A stretch of 64,000 bases of DNA from an uncultured Rickettsiales bacterium (GCA_964416435.1 CAYQEG010000006.1:19216-83215), one strand, 5' to 3'. Counted from the first letter of the stretch, positions 1 to 64,000 are shown. A program made the numbers and translations. The notes: generated by a model from the letters alone, not told the origin.

Positions 1-1026
<1,026 letters not shown>

Positions 1027-1029
1027 GAC

Positions 1030-1515
1030 TCACTCCTCGCCCTCGGGCGGCCGGAGCGTACCGGGCTGGCCCATCGCCGTCCACAGCGCCTGCTCCGCGG
1101 CCTCCATCACCGCCCGCTCCCCGACCTCGTGGTGGTCGTGGCCGAGCAGGTGGAGGGCGCCGTGGATGAGGAGGAACAGGACCTCGTCAATCAAGTCCCA
1201 CTGACCTTCGATGACCCGACCCGCGGCGGTCTCCAGGCTGATCACGACGTCGCCGAGCACGCCCCCCTCCCCCATCGGGAACGCCAAGACGTCCGTCGCG
1301 GCGTCGACGTCCCGCCATCGCGCGTTGAGGGGGCGGATGCCGGCGTCGTCCATGAGCACGATCGACAGCTCGTGGGGCGGCGGGATGTCGGCCAGCTCCG
1401 GTCGGTCCGCGAGCAGACGCATCAACTGGACCGCGCGGGGGCGCAGCGCAGCGGCGTCCGCGTCGGGACCGTCGATCCAGACCGTGGGCTCAGACGGCCC
1501 GGAGGCCTCAGCCAT
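1030..1515 (-). CDS. ybeY: rRNA maturation endoribonuclease YbeY
   Basis: The 161-aa protein carries the HGALHLLGHDH zinc-binding motif. Its stop lies 3 nt upstream of the prfB ATG. Confidence 0.9.
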   Translation of the reverse strand: MAEASGPSEPTVWIDGPDADAAALRPRAVQLMRLLADRPELADIPPPHELSIVLMDDAGIRPLNARWRDVDAATDVLAFPMGEGGVLGDVVISLETAAGRVIEGQWDLIDEVLFLLIHGALHLLGHDHHEVGERAVMEAAEQALWTAMGQPGTLRPPEGEE

Positions 1516-4116
1516 CGCCGTCCTTGGCCGCCTCTGCGTCGGCGAGGGCGCTCCGGGCGAGCTCGCCCGTCGTGCTGATCTCGACCGGCTCCAGGTTCTG
1601 GTCGGCCGCCCCCATACGCTCAGCGGCGGCCTGCTCCAGCGGGTGGGGGGCGTCCGGCGGCGGGGTCATCGACGGCACCTCGAGCGTCAGCGAGGACGCG
1701 GGGATCGCCCGCGCCTTGCTCTCGGACGGGTCGGGGGCGCGGGGGTACTCGATGCGGTGGTGGTGGATGCCGAGCAGCACCTGGATGAACGTCTCGCCGA
1801 CGGTGTGCAGGTCCTTGAGCGTGAGCGGGCACTCGTCCAGCTGACCGTCGGCGACGACCGAGTTGACGATCTTGCTGACCCGCGCCCGGATCGCCCCCTC
1901 GGTGTGGGTCGACAGCGAGCGGGTCGCCGCTTCGACCCCGTCCGCCATCATCATGATCGCGGCTTCCTTGGTCTGCGGCTTCGGTCCGGGGTAGCGGAAC
2001 GAGGACTCCTGCACCTCGCCCTTGGACGGATCGGCCTGTTGGAGGGCCTTGTTGTAGAAGAAGGAGACCCGAGAGGTGCCGTGGTGCTGCGGGATCATGT
2101 CGATGATCGGCCGCGGCAGCCCATGCTGGATCCCCAGCTGGATCCCCTCCTTGACGTGGTTGGTGATCACCAGCGCCGACATCGTCGGTGTCAGTCGATC
2201 GTGAGGGTTCTCTCCGTCCCGTTGGTTCTCGATGAAGTAGCCGGGCTTGAGCATCTTGCCGACGTCGTGGAAGTAGGCGCCGACGCGCACCAGGAGGCTG
2301 TTGGAGTGGATCGCCTCCGCCGCCGCTTCGGCGAGCGAGCCGACCACCATCGAGTGGTGGTAGGTGCCCGGCGCCTTGACGATCATGTCCCGCACCAGCG
2401 GGTGGTTCAGGTTGCTGAGCTCCAGCAGCTTGCTGTCCGTTACGAAGCCGAGGGGCTCGAGCACGGGCACCAGGCCGACCGCCAGCACGCCGGAGATGAG
2501 GCCTCCGCCGAGGGCGAAGAGGATGTGATAGAGCGAGCCGGTGAGCGACTCGACGGCGACCGCGGAGCCGGACAGGCCGGTCAACGCGACCACGTCCAGG
2601 GTGATCACCATCGCCACGTTGGCGAGCGCCGCCACGAACCCTGCGCGGACCAGCCGCCCCCGCTCGCTGGCGTGGCCGACGCCACCCGCCGCGGCCATCG
2701 CCGAGGCCAGGTAGTAGACCCCGAGCCAGGGTGAGCCGCCGCCGATGTCGGCGCACACGATCGCCGTCGCGACCGCCCACACGAGGACGGTCTCCGAGTT
2801 CATCAGCGTGCGCACGATGATGCCGCCCACGGCCACCGGCACGGCGAACGCGAACGCGCTCGGGGGGAGCGAGCCGACGACGTCCTGCAGGCCGATCCCG
2901 AGGGCGCGGAGGAGGCGCGCGGTCGCCGCGGCGAGCAGGAGGAGCGCGGCCATCGCGATCAGGTCGTAGAACCGCCGCCGGAACTTGCTGATGAAGCGCA
3001 CGCTGAAGCGCTCGAGCAGCCCGAGGAAGAGGGCCAGCAGCACCGTCAACGCCAGCATGTGCCGCACCGGCGAGTACGCGCGGGCGCCCGCGTTCATCTC
3101 GTCGAGCACCGCGAGGGTCCAGCTCGTCACCTCGTCGCCCGCCCGGATGACGATCTGTCCCTTCTGGTAGGTCGTCGTGACCGGCTGCACCGAGCCCGCC
3201 GCGAGCTGGCGCCGGACCTCCGTCTCCGAGGCGTCGAACCGGAGGTTGGGCACGACGAGCTGCTCGGCGACGTGCACGACGGCCTGCCGGACGTGGGCCG
3301 GGCGGTCGCGGAAGTTGCGCTCCGCCTCTTCGGCCACGAACCGCTGGGCGCCGGCCAGGTCGCGCACCCGCGAGAAGTCGTCGAGCGGGAACTCGTTGGT
3401 GCTGCTCCCCTCGACCCGGACCACGCGGACTTCGCCCTCCGCGGGCAGCTCGGCTCGCGACTGCACGACGTACTCGGTCATCGCGGCCCGCACCAGTTCG
3501 GCGACGTCCCGCTGGACTTCGGCGCTGAAGCCGGTCATCTGCAGGGACGCGAGGTGGGTCTCGTCGATCTCCACGCCGAGCCCCGACTCGAACTGGTCGA
3601 GCCGCAGCTGGAGCGCGCCGGGGTCGATCGTGGCGCGGGCCGGCTCCTCGGGCTCGGGCTGCTCCTCGGGGGTGACATCCTCGCCGTCTTCGACGGGCGT
3701 CGCCTCCGGCTCGGGCCCGGGGTCCGGGGTGGCCACCGCCGTCGCGGACTCGAACCAGGCCCGGGTGTCGGTGAACGTCGCCTCGATCTTGTCCTGCACA
3801 CCGCGCGCGAGCAGGACGTCGTGCTCGAACACCAGCGAGACCGACGTGCGGGCCTGCTCCCTCTTCTCGTCGCTCAGCGCGGCGTCGACCACCTCGACGG
3901 TCTGGCTGGCGCGGATGTCCTGCGCCGCGATGTCCCCGTCGGTCAGCCCGCGGGCGCCCGACAGCGGGCTCCACTCGACCATCAGGGACGCGAGCAGGCC
4001 GGCCGTGATGACGGCCAGGATCATCCGGGAGGCCCGCGGGTGGGCGGTCACCCAGCCGGGCGTCCGGTGGGCGTCGCCCCCCTTGCGGGTCTTCCGCTGC
4101 GGCTTGGGCCTGGTCT

Positions 4117-4120
<4 letters not shown>
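1508..4120 (-). CDS. 7TM receptor with intracellular HD/HDIG phosphohydrolase domain (PgpH/YqfF-like)
   Basis: The 870-aa protein has multiple TM helices (LALTVLLALFLGLL..., IAMAALLLLAAATARLL...). A C-terminal HD domain follows (HHSMVVGSLAEAAAEAIHSN...YFHDVGKMLKPGYFIENQ). It sits in the conserved position between phoH and ybeY, and the start may be an internal Met. Confidence 0.85.
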
Positions 4121-5178
<1,058 letters not shown>

Positions 5179-5252
5179 GGGAATCTACCACGTGGGCGCA
5201 TGGGAGAGCCGCGAGGCGGCCGCTGCTCAGAGTGCGTGGGGGCCAGCGTTCT

Positions 5253-6923
5253 TCAGCGCTCGACGAAGAGGAGCACGATGACCAGGGCGCCGGCGGCGTG
5301 CTCTCCGAGGGGCTCGGGGAGCCGGACGATGCCGACGCCCAGCTCGGTGAACCGCTGGTCGAAGCTGTGGGCTACCCGGTCGACCGCGTCCGGTTGGGCG
5401 GTTACGACCATGTCGATGCCGACGTCCCGGGCGTTGAGGAAGTGGAACCGCACCTCCTCGGCCAGGGCCTCGCGCCGCTCCCGGGGCATGCGCGCCTGAC
5501 CCCCTTCGTAGATGTCCTCGGCGGCGGCGCGGGCGTAGCCGGCGAGGCTGTCCCGGACCTTCAGCGGGGCCAGGCCCCGCGCCTTGCGGCGGTCGTTGAT
5601 TCGATTGGCCACCGCAGCCTCCCAGTCGCCGCCTTCACCGCTGGAGTCGAGCAGCGTCGCGAACACCTCGGACGCAGTCGCGGACCAACGCCCCGCGGCG
5701 TCGCGGGTGAGCACGACGCCGACCCCGCCGGAGGTGACGTCCGGGTCCAGGAGGTTGGCGCGGTGGGCGGGGCTCGCCATGAGCGCCGCGTGGGCCTGTC
5801 CGACGTCCGCGGCGCGGGCGATGTTCTCCGTCGCGCGGCCCGCCGTGAGCCCCTCGGCGGCCAGCCGGTCCAGCGCCGTGCCGGACTCGGTGTGGTGGCC
5901 GAACGGCCCCGAAGCGACCTCCCGGGCGTGGGTGCGCGCGGCCCGGGTCATGGCGGGGTTCCGGCGCAGCGGCGGGAGCCCCCGGGCTCGGCGGGTCGCC
6001 GAGATGAGCGACCACAGGCGGTCCTCGGCGGCCCGGGCGTCGTCGGGCGTGGGGGCGCGGTCGGGCCCGGTCGTGCTCCCCGCGATCCAGCCGGTGCTGT
6101 CCAGCGGCTGCTCCCCCGGCTCGGTCCGCTCGTAGGGCGTCCAGGCGACCGGCCCGTCGTCGGGGAACGGCGCGGCGGGGTCCGGCGGGGTCCGCGCCGG
6201 CGCACGCTCGACCACGGCCGTCTCGCCCTCGGAGTGGGGCCAGAGGGCGAGGACCTCGGGGCCAGTCGGCCCTTCGGCGAGCAGCTCGAACAGCCAGCGG
6301 CCGGCCATCGGGGTGTGGTCGGCGAGCTGCCAGGCGTCGCCCGCGGCGGCGAGGTCCCGGCGCTCCACCGAGCCGTCGGGCCGGGTCGCGAAGAGCACAG
6401 GATCGGCGTAGGCGCCGGGGATGAGGACGTGATCGGGGCGCCCCGCCAGCTCGGTGAACGAGACCGTGCGCCGGCTGAGGACCACCGCGACGCTCGTTCG
6501 GTGGCCACGCCGCGCCGCGCCCACCGCGACGCTGTTGTAGCGCTCCCAGGGCACGGCCCGGTCGTCGAGCAGCGGCTCGAGTTGAGCGACGACGTCGCCT
6601 TCGTCGGTCGCCACCACGAGCGGGAGGAACTCGAAGTCGCGGACATTCTCCGCCCACAGCCGCTCGCGCACGGCGGCGGGATCACCGCGGCCATACAGGC
6701 CCTCGGACGCGGTCCAGCGGGCCACCACGCCGAGGCGTGAGTCCTCGATCAGGACCCGGTCGGTGTGGCGGCCCAGTCGCTCACGCACCAGGGCGTCGGC
6801 GCGCTCACGCAGCTCGGCCAGGGTCTCGGCCCGGGCGGGTCCCGGGGCGCCAAACAGGCACGCAAACAGCGTCAGGGCGAGCGCCAGGACGACAACTTCG
6901 TGGCGGTCTGTTGCTCGGCTCAT
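5253..6923 (-). CDS. secreted protein with two CAP/SCP (PR-1-like) domains
   Basis: An internal Met at 6923 gives a signal-peptide-like N-terminus, [32 protein letters not shown]. Two CAP-like blocks follow ([29 protein letters not shown]...[21 protein letters not shown] and [32 protein letters not shown]). The track's 5253..7859 ORF adds 312 upstream codons that overlap ald on the other strand. Confidence 0.7.
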
Positions 6924-6962
6924 CTTGTCTCTAATATCGACGTCCCCTTCACGGAGTATCGG

Positions 6963-8081
6963 ATGATCATCGGCGTCCCCAAGGAGATCAAGGCACAGGA
7001 GTATCGGGTCGGGCTCGTCCCCTCCGGCGTCAAGGCGCTGGTGGACCATGGCCATCGCGTGCTCGTGCAGCAAGGCGCAGGCGTCGGAGCGGGCCTCTCG
7101 GACGAGGAGTATGTACGGCAGGGGGCCGAGATCGCGCCCGACGCCACGTCCGTCTGGTCGGGCGCGGACATGGTCGTCAAGGTCAAGGAGCCGGTCCGGA
7201 ACGACGTCGAGGACGAGTACAGCCTCATGCGGCCGGGCCAGCTGCTCTACACCTACCTGCACCTGGCCCCGAACCCGACCCTCACGCGGGCGCTGCTCGA
7301 GCGCGAGGTCATCGGCGTCGCGTACGAGACGATCACCGACCCGACGGGCGGAACGCCCCTGCTCGAGCCCATGTCCGAGGTGGCCGGGCGCATGTCCGTG
7401 CAGGCCGGCGCGTCGTGCCTGGAGAAGCAGGCGGGCGGCCGCGGCGTGCTGCTCGGCGGGGTTCCCGGGGTGGAGCCTGGCGTCGTCGTGATCATCGGGG
7501 CCGGGATCGTGGGCCGGAACGCTGCGAAGATCGCGGTGGGCCTCGGCGCCGAGGTCTGGCTGCTCGACCTGAACCTGCGCATCCTGCGGTACTGCGACGA
7601 CATCTGGGGCAGCCGCGTCAAGACGCTGGCGAGCAACCAGGTCAACATCGCCAAGGCGCTGCGACGCGCCGATCTGCTGGTCGGTGCGGTCTACAACATC
7701 GGCGCCCGCACCCCGGTGCTGGTCACGCGCGACATGCTCTCCCTGATGAAGGAGGGCGCCGTGATCGTCGACGTCGCGGTCGACCAGGGCGGCTGCGTCG
7801 AGAGCACCCGGCCGACGACTCACGCCGACCCGACCTTCGTGCTCGACGGCATCGTGCACTACGGCGTCGCCAACATGCCCGGCGCGGTCTCCCGGACCAG
7901 CACCTTCGCCCTGACCAACGCGACCCTGCCGTACGCCGTGCAGCTGGCCAACCTGGGGGTCGAAGAGGCGGTCACGCGCTCCCCCGGGCTCCGCCCCGGC
8001 GTCAACGTGTACCGCGGCGCGGTGACCTACGAGCCGGTCGCGGCGAGCCTGGACATGCCGGTCCAGTCGCTGCCGTTCTGA
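6963..8081 (+). CDS. ald: alanine dehydrogenase
   Basis: [22 protein letters not shown]... with NAD-binding [24 protein letters not shown]. The full-length 372-aa family match begins at ATG 6963, in frame with track ORF 6765..8081. Confidence 0.9.
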
Positions 8082-8084
8082 GTC

Positions 8085-8099
8085 GGGGGCTCAGCCCCG
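8085..8099 (+). terminator. GC-rich hairpin (GGGGC tca GCCCC) immediately after the ald stop, followed by the palindrome GGCGCCtGGCGCC (8104-8116)
   Basis: A 5-bp G/C stem and 3-nt loop lie 4 nt after the TGA. There is no U-tract, which is common in high-GC genomes. It sits between convergent genes. Confidence 0.25.
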
Positions 8100-8273
8100 C
8101 CGTGGCGCCTGGCGCCTAGAGACCTGACCAACAGTCCGCTCGGTCGCCCCGCGGACCGATGGGGACGATCTCTGCGTCGCTCGTCGTCGAGTGTCCCGAC
8201 ACGCTTCCTCCTCGCTCCTTGACCTCGTCCCCCTCGGCCTCACGGTGCTCGGTCGGGACTATTGGTCACGCCT

Positions 8274-9857
8274 CTAGCCTCGTCCCGACTTGCGCGCCTT
8301 GTAGAGCTTCGTCGCCGCCATGAAGACGGCGGAGCTGATGTTGCGGTTCGTCGAGACCAGCTTCAGATCCTTGACGTGCAGGCTGTTCAGCATCGTGATC
8401 GCCGTCGGGATCGGTGTCTTGGGGTTGTTCACGAGCGCGACCTTGATCGGGTACTTGCGCAGGTACTCGCGGTTCTCCGTCAGCGCGCGGATGACCTCCT
8501 CGTTGATCGCGCGGTTGGTCGCGATCGTCGAGACCTCCTGGTCCGTGATCCGGCCCGACTTGACCACCGCCACGCCGACCAGCTTGTTGCTGTCCCGCAC
8601 CAGCAGCTCCCGCACCGCCTTGTTGCCCTTGTAGGCGAGCTTGATCTTCTGGCCGACGGTCATCTTGCTGATCGCCATGGCCACGGACTCGCGGACGTCG
8701 TCGTCGTCCGCGCCGTCGTCGTCGATGAACTCGGAGCCGAAGTCGGTCGTCTCCTCCTTGAAGTCGAAGGAGAAGTCCGACCCGGCGAGGGAGCTCATCC
8801 CGGAGAGGTCCACGTCCTCCGCGCCCGCCCCGGACACCGACCCGAGCTCCTCGGCGTTGGCGCCCGTCAGCGCGCTGGTGTCGACCACCAACGGTGGCGC
8901 CGCGGGCTCCCCTGCGACCGCCGGCCCGGTGCCCGTGGCGAGGCCCTCGGGCGGCGCGACGAAGTCGGGGTGGTCCGGGATCCCCCAGTCGGCGAACAGG
9001 GCGCCCAGCGGGTTCAGCAGCCCCGCGGGCGCGCTGTACTGCTCCTCGGGAGGGGCCGGGATGTAGACCTCGCCGGGCACGAAATCCGCCGGCAGCTCGC
9101 CGGGCTCGGTCGCCTGCCACAGGGGGGCCCCGACGACGTCGTCCGGGGGTGGCCCGCCGACGACGGGCGGGGGCGGCGAGACGGACGGCGGCGCGGTGGG
9201 CGGGGCCGCCGCTGCCGCAGCCGCCTGGGAGGCTGCTTCGGCCTGGCGGGCCGCCTCCGCGATCGCCTCCTGCTCCTTGCGCTGCGCCTCGGCCGCGACC
9301 GCGAGCTCGTCGGCGTCCGGCATCTCGATGCCGTAGAGGCGGTGGAAGCTCTTGACCCGGTCGCACAGGGCGGCGGAGGCGTTCGGGTTGCGCTGCAGGA
9401 AGGTGTAGATCTGCGGCGTGATGATCAGCCGCTCCTGGTTGCCCGCGACCATCTCGCAGATCCGCTCGCTGCCCTTCTCGGCGAGGTAGCAGATCGTCTT
9501 GTCGTTGGCCTGGTGCAGCAGCGCGACGCGCTCCATGAGCCGGCGGTCGTTCAGCCGGCGGTAGGCGACGAACTCGATGATCTTGGGGTGCGTCTTGCGA
9601 TCGATCAGCCCCAGGAGGCGATCCTCGGGCATCTCCGAGAGGGTGCGGCCCGCCTCCTGGGCGACCTCCTCGTCGCCGTCCCCGATGAGGACGTACTGCA
9701 TCGCCAGGAGGGCCTTGGGGGGCGCCGGCAGGAGCCCCTTGGCGACGGCCATCTTGCCGCGGCTGGGGGCCTCCGGAGAGATGTGCTTGCGCAACGCCTC
9801 GGGGACCTCGAGGCGGTCACAGATCGCCTCGAAGCTGGTGGGCTCGACTCGTGCCAT
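8274..9857 (-). CDS. hypothetical protein; N- and C-terminal helical-repeat-like domains joined by a poly-Ala/Pro/acidic low-complexity linker
   Basis: The 527-aa protein has balanced composition and G/C-rich third positions. Overlapping alternative-frame ORFs (8262..9974+, 8266..9366-) are Arg/Gly-rich. I recognise no family. Confidence 0.65.
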   Translation of the reverse strand: MARVEPTSFEAICDRLEVPEALRKHISPEAPSRGKMAVAKGLLPAPPKALLAMQYVLIGDGDEEVAQEAGRTLSEMPEDRLLGLIDRKTHPKIIEFVAYRRLNDRRLMERVALLHQANDKTICYLAEKGSERICEMVAGNQERLIITPQIYTFLQRNPNASAALCDRVKSFHRLYGIEMPDADELAVAAEAQRKEQEAIAEAARQAEAASQAAAAAAAPPTAPPSVSPPPPVVGGPPPDDVVGAPLWQATEPGELPADFVPGEVYIPAPPEEQYSAPAGLLNPLGALFADWGIPDHPDFVAPPEGLATGTGPAVAGEPAAPPLVVDTSALTGANAEELGSVSGAGAEDVDLSGMSSLAGSDFSFDFKEETTDFGSEFIDDDGADDDDVRESVAMAISKMTVGQKIKLAYKGNKAVRELLVRDSNKLVGVAVVKSGRITDQEVSTIATNRAINEEVIRALTENREYLRKYPIKVALVNNPKTPIPTAITMLNSLHVKDLKLVSTNRNISSAVFMAATKLYKARKSGRG

Positions 9858-9895
9858 CCGTCGATCCTACCGGACCGACTCCGGGCCGGCGAAGG

Positions 9896-11974
9896 CTACT
9901 CGTCGTCGTCGGCGAGCCGGGCCTTGGCTTCGGCGACGACCTTGTCCTGCAGGTGGGAGGGCACCGGGTCGTAGCCGTGCAGCTTCATGGTGTAGCTGCC
10001 CTTGCCGCCGGTCATCGAGTTCAGGTCCGGGGCGTAGCTGAGGATCTCGGCGAGGGGGACCTGCGCGATGACCACCGAGTTGCGGCCGCGCGTCTCCATC
10101 GTCTGGATGCGGCCTCGGCGGCTGTTCATGTCGCCCATGATGTCGCCGATGGCGTCCTCCGGGACGACGATCTCCATGTCGTAGATCGGCTCCAGGAGCA
10201 CCGGCCGGGACTGCATGATCGCCTGCTTGATCGCGTGGCGGCCGGCGATCTGGAACGCGATGTCCTTGCTGTCGACGGGGTGGAACTTGCCGTCGTACAG
10301 CGTGACCTTGATGTCGACGACCGGGAAGCCGGCGAGGATGCCGCCCGCCATGGCGCTGCGCACGCCCTTGTCGACCGACGGGATCAGGGTGTGGGGGATG
10401 ACGCCGCCGACGATGTTGTTGACGAACTCGTACCCCGCGCCCCGCTCGTTCGGCTCGACCCGGATCGCGACCTCACCGAACTGGCCGGCCCCGCCCGTCT
10501 GCTTCTTGTGGCGGTACCGCACGTCGGACTTGCCGGCGATGGTCTCCATGTACGGGACCGTCGGGGTGCCGAGGTCGACCGCCACGCCGTACTTGCGGGC
10601 CATGCGCTCGAGGGACAGGCGGATGTGGTTGCTGCCCATGCCCGAGACGACGATCTCCTTCGTCACTTCGTCATAGCCCTGCGACAGCCCCGGATCCTCG
10701 GAGAGGACGCGCGACAGCGCGGTCTTGATCTTGTCCTCGTCGCCCCGGTTCTTCGGCGTGACGGTGTACGAGATCATCGGCGGGGGGAGCTCCAGCGGCG
10801 TGACCTTCACGTGGGTCTTGGGCGCCGCAAGGGTGTCGCCGGTGTGGGTGTCCCGGAGCTTGGCGACGCCGAAGATCTCACCGACCGTCGCCGCCTTGCA
10901 GGGGACCTGCTTCTTGCCGACGAGCTGGAACAGCGCGCCCAGCCGCTCGTTGTGCTCGACCCGGGTGTTCTCGACCGGGGTGTCGGAGGTGACGGTGCCA
11001 CGGACGGTGCGGAACAAGGAGATCTGCCCCGCGAAGGGGTCGATGATCGTCTTGAAGCAGAGCGCCGCGACGGGGGCGTCGGGGTCGCCTTCGAGCTCGA
11101 TGTCGCCGGAGTTGTCGGTCGCGGCGCGGCCGGGGCGCTCGTTGGCCGACGGGAACGCCTTGGCGAGCGCGAGCAGCTGGTCGACGCCGACGTTGAGGCC
11201 GGCGGAGCCGATGAGGACCGGGCACAGCGTGCCCGCCTCGATGCCGGAGTGCAGGCCCGACCGGACCTCGTCCGCGGTCAGCTCGCCCTCGTCCAGGTAC
11301 TTCTCGACGAGGTCGTCGTCCGCCATGGAGACGGACTCCATCATCGCTTCGAGCGCCTCGCTCACGGCCTCGTCCAGGTCGGCCGGCACGTCCTGCTCGG
11401 TCGGCGCGCCGCCGTCGCCGTTGTAGATGAGCGCCTTGCGGTTCATCAGGTCGACGACACCGTGGAACCCGGCCTCGGTGCCGATCGGCAGCTGGAGCAG
11501 CACGGGCTCCATGCCGAGCACGTCCCGGACCTCGTTCAGGACGCCGTCGTAGTCCGCCCGCTCGCGGTCCATCTTGTTGACGAAGACGGCCCGCGGCAGC
11601 CCGAGCTCCTCCGCCGCGGTGGACATGCGCTCGGTGTTCACCTCGACCCCGTCCACCGCGGAGACCACCAGGACGGCGGCGTCGACGGCCTGGAGGCTGG
11701 CGCGCCCGTCGTGAAGGAAGTTGCCGTCGCCGGGCGTGTCGATGATGTGATAGGTCAGCCCGCCGCGCTCGGTCGTGAGCATGTGCGACGTGATCGAGCC
11801 TCCACGCTTCTGCTCCTCGTCCTCGAAATCGAAGAGGGACGTGCCGTCGCCGGGTGACCCGAGCCGGGTGTTCAGGCCGGTGAGACGGGCGATGGCGTCG
11901 GCGAGCTGGGTCTTGCCGGCGCCGCCGTGGCCGACGAGTGCAAAGGAGCGGACGGTGGTGGGGTCTGTTGCCAT
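9896..11974 (-). CDS. elongation factor G paralog (EF-G family GTPase)
   Basis: The 692-aa protein has a G1 motif GHGGAGKT, DTPGDGNF, NKMD, and domain IV/V blocks (GGAGQFGEV, YTMKLHGYDP). Confidence 0.9.
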   Translation of the reverse strand: MATDPTTVRSFALVGHGGAGKTQLADAIARLTGLNTRLGSPGDGTSLFDFEDEEQKRGGSITSHMLTTERGGLTYHIIDTPGDGNFLHDGRASLQAVDAAVLVVSAVDGVEVNTERMSTAAEELGLPRAVFVNKMDRERADYDGVLNEVRDVLGMEPVLLQLPIGTEAGFHGVVDLMNRKALIYNGDGGAPTEQDVPADLDEAVSEALEAMMESVSMADDDLVEKYLDEGELTADEVRSGLHSGIEAGTLCPVLIGSAGLNVGVDQLLALAKAFPSANERPGRAATDNSGDIELEGDPDAPVAALCFKTIIDPFAGQISLFRTVRGTVTSDTPVENTRVEHNERLGALFQLVGKKQVPCKAATVGEIFGVAKLRDTHTGDTLAAPKTHVKVTPLELPPPMISYTVTPKNRGDEDKIKTALSRVLSEDPGLSQGYDEVTKEIVVSGMGSNHIRLSLERMARKYGVAVDLGTPTVPYMETIAGKSDVRYRHKKQTGGAGQFGEVAIRVEPNERGAGYEFVNNIVGGVIPHTLIPSVDKGVRSAMAGGILAGFPVVDIKVTLYDGKFHPVDSKDIAFQIAGRHAIKQAIMQSRPVLLEPIYDMEIVVPEDAIGDIMGDMNSRRGRIQTMETRGRNSVVIAQVPLAEILSYAPDLNSMTGGKGSYTMKLHGYDPVPSHLQDKVVAEAKARLADDDE

Positions 11975-12110
11975 GGGTTCTCGCAGTTTGCTTCGACGTG
12001 GCGGCCGGTTCGGGGCCGCTTCACACGCGCGGGCATAGGGAACGGGCCCGCGAGGCGCGCATCCTTACCCAGCCGCCCGATCGAGTCAATGCGGGGTCGA
12101 GGTCGCTCCG

Positions 12111-12878
12111 TCAGCGGCTCTGGCGCTCGTAGATGACCCTCAGGCCCTGGAGCGTCAGGTCGGGGACCACCTGCTCGATCGTCTCGCTCCCTCGGCCGAT
12201 CACCGACGACAGGCCACCGGTCGCGAGGACCCGGGTCGGCTCGGCGAGCTCCGCCCGGATGCGCCGTACGAGCCCGTCGACCATGCCGACGTAGCCGTAG
12301 TACAGGCCCGACTGCATCGAGTGCACCGTGTTCTTGCCGATGACGTGCTCCGGTCGGGCGATCTCGACCCGGGGGAGCTTGCTCGCCTGGCGGAACAGCG
12401 CGTCGGCCGAGATGGAGTAGCCCGGAGCGATCGCCCCGCCGAGGTACTCGCCGCGCTCGGACACGCAGTCGAACGTCGTCGCGGTCCCGAAGTCGACGAC
12501 GATGCAGGGTCCGCCGACCAGCTCGAACGCCGCGATGGAGTTGACGATGCGGTCGGCGCCGACCTCCCGTGGGTTGTCGGCGAGGATCTTCATGCCGGTC
12601 CGCACGCCCGGCCCGACCACCACCGCCTCGGTGTTGAAGTACCGGGAGCAGGTGCGGCGGAACACGTGGAGCTGGTCGGGCACGACGCACGAGATGATCG
12701 CGCCGTCGATCTGGGAGCCGTCCAGGCCCGCGTGGGCAAACAGGTCGTGCAGGAGCACCCCGGTCTCGTCCGCGGTGCGGCCGTCGACCGTGCGGATGCG
12801 GAACCGCCGGGTCAGTTGGTCTCCGTCGTAGACCCCCAGCACGATGTTGGTGTTGCCGACATCCACGACCAGCAGCAT
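12111..12878 (-). CDS. coaX: type III pantothenate kinase
   Basis: MLLVVDVGNTNIVLGVY... and DFGTATTFD. An internal Met at 12878 makes an ATGA overlap with the birA stop, so the track's upstream 109 codons are rejected. Confidence 0.9.
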   Translation of the reverse strand: MLLVVDVGNTNIVLGVYDGDQLTRRFRIRTVDGRTADETGVLLHDLFAHAGLDGSQIDGAIISCVVPDQLHVFRRTCSRYFNTEAVVVGPGVRTGMKILADNPREVGADRIVNSIAAFELVGGPCIVVDFGTATTFDCVSERGEYLGGAIAPGYSISADALFRQASKLPRVEIARPEHVIGKNTVHSMQSGLYYGYVGMVDGLVRRIRAELAEPTRVLATGGLSSVIGRGSETIEQVVPDLTLQGLRVIYERQSR

Positions 12879-13627
12879 CACGCCTCCTCGAGCGGCAGCA
12901 GGTGCACGTCGCCGGCGAGCAGCCGCCGGGTCGCGCCGTCGCTCTGTACCACCAGCAGGGCCCCGTTGTCTGCGAGACCGGCAGCCTCGAGCGGTTCGAC
13001 CTCCCCCTCGACCCGGACCCGGCGGCCGAGCATGGGCGCCATGGCGGCGGTGGCAGCCTCCAGCAGGTCCGCCGTGCTGAGCGCCTCCAGCGTCGGGAGG
13101 ACGGCCAGGAAGCTGACGAGCAGCTCCTCCGGATCGACCGCGCCGGCGGCGCGGCCGGCGGCTTCCCGCAGCGAGGTCGCGCGCCCCTGAAGCTCCGGCG
13201 GCCAACCGGCCGCCGGGGGGGCGAGGTTGACGCCGACGCCCAGCGCGATCGACGCCACCCGGTCGCCTCGGCAGGCCAGCTCGCAGAGGACGCCGCTGAC
13301 CTTGCGTTCACCGACGAGCACATCGTTCGGCCACTTCAGCCAGGCCCCCGGAGCGGGCAGGAGGGGCGCTACCGCGGCGCGCACCGCGAGCCCGGCGACG
13401 AGGGTCCACCGCCACCCGTCGGACGCGGGCACGTCCGGCCGGCGCAGGACCGTGAACGTCAACGAGCGGCCCGGCTCGCTGAGCCAGGTCCGTCCCTGCC
13501 GCCCCCTCCCCTGGGTCTGGTCCCGGGCCACGACCACGAGGCCGGCGGGCTCGCCGCCTCGGGCCCGCTCGACGACATCGCGGTTGGTGCTCCCGGTCTG
13601 TCGGATCCGCTCGATCCGCCACCCCAT
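12878..13627 (-). CDS. birA: biotin--[acetyl-CoA-carboxylase] ligase (ligase-only class)
   Basis: MGWRIERIRQTGSTNRDV...ARDQTQGRGRQGRTW (biotin-binding GRGRxGR motif). The Arg-rich upstream extension in the track ORF is rejected. Confidence 0.85.
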   Translation of the reverse strand: MGWRIERIRQTGSTNRDVVERARGGEPAGLVVVARDQTQGRGRQGRTWLSEPGRSLTFTVLRRPDVPASDGWRWTLVAGLAVRAAVAPLLPAPGAWLKWPNDVLVGERKVSGVLCELACRGDRVASIALGVGVNLAPPAAGWPPELQGRATSLREAAGRAAGAVDPEELLVSFLAVLPTLEALSTADLLEAATAAMAPMLGRRVRVEGEVEPLEAAGLADNGALLVVQSDGATRRLLAGDVHLLPLEEA

Positions 13628-13632
13628 CGGCG

Positions 13633-14472
13633 TCAATCCAGGTCGAGGCCGATGTCGACCCACCGCGCCTGGTGGATGAGGGCGCCGCAGGAGATGACGT
13701 CCACCCCGGTGTCGGCGACGGCGGCGACCGTGTCGATCCGGATGCCCCCGGAGGCTTCGAGGACCAGGTCCTCGGGCCGTTCGCGGAGCGCGCGCACGAC
13801 CCCGGTGAGGCCGGGCACGTCGAAGTTGTCGAGGAGGAGCACGCGCGCGCCGGCGTCGACCGCCTCGTGAGCCTGCTCCAGGCTCTCCACCTCCACCTGG
13901 ATCTGCAGCAGGTGGTGGCAGCGGCTCCGAGCGCGCTGCACCGCGACGGTGATGCCGCCGGCGGCGGCGATGTGGTTGTCCTTGATCATGACGCCGTCGT
14001 CGAGGGCGGCCCGGTGGTTGTGGCCTCCGCCGCACAGGACGGCGTGCTTCTCCAGGGCGCGGAGCCCGGGCGTCGTCTTGCGGGTGTCGACCAGCCGCAC
14101 GGTCCGGTCGCCGAGCTCACGGGTGTATCGGCGGGTCTGGGTCGCCACGCCGCACAGCCGCTGGAGGAAGTTGAGCGCCAGCCGCTCGCCGGTCAGCAAG
14201 CCGGCCAGCGGGCCGTGGACCTCGGCCAGCAGGCCGCCGGGCGGAAGCTCGGCGCCGTCGCCGACGGCGGGGCGCCACTCGAGCCGGGGGTCGACCTGGG
14301 CGAACACCTCGGCCGCCGCCTGCAGCCCGGCGACCACCAGGGGCTCCCGGGTGACGAGGCGGCCCCGCCCCGCGGCGTCGGGGGACACGACCGAAGACGT
14401 GGTGACGTCGCCGTGGCCGAGATCCTCGCGGAGGGCGCTGGCGACGAGGCGCGCCAGCCCGGGCGTGGTCAC
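13633..14472 (-). CDS. nadC: nicotinate-nucleotide pyrophosphorylase (carboxylating)
   Basis: The 279-aa protein has a GTG start. It carries the RxxxLxxxSG/QPRTase blocks (LDNFDV...GGIRIDTV). Confidence 0.9.
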   Translation of the reverse strand: MTTPGLARLVASALREDLGHGDVTTSSVVSPDAAGRGRLVTREPLVVAGLQAAAEVFAQVDPRLEWRPAVGDGAELPPGGLLAEVHGPLAGLLTGERLALNFLQRLCGVATQTRRYTRELGDRTVRLVDTRKTTPGLRALEKHAVLCGGGHNHRAALDDGVMIKDNHIAAAGGITVAVQRARSRCHHLLQIQVEVESLEQAHEAVDAGARVLLLDNFDVPGLTGVVRALRERPEDLVLEASGGIRIDTVAAVADTGVDVISCGALIHQARWVDIGLDLD

Positions 14473-14473
14473 G

Positions 14474-15535
14474 TCAGTCCCCGTCCTGGGCGAGGCGGGC
14501 GGCCTCTGCGGCGACGGCGGGGAGGACCTGCTTGAGGGCCTCGGTCACCGCGCTGGCGACCGACCGCTGGATCAGCTCGGTCAAGGCGCCGTCCGTGGCG
14601 GTCAGCTTCGCCAGCTCCTCGCGGACCGCGATCCCCACGTCCGGCGGCGTGTCGAGCGGGGGGGCGATCGGAGGCAGGAATCCGGAGGTCGACGCGTCGA
14701 CCAGCGTGGTCGCCTTCTTCTTGCCCGGGTCGGGCGCGGAGTCGTCGGAGTCGTCGGACGCGTCGGGGTCGGAGATCGGCTTGAAGTGCGCCGTCGTCGT
14801 GGGCGAGACCGGCACCGAGACGGGGTGCGACTCGTCGAACGCCTCCAGGTTCTGGGCCGGCAACTCCTGCGTGCTGAAGGCTCCTTCGGGGACGTCGTTG
14901 TTGCCGGTACGATCGACCGGCTCGTAGGCCCCCGTGCCGAGCGATTCGAGCACGGCGGACGACTCGTCCGCGGGGAGCTCCTCGTCCTCCAGGGGACGGA
15001 TCGCGGCGGACACCACGCTGGAGGCCCAGCTCTCGCCCGGATCGATCTCGACCTCGATCTCGTCGGATTCGCTCCGGGGAAACACCCCGGTCATCGGATC
15101 GACCACGGAGTCGACAGCCCGGGGCCACTGGAATGCTTCGTGGCTGCCGTCGACGCCGGTGAAGAACCGCTTGCCGACCAGCCCTTCGAGCAGTTTGGCG
15201 AGATCCGCCCCCGCGAACGGCCGGCCGAGGGTCGCGTCCGCCCCCGCCTCGGCGCTTCGACGGGCGGCGGTCGCGTCGGCGTGCGCGTGCAGCAGCACGA
15301 CGCGCGGAGCCTCTTCGCGGTCCTTCAGCGCCCGGCAGAACTCGTACCCGTCCTGCCCGGGCAGCTGTGTCGCGGCGATGACGAGGCCGACGTCGCCCTC
15401 TGCGAGTTCGCTGGTGGCAGCTTCAGCGGAGTGCGCCGAGGTGACCGGCCCGCCGAGCACCTGGATCGCCCCGCGGGCCTGGTTGACGAGGCCCGGGTCG
15501 TGGCTGACGACCAGGGTCCGGTTCCGCTCTGACAT
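14474..15535 (-). CDS. pseudo-receiver (REC-like) domain protein with acidic/Pro-rich region and helical C-terminus
   Basis: It starts at the internal Met MSERNRTLVVSHDPG.... The CheY-like fold has the phospho-acceptor position as Ala (GLVIAATQLPGQDGYEF, versus the canonical LVLLDxxMPxxDG). The track's upstream 348 codons are Arg/Gly/His-rich junk. Confidence 0.7.
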   Translation of the reverse strand: MSERNRTLVVSHDPGLVNQARGAIQVLGGPVTSAHSAEAATSELAEGDVGLVIAATQLPGQDGYEFCRALKDREEAPRVVLLHAHADATAARRSAEAGADATLGRPFAGADLAKLLEGLVGKRFFTGVDGSHEAFQWPRAVDSVVDPMTGVFPRSESDEIEVEIDPGESWASSVVSAAIRPLEDEELPADESSAVLESLGTGAYEPVDRTGNNDVPEGAFSTQELPAQNLEAFDESHPVSVPVSPTTTAHFKPISDPDASDDSDDSAPDPGKKKATTLVDASTSGFLPPIAPPLDTPPDVGIAVREELAKLTATDGALTELIQRSVASAVTEALKQVLPAVAAEAARLAQDGD

Positions 15536-15577
15536 GGACGCCCCTCCCTTGGGACATGGGCCCCATCGGGGCCGGCA

Positions 15578-17017
15578 ATGATGGTACCAGGGTCGACCGG
15601 GGCGGCGCGGTGCCGCAGAATCGTCTCCGTGAGCGAGCCCGTCACACGCGATCAGCTGATCGGATGGTTCGAGCAGGCCTGCACGCCGGAGCGGCGGGTG
15701 GGCCTGGAGTGGGAGAAGACTGCCGCCCGCACGGACGGCGAATCGGTCCGGTTCGACGACGTCGACGGGATCGAGTCGATGCTGATCCGGCTCGCGGATC
15801 GGTTCGACTGGACGCCGGTCCACGAGCAGGACCGCGTCATCGCCCTGAAGCGCGACGGCTCGAACATCACGCTGGAGCCGGGGGGCCAGATCGAGCTGAG
15901 CACGACCCCCCACGAGACCCTCGCCGGCATCGAGCGGGAACTCCGCCGACACCTCGCCGAGCTGCAGGACGTCACCCGGGGCTCCGACATCCTGTTCCTC
16001 CAGGTCGGGTTCACCCCGTTCGCGGAGGTCTCCAACATCCCGTTCGTGCCCAAGGGCCGATACGGGATCATGAAGCGGTACCTCGGTCCGCGCGGCGACC
16101 TCGCCCACGCGATGATGAAGGGCACCTCCTCGGTGCAGGTCACCCTCGACTACGCGTCCGAGGCGGACTGTGCCCGCAAGCTGCGGGTCGTCGCCGCCCT
16201 GAGCCCGGTGGTGACGGCGCTCGCCGCCGCCTCTCCCCTCGCGAGTGGACGGCCGACGGGCGCCCGGAGCTTCCGCGCGCGCTGCTGGCGCTCGACCAAC
16301 CCGGATCGCACCGGGTTGCGGACCGACCTGTTCGGGCCCGGCTTCACCTTCGAGCGCTGGGTCGACTGGGTGCTGCAGGTGCCGATGATGTTCGTGGAGC
16401 GAGGGGGCCGGTACCTCGACGCCACCGGCAAGACCTTCGCCGACTGGATGCGGTTCGGGTTGGCCGGAGAGCGTCCGACCTTCAAGGACTGGGAGCTGCA
16501 CCTGACGTCGGTGTTCCCCGAGGTGCGGCTGAAGAACTTCATCGAGGTGCGCGGGGCGGACAACGGTCCCCTCCCCCACGTCCTGGGCATCGGCGCGCTC
16601 TGGAAGGGGCTGCTGTACGACGGCGACGCGCTGGAGGAGGCGCTCACCGTCGCAGAGGCGCTGGCGTCGGACCGCCGGGACGAGCTGCTCGACCTGGCGA
16701 TCGCCGAGGGGCTCTCGGGCCGCTGGGAGGGACGCAGCCTGCGGGCGTGGGCCGGGTACATCCTGGAGATCGCCTCGGCGGGCCTGAGCCGCCAGGCCCC
16801 CGACGGGCCGGCCGAGGTGGCCTACCTGGCCCCGCTGGTCGAGATGGCCCGGGCCGGCCGGTCGTACGCCGCTGACATCCTCGACGCGGCCGACTCCTCG
16901 TCGGGCCGTAGAGCGCTCCTGTCCCAGATGGCCTACCCGGCCGTGGTGCGGATCCCCCCGGTCGCGCCGTCGGCCGGCCTGTGGGGCACGGCGGAGCTCC
17001 GCTCGCTCCGCCGCTGA
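15578..17017 (+). CDS. gshA: glutamate--cysteine ligase, plant/GCS2 type
   Basis: ITLEPGGQIELSTTPHETLAGIERELRRHL...IPFVPKGRYGIMKRY... are typical of the plant-like gamma-GCS family. The start is ambiguous; an in-frame GTG at 15629 is an alternative. Confidence 0.85.
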   Translation: MMVPGSTGAARCRRIVSVSEPVTRDQLIGWFEQACTPERRVGLEWEKTAARTDGESVRFDDVDGIESMLIRLADRFDWTPVHEQDRVIALKRDGSNITLEPGGQIELSTTPHETLAGIERELRRHLAELQDVTRGSDILFLQVGFTPFAEVSNIPFVPKGRYGIMKRYLGPRGDLAHAMMKGTSSVQVTLDYASEADCARKLRVVAALSPVVTALAAASPLASGRPTGARSFRARCWRSTNPDRTGLRTDLFGPGFTFERWVDWVLQVPMMFVERGGRYLDATGKTFADWMRFGLAGERPTFKDWELHLTSVFPEVRLKNFIEVRGADNGPLPHVLGIGALWKGLLYDGDALEEALTVAEALASDRRDELLDLAIAEGLSGRWEGRSLRAWAGYILEIASAGLSRQAPDGPAEVAYLAPLVEMARAGRSYAADILDAADSSSGRRALLSQMAYPAVVRIPPVAPSAGLWGTAELRSLRR

Positions 17018-17024
17018 GGGGCCG

Positions 17025-17795
17025 TCAGGACGTCTGGCGCAGTCGCTCGTACATCAGCAGCCCGGCCGCCACCGACACGTTGAGGCTGCTGACCACGCTC
17101 CCGGGGGTGAGCGGGATCGACACGACCTGGTCGCAGCGGCCCCGGATCTTCGGCCCGAGGCCCCGGTCCTCGCCTCCCATGACGATCGCGAGCGGGCCGG
17201 TCAGGTCGGCCTCCCAGAGCGGGACCGCGCCGTCCGCTTCGGCCCCGACGACTCGGAAACCGTCGCGCTTGAGGGTCGCGAGCGCGCTGTTGAGCCCCTC
17301 GCGGACCACCGGGACCTCTTCGGCGCCGCCCATCGCGACCCGCTGCACGACCGCCCCGGTCGGGGCCCCGCGGCGGGTGGGGGCGACCACCGCGGTGCAG
17401 CCGCAGGCCGCGGCGGTTCGCAGGATCGCGCCCAGGTTCTGCTCGTACTGCACCTCGTCCACGATCACCACGAACGGGTCACCGGGACGCTGGCTGCTCG
17501 CCAGGGCGGCCTTCAGGGTCCACTTCGGGAGCGGCTCCGCCGAGGCGATGACGCCGTTGTGCACGCCGGTCTGCGAGATGCGGTCCAGCTCCGCGCGCGG
17601 CACGCCGTCGATCGGCACGCCCTGCTTGCGGGCGAGCCCGACGATCTCCTTGAGGCGGTCGTCGGGGCGGGCGCCGGCGTCCAGCTTGATCGAGCGCACC
17701 CGTCGGGACGCACGGAGCGCAGCGAGGACGACGTTGCGGCCTTCGAGTTGATCGCGACCCGAGCCGCCGGAGCCGGAGCGGGGTCGGCGGGTCAT
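17025..17795 (-). CDS. rlmB: 23S rRNA (guanosine-2'-O)-methyltransferase RlmB / SpoU-TrmH family
   Basis: The 256-aa protein has SpoU motifs IVDEVQYEQNLGAILRTAAACG, LAIVMGGEDRGLG and VSIPLTPGSVVSSLNVSVAAGLLMYE. Confidence 0.85.
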   Translation of the reverse strand: MTRRPRSGSGGSGRDQLEGRNVVLAALRASRRVRSIKLDAGARPDDRLKEIVGLARKQGVPIDGVPRAELDRISQTGVHNGVIASAEPLPKWTLKAALASSQRPGDPFVVIVDEVQYEQNLGAILRTAAACGCTAVVAPTRRGAPTGAVVQRVAMGGAEEVPVVREGLNSALATLKRDGFRVVGAEADGAVPLWEADLTGPLAIVMGGEDRGLGPKIRGRCDQVVSIPLTPGSVVSSLNVSVAAGLLMYERLRQTS

Positions 17796-17802
17796 GGTCT
17801 GA

Positions 17803-19218
17803 CTACAGGAGGTTCGCGGCGAGCTCGGCGAGCTCGGACCGTTCGCCCTTCTCCAGGGTGATGTGCCCCGCGATCCCCTCCTCCTTCATCTTCTGGACGA
17901 CGAAGACGAGGCCGTTGGACGTGGCGTCCACGTAGGGGTTGTCGATCTGGTAGGGGTCGCCCGTGAGCACGATCTTGGTGCCCTCACCGGCCCGCGTGAT
18001 GATCGTCTTGATCTCGTGCGGCGTGAGGTTCTGAGCCTCGTCGATGACCAGGTACTGGTGCGGGATGGACCGGCCGCGGATGTAGGTCAGCGGCTCGATC
18101 TCGAGCAGCCCCTGGTCGATCAGCTCCTGGTAGCCACGGCTCTTGGCCCGACCGGCGCTGCGCGAGTCGAGGATGAACTCGACGTTGTCGTAGACCGGCT
18201 TCATCCAGGGGTTGAGCTTCTCTTCGATGTCCCCGGGCAGGTAGCCGATGTCCTTGCCGAGCGGGAAGATCGGGCGGCTGACGAGCAGCCGGTGGTAGAT
18301 GCGCTCGTCGGCGCTCTTGTGCAGCCCGGCCGCGATGGCGAGCAGGGTCTTGCCGGTGCCCGCCTTGCCGACGAGCGTCACCAGCTTGAGGGAGTCGTCC
18401 AGCAGCAGGTCGAGGGCGAAGCACTGCTCCTTGTTCCGCGGGAAGATGCCCCACACGCCTTCCTTGATGCGGGTCACCAGCTGCAGCTGGCCGTCGTCCG
18501 GGCTGACCCGGGCGAGGGCCGTCTGGTTGGGCCGATCGGCGTTGCGCAGCACCAGGCACTCGTTGGGCTCGAGGTCGCCGGTGTCGTAGTCGACGGTCCC
18601 GTTGCGGTACAGCACGTCGACCACTTCGGGGGCCACCGTCACCTCCCGCTGGCCGGTCCACAGCTCGTCCATCCGGACCTTGCCGTGCTCGTAGTCCTCC
18701 GCCCGGGTGCCCAGGGCGTTGGCCTTGATCCGCATGTTGGTGTCCTTGGTCACCATGATCACGCGGCCCGAGTCGCCCGCCTCGTTGTTCAGTCGGCTGG
18801 CGACCGCGAGGATGAGGTTGTCGGCGTGGTGCTTCTTGTCCGCCCAGTTCCAGTCGATCGTGGCGTCGCACAGATCGATCCGGATCGAGCCACCGCCCGG
18901 CAGGGGGACGCCGTCGTTCAGGCTGAGGCCGGAGTCCCGCCGGAGCTTGTCGAGCTGCCGGCCGACCTGGCGCGCGTTGCGCCCCGTCTCCGTGAGGTCC
19001 TTCTTGAACCGGTCGACCTCCTCGATGACCGTGATGGGGATGACCAGGTCGTGCTCTTCGAACTTGAACAGCGCCGTCGGGTCGTACAGCAGCACGTTCG
19101 TGTCGATGACGTAGGTCTTTCGCTCGTGGCTCGGAGCGCGGTCGATCAACGTGGCGTCCTCTGAAGGGGGTCGGGCTGGATGTTCGAACGGAGCATGATT
19201 GGGCACAGTACGCAGCAA
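17803..19218 (-). CDS. PIN-domain plus PhoH-like ATPase fusion (PhoH2/YlaK family)
   Basis: An N-terminal PIN domain (YVIDTNVLLYDP) is followed by Walker A GKAGTGKTLLAIAAG and PhoH blocks (YLPGDIEEKLNPWMKPVYD, IDEAQNLT). The track start is TTG, so the true start is uncertain. Confidence 0.85.
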   Translation of the reverse strand: MLRTVPNHAPFEHPARPPSEDATLIDRAPSHERKTYVIDTNVLLYDPTALFKFEEHDLVIPITVIEEVDRFKKDLTETGRNARQVGRQLDKLRRDSGLSLNDGVPLPGGGSIRIDLCDATIDWNWADKKHHADNLILAVASRLNNEAGDSGRVIMVTKDTNMRIKANALGTRAEDYEHGKVRMDELWTGQREVTVAPEVVDVLYRNGTVDYDTGDLEPNECLVLRNADRPNQTALARVSPDDGQLQLVTRIKEGVWGIFPRNKEQCFALDLLLDDSLKLVTLVGKAGTGKTLLAIAAGLHKSADERIYHRLLVSRPIFPLGKDIGYLPGDIEEKLNPWMKPVYDNVEFILDSRSAGRAKSRGYQELIDQGLLEIEPLTYIRGRSIPHQYLVIDEAQNLTPHEIKTIITRAGEGTKIVLTGDPYQIDNPYVDATSNGLVFVVQKMKEEGIAGHITLEKGERSELAELAANLL

Positions 19219-19318
19219 CTTCCGCTAGGGGGGGCCGGCGGCGATGCTACTGATGCGCCGGGCCGGGTCAACGACAAACTTGCGTGCGACAAGCGTACCC
19301 GGAATCGTGGCGCGATCT

Positions 19319-19609
19319 CTACTCCTCGGGTTCGTCGGCCTGGATCCGCTGCTTGAGCTGCCGACCCACCTTGAAGACCGGCAGGACCTTCGCGGCGACC
19401 GGGATGGGGGCGCCCGTCTTGGGGTTGCGGCCGGTGTAGGCGCCGTAATGCTTGGTCTTGAAGGAGCCGAACCCGCGGATTTCGATCCGGTCGCCACGGA
19501 CGAGCGCGTCCTCCATGCACTGGAAGATGGTGTTGACGAGGTACTCGGCCTTCTTGCGGGTGAGCCCACCCTGCTCCGCGACCGCTTCGATCAACTGCGA
19601 CTTCGTCAC
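19319..19609 (-). CDS. HU/IHF-family DNA-binding protein (IHF-beta-like)
   Basis: VTKSQLIEAVAEQ...GDRIEIRGFGSFKTKHYGAYTGRNPKTGAPIPVAAKVLPVFKVGRQLKQR. The start is a GTG, with GGAGG 11 nt upstream. The track's 575-aa ORF upstream of this point is rejected. Confidence 0.8.
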   Translation of the reverse strand: MTKSQLIEAVAEQGGLTRKKAEYLVNTIFQCMEDALVRGDRIEIRGFGSFKTKHYGAYTGRNPKTGAPIPVAAKVLPVFKVGRQLKQRIQADEPEE

Positions 19610-19746
19610 CTCGGCTGGTCCTCCCGCGGTGGAGTGACCGTCTCTCCACGTCCCCCGCGACAATCGAGCTTGCCAGTGGGGCCGTCGAAGCGTCAAGGTA
19701 ACTAACCGGTTTCTTTGGGTAATATCGGACGTAACGGCCACGCCGC

Positions 19747-21507
19747 TCAGTCGGTCCGCACGTCCCGCAGCCGCATCTCCAGGCTGGTGAGCCCCTGCCA
19801 GAAGTTGGTCTGGAGGTGGTACGCGACGTCGACCGTGCCCCGGACCTGTTCGGGGGTCAGGCCCAGACCGAACCCGACCGCCGCGATGCGGGGCCCGCCG
19901 TCCTGGCGCAGGGTCATGCGCAGGCCACCCTTGGGCAGCGCCTTGACGTCGCTCGCCCGCAGGCCCCGGCTCACGAACAGGGGCTCCGGGTTGCCGATGC
20001 CGAACGGACCGAGCGACAGCATCGCCTCGTGCATCGGCCACGTCGCGTCGTCGAGGTCGAGCTCCGCGTCGACCGACAGCGTCGGGTTCCACAGGTCGTC
20101 CGGAGTGTCGGCGAACGCTTCGTGGGCGAAGGCCTCGCGCAGCGCCGGGAGGTTCTTCGTCTCCAGCGTGAGCCCGGCCGCCGCGCGGTGGCCGCCGAAC
20201 CGCATCAGCAGCGGCTCGTAGCGCTTCAGCGCGGTGTACAGGTCCAGCCCCTTGATCGCCCGGCCGCTGCCGGTGGCGGTGCCGTCGGGCTTCGCCGCGA
20301 GCACCAGGGTCGGCCGGTGGAGGTGCTGCACGAGTCGGCTGGCGACGATCCCGACGACGCCCGGGTGCCAGTCCTCGCTCCACAGCACGATGCCCCTGCG
20401 ATCCGCCAGGCCCGGGTCGTCGCCGAGCATCTGCAGGGCCTCGGCGAAGATCCGCCGCTCGGTCTCCTGGCGGCGACGGTTGTAGTCGTCGAGCTCCTGG
20501 GCGATGGCGGTCGCGCCGCCGTCGGACTCGCTCAGCAGCAGGTCCACGGCTCGGGACGCCTCGGCGAGCCTCCCGGCGGCGTTGATGCGCGGACCGAGCC
20601 GGAAGCCCAGGTGGGACGACTCCGCCGGCGACTGGGCGGCGATGCCCGCCACCTCCATCAGCGCCCTGAGGCCGGGCCGTCGGCGGGCGGAGAGCACCTT
20701 GAGGCCCGTCTGGACGAGCAGCCGGTTGATGCCCCGCAGCGGCGCGAGGTCCGCCACGGTGCCGAGGGCCACGATGTCCAGGTACTCGCGGAGGTCCGGT
20801 TCGGCGGTCGTCGCGAACGCCCCGCGCTCGCGGAGGCGCGCTCGCAGAGCGACCGCGAGCATGAAGGAGACCCCGACCGCGGCCAGCTCCCAGTACGGCG
20901 AGTCCTCCCCGTCCAGCTTCGGGTTGATGATCGAGACGGCCGGGGGCAGCTCGGGGGGCAGCGTGTGGTGGTCGCAGACGACGGTGTCGATGCCTCGCGC
21001 GTTGCCTAGCTCGATGGCCGCGTGGGCGCTCACGCCGGTGTCGCACGTGATCAGGACCTGGACACCCTCGTCGGCGAGCCGCTCCACGGTGTGCAGGGCG
21101 ACCCCGTAGCCGTCCCGTTGGCGATGGGGGGCGTACCAGGTGACCTTCGCGCCCAGCCGCCGCAGGAGATGCACCAGCATCGCGACCGACGTGCAGCCGT
21201 CGACGTCGTAGTCGCCGTGCACGCAGATGAGCTCCCCCCCGTCGAGGGCGGTGAGCAGCCGGTCGACGGCGGCCTCCATGCCGTGCATGACGCGGGGGTC
21301 GGGCAGGTCGCGCAGCGAGCCCTTCAGCCAGAGCCGGCCGGTGGACGGGTCGTCCACGCCGCGGTTGCTCAGGAGCTGTCCGAGGAGCGGGGCTACGCCG
21401 AGCTCGTCAGCGAGCCGTTCGCCGTGGTCGGAGCTGCGCAGCTTCCAGGCCCGGGGGACCTTCGGTACCGCCGGGAGCGGCGTCTCGACGGGCGCGCCGG
21501 GCTTCAA
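19747..21507 (-). CDS. recJ: single-stranded-DNA-specific exonuclease RecJ
   Basis: DHH motifs (VHGDYDVDGCTS, TCDTGVS, VVCDHH) are followed by a DHHA1 region. Confidence 0.9.
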   Translation of the reverse strand: MKPGAPVETPLPAVPKVPRAWKLRSSDHGERLADELGVAPLLGQLLSNRGVDDPSTGRLWLKGSLRDLPDPRVMHGMEAAVDRLLTALDGGELICVHGDYDVDGCTSVAMLVHLLRRLGAKVTWYAPHRQRDGYGVALHTVERLADEGVQVLITCDTGVSAHAAIELGNARGIDTVVCDHHTLPPELPPAVSIINPKLDGEDSPYWELAAVGVSFMLAVALRARLRERGAFATTAEPDLREYLDIVALGTVADLAPLRGINRLLVQTGLKVLSARRRPGLRALMEVAGIAAQSPAESSHLGFRLGPRINAAGRLAEASRAVDLLLSESDGGATAIAQELDDYNRRRQETERRIFAEALQMLGDDPGLADRRGIVLWSEDWHPGVVGIVASRLVQHLHRPTLVLAAKPDGTATGSGRAIKGLDLYTALKRYEPLLMRFGGHRAAAGLTLETKNLPALREAFAHEAFADTPDDLWNPTLSVDAELDLDDATWPMHEAMLSLGPFGIGNPEPLFVSRGLRASDVKALPKGGLRMTLRQDGGPRIAAVGFGLGLTPEQVRGTVDVAYHLQTNFWQGLTSLEMRLRDVRTD

Positions 21508-21510
21508 CTT

Positions 21511-22713
21511 CTAGAGGGTCGCGCCCGAGCCGGTGCGGCGGGTGCTGGTCTCGTCCTGTACGTCGACCGGCAGCCACCTCTGCAGCGACAGGATCAGCGG
21601 CGACGCGACGTAGATGGACGAGTAGGTCCCGACGAAGACGCCGACGGCCAGGGCCAGGGCGAAGTCGCGGATGATCGGCCCGCCGAGCACCATCAGCATG
21701 ACCACCGACAGCAGCGTCGTGATCGACGTCAGCAGGGTCCGGGACAGCGTCTCGTTCAGGGAGATGTTGATCACGTCCGTCAGGTCACGGCGCGGGAAGC
21801 GGCGCAGGTTCTCGCGGATGCGGTCGTATACGACGATGGTGTCGTTCAACGAGTAACCGACGATCGTCAGCAGCGCGCCGATCGTGGGCAGGCTGAACTC
21901 CCGTCCGAAGAGGCAGAACACGCCGATCGTGATCGAGACGTCGTGGAACAACGCCGCGACGGCGCCCGGAGCGAAGCTCAGGTCGAATCGGAAGGCGATG
22001 TAGACCAGGATGAGGGCGAGCGAGAAGAAGATCGCGAGCAGCCCCTTGCGCCGCAGCTCGGCGCCGACGGTCGGACCGACCATCTCGACGCGGACGACCT
22101 TGAAGGCGGGGGTGCCGTCGGCTCGCGCCAGCGCGCCCGCGAGCTTCTCCTTCACCCGGTCGGTGATGCCCGGGTAGTTCACCTCGAACGCGTTGTGCTC
22201 GACCTTGCTCTCGACGACCGTGATGCCGTCCTCGAGGGCGGCCAGCTGGCGCTGCACCTCCGCGACGGTCAGCGGCTCGGTGGCGATGGCGCGCATCGAC
22301 ACGCTCTGCCCCCGCTCCCACTCGAAGGCCTTCCAGCCGTCCTCGCCGTAGGCCTCCTTGAGCTTCCCGGCGGCGCGGTCGAAGAACTCGTCGGCGCCGA
22401 AGTTCACCGACTCGACGCGGACCAGGTACTCCTGCCCGCTCGTGCCGAAGGTCTGGACGTTGTCGTCGTTCATCCCGATCTCGCTCAGGCCGCTCCGGAC
22501 CTGCTGGATCGTGATGCCCTCGTCGACGTGCAGCTGGATCAGCGTGCCGCCCGCGAAGTCGACGCCATACTTGGGCGCCAGCGGGATGTCCGGCGAGAGG
22601 GTGCCGCCGACGGCGAGCAGCAGCGAGACGCTGACGAGGATGACGGAGACGACGGCGAGCGGCCTGCGCTTGCCGATGAAGTCGATGTTGATGCCCGGCT
22701 TGACGATCTGCAT
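21511..22713 (-). CDS. secF: protein translocase subunit SecF
   Basis: A 400-aa membrane protein with typical SecF TM topology and conserved blocks. Confidence 0.9.
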   Translation of the reverse strand: MQIVKPGINIDFIGKRRPLAVVSVILVSVSLLLAVGGTLSPDIPLAPKYGVDFAGGTLIQLHVDEGITIQQVRSGLSEIGMNDDNVQTFGTSGQEYLVRVESVNFGADEFFDRAAGKLKEAYGEDGWKAFEWERGQSVSMRAIATEPLTVAEVQRQLAALEDGITVVESKVEHNAFEVNYPGITDRVKEKLAGALARADGTPAFKVVRVEMVGPTVGAELRRKGLLAIFFSLALILVYIAFRFDLSFAPGAVAALFHDVSITIGVFCLFGREFSLPTIGALLTIVGYSLNDTIVVYDRIRENLRRFPRRDLTDVINISLNETLSRTLLTSITTLLSVVMLMVLGGPIIRDFALALAVGVFVGTYSSIYVASPLILSLQRWLPVDVQDETSTRRTGSGATL

Positions 22714-22726
22714 GGTGCCGCTCCGC

Positions 22727-24607
22727 TCAGATGCCGATGGACAGGCGCTGGACGCCGCGGCTGTAGGTGAGCCAGTCGAAGATCAGGCGGGTCACCACCA
22801 GGGCCGTGAAGACCGAGGTCAGGATGCCGACCATGAGGGTGACCGCGAAGCCCTTGATGGGGCCCGAGCCGTAGCTGAAGAGCACGGCGCCCGTGATGAA
22901 CGTGGTGATGTTGGCGTCGAGGATGGTCCAGGTCGCCTTCTCGTAGCCCGCCGCGACGGCGGCGCGGACGGACTTGCCGGCCCGCACCTCTTCGCGGATG
23001 CGCTCGTAGATGATGACGTTGGCGTCCACCGCCATGCCGATGGTCAGGATGATGCCGGCGATGCCCGGCAGCGTCAGGGTGGCCCCGAACCCGGCGAGGA
23101 GGGCCAGGAGCAGCACGACGTTGAGCAGCACCGCGACGTTCGCGATGACCCCGGCGCCCCGGTAGTACAGCAGCATGAAGGCGAGGATGATCATGAGGGC
23201 GAGCATCGCCGCCGCCTTACCGGCCTTGATGGAGTCGTCGCCCAGCGTCTTGCCGACGGTGCGGTTGTGCAGGATCTCGATGGGCGCCGGCAGGGCGCCG
23301 GCCTGCAGCACGATCTTGAGGTCGTCGGCGTCCTGGAGGACCCGGGGGTCGTCCGCGTCACCCAGGGTGATGGAGGCGACGCCGTTGGGGATCTTCTCCT
23401 GGAAGACCGGCGCCGAGTTGACGTTCCCGTCCAGGATGATCGCCATGCGCTTGCCGACGTTGTTGCCCGACAGGTCGCTGAAGATGCGCGCCCCCTCGTC
23501 GTCCATCTCCATGCGGACGTAGGGCACGTTGAACTGGTCGCGGGCGACCGACGCGTACTCGACGCGATCACCGGTCATCTCGATCCGCCGGTTGACGATG
23601 TACGGCTCCTGCCGCACGAGCGTCTGGCTCAGCTCGTCGAAGCGCTTCTTGTGGAACACCTCGGCGTCCTCGGGGATCTTGCCGCGGAGCGCCCGGACGA
23701 GCTGCTCGTCGGTGTAGTTCGTGCCCAGGCTGGCCTCCTCGACCGCCTGCGTGACGACGCTCTCGACGCGGCTCTGGGGCCACTCGGACTCCTTGTAGAG
23801 CATGCGGAACTCGAGCTGGGCGGTCTTGCCGACCAGGTCGATGGCGCGCTGGGGGTCATCCAGCCCGGGCAGCTGCACGGTGATGCGGTCGACGCCCTTG
23901 GTCAGGATGAGCGGCTCGGTGACGCCGAACTCGTCGACGCGGTTCCGGATCGTCTCCACCGCCTGGGCGAGCGCGGTGTCCTTGACGTTGTCCGCGTAGT
24001 CCTCCCGCAGCATGTAGATGAGGGCCGAGCTGCCATCGAGGTCGCGCTTGCCGGCGTACACGTAGATGAACGTGTTCTCCTGCACGATCGTGCGGGCCTG
24101 ATCCTGCTTGTCGGGCGCCACGACGATCGCCATGTCGGCGCTGCCATCGATCCGCTGCCCCTCGCACTCGATCTTGGCGTCGACGATCACGTTGCAGATG
24201 TCCGAGGCGCCGCGGTCCGCGGTGGCCTCCAACGCCTTGCGCAGCTCCACCTGCAGCTCCAGGTCGATGCCGCCCTGGAGGTCGAGGCCGAGGTTGAGCT
24301 TGTCCTGGGGGAACATGCCCGCCCAGCCAGGGGCCACCGTGAGCGCGTCGGGCACGCGGTCGATGTCGCCGATGTCGACGTCCGGCGGCGCCTTCGCCAG
24401 GTGATCGTTGAGGGTCTGCTCCGCGGCCGCCTTCTCCTCGGCGCCGAGCGCCGACTCGAACTGGGCCAGGAGCTGCACGCGTCGTGCTTCCCAGGAGGCG
24501 AGCTCGTCGGGGGTGGACCAACCGCCCACCGTCCATACGAGCCACGCGAACGCGGCCAACGCCGCGATCACCGTGCCGCCAAACTTGAACTTCCAGGTTC
24601 CGTCCAT
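22727..24607 (-). CDS. secD: protein translocase subunit SecD
   Basis: A 626-aa protein with an N-terminal TM, a large periplasmic domain and the C-terminal TM bundle. Confidence 0.9.
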   Translation of the reverse strand: MDGTWKFKFGGTVIAALAAFAWLVWTVGGWSTPDELASWEARRVQLLAQFESALGAEEKAAAEQTLNDHLAKAPPDVDIGDIDRVPDALTVAPGWAGMFPQDKLNLGLDLQGGIDLELQVELRKALEATADRGASDICNVIVDAKIECEGQRIDGSADMAIVVAPDKQDQARTIVQENTFIYVYAGKRDLDGSSALIYMLREDYADNVKDTALAQAVETIRNRVDEFGVTEPLILTKGVDRITVQLPGLDDPQRAIDLVGKTAQLEFRMLYKESEWPQSRVESVVTQAVEEASLGTNYTDEQLVRALRGKIPEDAEVFHKKRFDELSQTLVRQEPYIVNRRIEMTGDRVEYASVARDQFNVPYVRMEMDDEGARIFSDLSGNNVGKRMAIILDGNVNSAPVFQEKIPNGVASITLGDADDPRVLQDADDLKIVLQAGALPAPIEILHNRTVGKTLGDDSIKAGKAAAMLALMIILAFMLLYYRGAGVIANVAVLLNVVLLLALLAGFGATLTLPGIAGIILTIGMAVDANVIIYERIREEVRAGKSVRAAVAAGYEKATWTILDANITTFITGAVLFSYGSGPIKGFAVTLMVGILTSVFTALVVTRLIFDWLTYSRGVQRLSIGI

Positions 24608-24619
24608 CAGGTGCTTCCG

Positions 24620-25006
24620 CTACTTCTTCTTGCTGCTGTCGTCTGCGGCCGCATCCCCCGTCGGCGCCTTCGCCGTGGGGTCTCCGACCGTCGCGATCTT
24701 GTCTTTGAGGAATCGAAGCTTCGTGCCCTTGTCGACCTCGACGATCACCACGGCTTCCTCAACCGCCGCGACTTTGCCGAGCATCCCCGACGCTGTCACC
24801 ACCCGATCGCCTTTCTTGAGGCTGGACACCATCGACTGGTGCTTCTGCTGCTGCTTCGCCTGGGGGCGGATCACGAGGAACCACCAGATGGCGACGATGC
24901 TGCCGAAGAACAGCAGCAACTCGAGGCCTCCACCTCCGGGGGCAGCGGGGGCGCCACCCTCCTGGGCGGCGGCGGTTCCGATGAGGAGCTCGAACATGGT
25001 TCCCAT
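24620..25006 (-). CDS. yajC: preprotein translocase subunit YajC
   Basis: Single TM (LLFFGSIVAIWWFLVIRPQ) followed by SLKKGDRVVTASGMLGKV. Confidence 0.85.
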   Translation of the reverse strand: MGTMFELLIGTAAAQEGGAPAAPGGGGLELLLFFGSIVAIWWFLVIRPQAKQQQKHQSMVSSLKKGDRVVTASGMLGKVAAVEEAVVIVEVDKGTKLRFLKDKIATVGDPTAKAPTGDAAADDSSKKK

Positions 25007-25018
25007 TTCCGTCGGTCG

Positions 25019-26170
25019 TCAGACCTTGATCTCAGAGGGGCGGCGTCCCCGATCGTCGCGTCGGCGGGCCGCAGCGAGCAGGTCGCCGAAGGTGCCGTCT
25101 TCGATGGAGGTTCGGATTCGCCGCATCAGGTCGAGGTAGTGGTGCAGGTTGTGGAGGCTGTGCAGGCGCGCCGCGAGGCCGTCACCGGTGGTGTAGAGGT
25201 GCCGGAGGTAGGCCTTGCTGAAGCGCTGGCAGACGGGGCAGCCGCAGTCCGGGTCGATCGGCCCGTCATCGTTCTTCCAGCGCGCGTGCTTGATGATCAC
25301 CCTTCCTGCGGAAGTGAAGAGGTTGCCGTTGCGGGCGTTGCGGGTCGGGAGGACGCAGTCGAAGAGGTCGATGCCGGCGGCAACGGCCTCGACGATGTCC
25401 TCGGGGTATCCGACGCCCATGAGGTATCGAGGTTTGCCCCCCGGTAGCCGCGGGGCGGCGAACCCTACCACCTTCCTCATGGCTTCGGGCGACTCCCCCA
25501 CGGAAAGGCCACCGAGCGCCAGACCGTCGAACGGAAGCGCTGCCATGCGCTCCGTGCACTCGGCCCGGAAGTCCTCTTCCAGGCCCCCCTGCACGATGCC
25601 GAAGAGCGCCGGCCCGGCGACGTCGTCCCGGGGCACCGACAGGGCCCGTTCGGCCCACGCCAGGGAGCGGTCCATCGCCGCTCGAATCGCCTTGCGGGTG
25701 CCCGGCAGCGGCGGGCAGTCGTCGAGCACCATGCCGACGTCGACCCCCATGTCGATCTGGGCCCGCACCGTCGACTCGGGCGTCATGCGCACCGGGTCGC
25801 CGTTCCAGGGGTTCTTGAAGCTCACGCCGTCGTCGTCGACCCGGCACTTGTCCGACATCGAGAAGACCTGGAAGCCGCCGCTGTCGACCAGGATCGGCTT
25901 GTCCCAGGCCATGAACCGGTTCAGCCCGCCCAGCTCCCGGATCTGCTCGGTGCCGGGCCGGCAGATGCAGTGGAACGTGTTGGACAGGATGATGTCGCTG
26001 CCGAGGGACTCCAGCTCCCAGGGGGTCACCCCCCGCACCGCGGCGTGCGTGCCGACCGGCATGAACGCAGGCGTCTGGACCTGCCCGTGAGGCAGGCCCA
26101 GGACCCCGCGTCGGGCCTCGGTCGCCGCGTCGCGCGCGACGACCTCAAAGGAGGAGCATCGCGTCGCCAT
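25019..26170 (-). CDS. tgt: queuine tRNA-ribosyltransferase
   Basis: TPAFMPVGT, ILVDSGGFQ and zinc site CxCxxC...H (CGCPVCQ...HLY). Confidence 0.9.
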   Translation of the reverse strand: MATRCSSFEVVARDAATEARRGVLGLPHGQVQTPAFMPVGTHAAVRGVTPWELESLGSDIILSNTFHCICRPGTEQIRELGGLNRFMAWDKPILVDSGGFQVFSMSDKCRVDDDGVSFKNPWNGDPVRMTPESTVRAQIDMGVDVGMVLDDCPPLPGTRKAIRAAMDRSLAWAERALSVPRDDVAGPALFGIVQGGLEEDFRAECTERMAALPFDGLALGGLSVGESPEAMRKVVGFAAPRLPGGKPRYLMGVGYPEDIVEAVAAGIDLFDCVLPTRNARNGNLFTSAGRVIIKHARWKNDDGPIDPDCGCPVCQRFSKAYLRHLYTTGDGLAARLHSLHNLHHYLDLMRRIRTSIEDGTFGDLLAAARRRDDRGRRPSEIKV

Positions 26171-27212
26171 AGCTGTAGAAGCGGTACCCGAGGTCCGCCG
26201 CCCGGGCGTACAGGTCGAGGATGCGGCGTCGTCCGACGAAGGCGGCGACGAGCATCACGAGCGAGCTGCCCGGCAGGTGCAGGTTGGTGAGCAGCGACAT
26301 GGCCAGGGTGGGCCGGTCGCCGGGGTGGAGGAAGAGGCGGGTGCTGCGCCAGGCGCCGTCGGTGGGGCGGCCGCAGCGGTGCCAGGACTCGAGGGTTCTG
26401 CACGACGTGGTGCCGACGGCGAGCAGGCGCCCTCCCCTGGCCTCGCACGCGGCGATCGCCTCGGCCGTCTCGGGGGGGACCGACCAGCGCTCGGCGTGGA
26501 GCTCCACCTCCGACAGGCGCTCCCCCCGCACCGGCAGGAAGGTGCCGAGCCCGACCTGCAGCGTGGTGCGCGCGACCTGCACGCCCTTCGCGTCGAGGCG
26601 GGCGAGCACGTCGGGGGTGAAGTGCAGCCCCGCGGTCGGCGCAGCCACCGCGCCCTGCCGCTCGGCGTACACCGTCTGGTAGCGCTCCCGGTCGAGGTCC
26701 AGCGGTCCGTCGCTGCGGTCGATGTAGGGCGGGAGCGGCATCTCGCCGAACCGTTCGACGGCGTCCTCGGGAATGCCGGTGACGCGGCGGAGGCCGCCCG
26801 ACAGCGGCTCGTCGATGACGATCCGGGGGCCCGGCTCGCCGTCGCTCCGCCGCTCGAGGGTCACCGCAGTGCCCGGTCGGAGTCGGGCCGACGGCTTGAC
26901 CATGGCGCTCCAGTCGCCGTCGGTGAGGGGGTCGACGAGGAGGATGCGGACGGCGCCGCCGGTGACCTTGCGGGCGGTCAGGCGAGCCGGCAGCACGCGC
27001 GCGTCGTTCACCACGAGGAGGTCCCCGGCCTTCAGGTGGCTCGGCAGGTCGACGAAGGCGCCGTCGGACCAGCCGTCGCCGGCGACCACCAACATCCGGC
27101 CGGCGTCCCGGGCGTCGGGCGGGCGCTGGGCGATCCGGTCGGACGGCAGGTCGAACGAGTAGGCGTCGACCCGGTCGTCGTCGTGGTCGGTCATGGCGGG
27201 GGCGGCGGACAT
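26145..27212 (-). CDS. queA: S-adenosylmethionine:tRNA ribosyltransferase-isomerase
   Basis: The 355-aa protein has the conserved LPPYI and TAGLHFT blocks. It overlaps tgt by 26 bp. The queA-tgt-yajC-secD-secF order is conserved. Confidence 0.9.
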   Translation of the reverse strand: MSAAPAMTDHDDDRVDAYSFDLPSDRIAQRPPDARDAGRMLVVAGDGWSDGAFVDLPSHLKAGDLLVVNDARVLPARLTARKVTGGAVRILLVDPLTDGDWSAMVKPSARLRPGTAVTLERRSDGEPGPRIVIDEPLSGGLRRVTGIPEDAVERFGEMPLPPYIDRSDGPLDLDRERYQTVYAERQGAVAAPTAGLHFTPDVLARLDAKGVQVARTTLQVGLGTFLPVRGERLSEVELHAERWSVPPETAEAIAACEARGGRLLAVGTTSCRTLESWHRCGRPTDGAWRSTRLFLHPGDRPTLAMSLLTNLHLPGSSLVMLVAAFVGRRRILDLYARAADLGYRFYSYGDAMLLL

Positions 27213-27278
27213 CGAGCCGCCGCTAACTAGGGCACCGCAGGGTGTGTGTCAACGGCGAGCGTGCTGCATACTCGCCCC

Positions 27279-28958
27279 ATGAAGGTCGCCCTGGCCCAGA
27301 TCGACACCACCGTCGGCGCGGTGCGCAGCAACTCCGAGCGCATCGCCGCCGCCTATCGCGAGGCCCGGTCCCTCGGCGCCGAGCTGGTGATCACGCCCGA
27401 GCTCGCGGTCGAGGGGTACCCCCCGCGAGACCTGCTGGAGCGGCCCGCGTTCGTCCGGGCGTGCGCCCGCCAGCTGGCCGAGCTGGCCGAGCTCACGGCC
27501 GACGGCGGGGGCTTGATCGTCGGCACCGTCGAGCGAGCGGACGGCGACGTCGGCAAGGCGGTGCACAACGGAGCGGCGCTCCTCAGCGACGGCCGCCTCC
27601 AGGCGCGCTTCCGCAAGAGCCTGCTGCCGACCTACGACGTCTTCGACGAGACCCGCTACTTCCGCCCGGCCCGGCCCGAGCAGGTCGCCCCGGTCACCTG
27701 GCGGGGGCTGCGGCTGGGCGTGACCATCTGCGAGGACGTCTGGAACGACGCCGACTTCTGGGCCCACCGGCTGTACGACTTCGACCCGGCCGAGCAGCTG
27801 GTCGCGGCCGGCGTGGACGTGCTGTTCAACCTGTCGGCGTCGCCGTTCCACCTGGGCAAGCAGCACCTCCGACGCAGCATGCTCGGCACCCTCGCCCGCG
27901 ACTCCGGCGTCCCGGTGCTCCATTGCAACCTGGTCGGCGGCAACGACGAGCTGGTGTTCGACGGCGCCAGCTTCGTCGCGTGGCCCGACGGCACGATCCG
28001 CGGCGCGGCCGGCTCGTTCGTCGAAGACCTGCTCCTCGTCGACCTCGACGACCCCGACGACGCGCTGGCCGTCGCCGGTCCCACCTCCCCCGAGGAGGCG
28101 GCGGTCGAGGCGATCACCCTGGGGATCCGGGACTACTTCGGGAAGTGCGGCTTCTCGCGGGCGGTCATCGGACTGAGCGGCGGGATCGACTCGGCGCTCA
28201 CGGCCGCGCTCGCCGTCCGGGCCCTGGGGGCCGGCCAGGTGACCGGCATCACCATGCCGTCGCGGTACTCCAGCGGGGGCTCCGTCGACGACTCACGGGC
28301 CCTCGCCGACGCGCTGGGGATCCCCCTGCACGTCGTGCCCATCGAGCGGGCTCACGCCGCCTACGTCGACATGCTCTCGGACTTGTGGGCGGACGCGGGA
28401 GAAGACCGGTCGACCACCGGCATCACCGACCAGAACCTCCAGGCGCGGGCGCGCGGGAACATCCTGATGGCGTGGTCCAACCGGTTCGGGGCGCTGGTGC
28501 TCTCCACCGGCAACAAGTCGGAGCTCGCGGTCGGCTACTGCACGCTGTACGGGGACATGGCCGGCGGCCTGGCCGTGATCTCGGACCTCCCCAAGACGTT
28601 CGTCTACAGCGTCGCGCGCTGGCTCAACGAGCACGAGGGGGCCGGCATCCCGCAGGACACGCTCACCAAGCCGCCGTCCGCAGAGCTCGCCCCGGACCAG
28701 AAGGACACCGACTCGCTGCCGCCCTACGACGTGCTCGACGCGGTCCTCCACGGGTACCTGGAGGAGGCGCGGTCGGTGGACGAACTGATCGCCGACGGCG
28801 TGGCGGACGCGGCGACGATCCGCCGCATCGTCGGCCTGGTCGATCGCAACGAGTACAAGCGACGCCAGGCGGCGCCGGGCATCAAGGTGACGAGCAAGGC
28901 GTTCGGGCAGGGACGGCGCTTCCCCGTGGCGGCTCGGCTGGAGCACCACGGGGGCTGA
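27279..28958 (+). CDS. nadE: glutamine-dependent NAD+ synthetase (nitrilase domain plus NAD synthetase domain)
   Basis: MKVALAQID (CN-hydrolase start) and a C-terminal PP-loop SGGIDSAL. An alternative upstream GTG start at 27246 is listed in the track. Confidence 0.9.
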   Translation: MKVALAQIDTTVGAVRSNSERIAAAYREARSLGAELVITPELAVEGYPPRDLLERPAFVRACARQLAELAELTADGGGLIVGTVERADGDVGKAVHNGAALLSDGRLQARFRKSLLPTYDVFDETRYFRPARPEQVAPVTWRGLRLGVTICEDVWNDADFWAHRLYDFDPAEQLVAAGVDVLFNLSASPFHLGKQHLRRSMLGTLARDSGVPVLHCNLVGGNDELVFDGASFVAWPDGTIRGAAGSFVEDLLLVDLDDPDDALAVAGPTSPEEAAVEAITLGIRDYFGKCGFSRAVIGLSGGIDSALTAALAVRALGAGQVTGITMPSRYSSGGSVDDSRALADALGIPLHVVPIERAHAAYVDMLSDLWADAGEDRSTTGITDQNLQARARGNILMAWSNRFGALVLSTGNKSELAVGYCTLYGDMAGGLAVISDLPKTFVYSVARWLNEHEGAGIPQDTLTKPPSAELAPDQKDTDSLPPYDVLDAVLHGYLEEARSVDELIADGVADAATIRRIVGLVDRNEYKRRQAAPGIKVTSKAFGQGRRFPVAARLEHHGG

Positions 28959-28959
28959 A

Positions 28960-29145
28960 TCAGTCTTCGTCCTTGGACCGGTTGGACTGCTTGCGTGCCT
29001 CTTCGACGGGGATGCGCAACAGCGGGACCTCACGCGGCGCGTCGATACACAGGCGAACCCAGTTCCCCTTGACGCGCTTGATGTAGATCTTGATGTCGTC
29101 GCCGATCTGGAGGATCTCCCCCTCTTTCTGGGTCAGGACAAGCAC
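28960..29145 (-). CDS. csrA: carbon storage regulator CsrA homolog
   Basis: The 61-aa protein MLVLTQKEGEILQIGDDIKIYIKRVKGNWVRLCIDAPREVPLLR closely matches CsrA (MLILTRKVGE..IGDDI...GIDAP). It has a GTG start. Its stop is 1 bp from the convergent nadE stop. Confidence 0.8.
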   Translation of the reverse strand: MLVLTQKEGEILQIGDDIKIYIKRVKGNWVRLCIDAPREVPLLRIPVEEARKQSNRSKDED

Positions 29146-29190
29146 TCGCTAGTCATACCCCAACCCCCGGGGTTTGTCCCAATCGGAGGC

Positions 29191-30027
29191 TCAGGCGTCC
29201 CCTGCCCCCGCGTCGGCGTCCGCCGCCTCCTCCTCGGCCCGCTGCAGCTCCTTGGGCGACTTGTACCCGGACTTCTGGGCGAAGCCCTCGAACGCGCGCA
29301 GCAGCTCGATCGGGATCGGGAGCACTACCGTCGAGTTCTTCTCGGCGGAGACCTCGACGAGGGTCTGCAGGAAGCGCAGCTGGATGGCGGTCGGCTCCTC
29401 CGCCATCTTGATCGCCGCGTCCGTGAGCTTGACCGAGGCCTGGAACTCACCGTCGGCGGCGATGACCTTGGCGCGGCGCTCACGCTCGGCCTCGGCCTGC
29501 TTCGCCATCGCCCGCTGCATGCTCGAGGGCAGGTCGATGTGCTTGAGCTCGACCTGGGAGACCTTGATGCCCCAGGCGTCGGTCGCCTCGTCGAGCAGGA
29601 GCTGCAGCTTGTCGTTGATCTGCTCCCGGTCGCTCAGCAGCTCGTCCAGCTCCGCCTCGCCCGCGACCGACCGGAGCGTCGTCTGGGCGAGCTGGCTGGT
29701 CGCGTAGAGGAAGTTCTCGATCTCGATGACCGCCTTGTCCGGGGCCATGACCCGGAAGTAGACGACCGCGTTGATCTGGATCGAGACGTTGTCCCGGGTG
29801 ATCACGTCCTGCGGGGGGATGTCGAGGGTCACGACCCGCATCGAGATCCGGACCATGCGCTCCAGGCCGGGGATCAGCAGGACCAGGCCGGGGCCACGCA
29901 CGCCGACGAAGCGGCCGAGCCGGAACACGACCGCTCGCTCGTACTCACGGAGGACCTTGAAGGCGCTGAACAGGACGAGCCCGGCGAACACCATCGCGGC
30001 GACGCCCAACTGGATGAGGATCTCCAT
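29191..30027 (-). CDS. SPFH/band-7 (stomatin-like, QmcA/YbbK-type) membrane protein
   Basis: An N-terminal TM, an SPFH domain and a C-terminal coiled coil with an acidic tail. Confidence 0.85.
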
Positions 30028-30030
30028 CGT

Positions 30031-31464
30031 CTACTCCTTGCCGGAGGTCGGAGAGACCTCCAACAGCATGCCGTCGATCTGTCGAACGACGACCTTTTGG
30101 CCCTTGGCCAGGGGTACGGTCGACCACGCCTGCCAGCGCTCGCTCTGCACGAACACCTGCCCGTACACGTCGTCGCCACCGGGGATGTCTCGGGTGACGC
30201 GGCCGCGCGCGCCGACGATGCCTTCACCGCCGGTGTGCACCTTGCGTTCGCGGTCGCGGAGCACCAGCCACCCGATCAGCAGACCGAGCAACAGCGCCAG
30301 CAGGGCGACCACCCCGACGACGGCTGGCTCGACTCCCACGGGCACCTCCGGTGTCTCTTCGACGAGGAACAGCCCGCCGAACGCGAGGGACGCTACGCCC
30401 CCCACTGTCATCAGTCCATAGCTCGGCACGAAGAAGTCGGCGATGACCAGACCCGTCCCGATGAGGACGAACAGGAGGGCGACGAGGTTGACCGGCAGGG
30501 CGTTCAGGCTGAACAGGGCCAGCAACAGCGCGATCGCCCCGAAGATGCCGGGCACGAACAGGCCGGGGCTGCGGAACTCGATGCCGAGGCCGAGCAGGCC
30601 CGCCATGAGCAGGAGGTAGGCGACGGTGGGGTCCGTGAGCAGGTACAGGACGCGGTGTTCGGTCCGCATCTCCTGCTCGACTCGCTTGCCGCTCGTGTTG
30701 AGGACCAGCCGCCGCCCGTCGGCGAGCTCCACGACTCGCCCGTTGATCGCGTCGAGCAGCGCGTCGACGTTCGGGGCGACCAGGTCGACGACCCCCTGCT
30801 CGACCGCGTCCTCTTCTTCGATGGTGACGCTGTCCCGAACCGCTCGTTCGCCCCAGTCGGCGTTCCGACCGCGAAGCTCGGCGATGTTGCGGATGAACGA
30901 GACGGTGTCCTCGGTCACCTTGTCGAGCATCGCCGCCTGGGAGTCCTTGGCGGCCTGGCCACGCTGACCAGCGTCCTTCTCTTCTTCGTCATCGCCGACG
31001 GGAGGCCCCATGAAGACCGGGTGTGCCGCCCCTGTGTGGGTCCCGGGGGCCATGGCCGCGACGTGGCCGGCCATCGTGATGAACACCCCGGCGGACGCCG
31101 CGCGGGAGCCCGACGGCCCGACGTAGGTGATGATCGGCACGTCGCTGGCGAGCATGTCTTTGACCAACAGCCGGGTCTCTTCGAGCACCCCGCCGGGCGT
31201 GTCGATGACGATCACGATGGCGCGCACCTCGTCGTCGGCCTGCGCCCTGGAGATCACCTCGCGCAGCCAGGTGCCGCTGCCGCGGTTGATCATCAGCGCT
31301 TCGAGCCGAACGATGAGCACCGTGCCCGGACCCGGGTCTTCGGCCGGGGTCAGGGCCGGGGTCGCCTCTTCGGCCCCGGGGGCGGAGTCATCGTCGTCGG
31401 CCAACCCCGCGGTGGGGCCGAGCAGCGCCAACGCCAGCAGGACCGAGGCGAGCAGCCGGCTCAT
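30031..31464 (-). CDS. NfeD-family membrane-bound ClpP-class serine protease (stomatin operon partner)
   Basis: It starts at the internal Met MSRLLASVLLALALLGPTAG. The ClpP-like domain is IVIDTPGG...ITYVGPSGSRAASAGVFI, with C-terminal TM helices and an OB-fold tail. The track's 188 upstream codons are rejected. Confidence 0.85.
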   Translation of the reverse strand: MSRLLASVLLALALLGPTAGLADDDDSAPGAEEATPALTPAEDPGPGTVLIVRLEALMINRGSGTWLREVISRAQADDEVRAIVIVIDTPGGVLEETRLLVKDMLASDVPIITYVGPSGSRAASAGVFITMAGHVAAMAPGTHTGAAHPVFMGPPVGDDEEEKDAGQRGQAAKDSQAAMLDKVTEDTVSFIRNIAELRGRNADWGERAVRDSVTIEEEDAVEQGVVDLVAPNVDALLDAINGRVVELADGRRLVLNTSGKRVEQEMRTEHRVLYLLTDPTVAYLLLMAGLLGLGIEFRSPGLFVPGIFGAIALLLALFSLNALPVNLVALLFVLIGTGLVIADFFVPSYGLMTVGGVASLAFGGLFLVEETPEVPVGVEPAVVGVVALLALLLGLLIGWLVLRDRERKVHTGGEGIVGARGRVTRDIPGGDDVYGQVFVQSERWQAWSTVPLAKGQKVVVRQIDGMLLEVSPTSGKE

Positions 31465-32312
31465 CGGCTCCGCGCCTTGTTGCCGGCGACGATGGGGGGC
31501 AGCTCCCGCCCCGTCCGCTCCGCGAACTCCTTGCGAACCAGCTTCATGTCTTCGAACACCTTCCGCTTGTCCTCCGGATTCCGCAGGAGGTACGCGGGGT
31601 GATACGTAGGTACGAGCACCGCGTTGCGGAAGGGGTGGGCGCGTCCGCGGAGCCGGCCGACCGAGTTGCTCGTCTCCAGGAGCGTCTGGATGGCGAACCG
31701 ACCGAGCCCGACCACGACCGCGGGCTGGATGGCGTCCAGCTGCCTCCACAGGAACGGGGAGCAGGTCGCCACCTCGTCCGGCTCGGGGTCCCGGTTGTTG
31801 GGGGGGCGGCACTTCACGACGTTGCAGATGTAGACGTCGTCCCGGCTCAGCCGGAGCACGTTGGTGATGATCCGGTCCAGCAGCTCGCCCGCCTTGCCGA
31901 CGAACGGCTCCCCCTTGCGGTCCTCGTTGTATCCCGGCCCCTCCCCGACGAAGACGATGTCGGCTTCGGGGTTGCCGACGCCGAACACGAGGTTGTTGCG
32001 GCCCCGGTGGAGCTTGCAGCGGGTGCATCCCTGCAGGTGCTCGTCCAGGAGCGTGAGGCGGGCCGCCGGGGTCGCCGGCGCTGCGGGCGGGGGGGGCGGG
32101 GGGGCCCGGGGGGGGGGGGGGGCCCGGGGGGGGGGGGGGGCGGGCCCGGGGGCGGGGCGCGCCCCCGGGGGGCGGCGGGGGGGGCCGGCGGGGGCTTCGC
32201 CACGGGGGCCGGACGAGCGGGGCGCCTGTCCGGCGGCGGCTCGGGTCCCGCCGCGACCTCGGGGGGAAGGGTGGTCTGCGGCGCCGGCGCGGTGGCCGTT
32301 CGCGCGTGCCAC
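31461..32312 (-). CDS. uracil-DNA glycosylase, family 4, with Pro-rich N-terminal extension of uncertain reality
   Basis: The core LDEHLQGCTRCKLHRGRNNLVFGVGNPEADIVFVGEGPGYNEDRKGEPFVGKAGELL is typical of the family-4 UDG 4Fe-4S type. The only in-frame canonical start is GTG at 32312, which gives about 90 Pro/Ala/Arg-rich residues encoded by a poly-C tract. There is an ATGA overlap with nfeD. Confidence 0.65.
   Translation of the reverse strand: MARANGHRAGAADHPSPRGRGGTRAAAGQAPRSSGPRGEAPAGPPRRPPGARPAPGPAPPPPRAPPPPRAPPPPPPAAPATPAARLTLLDEHLQGCTRCKLHRGRNNLVFGVGNPEADIVFVGEGPGYNEDRKGEPFVGKAGELLDRIITNVLRLSRDDVYICNVVKCRPPNNRDPEPDEVATCSPFLWRQLDAIQPAVVVGLGRFAIQTLLETSNSVGRLRGRAHPFRNAVLVPTYHPAYLLRNPEDKRKVFEDMKLVRKEFAERTGRELPPIVAGNKARSR
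32085..32200. repeat. poly-G / poly-C homopolymer-rich tract with duplicated GCCCGGGGGGGGGGGGG unit
   Basis: The sequence shows directly gggcggggggggcgggggggcccggggggggggggggcccggggggggggggggcgggcccggggg.... On the coding (minus) strand it encodes PPPPRAPPPPRAPPPPPP. Confidence 0.9.
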
Positions 32313-32391
32313 CCCGCGTGGCTCTGCAGCCAGGTCTTCAGGTCCGCGCTGAGGGCGGCCAGCTCTTCGTGCACGTCGGGTTCCTGGGACG

Positions 32392-34995
32392 TCACGGGAG
32401 GACGACCTCCACCTGGCCGACGTTGCCCCACCCGTCGTCGATCTCCAGGGTGTGCGAGCCGCTGTCGAGGCCGGAGACGTCGACGGTCAGCGCGGTCGCG
32501 TCGCCCACGTCCTCCAGGCCCGCCGGGGCGGAGCCGTCGACGAGCACGCCGTCGGGGCCGGGCACCAACGGCGTGGCCGTCCGGGGGTCCGACAGGGGGT
32601 GGATGAGGCGCCAGCCGCGAGGCGTCGCCGAGTAGCTGACGGTCAGCGTGAGGGTCGTCCCGTCCAGCGAAGAGCCGATGCTCAGGGGCGCGGGCACCAC
32701 CTCGAACGGCTCGCTGACGCTCTCCCAGGGGATGGTGTCGTAGGGGTAGTCGCCGTCGGCCGGGTCGCGGCTCGCGCCGCTCGCCGCGAAGCGATAGGTG
32801 CCCAGCGGCATCCCCGGGGCGTCCGCCAGGTCGTCCCAGGTGTCGAGCGCCTGCCACTCGGCGACGTAGCGGTGCTCACGAACCGGGTCGAGCTCGACGT
32901 CGGTGCCGGTCAGCGGCTCGGGGGTGTAGGTCATCAGGATGTCGGGGAGCGCGTCGGTGATCGGGTTCCCCGAGGGGGTCACCACGGGCGCCCAGGAGCC
33001 GTCGTCGGCCTCCCGCTGCAGCTCCACCCGCACCATGGTGGTGGCGGGGTCGTTGCCCACGAACAGCCACGACGCAACGCCGCTGAGCCGCGGCACCTCG
33101 GCCGCCGGGTGGGCGGTCTGGGGCATCACGCCGTCGAACGTGTACAGGTAGGGCGGCACCTCGTCGGGTGTGGTCCCGGCCTCGGGGGTGGCGTCGGGCT
33201 CGACGAAGGGGGTCTCCCAGTCGGGGTACCAGGTCTCGGTCGGGTAGTCGGGGTAGGCGGGGTCCTCCGCGACCGGGGACGCGGCCAGGGCTTCGACCTC
33301 GAGCAGGCGCTCGAGCAGGTACTCGCCCTGCAACGGCCCCCACCACGTGATCGCCGGTTCGTAGCCGGCTTGCAGCCAGTCCTCGACCGTCAAGAGGTAG
33401 CCTTCGTGGTCCATCGCGTAGCCGATGACGATCGTCTCGGCGACGCCCTGCTCGATGCGCGCGCGGTGACGCAGGAACTGGGTCCACAGGGTGGTCGCCT
33501 CGCCCGGCGCGAACGCGATGACGACATCCTCGACCACCGTCCCGGCGTCCATCCGGGTGACCGGCACGTCGTGCATGCCCAGCGCGCCGAGCAGCGACGT
33601 GCGGGCCTCGGGCAGCGGCAGCGGGTAGTCGTCCCGGCTCTCCACGTACTCGGTGAAGGCGATGCTGAACAGCGCGTAGCCCAGGTCCAGGTCGAGGCAG
33701 GAGCTGTACATCGGCAGGTCGACGTCGAGGCCGAAGATCGCGATGTCGATCTCCCGTTCGCCGCACAGCGCGGCCCCGTACTGGGACCAGAACTCGTCGA
33801 TCGGGCTGGCGACGGTGCCGTCGTCGTTCCAGACGCGCATGTCGGGGCGGTAGCCGCCGTCGGCCCACGCGGGATCCCACGGCAGGTAGCGCAGGTCGGT
33901 GGTGCCGTTGCGGGTCACGGTGATGTCCCGACCCTGCCGCACGTACCGCTGCACCGGGTCGAGCAGGATCGGCTCCGACGTCAGCTCGATGGTGTCGTAC
34001 AGCTCCAGCAGCCGCTCCGCCGCCGCCTCGCCGATGTACTCCATGCGCGCGAACTGGCCGAACCGTCCGGCGGGGCTGACGTCGCCGCCGGCGCCCTGGG
34101 CGAAGACCCAGCGGGGGCCGCCGTGCCGCTCGTTGAGCAGCACCGAGAGGTGGCCCGCCGCCTCCGACGAGATCATGGGGCTGTCGCCGCCCATGATCGT
34201 GCCGTGGATGCCGAAGGCGAAGAGCGCCGCGATGGGCTCGCCGCTGACCGCGTCGACGCGGATCATCGTGGTCCGGGCGTCCTTCCAGCCCGGTCCGGTG
34301 ACGGCCCCGTCCACGCCGGGCAGATCGTCGTTCTCCTCCCGGCGGTCCCGGAAGATGGTGTCCTCGCCGATGGGGTCGAACTGCTCGTCGATCCCGATGC
34401 CGATGGCGGCCGGCTGCAGCTCGTCGTGGGCCTGCAGGGCGAGGGCGACGACCTGCTCGACGATCCGGTCGTGGATCTCCTGGCGGAAGAAGTCCCCGCC
34501 GAAGAACAACATCATCGCCTTGGTGAACGGCCCGTAGCTGCTGTGGCTGTGGCTGGTGAACGTGAAGACGGAGTCGGTGAGGTCGCGCCCGACCTGGTCG
34601 GTCAGCGCCTCTCCGATCGCCTCGGTCATGCCGTCGAAGCTGTAGATGAGGTCGAGACGAACGAGGACGGCGTCCTGCTCGCCCGCGCTCAGCCAGACGA
34701 CATCGAGAGGGATGCGGGTCTGCCAACCGCCCGACGGCACGAAGTCGGTGCGGTAGTCGCTGTCCCGGTTGTCCGGGCCGTCGTCGCTCCCAAGCGCCCG
34801 GTCCCGACCGGTGTACCCGCCCATCGGTGTGCCGACGGGCAGGTCGAGGGTGGAGCCGGCCGCCGCGGCCTGGAGCTCACCGGCGCTCAGCGGCGGCCAC
34901 TCGACGGCGGGCGGCTCGCCGTCGGCGGGGCAGCCCGCGAACAGGAGCAGCCCCGCAGCGAGCGAGAGGATCAGACCGAAACGGGACATGCTCAA
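32392..34995 (-). CDS. lipoprotein with neutral/alkaline ceramidase-like catalytic domain
   Basis: Lipobox LLLFAGC. GGDVSPAGRFG matches the neutral-ceramidase GDVSPN signature, and an HSHSSYGP metal-site-like motif is present. The 867-aa protein has a long C-terminal beta-rich region. Confidence 0.6.
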   Translation of the reverse strand: MSMSRFGLILSLAAGLLLFAGCPADGEPPAVEWPPLSAGELQAAAAGSTLDLPVGTPMGGYTGRDRALGSDDGPDNRDSDYRTDFVPSGGWQTRIPLDVVWLSAGEQDAVLVRLDLIYSFDGMTEAIGEALTDQVGRDLTDSVFTFTSHSHSSYGPFTKAMMLFFGGDFFRQEIHDRIVEQVVALALQAHDELQPAAIGIGIDEQFDPIGEDTIFRDRREENDDLPGVDGAVTGPGWKDARTTMIRVDAVSGEPIAALFAFGIHGTIMGGDSPMISSEAAGHLSVLLNERHGGPRWVFAQGAGGDVSPAGRFGQFARMEYIGEAAAERLLELYDTIELTSEPILLDPVQRYVRQGRDITVTRNGTTDLRYLPWDPAWADGGYRPDMRVWNDDGTVASPIDEFWSQYGAALCGEREIDIAIFGLDVDLPMYSSCLDLDLGYALFSIAFTEYVESRDDYPLPLPEARTSLLGALGMHDVPVTRMDAGTVVEDVVIAFAPGEATTLWTQFLRHRARIEQGVAETIVIGYAMDHEGYLLTVEDWLQAGYEPAITWWGPLQGEYLLERLLEVEALAASPVAEDPAYPDYPTETWYPDWETPFVEPDATPEAGTTPDEVPPYLYTFDGVMPQTAHPAAEVPRLSGVASWLFVGNDPATTMVRVELQREADDGSWAPVVTPSGNPITDALPDILMTYTPEPLTGTDVELDPVREHRYVAEWQALDTWDDLADAPGMPLGTYRFAASGASRDPADGDYPYDTIPWESVSEPFEVVPAPLSIGSSLDGTTLTLTVSYSATPRGWRLIHPLSDPRTATPLVPGPDGVLVDGSAPAGLEDVGDATALTVDVSGLDSGSHTLEIDDGWGNVGQVEVVLP

Positions 34996-35027
34996 ACTCC
35001 GCGACCGGGGTCCGGCGGCACCCTACC

Positions 35028-36227
35028 TCAGCCCCCGGCGCTCGCGGCGGGCAGCATCGCCAGCACCCGGTCGAGCACGGCGTCCGCGACGGCCCCCTTG
35101 CTCATGCGCGGCAGCGGTGTCGCGATCCCGTCCCGCCCGATGAGGGTCACCACGTTGGTCGCGGTGGCGAAGCCCGCCCCCTCGACCCCCAGGTCGTTCG
35201 CGACGATCAGGTCGAGGTTCTTGCGCTCGAGCTTCGCTTTCGCTTTTGCGGCTAGATCACTGGTTTCCATGGCAAATCCGACGAGGACCCGCCTGCCCTT
35301 GTCCGCGCCGAGGCCGGCCAGGATGTCCGTCGTACGCACCAGCTCCAGGGTCAGCGGACCGTCGGTCTTCGCCCGCTTCCCGGTCGCCACCTCGGCCGGC
35401 GTGTAGTCAGCGACGGCCGCGGCCATCACGACCACGTCGGCGTCGGCGGCGGCGGCCTGGACGGCGGTCGCCATGTCGGCGGCGGAGACCACGGGGACGC
35501 ACGTCACCCCGGCCGGCGAAGGCTCGGCGGTGGGCCCGCACACCAGGGTCACGTCGGCGCCCCGGCGGGCGGCGGCGGCCGCGACCGCGATGCCCATCCG
35601 GCCGGTGCTCGGGTTGGACAGGTACCGCACCGCATCGACGTGCTCCCGGGTGGGCCCGGCGCTCACGACCATCCGGCGACCCGCGAGGTCCTGGGAGGCG
35701 CAGGCGCCGAGCAGCGCCTCGAAGGCGACGTCGGGCTCCGGCAGCCGACCGGTCCCGATCTCCCCGTTGGCGAGCTCCCCGGTGACCGGGGGGAGGACGC
35801 GGATGCCGGTCTCCAGGAGCACGTCGACCGCGCGCAGGTGGCGCGGGTTCGTGGCCATCCTCGAGTGCATCGCCGGACAGACCAGCACCGGCCCGTCGAA
35901 GCAGGCGACGGTCAGCTTGAGCAGGTCGTCGGTGAGGTTGGCGGCGACGCCGCCGACGAAGTTCGCGGTCGCCGGGTACACGATCGCCGCGTCCGCCCAG
36001 TCGGCGAGGTCGACGTGCAGCTCACCGCCCTCGGTGCGGTCCAGGGCCCAGACGTTTCGCTGGACGGGGTGGCCACTGAGGGCGTGGAAGGTCGCCTCCC
36101 CGACGAACCGCGCGGCGGACTCGGTCAGCACCACGCGCACGTCGTGCCCGGACTTGCGGAGCAGCCGCAGCAGCAGGACCGCCTTGAAGGCGCCGACGCC
36201 GCCGGTGACCCCGAGGAGGACGTTCAT
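35028..36227 (-). CDS. coaBC: bifunctional phosphopantothenoylcysteine decarboxylase / phosphopantothenate--cysteine ligase
   Basis: N-terminal flavoprotein (LLGVTGGVGAFKAV) and C-terminal CoaB (VSAGPTREHVDAVRYLSNPSTGRMG). Confidence 0.9.
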   Translation of the reverse strand: MNVLLGVTGGVGAFKAVLLLRLLRKSGHDVRVVLTESAARFVGEATFHALSGHPVQRNVWALDRTEGGELHVDLADWADAAIVYPATANFVGGVAANLTDDLLKLTVACFDGPVLVCPAMHSRMATNPRHLRAVDVLLETGIRVLPPVTGELANGEIGTGRLPEPDVAFEALLGACASQDLAGRRMVVSAGPTREHVDAVRYLSNPSTGRMGIAVAAAAARRGADVTLVCGPTAEPSPAGVTCVPVVSAADMATAVQAAAADADVVVMAAAVADYTPAEVATGKRAKTDGPLTLELVRTTDILAGLGADKGRRVLVGFAMETSDLAAKAKAKLERKNLDLIVANDLGVEGAGFATATNVVTLIGRDGIATPLPRMSKGAVADAVLDRVLAMLPAASAGG

Positions 36228-36233
36228 CTGCGC

Positions 36234-36854
36234 TCAGAAGAGGTCGACACTCCCCTGCCCTTCTCGGAGGATCTCGAACGGGTTGCTCGTCAGATCCACC
36301 ACCGTCGTGGGGTTTTCGATGCCGAGGCCCCCGTCGACCACCGCGTCCAGTCGCTGCGCGAAGTGCGCCTCGATCAGCCGCGGGTCGATGACGAACACCT
36401 CGTTGCCGTCCTCATCCTCCGCCCGGACGGACGCGCAGACCAGCGGGCGGCCCAACTCTTCGGCAAGTCGACGCGGGATCTCGGCCGCCGGCACCCGGAT
36501 GCCGATGGTGCGCCGCTTCTTGTGCATGCGCTTGGGGATCTCCCGACCGGCCTCGAGGATGAAGGTGTAGGGCCCCGGGAGGAACCGCTTGAGGGTCCGG
36601 TACGCCAGGGTGCTGACGTAGCCGGTGTACTTCCCGATCTGGTCGGCCTCGTGGAGGATGATCGAGAGGGGGTGGCTGCGGGGGCTCTGCTTGAGGTCGT
36701 AGAGGCGGTCGATGGCCTTGTGACAGTTCAAGTCACACGCGAAGGCGTAGCCCGAATCCGTAGGCAACGCGAGCACCCCGCCATCCCGCAGCACGGTGAC
36801 AGCGCGGTGGACCTGCCTCCCCTGGGAGGCCCACTCGTCCAGTTCGATCCGCAA
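36234..36854 (-). CDS. tsaC: L-threonylcarbamoyladenylate synthase (YrdC/TsaC family)
   Basis: LPTDSGYAFACD...KxR blocks in a 206-aa protein. Confidence 0.85.
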   Translation of the reverse strand: MRIELDEWASQGRQVHRAVTVLRDGGVLALPTDSGYAFACDLNCHKAIDRLYDLKQSPRSHPLSIILHEADQIGKYTGYVSTLAYRTLKRFLPGPYTFILEAGREIPKRMHKKRRTIGIRVPAAEIPRRLAEELGRPLVCASVRAEDEDGNEVFVIDPRLIEAHFAQRLDAVVDGGLGIENPTTVVDLTSNPFEILREGQGSVDLF

Positions 36855-36872
36855 GGAGGTGCCTCGTCGCCG

Positions 36873-37973
<1,101 letters not shown>

Positions 37974-38092
37974 CTCCGCAGAGTTTCTTGGCGATGGGGG
38001 TCGTCCGCTTGAGCGCGGAGCGGCGGGACCCTACCATCTAAGTGGTGGTGCGGACAGTCGTCACCTCCAGCCTCACGCCCGAACGAACGACG

Positions 38093-40939
38093 ATGCCCAG
38101 ACCTCGCGCGCTGCTCCTCGCGGCGCTGCCCATCGCGCTCTTGATCCTCGCCCCCCCCACCGCCGGGGCGGGCGACGATCCGTTGCCGTTGGCGCCCGGG
38201 GCGCCGACCGTGGACGCGCTGCCGGGCGGCGACCTGGATCGGGCCGTGGAGCTGTTCGGGAGGGGCGAGCTCCGGGCCGCCCGATACGAGCTCGAGGGCC
38301 TCCTCGCCCGGCGGCGCGGGGTGGGCGCCTCCACCCGGGTCCGGGCCCGCTTCCTGCTCGGTTGGATCCATGCGCAGCTCGGCAATCATCAGCTGGCGTC
38401 GGCGAGCTTCTACCGGGTGCGCAAGCTGGACGAGCACCCGCTCAAGGAGCCGGCCGCCTTCTTCGAGGCGCGCGCCGACCTGAACCGGGGTCACCCGCGC
38501 ACCTCCATCGCCGAGTGTGGGACGTACCGGGAGACCTGGCCCGAGGGCTCGTGGTTCGACGAGTGCCTGCTCGTGGAGGCGGACTCCCACGTGGCGCTCG
38601 GCAACCACCGCACCGCGATCGACATGTACGAGGACTTCCTCGAGAGCCACCCTGACGATCAGCGCAGCGAGACGATCCAGCTGAGGATCGCCCAGGCGCT
38701 CGAGGGCGCCGGCAAGCACGAGGCGGCCGCCCGGCGGTACAGGGCGCTGTACATCAGCCACCGGCTGCCGATGACCGCGCGGCTCGCCACCGAAGGCCTC
38801 GAGCGGGTCCGGGCTGCTGGCGTGGAGGTCGCCGACGTCTCCGAGCGGCAGCTGTACGCCCGGGCGTGCTCCCTGCGCGAAGCGGGGCAGTTCGACGAGA
38901 GCTGGGGGCTGTACTGCGAGCTGCTGGACCGCGCCGAGGCGGCGGCCGAGGGCGCCGAGGCGGACCCCGACGCCGCCGACGCCGGGGCGACGACCGAGCC
39001 CCCGGTCGATCCCGACGCGATCGAGGGCGACGCATCGCTGCAGGGGCTGCTGCGAGCGGAGCGGCACGAGTTCCTGTGGCGCAATCGACGATTTTCGGAG
39101 GTGGGGGACGAGCGCGCGTGGGCCTACCAGCGCGCCCCCGACGCCTCCGGCGCGGCCGAGCACCTCTACTGGGCGGTCCAGGGCTACGCCAAGGCCGGCC
39201 GCTGGGACGACGCCGTCAAGTGGCAGGAGGTGGGCCTCGAGCGCTTCCCCCGCTCCCGCAGGTTCGCCCGCACCTGGGAGCGCAGCAGCAAGATCTACGC
39301 GGCCGCCGGTGAGTTCACGAAGGCCCGCGAGGCGACCCTGGAGTGGCACCGACACAGCTCCCGCGCGCGACGGAGCAGCAAGGGCCGCTTCTTCGCCGCC
39401 TACTACGCGTACCGCGCCAAGGACTACGAGACTGCGGCCGAGGAGCTGTCCGAGCTCGCCTCGGGGCGCTCCCGCTACCGGGTCGGGGCGCTGTACTGGC
39501 GCAACCGGACGTACCAGCGGCTCAAGCGATGGAGGGAGGCCCGGGACGATCGCCGACAGGTGATCGAAGAGGCGCCCGACGGCTGGTACGCCACCGTCAT
39601 CCGCAGCGAGCAGCGCCGCAAGGAGTCCGACCCGGCGACGATGGCCCTCGCGCGGGACGGGCGGTGGCCCGGTCGCTCGCGTCGGGAGATGGAGTTGCCG
39701 GCCGCCCCGGCGTCGACCGCCCTGGCGGACGCGGTCGCCCGGGCCTGGGCCGTGCCCCGCGCCGGCACCCGCGCGCCGGACGCCGCCCTGCCGGTCGAGC
39801 GGGACAGCGACGGGCGGCCGGTCGTCCGTCCGCCGTTCGACGGGTGGTCGCGCCTGGAGAGCCTGCTCTCGGAGGAGGAGGCGGCCGAGGCGGCTGTCGC
39901 GTCCGGCGAAGCACCGGGGGAAGCCGGGCCGAGCGCCGAGGACCCGGTGGCGACCCGCCGCTCCGTGGAGCTGGGCGCGCTGACGGTTCCGCCCGTGTGG
40001 GAGCGCGGCGAGCACTACGACCCCGAGCGGGGCCGCAAGCTGTGGGCCGACTTCTCGGAGACCAACGCCGAACACTGGCCTCAGCTGCCGATGGCCTACG
40101 AGCTCAGCCGGTGCGGGCTGGGCGAGCTCGCGGGCCCGATCCTGGCGCGCGTCTACGAGGAGGTGCGGGACGTGCGCCGCAGCAGTCGCCGGCGCTCCCG
40201 GGTCGCGCGTTGGCGCTCCCGCGGCGGCGAGGGCGACCCCCAGATGGCCCGCTGGGCGGCGATCCTCGACATGGAGTTCAGGGCGTGGGAGTGGCGGGAG
40301 ATGTTCGCCGCCGCCGGCTACCCCGCGTCGGTGAGCGCCTTCTCGCTCGACAGCGTGAGCCTCGGTCGCATGGACCGGAGCAGCGACGAGGGCCGCGCGG
40401 CCTGGACGCTGCGGTTCCCGGCGGCCTACTCCCCCCACGTCTGGCAGGCCTCCTGGGAGCACGACGTCGACCCGCTGCTGCTGCTGTCGTTGATGCGGGC
40501 GGAGAGCCTCTACAAGCACGACGCGGTCTCGCGCGCGGGCGCCCTGGGGCTCATCCAGGTGATGCCGACGACCGGCAACAAGGTCGCGGCCCTGATGGGG
40601 GACGAGGACTTCCGCGTCGATCGGCTGCTCGAGCCGGCGGTCAACATCCGCCTCGGAGCCTTCTACCTCGGCCGCCTGATGGACCGGTTCGAGGGCCAGT
40701 TCCCGCTCGCCGTCGGCAGCTACAACGGCGGCCCCCACAACGTCGGACGCTGGCTGCGGCCCAAGGTCGGCATCCCGTTCCCGGAGATGGTCGAGGAGAT
40801 CCAGTTCGACGAGACCCGCAACTACATCAAGCGAGTGGTCGAGTACTACACCGTGTATGCCGAGCTGTACGGGCAGGGCGGCTGGGTCCTGCTGCCCGAG
40901 GAGACGCTGCAGGACGACCCCTCGGTGATCAACTTCTGA
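38093..40939 (+). CDS. soluble lytic murein transglycosylase (TPR-like superhelical N-domain plus SLT domain)
   Basis: A signal peptide MPRPRALLLAALPIALLILAPPTAGAG is followed by the C-terminal SLT catalytic block LLLSLMRAESLYKHDAVSRAGALGLIQVMPTTG...YNGGPHNV. It starts at the internal ATG 38093. Confidence 0.85.
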   Translation: MPRPRALLLAALPIALLILAPPTAGAGDDPLPLAPGAPTVDALPGGDLDRAVELFGRGELRAARYELEGLLARRRGVGASTRVRARFLLGWIHAQLGNHQLASASFYRVRKLDEHPLKEPAAFFEARADLNRGHPRTSIAECGTYRETWPEGSWFDECLLVEADSHVALGNHRTAIDMYEDFLESHPDDQRSETIQLRIAQALEGAGKHEAAARRYRALYISHRLPMTARLATEGLERVRAAGVEVADVSERQLYARACSLREAGQFDESWGLYCELLDRAEAAAEGAEADPDAADAGATTEPPVDPDAIEGDASLQGLLRAERHEFLWRNRRFSEVGDERAWAYQRAPDASGAAEHLYWAVQGYAKAGRWDDAVKWQEVGLERFPRSRRFARTWERSSKIYAAAGEFTKAREATLEWHRHSSRARRSSKGRFFAAYYAYRAKDYETAAEELSELASGRSRYRVGALYWRNRTYQRLKRWREARDDRRQVIEEAPDGWYATVIRSEQRRKESDPATMALARDGRWPGRSRREMELPAAPASTALADAVARAWAVPRAGTRAPDAALPVERDSDGRPVVRPPFDGWSRLESLLSEEEAAEAAVASGEAPGEAGPSAEDPVATRRSVELGALTVPPVWERGEHYDPERGRKLWADFSETNAEHWPQLPMAYELSRCGLGELAGPILARVYEEVRDVRRSSRRRSRVARWRSRGGEGDPQMARWAAILDMEFRAWEWREMFAAAGYPASVSAFSLDSVSLGRMDRSSDEGRAAWTLRFPAAYSPHVWQASWEHDVDPLLLLSLMRAESLYKHDAVSRAGALGLIQVMPTTGNKVAALMGDEDFRVDRLLEPAVNIRLGAFYLGRLMDRFEGQFPLAVGSYNGGPHNVGRWLRPKVGIPFPEMVEEIQFDETRNYIKRVVEYYTVYAELYGQGGWVLLPEETLQDDPSVINF

Positions 40940-40984
40940 GCCGGCCCTCCGGGTCCGCTCTCCGATGCTAGGTTCCCGCCGCAG

Positions 40985-42184
40985 ATGAGCCGCCGACTCC
41001 TCCTGTTCGCCCCGCTGCTGTTGTTGGTCTCCCTGTCCCTGGCGCTCGCCGGCGACGACGAGGCCGAACCCCTCCCCGAGCCGGTGTTGCCGACGACCGA
41101 GCCGCCCCTGTTCCCGGCGGATCGGTCGCCGATCCCGGTGCAGGAGGTGCCGGCCCCCCTGCCCTCCCTGTCGGCCCAGGCGTGCAACGCCTGCCACAGC
41201 GAAATCCACGACCAGTGGGCCGCCTCGGGACACGCCCGCGCGTCGACCAACCCCACCTACCTGGCCTCCCGCGCCGCCCTCGGCGAGCCCCCCCTGTGCG
41301 ACGACTGCCACCTCCCCCTGGAGGTCCAGCGACCCCGGCTGGTGCGGGGGCCGGGAGGCGGCCGGGTCATCAATCCGTCCTACGACCCCACGCTGATGCT
41401 GGAGGGCGTGACCTGCGCCGCCTGCCACGTACGCGACGGCGAGATCGTCGGCCCCCGAGCCCTCGCGGTCGGCCAGGCGCCCCACCCCGTGCGCGCGACC
41501 CGGGCGATCAGCACGCCGGAGGCCTGCGCGGCGTGCCACCAGGTGAACCTCCACGAGGACGGGCCCGGCTTCATGGACACCCTGGCGGAGTGGGAGCGCT
41601 CCCCCTTCGGTCAGGCCGGCGTGAGCTGCCAGCAATGCCACATGCCACGCGTCAGCGGGGTGATCGCCGGCTCCCGGTACGCCGCGTTCGCGTCTCACGC
41701 CTGGACGGGGAACAAGTCCTCTGACGCCCTGGCGCGGGCGTTGACGCTGCAGGTGACCCTCCGGTCTCCCGAGATCCAGCGGGGCGAGTCCCTGCGGGCG
41801 ACCGCGACGCTGATGAACACCGGGGCCGGGCACTCGGTGCCGACGGGCGATCCGTCCCACAAGCTCGAGCTCTCGTTCACGGTCGAAGACGCCGCCGGCG
41901 AGCTCCCCCGGGACGCCGAGGCGGCCTCTACCTGGTTCGGCCGGGAGCTGGAGCCCGAGCCACCGTTCGTCGAGCTCAGCGACGACCGACTGGCCCCCGG
42001 GGGGCAGCGGCAGGTCGACTACGCCTACTCGGCCCACAAGAAGAGCGCCCCGGGCCGCTACACGCTGGTCGTGACCGTCACCTGGTGGGCGGTCGGGCCG
42101 GACCAGGCCGGAGCCCTCGGCCTGGATCCCGACTCGGTGCGCGTGGAGCTCGCGCAGCAGCGTATCCCGTTCGACGTCAACTGA
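40985..42184 (+). CDS. secreted pentaheme c-type cytochrome
   Basis: A signal peptide is followed by five CxxCH motifs (CNACH, CDDCH, CAACH, CAACH, CQQCH). Confidence 0.75.
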   Translation: MSRRLLLFAPLLLLVSLSLALAGDDEAEPLPEPVLPTTEPPLFPADRSPIPVQEVPAPLPSLSAQACNACHSEIHDQWAASGHARASTNPTYLASRAALGEPPLCDDCHLPLEVQRPRLVRGPGGGRVINPSYDPTLMLEGVTCAACHVRDGEIVGPRALAVGQAPHPVRATRAISTPEACAACHQVNLHEDGPGFMDTLAEWERSPFGQAGVSCQQCHMPRVSGVIAGSRYAAFASHAWTGNKSSDALARALTLQVTLRSPEIQRGESLRATATLMNTGAGHSVPTGDPSHKLELSFTVEDAAGELPRDAEAASTWFGRELEPEPPFVELSDDRLAPGGQRQVDYAYSAHKKSAPGRYTLVVTVTWWAVGPDQAGALGLDPDSVRVELAQQRIPFDVN

Positions 42185-42516
42185 TGGCGGAGCAGTCGTT
42201 CCCGCGTCGGGTGTGGGCGGTCGTCCGTACGGTGCCCGAGGGCGCGGTCACGACGTATGGCGACGTCGCCACCGTGCTCGGCAACCCGCGCCTGGCCCGG
42301 CAGGTCGGCTGGGCGCTCTCGGCCCTCCCCGAAGACTCCGACGTGCCCTGGCAGCGGGTCATCAATGCCCAGGGAGCGATCAGCTTCCGCGGCGAATTCG
42401 ACCGCGGCGAGGAGCAGCGACAGCGCCTCATCGCCGAGGGGGTTCGATTCGGTGAGGACGGTCGGTGCGACCTGCGGACCTACCGCTGGGACTATCCGGA
42501 CCTCCGCCCTGATTGA
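42184..42516 (+). CDS. MGMT-family DNA-binding protein (Atl/YbaZ-like alkyltransferase-like, no obvious PCHR active site)
   Basis: It starts at the internal ATG 42184, which overlaps the cytochrome stop by 1 nt. MAEQSFPRRVWAVVRTVPEGAVTTYGDVATVLGNPRLARQVGWALSAL...PWQRVINAQGAIS is the MGMT C-terminal domain fold. No Cys in the PCHR position was seen. Confidence 0.7.
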   Translation: MAEQSFPRRVWAVVRTVPEGAVTTYGDVATVLGNPRLARQVGWALSALPEDSDVPWQRVINAQGAISFRGEFDRGEEQRQRLIAEGVRFGEDGRCDLRTYRWDYPDLRPD

Positions 42517-42604
42517 CCGGCCCGGCCGCACCCGCTAGAAACCGCCCGCTTCGACCCCTCCGCGCTCTGCGGAGGCCGTCTACACCCCGTTTCGGAGATC
42601 TCCC

Positions 42605-43354
42605 ATGGAGCTGGAAGGCAGCAAGGCCCTCGTCACCGGTGGCTCCCGCGGCATCGGCCGCGGCATCGCGCTGGAGCTGGCGCGTCGCGGCGCCGACGTC
42701 GCAATCAACTACAACCGCAGCGAAGGCCCGGCCCTGGAGGTCGTCCAGGAGATCGAGAAGCTCGGCCGCAAGGGCTTCGCCATCCAGGCGGACGTGTCCG
42801 ACTTCGCGTCGGCCGGCGCGCTGGTGAAGCAGGCGGTGTCCGATCTCGGCGGCCTCAACGTGCTGGTCAACAACGCCGGCATCACCCGGGACAAGCTGTT
42901 GATGGTGATGAAGGAGGACGACTGGCAGTCGGTCATCCAGACCAACCTGTCCGGCGTCTACAACGTCACGCAGCAGGCGACCCGTTCGCTCCTGCGGAAC
43001 CGGGACACCGGCGCCCGGGTCGTGAACATCACGTCCGTGTCCGGCATGGTCGGCGTCCCCGGGCAGGCCAACTACAGCGCCGCCAAGGCGGGCATCATCG
43101 GCTTCACCAAGGCCGTCGCGAAGGAGCTGAGCAAGCGCCAGATCCTCGTCAACGCGGTCGCTCCCGGCTTCATCGAGACCGACATGACCGACGACCTCAA
43201 CAGCACGATGCTGGGCGAGGCGATCAAGATGGTGCCCGTCGGCCGCATCGGCCAGGTGCAGGAGATCGCGGATGTGGTCGCGTTCCTGTGCGGACCCGGA
43301 GCCAGCTACATCTCCGGACAGACGATCGTCGTCGACGGCGGTCTGACGATGTAG
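42605..43354 (+). CDS. fabG: 3-oxoacyl-[ACP] reductase
   Basis: [17 protein letters not shown], and the catalytic S...YSAAKAG triad in a 249-aa protein. Confidence 0.9.
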
Positions 43355-43402
43355 CGATTCGTGGCGGCGCGGCGGGTGGGTGGCCCGCCCGCCTGCCGCG
43401 GC

Positions 43403-46087
<2,685 letters not shown>

Positions 46088-46141
46088 CGGGTCAGGCGTC
46101 CTCCGGTCCCCTCGCGACTTCAAGGCGCGGTGAGAAATCAG

Positions 46142-46168
46142 ATTCTATAGAGATTGGGGACACTTCAA
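46142..46168 (-). promoter_or_regulatory. candidate sigma70-like promoter for the Hsp70-PilZ gene (TTGAAG -35, 15-nt spacer, TAGAAT -10) in a local AT-richer island overlapping the purF stop
   Basis: The minus-strand sequence reads ttgaagtgtccccaatctctatagaatctg. The spacer is shorter than the optimum, so this is speculative. Confidence 0.2.
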
Positions 46169-47541
46169 AAGAGCGGCAGCTGAGGACGTCGCTCGATGTC
46201 CGCGCCGTCCACCGGGTAGCGACCTGAGAAGCATGCGTCGCAGTGGTCTCCCAGAGCACCTCCCACGGCAGAATGCATGCCATCGAGGCTCAGGTAGCCG
46301 ATGCTGTCGGCGCCGACGAAACGACCGATTTCGGAGACGTCGTTGTTAGCGGCGATGAGCTCGGCCCGGGTCGGCGTGTCGATCCCGTAGAAGCACGGGG
46401 CGATCGTCGGAGGGGCCGCGATCCGCAGGTGGACTTCGCTGGCGCCGGCGCGCCGAAGCATGCGCACGATCTTCTTGCAGGTGGTGCCGCGGACGAGGGA
46501 GTCGTCGACGACCGCGACCCGCTTGCCCCGGAGCAGCTCCGGGACGGGGTTGAGCTTGAGCTTCACGCCGAAGTCCCGGATCTGCTGGCTGGGCTCGATG
46601 AAGCTGCGGCCCACGTAGTGGTTCCGGACGAGCCCGAGCGAGAACTCTGCGTCGATCTCCTGCGAGTAGCCGAGGGCCGCGGCGACGCCGGAGTCGGGCA
46701 CCGGGATCACCAGGTCCACGTCCGCCGGGCTCTCCTGCGCCAGCTTCCTGCCGAGGCGGACCCGGACGCCATAGACGTCCTGGCCCCACAGGCTGGTGTC
46801 GGGTCGCGAGAAGTAGAGGTACTCGAAGATGCAGGCGGTGCGGGGCGCCTCGGGGAACGGCGAGAAGGACGTCGGTCCGGCCTCGTCGATGACCACGACT
46901 TCGCCCGGGGCGATGTCGCGGACAGGCTCCGCCTCGATGAGATCGAGGGCGCAGGACTCCGACGCGACCACCCAGGATCCGGCGGGGTGGCGTCCCAGCA
47001 CCAGCGGCCGGAACCCCATGGGGTCACGAGCGACGATCATCTTGTCCGGGGTCAGGAACACCAACGACCAGGCGCCGCGGACCCGGGCGAGCGCGTCGAC
47101 GATCCGGTTGACCAGCTTGCGCTGACGGCTGCGGGCGATGAGGTGGAGGATCACCTCCGTGTCGCCGGCCGTGGCGAAGATCGCTCCCTCCTCTTCGAGC
47201 TCCGCGCGGAGGGAGCCGGCGTTGACCAGGTTGCCGTTGTGGGCGATCGCGAGGCCGTCGCCGAAGCGGACCGTGAGCGGCTGCACGCTCGCCAGGTCGT
47301 TGCCGCCGGCGGTGGAGTAGCGCACGTGTCCGATCGCCGAGGCGCCCGGGAGGGCGTGCAGGACCTCGCGGTCACCGAAGGTGTCTGCGACCAGCCCCTG
47401 ATCCCGGCACGCGTAGAGGCGACGGCCGTCGGTGCTGACGATCCCGGCCCCCTCCTGGCCCCGGTGCTGCAGCGCGTGCAGCCCCAGGTACGCGAGGTTG
47501 CTCGCCTCGGGATGGCCGAAGATGCCGACGACGCCGCACAT
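46165..47541 (-). CDS. purF: amidophosphoribosyltransferase
   Basis: N-terminal MCGVVGI (Cys1 nucleophile) and a PRTase motif VVDDSLVRGTT. Confidence 0.95.
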   Translation of the reverse strand: MCGVVGIFGHPEASNLAYLGLHALQHRGQEGAGIVSTDGRRLYACRDQGLVADTFGDREVLHALPGASAIGHVRYSTAGGNDLASVQPLTVRFGDGLAIAHNGNLVNAGSLRAELEEEGAIFATAGDTEVILHLIARSRQRKLVNRIVDALARVRGAWSLVFLTPDKMIVARDPMGFRPLVLGRHPAGSWVVASESCALDLIEAEPVRDIAPGEVVVIDEAGPTSFSPFPEAPRTACIFEYLYFSRPDTSLWGQDVYGVRVRLGRKLAQESPADVDLVIPVPDSGVAAALGYSQEIDAEFSLGLVRNHYVGRSFIEPSQQIRDFGVKLKLNPVPELLRGKRVAVVDDSLVRGTTCKKIVRMLRRAGASEVHLRIAAPPTIAPCFYGIDTPTRAELIAANNDVSEIGRFVGADSIGYLSLDGMHSAVGGALGDHCDACFSGRYPVDGADIERRPQLPLF

Positions 47542-47547
47542 GGCGGT

Positions 47548-49836
47548 TCAGGGCCGGTCGGGGGGCTGTGGGAGCCCGATCGCGTCGCAGAAGCCATGCT
47601 CCCAGGCGTGCTTCGCGTCGGCGACGCTCACGTCCAGGGCGGGGAGCTGGTGCGCGTCCGTGATCAGGATGCGGTCGCCCCCGATCCGGCCGCACTCCCG
47701 GGCCCGACAACCGAGCTCCTGGCTCAACGCGAGCAGGTCGGACACGTGGGCCGCCTCGACGACCACCCAGGCGCAGCCGTGAGTCTCTCCGAACAGCTGC
47801 AGCTCACGGCTCACGGCGTCGGGGTTGCAGGGCAGGTTCACGGTGCAGCCGAGGCCATCGCCGTGGGCGCCGCCCGTCATCGCCATCTCGGCCAGGGCGA
47901 CCGCGAGGCCACCGTCGGCGGCGTCGTGGGCCGCGAGCACGAGGCCCCGCTCGATGCCGGTCCGGAGCACCGCCAGCAGCGCCCGCTCCTCGTCCCAGTG
48001 GACCGCCGGCGGCTTGCCCTGCTCGACGCTGTGACACACCCGCGCGTACGCCGAGGCGCCGAGGGTCGGTCGGGGGTTGCCGAGCAGCACGATCGCGCCG
48101 CCGTCCTGGGGCAGGCCCATGCCGACGGCGACCGAGCGGTCTTCGAGCAGCCCGACCATGCCCAGGGTGGGCGTCGGGTGGATGCTCTTGTGGTCGGTCT
48201 CGTTGTAGAGGCTGACGTTGCCCGAGACGACCGGCACCTCGAGTTGCCGCAGCCCGTCGCCCAGGCCGGCGACGGCGCGCTCGAACTCCCACATCACGTC
48301 GGGCCGCTCGGGGTTGCCGAAGTTGAGGCAGTCCGTCACCGCGATCGGCTCACCCCCGACGCACGCGACGTTCCGGGCCGCTTCGGCCACGACGCCCTCG
48401 GCCCCGCTGTACGGGTCCGCTTTGACGTGCACCTGGTTGCAGTCGGCCGTGAGGGCGACCGCCTTGTTGGTGCCGGGGAGGCGGATCACCGCGGCGTCGG
48501 CCGCGCCGGGCCGGACGATCGTGCCGAGCCGGACCATGTAGTCGTACTGCCGCCACACCCACCGCTTGTCCGCGATGGTGGGCGACGCCAGCAGAGAGGC
48601 GAGCACGGCGTTGCCGTCGCCGATCGCGGGCAGCACCGGGGGCTCCTGGCGGGCCGCGAGGTCGGCCGGCTCGGCGCGAGGCCGGTCGTACGACGGCGCG
48701 TCGTCGGTGAGGGCGCCGACGGGGATGCTCGCGACGGCCACTCCATCCTCGTGGATCGTCCAGAGGCCGTCGTCCGTCACGACGCCGACGACGACCGCCT
48801 CGAGGTCCCACTTCGCGAAGATCTCGTGGACGACCCCCTCCTTGCCCTTGGCCGCGACGATGAGCATGCGCTCCTGGGACTCGGACAGCAGGCACTCGTA
48901 CGGCGTCATGCCGACCTCGCGCCGCGGGATGCGATCGACGTGGAGCAGCAGGCCGGTGCCTCCGCGCCCGGCCATCTCCACGGAGGAGGACGTCAGCCCG
49001 GCGGCGCCCATGTCCTGGATGGCGACCACCGCGTCGCGCTTCATCAGCTCCAGGCAGGCCTCGAGCAGCCGCTTCTCGGTGTAGGGGTCGCCGACCTGGA
49101 CCGTCGGCCGGTTGCCCTCTTCGCCCTCCACGAAGGAGTCCGACGCCATGGTGGCGCCGTGGATGCCGTCGCGACCGGTCTTGCTCCCGACGTACAGCAC
49201 CGGGTTGCCGGGGCCGGCTGCGATGCCACGGAAGATGGCGTCCGCCTTCACGAGGCCGACACACATGGCGTTGACCAGGTTGTTGCCGTCGTAGCACTCG
49301 TGGAACGCCACTTCGCCGGCGACCGTGGGCACGCCCATGCAGTTGCCGTAGCCCGCGATCCCGGCGACCACGCCTTCGACGAGGTGTCGGGTCTTGGGGT
49401 GGTCGGGGCGCCCGAAGCGCAGGGAGTCGAGCAGCGCGACGGGGCGCGCGTTCATCGTGAAGACGTCGCGCAGGATCCCGCCCACGCCCGTCGCCGCGCC
49501 CTGGTAGGGCTCGATGAACGACGGGTGGTTGTGGGACTCCATCTTGAAGCAGATCCCCAGGCCGTCGCCGATGTCGACCACGCCGGCGTTCTCCCCGGGT
49601 CCCTGGAGCACCCGAGGCCCCTCGGTGGGCAGCGTCTTGAGGTGGATCCGGGACGTCTTGTAGGAGCAATGCTCCGACCACATGACGCTGAACACGCCCA
49701 GCTCGGTCCAGGTCGGCTCGCGGCCGAGGATCGACAGGACGTGGTCGTACTCACCCTCGGTCAGGCCGTGCTCGGCGACGACGGCCGGCGTGATGGCGGG
49801 ATCGCCGGGGCGGGGGCTCACAGCTGCGGTGCTCAC
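47548..49836 (-). CDS. purL: phosphoribosylformylglycinamidine synthase subunit PurL
   Basis: A GTG start at 49836 with GAGGAGG 8 nt upstream. The N-terminus [60 protein letters not shown] matches PurL. The track ORF extends 173 codons further upstream, which I rejected. Confidence 0.9.
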
Positions 49837-50528
49837 GCCCGGCCCTCCTCGTAGGTGTGGATGATCGACCGGAACACCCAGGCGCCCGACGCGTCGCCCA
49901 GGTCGGTCTCCGCGTTGCGCTCGGGGTGGGGCATCATGCCGAGCACGTTGCCCCGCTCGTTGATGATCCCCGCGATGTTGTCCAGGGAGCCGTTGGGGTT
50001 GGCTTCGGCCGTCTCGGTCCCGCCGCGATCGGCGTAACGGAAGACGACCTGGTGGTTCGCCTCCAGGCGCCCCAGGGTCTCCTCGTCGGCGTAGTAGCAG
50101 CCGCCGTGGTGGGCGATCGGGGCGACGATCGTCTCGGGGCAGAGCACCGTCCACGGCGTGTGGCCGTTGGCGACGAGCAGCGTGGCGTCGTCGCACACGA
50201 ACTTGAGATCCCGGTTGGTGCGCAGGCAGCCGGGCAGGAGCCCCGCCTCCGTCAGCACCTGGAAGCCGTTGCAGATCCCGACGACATACCCGCCGCCGTC
50301 GGCGAACCGCCGGACCGACTCCATCACCGGCGAGAACCGGGCGATCGCCCCGCACCGCAGGTAGTCGCCGTAGCTGAATCCACCGGGCAGCACGACGCAG
50401 TCCAGGTCGTCGAGGTCGACGTCCTTGTGCCAGACGAACCGCGCCTCGTGGCCCAGCACGTGGTGGACGACGTGGTACGCGTCGTGGTCGCAGTTGCTCC
50501 CCGGGAAGGTCACGATCCCGAACTTCAC
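49833..50528 (-). CDS. purQ: phosphoribosylformylglycinamidine synthase subunit PurQ (glutaminase)
   Basis: [16 protein letters not shown]...GICNGFQ...MMPHPER. It has a GTG start and a 4-bp overlap with purL. Confidence 0.9.
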
Positions 50529-50544
50529 GGCGGGCCTCCGCTGA

Positions 50545-50793
50545 TCAGGTGTCGAGGAGCTCGACGTCGAAGTCTTCGACGACTTCGTTCGCGAGCAGCT
50601 TGCGCGCCATCTCCCGCCCCAACGCCAGCGCCTGGTCGGCGCCCACGTCGTGGGTCAGCGTGACGTCGATGACCTTGCCGACCCGGACCTCGCCGAGGCC
50701 GTCGAAGCCGAGGTTGGCGAGCCCCCCGGCGACCGCGGCCCCCTGGGGATCGAGCACACCCCGGCGGGGCACCACGTGTACGCGGATCTTCAC
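50545..50793 (-). CDS. purS: phosphoribosylformylglycinamidine synthase subunit PurS
   Basis: The 82-aa protein reads MKIRVHVVPRRGVLDPQG.... Confidence 0.85.
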   Translation of the reverse strand: MKIRVHVVPRRGVLDPQGAAVAGGLANLGFDGLGEVRVGKVIDVTLTHDVGADQALALGREMARKLLANEVVEDFDVELLDT

Positions 50794-50795
50794 GC

Positions 50796-51515
50796 CTACC
50801 CCAGCGCCTGGGCGACGAGCCCGTCGAGGCGGGCGTAGCTCTCTTCGACCTGGCCCATGTCGAACCGGAACCGGTCCTTGTCCAGCTTCTCACCCGTCTG
50901 GGCGTCCCACAGGCGGCAGCCGTCGGGGGTGATCTCGTCGGCGAGCAGGAGGTTGCCGTCGGCGTCGCGGCCGAACTCGATCTTGAAGTCGACGAGGTCG
51001 ATGCCCAGCGGCTTCCAGAAGGCGACCATCAGCTCGTTGACCTTCATCGTCACCTCGGACGCAGCGTCCAGGGTCTCGAAGTCGGTCAGGCCCAGGATGT
51101 CGATCGCCTCCCGTCCGATGAGCGGGTCGCCCAGGTCGTCGTCCTTGACGAAGTACTCGATCATCGGCCGGCTCAGGCGCAGCCCCTCCTCCGTCCCGTA
51201 GCGGCGGCAGAGGGAGCCGGCGGCGATGTTCCGCACGATGAACTCGACGGGCACGATGTCCACCCGCGTGACCAGCTGCTCCCGCTCGTTCAGCTCCTCG
51301 ACGAGGTGCGTCTTGATGCCGGCTGCCTCGAGCAGGCGGAAGATCTTCGTGCTGATCGAACAGTTGAAGACCCCCTTGTCGACGATGGTGCCCTTCTTGA
51401 CGCCGTTGAACGCCGTCGCTGCGTCCTTGAACTCCTGGACCAGCAGTCCGGGGTCGGTCGTCGTGTGCAGGATCTTGCTCTTGCCCTCGCTGAGGACTCC
51501 GGTCTTGTCAGGCAT
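50796..51515 (-). CDS. purC: phosphoribosylaminoimidazole-succinocarboxamide synthase
   Basis: SEGKSKILHTT...GDPLIGREA. An internal ATG at 51515 is preferred over the track's TTG at 51527. Confidence 0.9.
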   Translation of the reverse strand: MPDKTGVLSEGKSKILHTTTDPGLLVQEFKDAATAFNGVKKGTIVDKGVFNCSISTKIFRLLEAAGIKTHLVEELNEREQLVTRVDIVPVEFIVRNIAAGSLCRRYGTEEGLRLSRPMIEYFVKDDDLGDPLIGREAIDILGLTDFETLDAASEVTMKVNELMVAFWKPLGIDLVDFKIEFGRDADGNLLLADEITPDGCRLWDAQTGEKLDKDRFRFDMGQVEESYARLDGLVAQALG

Positions 51516-52812
51516 CTGTCGCTCCAAAGACTCGCTCGAAGATCACGTCCCGGTGCCGGACGAAAGCAGCTTCGTCGAACACCGCGTCCAAGGCAGCCGA
51601 ATCCAGGCGTGAGTTCACGTCCGGGTCGGCCTCGATCAAAGCGCGCAGGGTCCCCTCCCCCTGCCACACCGCCATCGCGTTGCGCTGCACGATGGCGTAG
51701 GCCTGCTCACGGGTCAGGCCGGACTCGACGAGGGACAGCATCAGCCGCTGGCTGAAGTGGATGCCGCCCAGCTGGTCGAGGTTGCGGCGCATGTTCACCG
51801 GGTACACCACCAGCCCTTCGACCACCGACGCGAGCCGGTGGAGCATGAAGTGGCAGGTCACGGTGGAGTCGGGCCCGATCATCCTCTCGACGCTGCTGTG
51901 GCTGATGTCCCGCTCGTGCCACAGGGCGACGTTCTCCATCGCCGGCAGGCAGTAGCCGCGGACCAGGCGCGCCAACCCGGTCAGGTTCTCCGTCAGGATC
52001 GGGTTGCGCTTGTGGGGCATGGCAGAGCTGCCCTTCTGCCCCTTGGTGAACCGCTCCTCGGCCTCCAGCACCTCGGTCCGCTGGAGGTGCCGCACCTCCA
52101 CCGCGATCCGCTCCACCGCAGACGCGAGCAGCGCCAGAGAGGTGAAGAAGGCGGCGTGGCGGCACCGGGGGATGACCTGGGTGCAGGCCGGCACGGGGGT
52201 CAGCCCCATGCGCTCGCAGACGTACTCCTCGACCGCCGGATCGACGAACGCGTACGTCCCGACCGCGCCCGAGATCATGCCCACCGACACCTCCTCGGTG
52301 GCGGCCGCGATGCGGACCCGGGCGCGCGACAGGTCGTCGTACCAGCCGGCGATCTTCAGCCCGAAGGTGGTCGGCTCGGCGTGGATGCCGTGGGACCGCC
52401 CCATGCAGAGCGTGTCCTTGTGCTCGAAGGCCCGGGTGCGCACGATCGCGAGCACCCGGTCCAGGGCGTCCAGGATGAGCACGCCCGCGTCCCGCAGCTG
52501 GACCGCGGTCGCCGTGTCGAGCACGTCGCTGCTCGTCATGCCCTTGTGCAGGAACCGGGCCTCGGGCCCGACGTACTCGCCGACGTTGGTCAGGAACGCG
52601 ATGACGTCGTGCTTGAGGGTCTTCTCGAGCTCCGCGACGCGCTCGATGTCGAACCGGGCCCGCTCCCGGCAGACCCGCGCCGCGTCGGCCGGGACCTGGC
52701 CGAGCTCGGCCATCGCCTCACAGGCGAGCAGTTCGACCTCCAGCATCACCGCCAGGCGGTGCTGTTCGGACCAGATTGCGGCCATCTCAGGCCGCGAATA
52801 GCGGGGGATCAC
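51508..52812 (-). CDS. purB: adenylosuccinate lyase
   Basis: MIPRYSRPEMAAIW... and the fumarate-lyase signature SSAMPHKRNP. Confidence 0.95.
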   Translation of the reverse strand: MIPRYSRPEMAAIWSEQHRLAVMLEVELLACEAMAELGQVPADAARVCRERARFDIERVAELEKTLKHDVIAFLTNVGEYVGPEARFLHKGMTSSDVLDTATAVQLRDAGVLILDALDRVLAIVRTRAFEHKDTLCMGRSHGIHAEPTTFGLKIAGWYDDLSRARVRIAAATEEVSVGMISGAVGTYAFVDPAVEEYVCERMGLTPVPACTQVIPRCRHAAFFTSLALLASAVERIAVEVRHLQRTEVLEAEERFTKGQKGSSAMPHKRNPILTENLTGLARLVRGYCLPAMENVALWHERDISHSSVERMIGPDSTVTCHFMLHRLASVVEGLVVYPVNMRRNLDQLGGIHFSQRLMLSLVESGLTREQAYAIVQRNAMAVWQGEGTLRALIEADPDVNSRLDSAALDAVFDEAAFVRHRDVIFERVFGATDA

Positions 52813-52879
52813 AGGCCGGCTCCCAGAGCGAGGGAGGCGGGACCATAACAGGCCCGGACCGCCTCGTCAGCGGGGAGAA

Positions 52880-53728
52880 TCAGCGTTTGTTGCGACGCCC
52901 GATCCGGCGCTCCGTGAGGCTGATCAAGGTGGAGGGTGCATCCTGGCTCGCCAGCCGCAGTGCGATGCGCTTTCGGGCGCGGTGCCCGACCCCCGCGCGG
53001 GCGGCCTCGAGGGCCAGCTCCGGCGTGTTGCTCGACTCGGACAGGTGGCCCAGGAGGACCTCCTCGACCCGACTGCGCCGCAGCGACTTCACGATGTCGG
53101 CCGCCTGCCGGTTGCTCAGGTGGCCCCACCGCCCGCCCACCCGGTCCTTGACCGAGGTCGGGTAGTCGCAGCCGCGCAGCATGTCGGTGTCGTGGTTGAA
53201 CTCCAGGAGGACCGCTCGGCAGGTCCCGAGGACCTCCATCGCCCGCCGGCTCGGCGACCCCATGTCCGTCGCGATGCCGACGCGGTCGCCGCCGACCCCG
53301 ACCGCGAAGCCGACCGGGTCGACGGTGTCGTGCGGCACGCGGAACGACTCCACCTCCAGGGCGCCGATCTTCAGCTTGTCCCCCGGCTCGAAGGTCCGGA
53401 TCTCGGTCCCCTCGTCCAGCGCCAGGCGGCCTCGCTGCACCTTCCTCATGCAGCCCTCGCTCATGTAGACGGGCACCTCGAAGGTGCGGGCGGTCACCCG
53501 CGTGCCGGCGACGTGATCTCCGTGGTCGTGGGTCAGCACGATCCCCTTGACCCGGCTCGGCGTGATGCCGAGTTTTCGGAGTCTGAGGCGGACCTGGCGA
53601 CAGCTCAGACCACAATCGACGAGAATCGCCGAGTCGTTGCAAACGACGACCGTCGCGTTGCCGCGGCTCCCCGAGCCGAGGTTCGCGAAGGAGACGGTGT
53701 TGCGGAACAGGTCCAGGTTTCGGATCAT
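52880..53728 (-). CDS. MBL-fold metallo-hydrolase
   Basis: It starts at the internal Met MIRNLDLFRNTVSFANLGSGSRGNATVV. HxHxDH motif LTHDHGDHVAG. The track's upstream 99 codons are rejected. Confidence 0.8.
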   Translation of the reverse strand: MIRNLDLFRNTVSFANLGSGSRGNATVVVCNDSAILVDCGLSCRQVRLRLRKLGITPSRVKGIVLTHDHGDHVAGTRVTARTFEVPVYMSEGCMRKVQRGRLALDEGTEIRTFEPGDKLKIGALEVESFRVPHDTVDPVGFAVGVGGDRVGIATDMGSPSRRAMEVLGTCRAVLLEFNHDTDMLRGCDYPTSVKDRVGGRWGHLSNRQAADIVKSLRRSRVEEVLLGHLSESSNTPELALEAARAGVGHRARKRIALRLASQDAPSTLISLTERRIGRRNKR

Positions 53729-53782
53729 CGTTGCGAGGGCCGATGGTAGCGCCGCGAGCGCGCCGTCGGGTGGAGGGTTCAG

Positions 53783-54319
53783 GTGACGATTACGCGGTGT
53801 CCCAACTGTGAGGCCCAGGTCCTGCCCGGGGACGTGTCCTGTCGCCGCTGCAAGTACGACTTCATCATGGGCCGGCAGCTCGACGGTGATCCGGCGGCGC
53901 AGGAGCGCAAGCGCCGCCTCGCCGGCCTGGGCGCCGTGGTCGCCGGGATCCTGATCGTCGGCGGCATCGTGATGTCGTTCGTGATGAAGCCGCCCGAGGA
54001 AGACGCCGGGCCGGTCGACAACCATCCTTGCGCCGTCGCCTTGCGCGGTATCCAGCCCGTCATCGCGGCCGCGGCCGCGCGCGGGAACCCGATCCCGGAG
54101 TGCGAGGCGACCCCGCCCGGTCCGACGGCCTGTTGGCAGGAGGTCGACGTGCCGACGGCGGCGGTCTCGACCGAAGGGATCGAGTTGACCCTCGAGCGCA
54201 CCCGGGACGGCTTCGACATCCGCTGCCGGGCCGACATGGACGGTGACGGCGATCGCGCGCTGTACTCGGCCAACGAAGCCGTGACCGGGGTGCGGATCTC
54301 GCCGCTCGGCGTGCAGTAG
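53783..54319 (+). CDS. hypothetical zinc-ribbon plus single-TM protein
   Basis: A GTG start and strong G/C third-position bias. An N-terminal CPNC...CRRC zinc ribbon is followed by one TM helix (LAGLGAVVAGILIVGGIVMSFV) and a Cys-containing extracytoplasmic domain. Confidence 0.6.
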   Translation: MTITRCPNCEAQVLPGDVSCRRCKYDFIMGRQLDGDPAAQERKRRLAGLGAVVAGILIVGGIVMSFVMKPPEEDAGPVDNHPCAVALRGIQPVIAAAAARGNPIPECEATPPGPTACWQEVDVPTAAVSTEGIELTLERTRDGFDIRCRADMDGDGDRALYSANEAVTGVRISPLGVQ

Positions 54320-54325
54320 CTCCGG

Positions 54326-55450
54326 TCAGGCGAGCCGGCGGGCGGCCACCGTCGGCGGCACCGCCGCGGCCGGCCGACCCAGGATCCCGTCGCAGACGTC
54401 GCTGACCGCCGCGCCGATCCACGACAGCCCCCAGCCTCCCCACCCGCTCAGCGCCACGACGCGCGGGTTGCCGGGCAGCGGCCCCACGATCGGGAGGCCG
54501 TCGCACGAGGCGGTCCCGATCCCGGACCAGGCCTCGACGATCTGCGCCGCCGCAGGGTCGGCGACGTGGGCCTCCAGGAACGCCCGCTGGCGATCCAGCA
54601 CCTTGGCGCTGATCGCCTCGTCGTCCGTCACCCCGGCTTCCATCTCCGGCTGCTCGGCCCAGCGACAGCCGACGAACCCCAGCCCCCCGTCGGGACGCGG
54701 AGCCCACGCCTCGAAGCGGTGTCGGATCAGGGCTGGCCGAGCCGGGGGGAGCGCCAGCGGGGCGGTGCGCGCCCCCTGGAGGCGCACCGGGTACAGCATC
54801 GGGCCGAACCACGGGTGCACCGACGCCGAGCCGGGCCCGGCGGCCACGACCACGATCTCCGCCAGGACCTCGCGGTCGTCGACCCGCAGCCGCAGCCCGT
54901 CGGCGGTCGCGCCGCCCAGGGTCGCCCGACCGGTGAGCGACGGCGCTCCCTCGGTGAGGGCGGCGAGCAGCGCGGCCAGGTCGACCTGGCCGTCGCCGTG
55001 CACGAGCACCCCGCCGTGGAACCCGCCCGTCCCCTCGATCGGGGAGGCCACCTCCGGACCGAACCAGCGTCCGAGGAGCTCGACCGACGCCTCCCACTCC
55101 CGCCCCTCCTCGGGCCCGAGGCAGAGGCGCTCGGAGCCGTCGAACCGCGCGTCGATGGCGTGCTCCTCGCACAGGAGGCCAAGCTCGTCGATCGCCCGCG
55201 CCGACCAACGCCACAGGGCGCCCGCGCGCTCCGCTCCGAGGGCTGCGGCCAGGCGCGCGGGGCTGTCGGCGCCACCTCGAGCGGCGATCCCGAGGCTCCG
55301 GGTCGACGCCGCGGCGGGCGGGTCGGCGGAGTCGATCAGCAGAACGTCGGCGTGTGCGGCGAGCCGCGCGGCGGCCCATCGGCCGGCCAGCCCACCGCCG
55401 ACGACGGCAATGTCACAGCGGGCCGGCGCGCCGGCCCCGCCCTCACTCAG
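54326..55450 (-). CDS. FAD-dependent oxidoreductase (DAO/ThiO-like) with no canonical in-frame start codon
   Basis: The reading frame is open from the TGA at 55582-55580 down to 54326. It encodes ...LSEGGAGAPARCDIAVVGGGLAGRWAAARLA...SPIEGTGGF.... There is no ATG/GTG/TTG between the upstream stop and the GTG at 55051 chosen by the track. The candidate non-canonical starts are CTG 55450 or ATT 55411. The boundary is uncertain. Confidence 0.5.
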   Translation of the reverse strand: MSEGGAGAPARCDIAVVGGGLAGRWAAARLAAHADVLLIDSADPPAAASTRSLGIAARGGADSPARLAAALGAERAGALWRWSARAIDELGLLCEEHAIDARFDGSERLCLGPEEGREWEASVELLGRWFGPEVASPIEGTGGFHGGVLVHGDGQVDLAALLAALTEGAPSLTGRATLGGATADGLRLRVDDREVLAEIVVVAAGPGSASVHPWFGPMLYPVRLQGARTAPLALPPARPALIRHRFEAWAPRPDGGLGFVGCRWAEQPEMEAGVTDDEAISAKVLDRQRAFLEAHVADPAAAQIVEAWSGIGTASCDGLPIVGPLPGNPRVVALSGWGGWGLSWIGAAVSDVCDGILGRPAAAVPPTVAARRLA

Positions 55451-55787
55451 CGTCGGGCTCCCCGGCGTCGGGGGCGGGCTCCCCTTCGGGGGCCGGCGCC
55501 TCTTCGGGCGTGGCGGCGGGATCCGTCTCGCTCGTCTGGCCCGCGTCGATCCAGCCGAACTTGCTGGTCGCCGGCAGCTTCACGCGGAGGCGGTCCCCCT
55601 CCTTGAAGAGGACCTCCACCCGCTGGCCGCTCTCGATCGTGCCGACGGAGCCGCTGTCCGCCTCGACGAACCGGGTGGCGTCCACCTCGGCGGTGGTCCA
55701 GACAAAGTCTGCGGCGATCGCCGGGACGGCGACGATCAGGGCCGCGACGACGGCGGCGAGGATGCTCAGGAAGCGCTTCATGGTCAC
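55443..55787 (-). CDS. small secreted/membrane-anchored protein with SH3b-like domain and acidic Pro-rich tail
   Basis: MTMKRFLSILAAVVAALIVAVPAIAADFVWTTAEVDATRFVEADSGSVGTIESGQRVEVLFKEGDRLRVKLPATSKFGWIDAG. Third positions are strongly G/C-biased. The start is GTG 55787 or ATG 55781. Confidence 0.65.
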   Translation of the reverse strand: MTMKRFLSILAAVVAALIVAVPAIAADFVWTTAEVDATRFVEADSGSVGTIESGQRVEVLFKEGDRLRVKLPATSKFGWIDAGQTSETDPAATPEEAPAPEGEPAPDAGEPDAE

Positions 55788-55796
55788 CTATCCGGG

Positions 55797-57545
55797 CTAC
55801 TTGATCCGGTAGCCCTCCATCTCGTTGTTGAAGATCCAGGCCACGACGTCACCGATCTTGAGGCCGACCGGCAGGTACGTCTCTCGCGAGACCGCCGCCG
55901 AGCCCTTGCGCGCGAGCTCCTGACGGGCGGTCGACATCTTGCGGAACCGCTGCTGCCAGCGGCTCATGTTGGGTGGGCGGAGGTCGATCCAGCCGCGCTG
56001 GGCCCACTTCTCGAGCGAGGGAGCGTCGACGGAGTGCGCCGTCTTGTCCCGCCCCTTGATCTCCGGGACCTTGATCACCGGCCCCCGCAGGAACCGCTCG
56101 CCGTCGGGCAGGAGCACCGGGATGCCGATGGAGATCGCCTGGCGCCCCACCTCCCGGTCGCCGATGCCCCGAGCGAGCTTGACGCCCATCTCCTCGGGCG
56201 AGATCGGCTCGCCGTCGGCGTCCTCCGCGCAGGCGAGCAGGCGGTCGCCGTAGGCCTCGCGGATGAGGTAGGCCTCGAACAGCAGCTTGCTCAGCTCCGG
56301 GGGGCCCAGCTCGCCCAGCGCGACGCTGGGCTTGCCGTGCCGATCCTTGAGCCGGGTCAGGTCCTTCATCGCCACGCCGCGCAGCTGGCCCGCGCGGTAG
56401 GACGGCGTCATCACCGCGCCGTCCAGCGCCGCGATGACGTCGTTGCCGGTGTTGCCGCCCCACAGCTCCATGACGATCCGCTGGGCGATCTCCTCCGGCG
56501 TGACGAACTCCATCTGCGCCACCGCCGAGATCGCTCCGAACTCGCCGGCGGCGAACAGCCCGTTCTCGCCCGTGTTCACGACGGCCAGCTCCAGCTCCTC
56601 CCCGGTCGCCTGGTAGCCGGCGGGATCCTCGCGGGTCGCCAGCTCGGCGAGGTCGGCGATCGCGACCTCCTCGGGGGCGTACAGCGGCCGGGGCTCCCCG
56701 CCCCGGCCGGTGATCTTGCGGACCTCGACCCCTCGGTAGCCGATCATCGCCGCGGGCTTGATCTCCTTGACGGCCGGCGCGCCGGGGGTGCGCGCGAGCA
56801 GGAACATGAGCCCGGTGTGCGCGAAGGCGACGGCGTTCTTGGCGAGCAGGGTCCGGCTCGGGCGGTCCTCGCTGTGGGTGTAGGGGATGTTGAGCCCCAT
56901 GCCGCCGGTGCCCGTGGTGCCGACCTTGATGTACATCGCGGTCTTCGCCTCGGTCGTGGCCCGGCTCAGGATGCGCACGTGGCGGATGATCTGGGGGACC
57001 GCCTGGGCGAGCAGCCCCTTCTCCAGGTCCGAGTCGAACTCCGGCACCAGCGCGCCGCCGGCGGCCAGGGACTCGTCCAGGTCGGCCCGCAGGTCCGCGG
57101 TGCTCTCGAACGTGTCCTGGTAGCTGATCCCCGTGGCGGTGTTGACGCAGTCGATGATCGCGTGGGGCTGGTGCTTCGCGATCAGCTGGGCCATGTGGTT
57201 GGAGGCGTACGCCGGCTCGAACGGCCCGAACGTGAAGTCGAGCATCTGCCGGCGGCGCTCGGGGTCGCCCAGGAGCTCGCCGCGGGACAGGAACGCGAAC
57301 TCGGCGGGCACGAACAGGTTGCCCGCCTCCGCCACCCAGGTGACCTCCGGGAACTCCGCCTTCAGCTCCGCGACCGCGGCTTCGGCCTCGTGCATGTGCA
57401 GAGAGGCGACGACGATCTTGTCGGGCTGGAGGTACCGCGCGATGCGCCGGCACGTCGCGATCCCGACGAGCCCGGCGCCGCCGAAGAGCATGAAGCTGGT
57501 GAAGACTCGGTGCACGACCGCCTCCGGGGACGAGGGGAGCGCCAT
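55797..57545 (-). CDS. large NAD(P)-binding Rossmann-fold protein of unknown function
   Basis: The N-terminus MALPSSPEAVVHRVFTSFMLFGGAGLVGIATCRRIA... has a beta-strand followed by a GGAGxxG-type loop. I recognise no specific family. An internal ATG at 57545 is preferred; the track ORF extends to 57614, which would overlap the divergent mlaE. Confidence 0.6.
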   Translation of the reverse strand: MALPSSPEAVVHRVFTSFMLFGGAGLVGIATCRRIARYLQPDKIVVASLHMHEAEAAVAELKAEFPEVTWVAEAGNLFVPAEFAFLSRGELLGDPERRRQMLDFTFGPFEPAYASNHMAQLIAKHQPHAIIDCVNTATGISYQDTFESTADLRADLDESLAAGGALVPEFDSDLEKGLLAQAVPQIIRHVRILSRATTEAKTAMYIKVGTTGTGGMGLNIPYTHSEDRPSRTLLAKNAVAFAHTGLMFLLARTPGAPAVKEIKPAAMIGYRGVEVRKITGRGGEPRPLYAPEEVAIADLAELATREDPAGYQATGEELELAVVNTGENGLFAAGEFGAISAVAQMEFVTPEEIAQRIVMELWGGNTGNDVIAALDGAVMTPSYRAGQLRGVAMKDLTRLKDRHGKPSVALGELGPPELSKLLFEAYLIREAYGDRLLACAEDADGEPISPEEMGVKLARGIGDREVGRQAISIGIPVLLPDGERFLRGPVIKVPEIKGRDKTAHSVDAPSLEKWAQRGWIDLRPPNMSRWQQRFRKMSTARQELARKGSAAVSRETYLPVGLKIGDVVAWIFNNEMEGYRIK

Positions 57546-57589
57546 ATACCCCGCCGCCCGATCCGCCGCAATCGCTTCGGTTACCCTTC

Positions 57590-58348
57590 GTGGCCGTGTC
57601 GGGTGTGCTTCCATCGCTGGGGCGGTACGGACTCTTCTGGGGTTCGATCCTCAGGAGCGTCGCCGGCGGTCGCGCCGCGCTCGCCGAGGTGCCGCAGCAC
57701 GCCTCCCGCGTCGCGTGGCGCTGCGTCATCCCGGTCACCCTGACCGCCCTCCCCTTCGGCGCCGTCATCGGGTTCCAGGGCATGGCCATCCTGGACCTCT
57801 TCACCGCTCACCGGCTGCTCAGCAGCCTCCTGTCGGTCTTCGTCATCCGCGAGCTCGCCCCGGTGATCGCGGCGGTGCTGATCGCGGCGCAGGCCGGCTC
57901 GTCGTACGCGGCCGAGCTGGGGGCGATGCGGATCAAGGAGGAGATCGACGCGACGGAGGTGATGGCCGTCGACCCGATCGGTTGGCACGTCGCGCCGCGC
58001 GTCATCGCGATGGGGCTGGTGGTGCCGGCCCTCACGATCCTCGCCGGGTGGTGCGGGATCTTCGGCGGCTGGCTCGTCGCGGTCGGCCTCGAGGGGCAGG
58101 CCCACGGGGTGTTCATGGCCCACCTGGCCGCCGACCTGACGACCTTCGACCTCTTCGCCGCGGCGCTCAAGGGGCTGGTCTACGGCCTGCTCGTCGGGTC
58201 GATCGCCTGCTGGAAGGGATACAACGCCACCGGCGGAGCCGAGGGGGTCGGCCGCGCCGTCAACGACACAGTCGTGCTCTCGGTGATGTTCATCCTGGTG
58301 GCCAACTACCTGCTCAGCTCGCTGCTGTTCTCGGGAGCGATCGCATGA
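57590..58348 (+). CDS. mlaE: MlaE/YrbE-family ABC transporter permease (first of two)
   Basis: LGRYGLFWGSILRSV...VTLTALPFGAVIGFQGMAILDLF... The GTG start is uncertain. Confidence 0.8.
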   Translation: MAVSGVLPSLGRYGLFWGSILRSVAGGRAALAEVPQHASRVAWRCVIPVTLTALPFGAVIGFQGMAILDLFTAHRLLSSLLSVFVIRELAPVIAAVLIAAQAGSSYAAELGAMRIKEEIDATEVMAVDPIGWHVAPRVIAMGLVVPALTILAGWCGIFGGWLVAVGLEGQAHGVFMAHLAADLTTFDLFAAALKGLVYGLLVGSIACWKGYNATGGAEGVGRAVNDTVVLSVMFILVANYLLSSLLFSGAIA

Positions 58349-59097
58349 TCGGGGGCGTCACCTCGGCGGTGCGCTCGGTGGGCCGCTACGGCCTCTTCTG
58401 CTGGGACTGCGCCGTCAGCACGGCCCGCCACGGGGTGCGCTGGCGCCGGGTCATCGCCGAGGCGAGCCGCCTCGGGTTCGGCGCCTTCGGCGTGCTCGCG
58501 ACGATGGCGATCTTCGTCGGCACCAACCTCGCCATCCAGGGCCACGCCGCCTTCACCGCCCTGGGCGCCCAGAGCCTCGTCGGCATGTTCGTCGCGCTCG
58601 CGGGCGTGCGCGAGGTCTGCCCCCTCCTCGCGGGCACGATGGTCGCCGCCAAGGCCGGCACCGAGATGACGGCCCAGCTCGCGGTGATGCGCACCAAGGA
58701 GCAGATCGACGCCCTGGAGGTGATGGCCGTCGACCCGCGCGTGGAGCTGGTGGTGCCCCCGCTGCTGGCCATCGCCATCGCGTTGCCCGCGCTGACGATC
58801 GTGAGCATCGCGATCGCCTTGATCAGCGCCGTGCTGGTGGCTGTCTTCCAGCTCGGCCTGGACTACGGCCAGTTCGTGGACTGGCTCACGTCCAACGTCA
58901 CCACATTCGACCTGCTCGCGGCCACCGCCAAGGCGGGTTGCTTCGCGATCGTCATCGCGACCGTCTCGGGCTGGTTCGGGTTCTACAGCGAGCGCGGCCC
59001 CGAGGGCGTCGGCAACGCCACCAATCGGGCCGTCGTCGTGATGTGCATCATCTGCATCTCCATCAACTTCTTCCTGACGACGGTGCTCTATGGATGA
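58345..59097 (+). CDS. mlaE: MlaE/YrbE-family ABC transporter permease (second paralog)
   Basis: MIGGVTSAVRSVGRYGLFCWDCAVS...LEVMAVDPRVELVVPPLLA. The ATG overlaps the upstream stop (ATGA). Confidence 0.85.
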   Translation: MIGGVTSAVRSVGRYGLFCWDCAVSTARHGVRWRRVIAEASRLGFGAFGVLATMAIFVGTNLAIQGHAAFTALGAQSLVGMFVALAGVREVCPLLAGTMVAAKAGTEMTAQLAVMRTKEQIDALEVMAVDPRVELVVPPLLAIAIALPALTIVSIAIALISAVLVAVFQLGLDYGQFVDWLTSNVTTFDLLAATAKAGCFAIVIATVSGWFGFYSERGPEGVGNATNRAVVVMCIICISINFFLTTVLYG

Positions 59098-59863
59098 GCT
59101 CGCCGTCCGCTTCGAGCACGTGCACAAGTCCTTCGGGGACAAGGTCGTCCTCGAGGACATCTCTCTCGACATCCCGCGGGGTCAGACGACGGTGATCATC
59201 GGGCCGTCGGGCACCGGCAAGTCGGTCTTCGTCAAGCTGCTGGTGGGGCTGATGGAGCCCGACTCCGGCTCGATCCTCGTGGACGGGGTCGAGGTGACGA
59301 CGGCGAGCGAGCGGGAGCTGCTCGACGTGCGCAAGCGCATCGGCATGCTCTTCCAGGACGGCGCGCTGTTCGACTCGATGACGGTCGGCGAGAACATCGC
59401 CTTCCCGCTCCGGCGGCACACGAAGAAGAGCCGCGCCGAGATCGCCGAAGCGGTGGCGCTCCGGCTGGGCCAGGTCGGCCTCGAGGGCACGGAAGACCTG
59501 ATGCCGTCGGAGCTCTCCGGCGGCATGCGAAAGCGCGTCAGCCTCGCCCGAGCCATCGTGATGGAGCCCGACATCGTCCTGTTCGACGAGCCGAACTCCG
59601 GGCTGGACCCGATCACGAGCGACGAGATCGACGCGCTGATCGGCCGCATGAAGTCCGAGCTCGGCATCACCTTCGTGGTCATCTCCCACGACATCGTCGG
59701 GACGTTCGCCGTTGCTGACCGGATCGCGATGCTCTACAACGGCTCGCTCGTCGCTCATGGGACCCCGGACGAGGTGCTGCACAGCCGCAGCGACATCGTG
59801 CGCCGGTTCCTGAAGCGGAACGTCGACCTGCCGCCGCTGGACGCGGCGCCGGAGGCCCCCTGA
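59090..59863 (+). CDS. mlaF: MlaF-type ABC transporter ATP-binding protein
   Basis: Walker A GPSGTGKS, signature LSGGMRKRVSLARA, and Walker B IVLFDEP. Confidence 0.9.
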   Translation: MDELAVRFEHVHKSFGDKVVLEDISLDIPRGQTTVIIGPSGTGKSVFVKLLVGLMEPDSGSILVDGVEVTTASERELLDVRKRIGMLFQDGALFDSMTVGENIAFPLRRHTKKSRAEIAEAVALRLGQVGLEGTEDLMPSELSGGMRKRVSLARAIVMEPDIVLFDEPNSGLDPITSDEIDALIGRMKSELGITFVVISHDIVGTFAVADRIAMLYNGSLVAHGTPDEVLHSRSDIVRRFLKRNVDLPPLDAAPEAP

Positions 59864-60819
59864 TGGCACGCCGCAGGACCCCCCGCCACGAACTTCGCGT
59901 AGGCCTGCTGCTCGTCGTAGCGATCGCGGTGTTCGCCTGGATGAGCGTCCAGATCGGCTCGCTGTCCGGCGTCGGCAACACCATCCTCGTGACCGTCACC
60001 TTCGAGGACGCCGCCGGGCTCGTGCCCGACGCCGCGGTCAAGGTGGCCGGCGTCCAGGTGGGCAGCGTGCGCGACCTCCAGGTCGACTTCGACCAGGCCG
60101 TGGCCACGCTGTCGCTCCGCAAGGGGGCCGAGATCCGAAGCGACGTGCGCGCGCAGGTGCGCGCCCGCAGCCTGCTGGGTGAGAAGTACGTCGCCTTGAC
60201 CCCCCGCAGCCCGAACGCGCCGCTGCTCCAGGACGGAGGCGTGATCGAGCTCGTCGCGCCGACGATCGAGATCGACGACCTGATCGCTGCCCTGGGGCCG
60301 GTCCTGTCGACGGTCGACCCCGACGACGTCGCCACCATCGTGCACAACGCGGCCGAGCTCAGCGCGCAGGTGGGGGCCGATGGACCGGACATGATGGTCA
60401 AGCTCGACGAGCTGCTCGACAAGCTCAACGAGATGGCCTCCATCGCCCCCGCGGTGAAGGAGGACGTGCCGGCCCTGCTGAGCGACCTGCGGCGCACGAC
60501 CGGGGACCTGGAGCGGACCGTGGAGCGGGCCGACGCGCTGCTGCAGCGAGCCGACGAGGTCCTCGACTCCGTCGACGCCGCGGCCAAGGAGGCGCCCGCC
60601 GCGGTGGCCGACGCGCGGCGGATCATGGCGGAGGTGGAGCCCGGCCTGGACGATCTCCGGGCCGCCCTGGAGCAGTCCGACGAGGCGGTCGCGGATCTGC
60701 GCAGGGTCCTCGACAACTTCGGGGAGTTCGACGAGGAGGCGATCCGCCGCCTCCTGCGGGAGGACGGGGTCCTCGTGAGGCTCAAGCCCGAACGCAAGAA
60801 GAAGGGCGCAAGCCCCTAG
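59863..60819 (+). CDS. mlaD: MlaD/MCE-domain substrate-binding protein with C-terminal coiled-coil extension
   Basis: An N-terminal TM, an MCE domain (VTFEDAAGLVPDAAVKVAGVQVGSVRDLQVD), and a long helical tail. Confidence 0.85.
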   Translation: MARRRTPRHELRVGLLLVVAIAVFAWMSVQIGSLSGVGNTILVTVTFEDAAGLVPDAAVKVAGVQVGSVRDLQVDFDQAVATLSLRKGAEIRSDVRAQVRARSLLGEKYVALTPRSPNAPLLQDGGVIELVAPTIEIDDLIAALGPVLSTVDPDDVATIVHNAAELSAQVGADGPDMMVKLDELLDKLNEMASIAPAVKEDVPALLSDLRRTTGDLERTVERADALLQRADEVLDSVDAAAKEAPAAVADARRIMAEVEPGLDDLRAALEQSDEAVADLRRVLDNFGEFDEEAIRRLLREDGVLVRLKPERKKKGASP

Positions 60820-61220
60820 AGAACAACCAGAACATCAACGACCGGTCAGCAGAATCGCCGACCGGCCGTCGAAGATGTCCACCCGGGGACCGCACTGCGG
60901 AGGGACCCGGAATCTCTACAACCCGGCTCCCCGGGTGGACGTTCTGTCGTCCTGTATCGCCACCGCCCGTTTCGGTTACAGGGGCGGTACGAGCGGGACG
61001 CTCCGTCGGACCAGTCGCTTCCGGCCCGTAACTCTCATCTCCACGGTGGACCCCACCGGCGCAAGCGACCATTTGCCTTTGCAAGCGATCGTTGTGAAGC
61101 GGGACTGCACAATGGGCCGATTCGACGTGCATCGACGGTGCCGCGGGCCTGGCTCGACCAGCGGCCGCCAGGATCCGGTCGCACGATGCCCGGCGGGCGG
61201 GGGCGTGCCCGGAGGGTGGG

Positions 61221-61643
61221 TCAGGCGCCGTCGGGCTGCTCTTCGTCGGCGGGCGCCTCGGGCTCTTCGTCGGACTCGTCGGGCGGCTCTTCGTCCGGCT
61301 CGACGGGCTCCTCGTCCCCCTCGTCGGAGGTCTTCCGGGGGTTCACCTTGAGGGAGATCTGCAGCTCGTGGGAGGTCAGGAAGTCCTCGATCTCCTCGCC
61401 CACCCGGAGCTTCTCCAGGTAGCCGCGGACCTCGTTGGCGACCAGCGTGACGAGCTCCTCCTTGCCGCGGGCGGACAGCTTGGCGGCCCCGGAGATCAGC
61501 TCGCTCGCCTTGGGGAAGTCCTCGCCTCGCTTCTGGATCTTCTCGGCGCTGCTCGTGACGGCGTCCGCGCCGGCTCGGATCAGGCGCCCCGCCAGGTCGC
61601 CGAGCGCGCGATCCCGCTCCTTGCGTCGACTGTCGTCGCTCAT
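61221..61643 (-). CDS. hypothetical small acidic protein (helical, poly-Asp/Glu/Pro C-terminal tail)
   Basis: It starts at the internal Met MSDDSRRKERDRALGDLAGRLIRAG.... There is an ATGA overlap with the upstream YkgJ-like gene. The track's 107 upstream codons are rejected. Confidence 0.6.
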   Translation of the reverse strand: MSDDSRRKERDRALGDLAGRLIRAGADAVTSSAEKIQKRGEDFPKASELISGAAKLSARGKEELVTLVANEVRGYLEKLRVGEEIEDFLTSHELQISLKVNPRKTSDEGDEEPVEPDEEPPDESDEEPEAPADEEQPDGA

Positions 61644-62026
61644 GTCACTCTCCGACGCCGGCTGCCCCGGCGCTTCTTCTTGCGGCGTCGCTTGGACCGG
61701 GGGTCCTCGCCGCCGTGGTCTTCTTCGATGATCCGGCCGAGCTCCTCGACGTAGGTGCACTCCGGGGGCATCGCCCCGCTCAGGACCACCGACGGCGTGA
61801 CCCGCACGCACTCGGACTGGGCCTGGAAGCGGTTGCCGTAGACCTTGCACGATCGGTCGAAGTCGTCGAGGTACCGGCAGGGGATCGAGGTCCGCTTCCA
61901 GCCGCTGTCCGACCAGTGGCTCTCGAAGCAACACATGCCGCACCGATTGCACATCGCCTCCCACTCGGAGTCGCTGTACAGGCGCCCGAGGAGCTCGTGC
62001 ACGATGGCCAGGGCGGGACTGCTCAT
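61640..62026 (-). CDS. YkgJ-family (CxxCxxCC putative Fe-S/zinc cluster) protein
   Basis: MSSPALAIVHELLGRLYSDSEWEAMCNRCGMCCFESH...IPCRYLDDFDRSCKVYGNRFQAQSECVRV is typical of UPF0153/YkgJ. The C-terminal tail is basic. Confidence 0.7.
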   Translation of the reverse strand: MSSPALAIVHELLGRLYSDSEWEAMCNRCGMCCFESHWSDSGWKRTSIPCRYLDDFDRSCKVYGNRFQAQSECVRVTPSVVLSGAMPPECTYVEELGRIIEEDHGGEDPRSKRRRKKKRRGSRRRRVT

Positions 62027-62062
62027 CTGGCAGGAGGATAACTGTTCTGCTAGTAGCGGCGC

Positions 62063-62860
62063 GTGCGCTACTACAAGAGGGGCGACGAGGGCCGACTCGA
62101 TCTCCAGGATCCGCGGACGATCGACCGCTACCTGTGGATGATCAAGCTCGTCGAGCGGTACTTCCGCTACCGGATCAGCGGCCTGGAGCACATCCCGGCG
62201 TCGGGTCCGGCGCTGCTCGTGCTGAACCACGGCCCGGTGCCGCTCGACGCCCCCCTCCTCGGCGCGGCCATCTACGAGCGCTTCGGCCGGCTCCCCCGCG
62301 CCTTGACCGACCACCTGGTGTTCAAGACCCCGGGCATGCGCGAGGTGTTCATGGCGGTCGGCGCGGTCGACGGCCGGCACGACACGGCCGAGACCCTGCT
62401 CGAGGCCGGCAACCTCGTCATCGTCATGCCCGGCGGCGCGCCCGAGGCGTTCAAGCCGTCCTCCCGCGCATACGAACTGTACTGGCGGCAGCGCCTGGGG
62501 TTCGCGCGGCTCGCGATCCGGCAGCAGGTCCCCGTGATCCCGGCCGCCTGCGTCGGCATCGACGAGCTGTACACGGTGCCGTGGGACATGTTCGAGGCCG
62601 GGCGCAAGCTGCTGGGCGTGCGCTCCCTGCCGCTCGGCGTGCTCTGGGGCCGGGGCCCCGGCATCCCCCGCCGGGTGCCGCTGACCCACTGGATCGGCGA
62701 GCCGATGCTGCCGCCCGCGCCCGCCGAGGCGGCTGACGACCTCGATGTCGTGACCGCCTTCCGGGACGCCGTGACCGAGCGCATGGAGTCGCTGCTCGGC
62801 CAAGGGCTGTACGCCCGCCGAACCGGCGCCGACCACCGCCGCGGAGACCGCCCGACGTGA
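62063..62860 (+). CDS. lysophospholipid/1-acyl-glycerol-3-phosphate acyltransferase-family protein
   Basis: Acyltransferase motif I-like LVLNHGPVPLDAP, plus VIVMPGGAPE and VPVIPAAC blocks. The GTG start is uncertain; an internal ATG (MIKLVERYF) is an alternative. Confidence 0.7.
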   Translation: MRYYKRGDEGRLDLQDPRTIDRYLWMIKLVERYFRYRISGLEHIPASGPALLVLNHGPVPLDAPLLGAAIYERFGRLPRALTDHLVFKTPGMREVFMAVGAVDGRHDTAETLLEAGNLVIVMPGGAPEAFKPSSRAYELYWRQRLGFARLAIRQQVPVIPAACVGIDELYTVPWDMFEAGRKLLGVRSLPLGVLWGRGPGIPRRVPLTHWIGEPMLPPAPAEAADDLDVVTAFRDAVTERMESLLGQGLYARRTGADHRRGDRPT

Positions 62861-64000
62861 CCGACGCTGCGCCCCCCTCCCCCGCCCCCACCCCGGCTCG
62901 GGCGCGACCGTCCCCCGGTCCGGTCGCGTTCGTGTTCGTGTGCGGCCTGCTCCCAGCGGTGCTGCTCGGCGCGGGCTACGTCTCGTCGCTCGTGTGGGCG
63001 GCCGTCGTCTCCGCCGCGGTCCAGCAGGTCGCCGACCGGGGGATCGGCCGGGCGCTCGGCGCCGGCCTGCTCGCCCTCGGGGGCAGCCTGGCGCTGATGT
63101 TCTGGACGGCGTGGGGGCTGCGCCCGCTGGCGCTGCTGCTGTTCCTGCCGGGGTTCGTCGGGTGGGGGCTCGCGGCGCTCCTGGGGGAGCGGTTCGTCTC
63201 GGCGATCCGCCGCCTGCCGCTGCTGTTCGCGCTGCTGTACGCCCTGGCCGTCAGCGTCCCCTACCAGGCGGGGGTCTGGTTCGGTCCGTTCCCGCCGATC
63301 CACGACGACTGGATCTACGCGGTGCGGGCGAACCCGACCCCCGAGCCGCTCACCGAGGAGGAGCGCAGCGCGGCCATCGGGGTGGTCCGGGCGACGCTCC
63401 GGGGCAGCCCCGTGGATCCCGCCGAGCTGCCCGAGCGCCTTCGGGCCGACCATCGCTACCGGGTCTGGGTCAGCCTCTTCCGCCAGGCCCGCCGCCACCG
63501 CATGGCGCGGGGCATGGCGACGGGTCCCCGGCCCCTGTACGAGGGCCTGATCCAGGCGACGGAGCAGGCCATCGCGGAGGCCCCCGGGCGCCGGCGGTGG
63601 GAGCGGCGGGACCCCCTCGGAATCATCATCGACCTCGGCGGGCCGGAGCAGCGGCTGAAGCCCAACGCGCTGCAGCGGGCCCTCGGCTGGGGGATCCGGG
63701 TCGCCTCGCGCAGCAAGCGCTTCAAGTTCTCCCTCCTCGTCTACGACGCCGAGCCCGGGGTGGATGGGTTCATCGTGCAGGGCGAGGACGGCGATGAGGG
63801 GGTCGTGCTGCCCGCCGACCACCTGCTCCAGGGCTGGTTGACCCCCCGCAGCCGGCGCAAGCGCTACCGCCAGCACAACCTCGAGGCGCTGCACAAGCGG
63901 CTCGTGACCCGGGTGGGGCTGCCCAAGGACACGCCGGTCGGGTCGGTCCCGCTGCTCAACTTCCGCACCTACAGCTTCGGCGCCCCCGACCCGAAGGACG
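62857..64000 (+). CDS. hypothetical membrane protein (3' end beyond window)
   Basis: The open frame runs from GTG 62857, overlapping the upstream stop (GTGA), to the window end with no stop. It shows 3-4 predicted TM helices (VAFVFVCGLLPAVLLGAGYV..., LALLLFLPGFVGWGLAALL...) and then a soluble domain. G/C third-position bias is strong. It is absent from the ORF track because it is unterminated. Confidence 0.6.
   Translation, partial: MTDAAPPSPAPTPARARPSPGPVAFVFVCGLLPAVLLGAGYVSSLVWAAVVSAAVQQVADRGIGRALGAGLLALGGSLALMFWTAWGLRPLALLLFLPGFVGWGLAALLGERFVSAIRRLPLLFALLYALAVSVPYQAGVWFGPFPPIHDDWIYAVRANPTPEPLTEEERSAAIGVVRATLRGSPVDPAELPERLRADHRYRVWVSLFRQARRHRMARGMATGPRPLYEGLIQATEQAIAEAPGRRRWERRDPLGIIIDLGGPEQRLKPNALQRALGWGIRVASRSKRFKFSLLVYDAEPGVDGFIVQGEDGDEGVVLPADHLLQGWLTPRSRRKRYRQHNLEALHKRLVTRVGLPKDTPVGSVPLLNFRTYSFGAPDPKD

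Follow-up and report, generated by a model that had tools for sequence, protein, structure and literature searches.

A FAD-dependent oxidoreductase gene with a probable CTG start inside the end of its upstream gene in an uncultured bacterium

A FAD-dependent oxidoreductase gene on the minus strand of the window (the whole 64,000-nucleotide stretch of DNA analysed) probably is a functional gene translated from CTG 55450, with start signals that fall within the final codons of the small gene before it. From sequence comparison we assign this reading a probability of about 0.8, and the CTG start would represent a well-supported new example of a phenomenon that is known but rare. The gene is the last of three (Table 1), arranged as the large gene, a gap of 15 nt, the small gene, an overlap of 8 nt and the oxidoreductase gene, which are best explained as a single, tightly packed transcription unit read in one direction; a search for promoter-like or terminator-like sites inside it has found none. 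The host is an uncultured Myxococcota-like bacterium of a marine clade. Neighbouring genes include Mla lipid-transport and acyltransferase genes, and a distance of 44 nt separates the large gene from the divergently oriented mlaE, which starts at 57590, as had been described before.

Table 1. Features of the three-gene unit and of the junction between its second and third gene
Feature	Position	Strand	Details
Large gene, 582-aa protein	55797..57545	(-)	ATG 57545, TAG 55799-55797; ORF reading
Small gene, 112-aa protein	55443..55781	(-)	ATG 55781; alternative GTG 55787 gives 114 aa
Shine-Dalgarno (SD)-like GGGGAG	55458..55463	(-)	ends 7 nt 5' of the CTG
Start/stop overlap octamer CTGAGTGA	55443..55450	(-)	CTG 55450-55448, proposed start; TGA 55445-55443, small-gene stop
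FAD-dependent oxidoreductase gene, DAO family PF01266	54326..55450	(-)	374 aa from the CTG; TGA 54328-54326

An open frame without a canonical start

The oxidoreductase frame is open from its TGA back to the stop at 55582-55580. An earlier note on this DNA had stated that no in-frame ATG, GTG or TTG occurs between that stop and codon 134, and re-reading of the frame has borne this out: the first such codon is GTG 55051, which is codon 134 if CTG 55450 is taken as the first, and codon 176 if counting begins with the open frame. The continuous frame of 375 codons (374 residues and the stop, from the CTG) and the intact Rossmann motif reported there have been found as well, together with a full-length PF01266 match (E = 1.9e-36, 126.8 bits against a gathering cut-off of 27.9, profile positions 1-345 of 353). 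The domain begins at residue 13 from the CTG, at DIAVVGGGLAG, in which the N-terminal GxGxxG of the family appears as GGGLAG, and all FAD-binding motifs are retained. With the DAO family (ThiO, sarcosine oxidase, the C-terminal domain of MnmC) the protein shares the full-length domain and this glycine motif, but it reaches the cut-off of none of the NCBIfam equivalogs, has no sequence relative in the PDB at E <= 0.001, and is assigned at the family level. Its subfamily is small, with 77 matches in the protein search, and the JGI name of its orthologs is "glycine/D-amino acid oxidase-like deaminating enzyme". The public gene call of the oxidoreductase (P0121) comprises 241 aa, starting from GTG 55051, and a related truncated call (P0127) comprises 292 aa.

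A scan of the whole window has shown that, among ~40 ORFs with coding-like GC3, the oxidoreductase alone has its first canonical start deep inside the gene, and the missing start is therefore more than a matter of chance. A genome-wide habit of CTG starts has been considered and discarded, the pattern being seen in no other coding ORF of the 64-kb window. Regarding the possible start codons, the note had admitted only CTG 55450 and ATT 55411; both are in frame, and so is an ATC far upstream, which completes the near-cognate codons 5' of the Rossmann motif. The octamer CTGAGTGA indeed combines the CTG with the out-of-frame small-gene TGA, as had been claimed. The CTG begins 5 nt 5' of this stop codon, and in the frame of the small gene its letters come from GCT, a rare Ala codon, and from the G of the next GAG. 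The last 20 nt of the small gene hold both the oxidoreductase start codon and its SD-like motif. A GGAG or GAGG exactly 7 nt upstream is found for 0.5% of the CTG triplets in the window, and at 5-9 nt for 6.4%; the other genes of the locus carry GGAG at 6-8 nt. RNA folding around the CTG has revealed no special structure (z = -0.75). As CTG is a common codon in a GC-rich genome, a single in-frame CTG says little by itself, and the case for the CTG start rests on its conservation.

The junction in related lineages

Six further lineages lack a canonical start (L001, L172, L173, L174, L175 and L176), and no in-frame ATG, GTG or TTG is located 5' of the fold-essential residues in the window, L001, L172, L173, L174 and L176. 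All seven lineages, the window included, have in common the junction CTGA(G/C)T followed by GA or AG, in which the CTG stands in the oxidoreductase frame and the small-gene stop falls within the eight bases (CTGACTGA in L001, CTGAGTAG in L172-L176). In their alignment the C, T, G and A as well as the following T are invariant, and the spacers between CTG and Rossmann motif differ by -3, 0, +21 and +24 nt, all multiples of three. In L172-L176 the CTG precedes FDVAILGGG by 4-5 codons, a normal N-terminus for the oxidoreductase family. The overlapping small-gene codon is GCT or CCT in 7/7 lineages, so that Ala and Pro alternate while the T is retained; GCT makes up 3.7% of the Ala codons and CCT 3.1% of the Pro codons, with T at 2-6% in the third position. 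The CTG thus appears to be conserved beyond what the overlapping coding constraint explains. A GGAG or GAGGA motif 7-8 nt 5' of the CTG has been observed in 6/7 lineages (the window, L001, L172, L173, L175 and L176), and in L174 the SD-like motif is weak. The non-canonical CTG start tied to the upstream stop, as proposed in the earlier note, has gained support from these six lineages through the shared overlap, the kept frame, the SD-like motif and the rare T-ending codon.

The seven CTG lineages fall inside a clade with 100% bootstrap, in which oxidoreductase identity goes down to 51-55%, so the arrangement must be old. The start site is evolutionarily labile rather than rigidly fixed, since a sister subclade of L007, L166 and L168 has replaced the CTG by a TTG that lies 29 nt within the small gene, and the only canonical start in L006 is an ATG 37 codons upstream. 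Other relatives of the same locus show GTGA (L009, L010, L013 and L177) or TGATTG (L014 and L016). The small gene is missing from L008, L009 and L011, of which L011 has, independently, a GGAG-type motif at the same 7-8 nt spacing and a CTG candidate at another position. Close relatives have been gathered via truncated gene calls, and a direct scan of metagenome contigs has yielded at least three close relatives. Proteins in the databases begin with M whatever their start codon, and a statement such as "no ortholog uses ATG" is not generalisable from them. Conversely, it had been suggested that an ortholog with ATG or GTG at the equivalent site would imply an error here; many orthologs do have a GTG or TTG nearby, but this does not turn the sequence found here into a faulty one.

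Several other readings of the locus have been weighed against the CTG start. Relatives L010, L013 and L177 use GTGA overlaps and CTGAGTGA holds an out-of-frame GTG (55446-55444), which may suggest that a sequencing or assembly indel hides a true in-frame GTG or TTG, e.g., this GTG as a classic GTGA. Four independent metagenome assemblies from different samples agree on every base of the 300-nt junction, so that the sequencing error envisaged earlier is rejected; the GTG in question opens an out-of-frame ORF of only 35 codons and is absent from L001 and L172-L176, where the CTG is still in frame. We give this reading next to no weight. It is likewise very unlikely that the gene is a recent pseudogene whose start has been lost and which is untranslated or yields only the 241-aa fragment from GTG 55051, in spite of the lacking canonical start, the short public calls and a 1-nt frameshift in L175 (in a G-run just 3' of the Rossmann motif), which reflects either misassembly or genuine decay there. 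Compared with the closest ortholog L001, dN/dS is 0.39 for the whole gene, towards the top of the 0.24-0.47 spanned by orthologs with canonical starts, and 0.23 for the first 52 codons (the Rossmann segment, 69% amino acid identity), a stretch that in both genomes precedes every canonical start. Accordingly, purifying selection also acts 5' of the first canonical start, and the pseudogene that had been put forward as an alternative is rejected. Furthermore, the frame of 374 codons is intact in seven lineages at 51-61% amino acid identity, all FAD-binding motifs are in place, the non-canonical state spans a deep clade and hence is not recent, and FAD binding would be impossible for a fragment that lacks the Rossmann fold.

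Initiation at another near-cognate codon is most improbable. Bacteria are known to start translation at ATT in rare cases such as infC (PMC2830850), and ATT 55411 is in frame and near the glycine motif, from where translation would yield M-A-V-V-G-G-G. This codon, the second candidate of the earlier note, is not conserved, as its equivalent is GTC in most orthologs, L001 and L172-L176 among them, and ATC in L014; no SD-like motif accompanies it, the conserved R-C-D or F-D residues are encoded 5' of it, and a start just three residues before the first Gly would cut strand beta-1. Equally hard to credit is that a programmed frameshift, placed where the small gene ends, fuses the SH3 protein to the oxidoreductase, which would make a separate start unnecessary. 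No stop codon interrupts the oxidoreductase frame where it runs through the 3' part of the small gene, and the SD-like motif before the stop codon is loosely prfB-like, but there is no slippery sequence, the P-site GAG cannot re-pair with AGU, and the motif is placed 12 nt from the stop instead of about 3 nt from the shift site. Moreover, such a fusion would put a Sec signal peptide on a FAD-binding cytoplasmic fold, L008, L009 and L011 lack the small gene altogether, and a natural fusion has been seen in none of the loci.

Initiation at the CTG and documented cases

Under the preferred CTG start, the codon at 55450 would be read by initiator tRNA, and ribosomes would reach it directly via the SD-like motif, or after terminating at the TGA 5 nt downstream, or both. 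The start would presumably give a low output tied to translation of the small gene, judged from E. coli, where CTG starts reach about 1-2% of AUG (bioRxiv 10.1101/063800). Independent, SD-driven initiation explains the data as well as termination-reinitiation does, and the presence of a good SD-like motif means that coupling may be dispensable. Termination-reinitiation has been described for overlapping pairs of the ATGA and TGATG forms (PMC6728339, PMC10666635, PMC12548453), and the classic geometries studied are -4 or -1 (PMC6728339, PMC10666635). The genes described here share with these pairs the common direction and a stop and start few nt apart, whereas their overlap is -8, the start is a CTG accompanied by a good SD-like motif, and the coupling is putative. 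Bacterial CTG starts have been documented for rpsL and Deide_03051 in Deinococcus and for RepA in E. coli (PMC2830850). In common with these, the CTG is the sole possible start 5' of conserved fold-essential residues, is conserved in related genomes and has been missed by automatic annotation; here, in contrast, it belongs to a fixed 8-nt start/stop overlap within the upstream gene, and the case is known from sequence comparison in an uncultured organism.

The upstream proteins and the meaning of the locus

The two upstream genes had been described as belonging to no nameable family, which has proved incorrect for the large protein. The large protein is 100% identical to P0001 (582 aa), has >7000 homologs, and its top matches all carry PF27054, an assignment taken from precomputed Pfam annotation in which an unmarked entry means E <= 1e-5. 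All gene callers start it at ATG 57545, which replaces the 580 aa given before by 582, and the longest ORF begins at ATG 57614. Its N-terminal half contains GGAGLVG and is Rossmann/SDR-like, as had been recognised, and is followed by the PF27054 "Beta_methylindole_red_C" domain. In Foldseek searches with the AF2 model (pLDDT 73.6) SDR folds match this half only, with a TM of about 0.5; a classical SDR YxxxK is not conserved across the family, in which the invariant Tyr 142, 205, 270 and 383 lack an invariant Lys four residues on, and a PDB sequence search has returned nothing useful. The namesake of PF27054 is Ind2, the NADH-dependent beta-methylindole-3-pyruvate (3-methylindolepyruvate) ketoreductase of indolmycin biosynthesis (PMC8246080). 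The large protein shares with Ind2 the C-terminal domain and an N-terminal dinucleotide-binding fold, a likeness at the domain level. Unlike Ind2, it has no indolmycin cluster context, and its family is very widespread and occurs as a highly conserved single gene in Myxococcota-like MAGs. Synteny around the large gene is confined to a clade with >=65% identity and takes in housekeeping pur genes, so the neighbourhood is of little help for the function of the protein; relatives at 45-57% identity have different gene neighbours.

The small protein had been called SH3b-like and secreted, with 114 aa, a length that holds for the GTG start. It has a signal peptide (…VPAIA/AD), a putative SH3-fold core of ~55 aa and an acidic Pro/Glu-rich tail. 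The SH3 fold is suggested by the model, in which the core is all-beta (single-sequence AF2, core pLDDT about 80); SH3 domains or proteins containing them account for nearly all of the top 50 PDB matches, though at E about 0.03 and TM 0.65-0.7. The sequence itself misses the PF08239 SH3_3 threshold with 16.8 bits against a cut-off of 27, and below-threshold matches occur in 8/14 orthologs (best E = 3.3e-4). A periplasmic protein with signal peptide and SH3 fold is hence supported at the fold level only, as a model-based assignment.

Regarding the joint role of the three proteins, an amino-to-hydroxy conversion may tentatively be considered, in which a DAO-type amine or amino-acid oxidase would form a keto or imine product that is reduced by the Ind2-like NAD(P)H ketoreductase; confidence in this pairing, which derives only from a family name and from gene adjacency in one clade, is low. 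A wider and still less likely view holds that the ~6 codons closing the small gene, with their E-P-x-(A/P)-(E/D)-stop tail, CTG and SD-like motif, have been kept in the seven deep-clade lineages as a dual-use element. It would hold expression at a very low, strictly coupled level for the flavoenzyme, which together with the Ind2-like reductase would constitute an undescribed amino-to-hydroxy pathway specific to the marine Myxococcota-like clade and linked to the Mla and acyltransferase neighbours.

Bacterial CTG starts are rare and usually written off as pseudogenes or sequencing errors, and the present locus offers a clean, phylogenetically replicated case with several independent kinds of comparative evidence. 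Standard gene callers systematically remove the FAD-binding domain, at least eight lineages being shortened in public databases (e.g., P0121 and P0127), and the functional annotation of those MAGs is thereby corrupted. The locus also represents a natural series of start types in homologous contexts, i.e., GTGA, TGATTG, internal TTG and CTGAGTAG, which could be used to follow the evolution of start-codon strength and translational coupling, and the biochemical role of the three-gene unit may be of interest in itself.

The oxidoreductase frame and its start

The minus strand of the window has been found to carry, between 54326 and 57614, three ORFs in the same direction: a large gene, a small gene for an SH3-fold-like secreted protein, and an FAD-dependent oxidoreductase of the DAO family (see table). 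The oxidoreductase frame, which ends at TGA 54328-54326, is open as far back as the stop at 55582-55580 (translation …RCDIAVVGGGLAGRW…), and its earliest in-frame ATG, GTG or TTG is GTG 55051, codon 134 counting from CTG 55450. An earlier note had described this lack of a canonical start, and all its details have held on re-reading of the sequence, including the CTG and the small gene's stop lying together in one octamer. Pfam matches this frame with a full-length DAO domain (PF01266; E = 1.9e-36; 126.8 bits, cut-off 27.9) from residue 13 onwards, counting from the same CTG; therefore, the Rossmann beta-alpha-beta, which is essential to the fold, lies wholly upstream of the canonical starts. 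Among the ~40 window ORFs with coding-type GC3, the oxidoreductase alone has its first canonical start deep within the coding region. An ORF at the window edge (3-1007), fairly coding-like before its first canonical start, could be another mis-startable gene or a mere edge effect.

Seven lineages (the window, L001 and L172-L176) share the CTG, and in the alignment of their junctions (A3) C, T, G, A and the next T are invariant, with variable flanks. Between the CTG and the Rossmann motif the spacer comes in four lengths, with differences of -3, 0, +21 and +24 nt that are all multiples of three, as expected only for a translated sequence. The CTG uses the third base of the small gene's antepenultimate codon, which is GCT or CCT in 7/7 lineages; in these genes GCT makes up 3.7% of Ala codons and CCT 3.1% of Pro codons, and the share of third positions with T is 2-6%. 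The residue itself alternates between Ala and Pro, and the T is retained. In six of the seven, a GGAG or GAGGA ends 7-8 nt before the CTG, similar motifs (GGAG) lying 6-8 nt from the start in other genes of the locus; as background, GGAG/GAGG stands exactly 7 nt from 0.5% of the CTG triplets in the window and 5-9 nt from 6.4%. Across clades the small protein differs widely in its C-terminal tail, which is PE-rich, Gly-rich or LPPIEFNLPGND (A2, the ortholog alignment, columns 95-150; window 55443-55500). In the CTG lineages this tail always ends in E-P-x-[A/P]-[E/D]-stop, which suggests that its sequence is dictated by the initiation signals of the downstream gene. Taking the compared sequences together, CTG is the only conserved codon upstream of the essential domain that would be competent for initiation, with an SD-like partner and an 8-nt overlap with the upstream gene end. 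The preferred reading of the earlier note, initiation at a CTG linked to the stop of the preceding gene, has accordingly gained support from the seven junctions, the spacer, the codon and the SD-like motif.

Other explanations of the missing start have been weighed on the same material. Two further codons could be proposed, and both have been rejected: ATT 55411 shows no conservation, and conserved R-C-D residues stand upstream of it; the GTG within the octamer of the window does not share the oxidoreductase frame and is missing in the other CTG lineages. The earlier note had also allowed for a sequencing indel or a recent pseudogene. The error reading is rejected because the same 300-nt junction has been observed in four contigs separately assembled from different samples (L002, L003, L004 and L005). 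For the pseudogene, selection has been examined by Nei-Gojobori dN/dS between the window and L001, the closest other lineage (identity 86% for the large protein, 61% for the oxidoreductase): the large gene gives 0.17 and the oxidoreductase 0.39, oxidoreductase pairs with canonical starts ranging over 0.24-0.47. Counting from the conserved Cys-Asp, the first 52 codons, which lie upstream of every canonical start in both lineages, have a dN/dS of 0.23 and 69% identity, above the rest of the protein, which argues that this segment is translated. The pseudogene reading is rejected as well, since the oxidoreductase is intact and selection also acts upstream of its first canonical start.

Start types among related loci

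The strong conservation of the large protein's family has made it possible to fetch 165 related loci. The full neighbourhood (acyltransferase, two small genes, mlaD-F-E-E, then divergently the large gene, the small gene where present, the oxidoreductase, a Zn-ribbon membrane protein, an MBL-fold protein and purB) is retained only in the clade with a large-protein identity of at least about 65%. Within this clade the position of the oxidoreductase start is remarkably labile (see table). No small SH3-fold-like gene follows the large gene in L008, L009 and L011, and in L009 the two enzyme genes overlap directly; thus, the pair of enzymes is the constant part and the small gene can be dispensed with. 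The CTG of L011, preceded by GAGG 7 nt upstream, looks like a second CTG start, independent in position. Either the assembly of L175, a single short contig, is in error at the frameshift, or the gene is truly decaying in that lineage.

Several observations concern the surroundings. Synteny of the MBL-fold gene between the oxidoreductase and purB is conserved, and, among large-protein relatives of 45-57% identity, an unrelated MBL-fold gene stands divergently upstream in about 38-50/145 loci. Many MAGs with the Myxococcota-type locus (L006, L008, L010-L014, L019, L033, L038 and others) are titled 'uncultured Rickettsiales', 'Enterobacterales' or even 'Klebsiella pneumoniae', titles that are probably wrong.

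Features of the window and oxidoreductase starts in related loci
Locus	Position	Feature
Window	55797..57545 (-)	Large gene, 582 aa from ATG 57545
Window	55443..55781 (-)	Small gene, 112 aa
Window	54326..55450 (-)	Oxidoreductase, 374 aa from CTG 55450
Window	55450-55443	Octamer CTGAGTGA: CTG in oxidoreductase frame, TGA stop in small gene's frame
Window	53783-54319 (+)	Conserved 178-aa protein, N-terminal zinc-ribbon-like CPNC…CRRC, one hydrophobic segment; convergent with oxidoreductase, 6 nt between stops; syntenic in many relatives, no Pfam annotation
Window	52880-53728 (-)	MBL-fold protein (Lactamase_B), also matches PF23023 Anti-Pycsar_Apyc1
Window	3-1007 (-)	Edge ORF; first canonical start at codon 48, GC3 0.83 before it
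L001		No canonical start; CTGACTGA at position equivalent to window's octamer
L172, L173, L174, L176		No canonical start; junction …[G/C]CTGAGTAG…, in-frame CTG 4-5 codons before FDVAILGGG
L175 (ENA ERZ1283799 k141_1050505)	748-843	CTGAGTAG junction as in L172-L174/L176; 1-nt frameshift, one additional G in G-run directly after Rossmann motif (GGCGGGGGCTG)
L011	2980-3030	No small gene, no canonical start; CTG 7 codons before DIAILGGG, 21 nt past large gene's TAG
L009		GTG overlapping large gene's stop (GTGA, AAGTGAGC); no small gene
L008		GTG preceded by GGAGG motif
L010, L013, L177		GTGA overlap with small gene's stop
L014, L016		TGATTG
L012, L015, L017, L086		GTG or TTG few codons upstream
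L007, L166, L168		TTG 29 nt within small gene
L006 (= identical L171)	6990-7110 (L171: 4990-5110)	Sole in-frame start ATG 37 codons upstream, overlapping small gene ~105 nt; neither canonical nor near-cognate start near Rossmann motif

The partner genes and a possible pathway

With its longest possible ORF, from ATG 57614, the large gene would run over the divergent mlaE start at 57590 (+); every gene caller and every ortholog (570-573 aa) backs ATG 57545 or a later start. The 44 nt between ATG 57545 and mlaE, as the earlier note had estimated, would consequently have to hold two promoters; no sigma-70-like match has been found in this divergent region. The large protein had been described as belonging to no nameable family, which no longer stands, as it has more than 7000 homologs, the top matches all annotated as Pfam PF27054 'Beta_methylindole_red_C'. 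The family is named after Ind2, the NADH-dependent 3-methylindolepyruvate ketoreductase of indolmycin biosynthesis (PMC8246080, PMC5925218). The AF2 model of the large protein (pLDDT 73.6) matches SDR/Rossmann structures over the N-terminal half only, and YxxxK is not present as a conserved motif among the invariant columns; therefore, assignment to the classical SDRs has been rejected. One may imagine an oxidase and reductase pathway, in which DAO-type deamination would be followed by Ind2-like keto reduction. This is chemically coherent and L009 couples both enzyme genes directly, yet we consider it unlikely, its basis being family names and adjacency within only one clade.

The small protein begins with a signal peptide, followed by a conserved ~55-aa core and an acidic tail that varies. 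Its matches to SH3_3 are all below threshold; the core is all-beta in a single-sequence AF2 model, and nearly all of the top 50 PDB matches, with weak E-values, are SH3 domains or proteins that contain one.

Initiation, age and annotation

For the CTG start, the initiator tRNA would read CTG, and ribosomes might either come directly via the SD-like motif or, on terminating, re-initiate a few nucleotides back, two routes which these data cannot separate. Translational coupling at the window junction is plausible, as relatives carry the classic GTGA and TGATTG at the same place; coupling of overlapping pairs has been reviewed (PMC6728339, PMC10666635, PMC12548453). CUG initiation reaches ~1-2% of the AUG level in E. 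coli (bioRxiv 10.1101/063800), and Deinococcus CTG starts have been verified via N-terminal proteomics (PMC2830850). RNA folding around the CTG is unremarkable (z = -0.75), and no promoter-like or terminator-like sites have been found inside the unit.

In a neighbour-joining tree of the oxidoreductase (100 bootstraps), the CTG lineages and a TTG/ATG group (L006, L007, L166, L168) have formed one clade with 100% support, within which L172-L176 (100%), the window with L001 (97%) and the TTG/ATG group (100%) are recovered. The CTG overlap may be ancestral to the clade with one loss, or may have been gained twice, and it has been retained while identity dropped to 51-55% in the oxidoreductase and 65-67% in the large protein.

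Public calls of the oxidoreductase, as seen in the homolog search, are truncated to 241 aa in the window and 292 aa in L001, and several further cluster representatives are also N-terminally truncated; L172-L177 were examined as contigs fetched from behind such calls. Gene callers have likewise passed over the GTGA overlap of L177 and cut the L006/L171 protein to 312 aa. The junction does not represent a new kind of system; it adds a new, well-replicated case to a known, rare class, that of overlapping gene pairs with a conserved CTG start, and such a start has a practical consequence for annotation.
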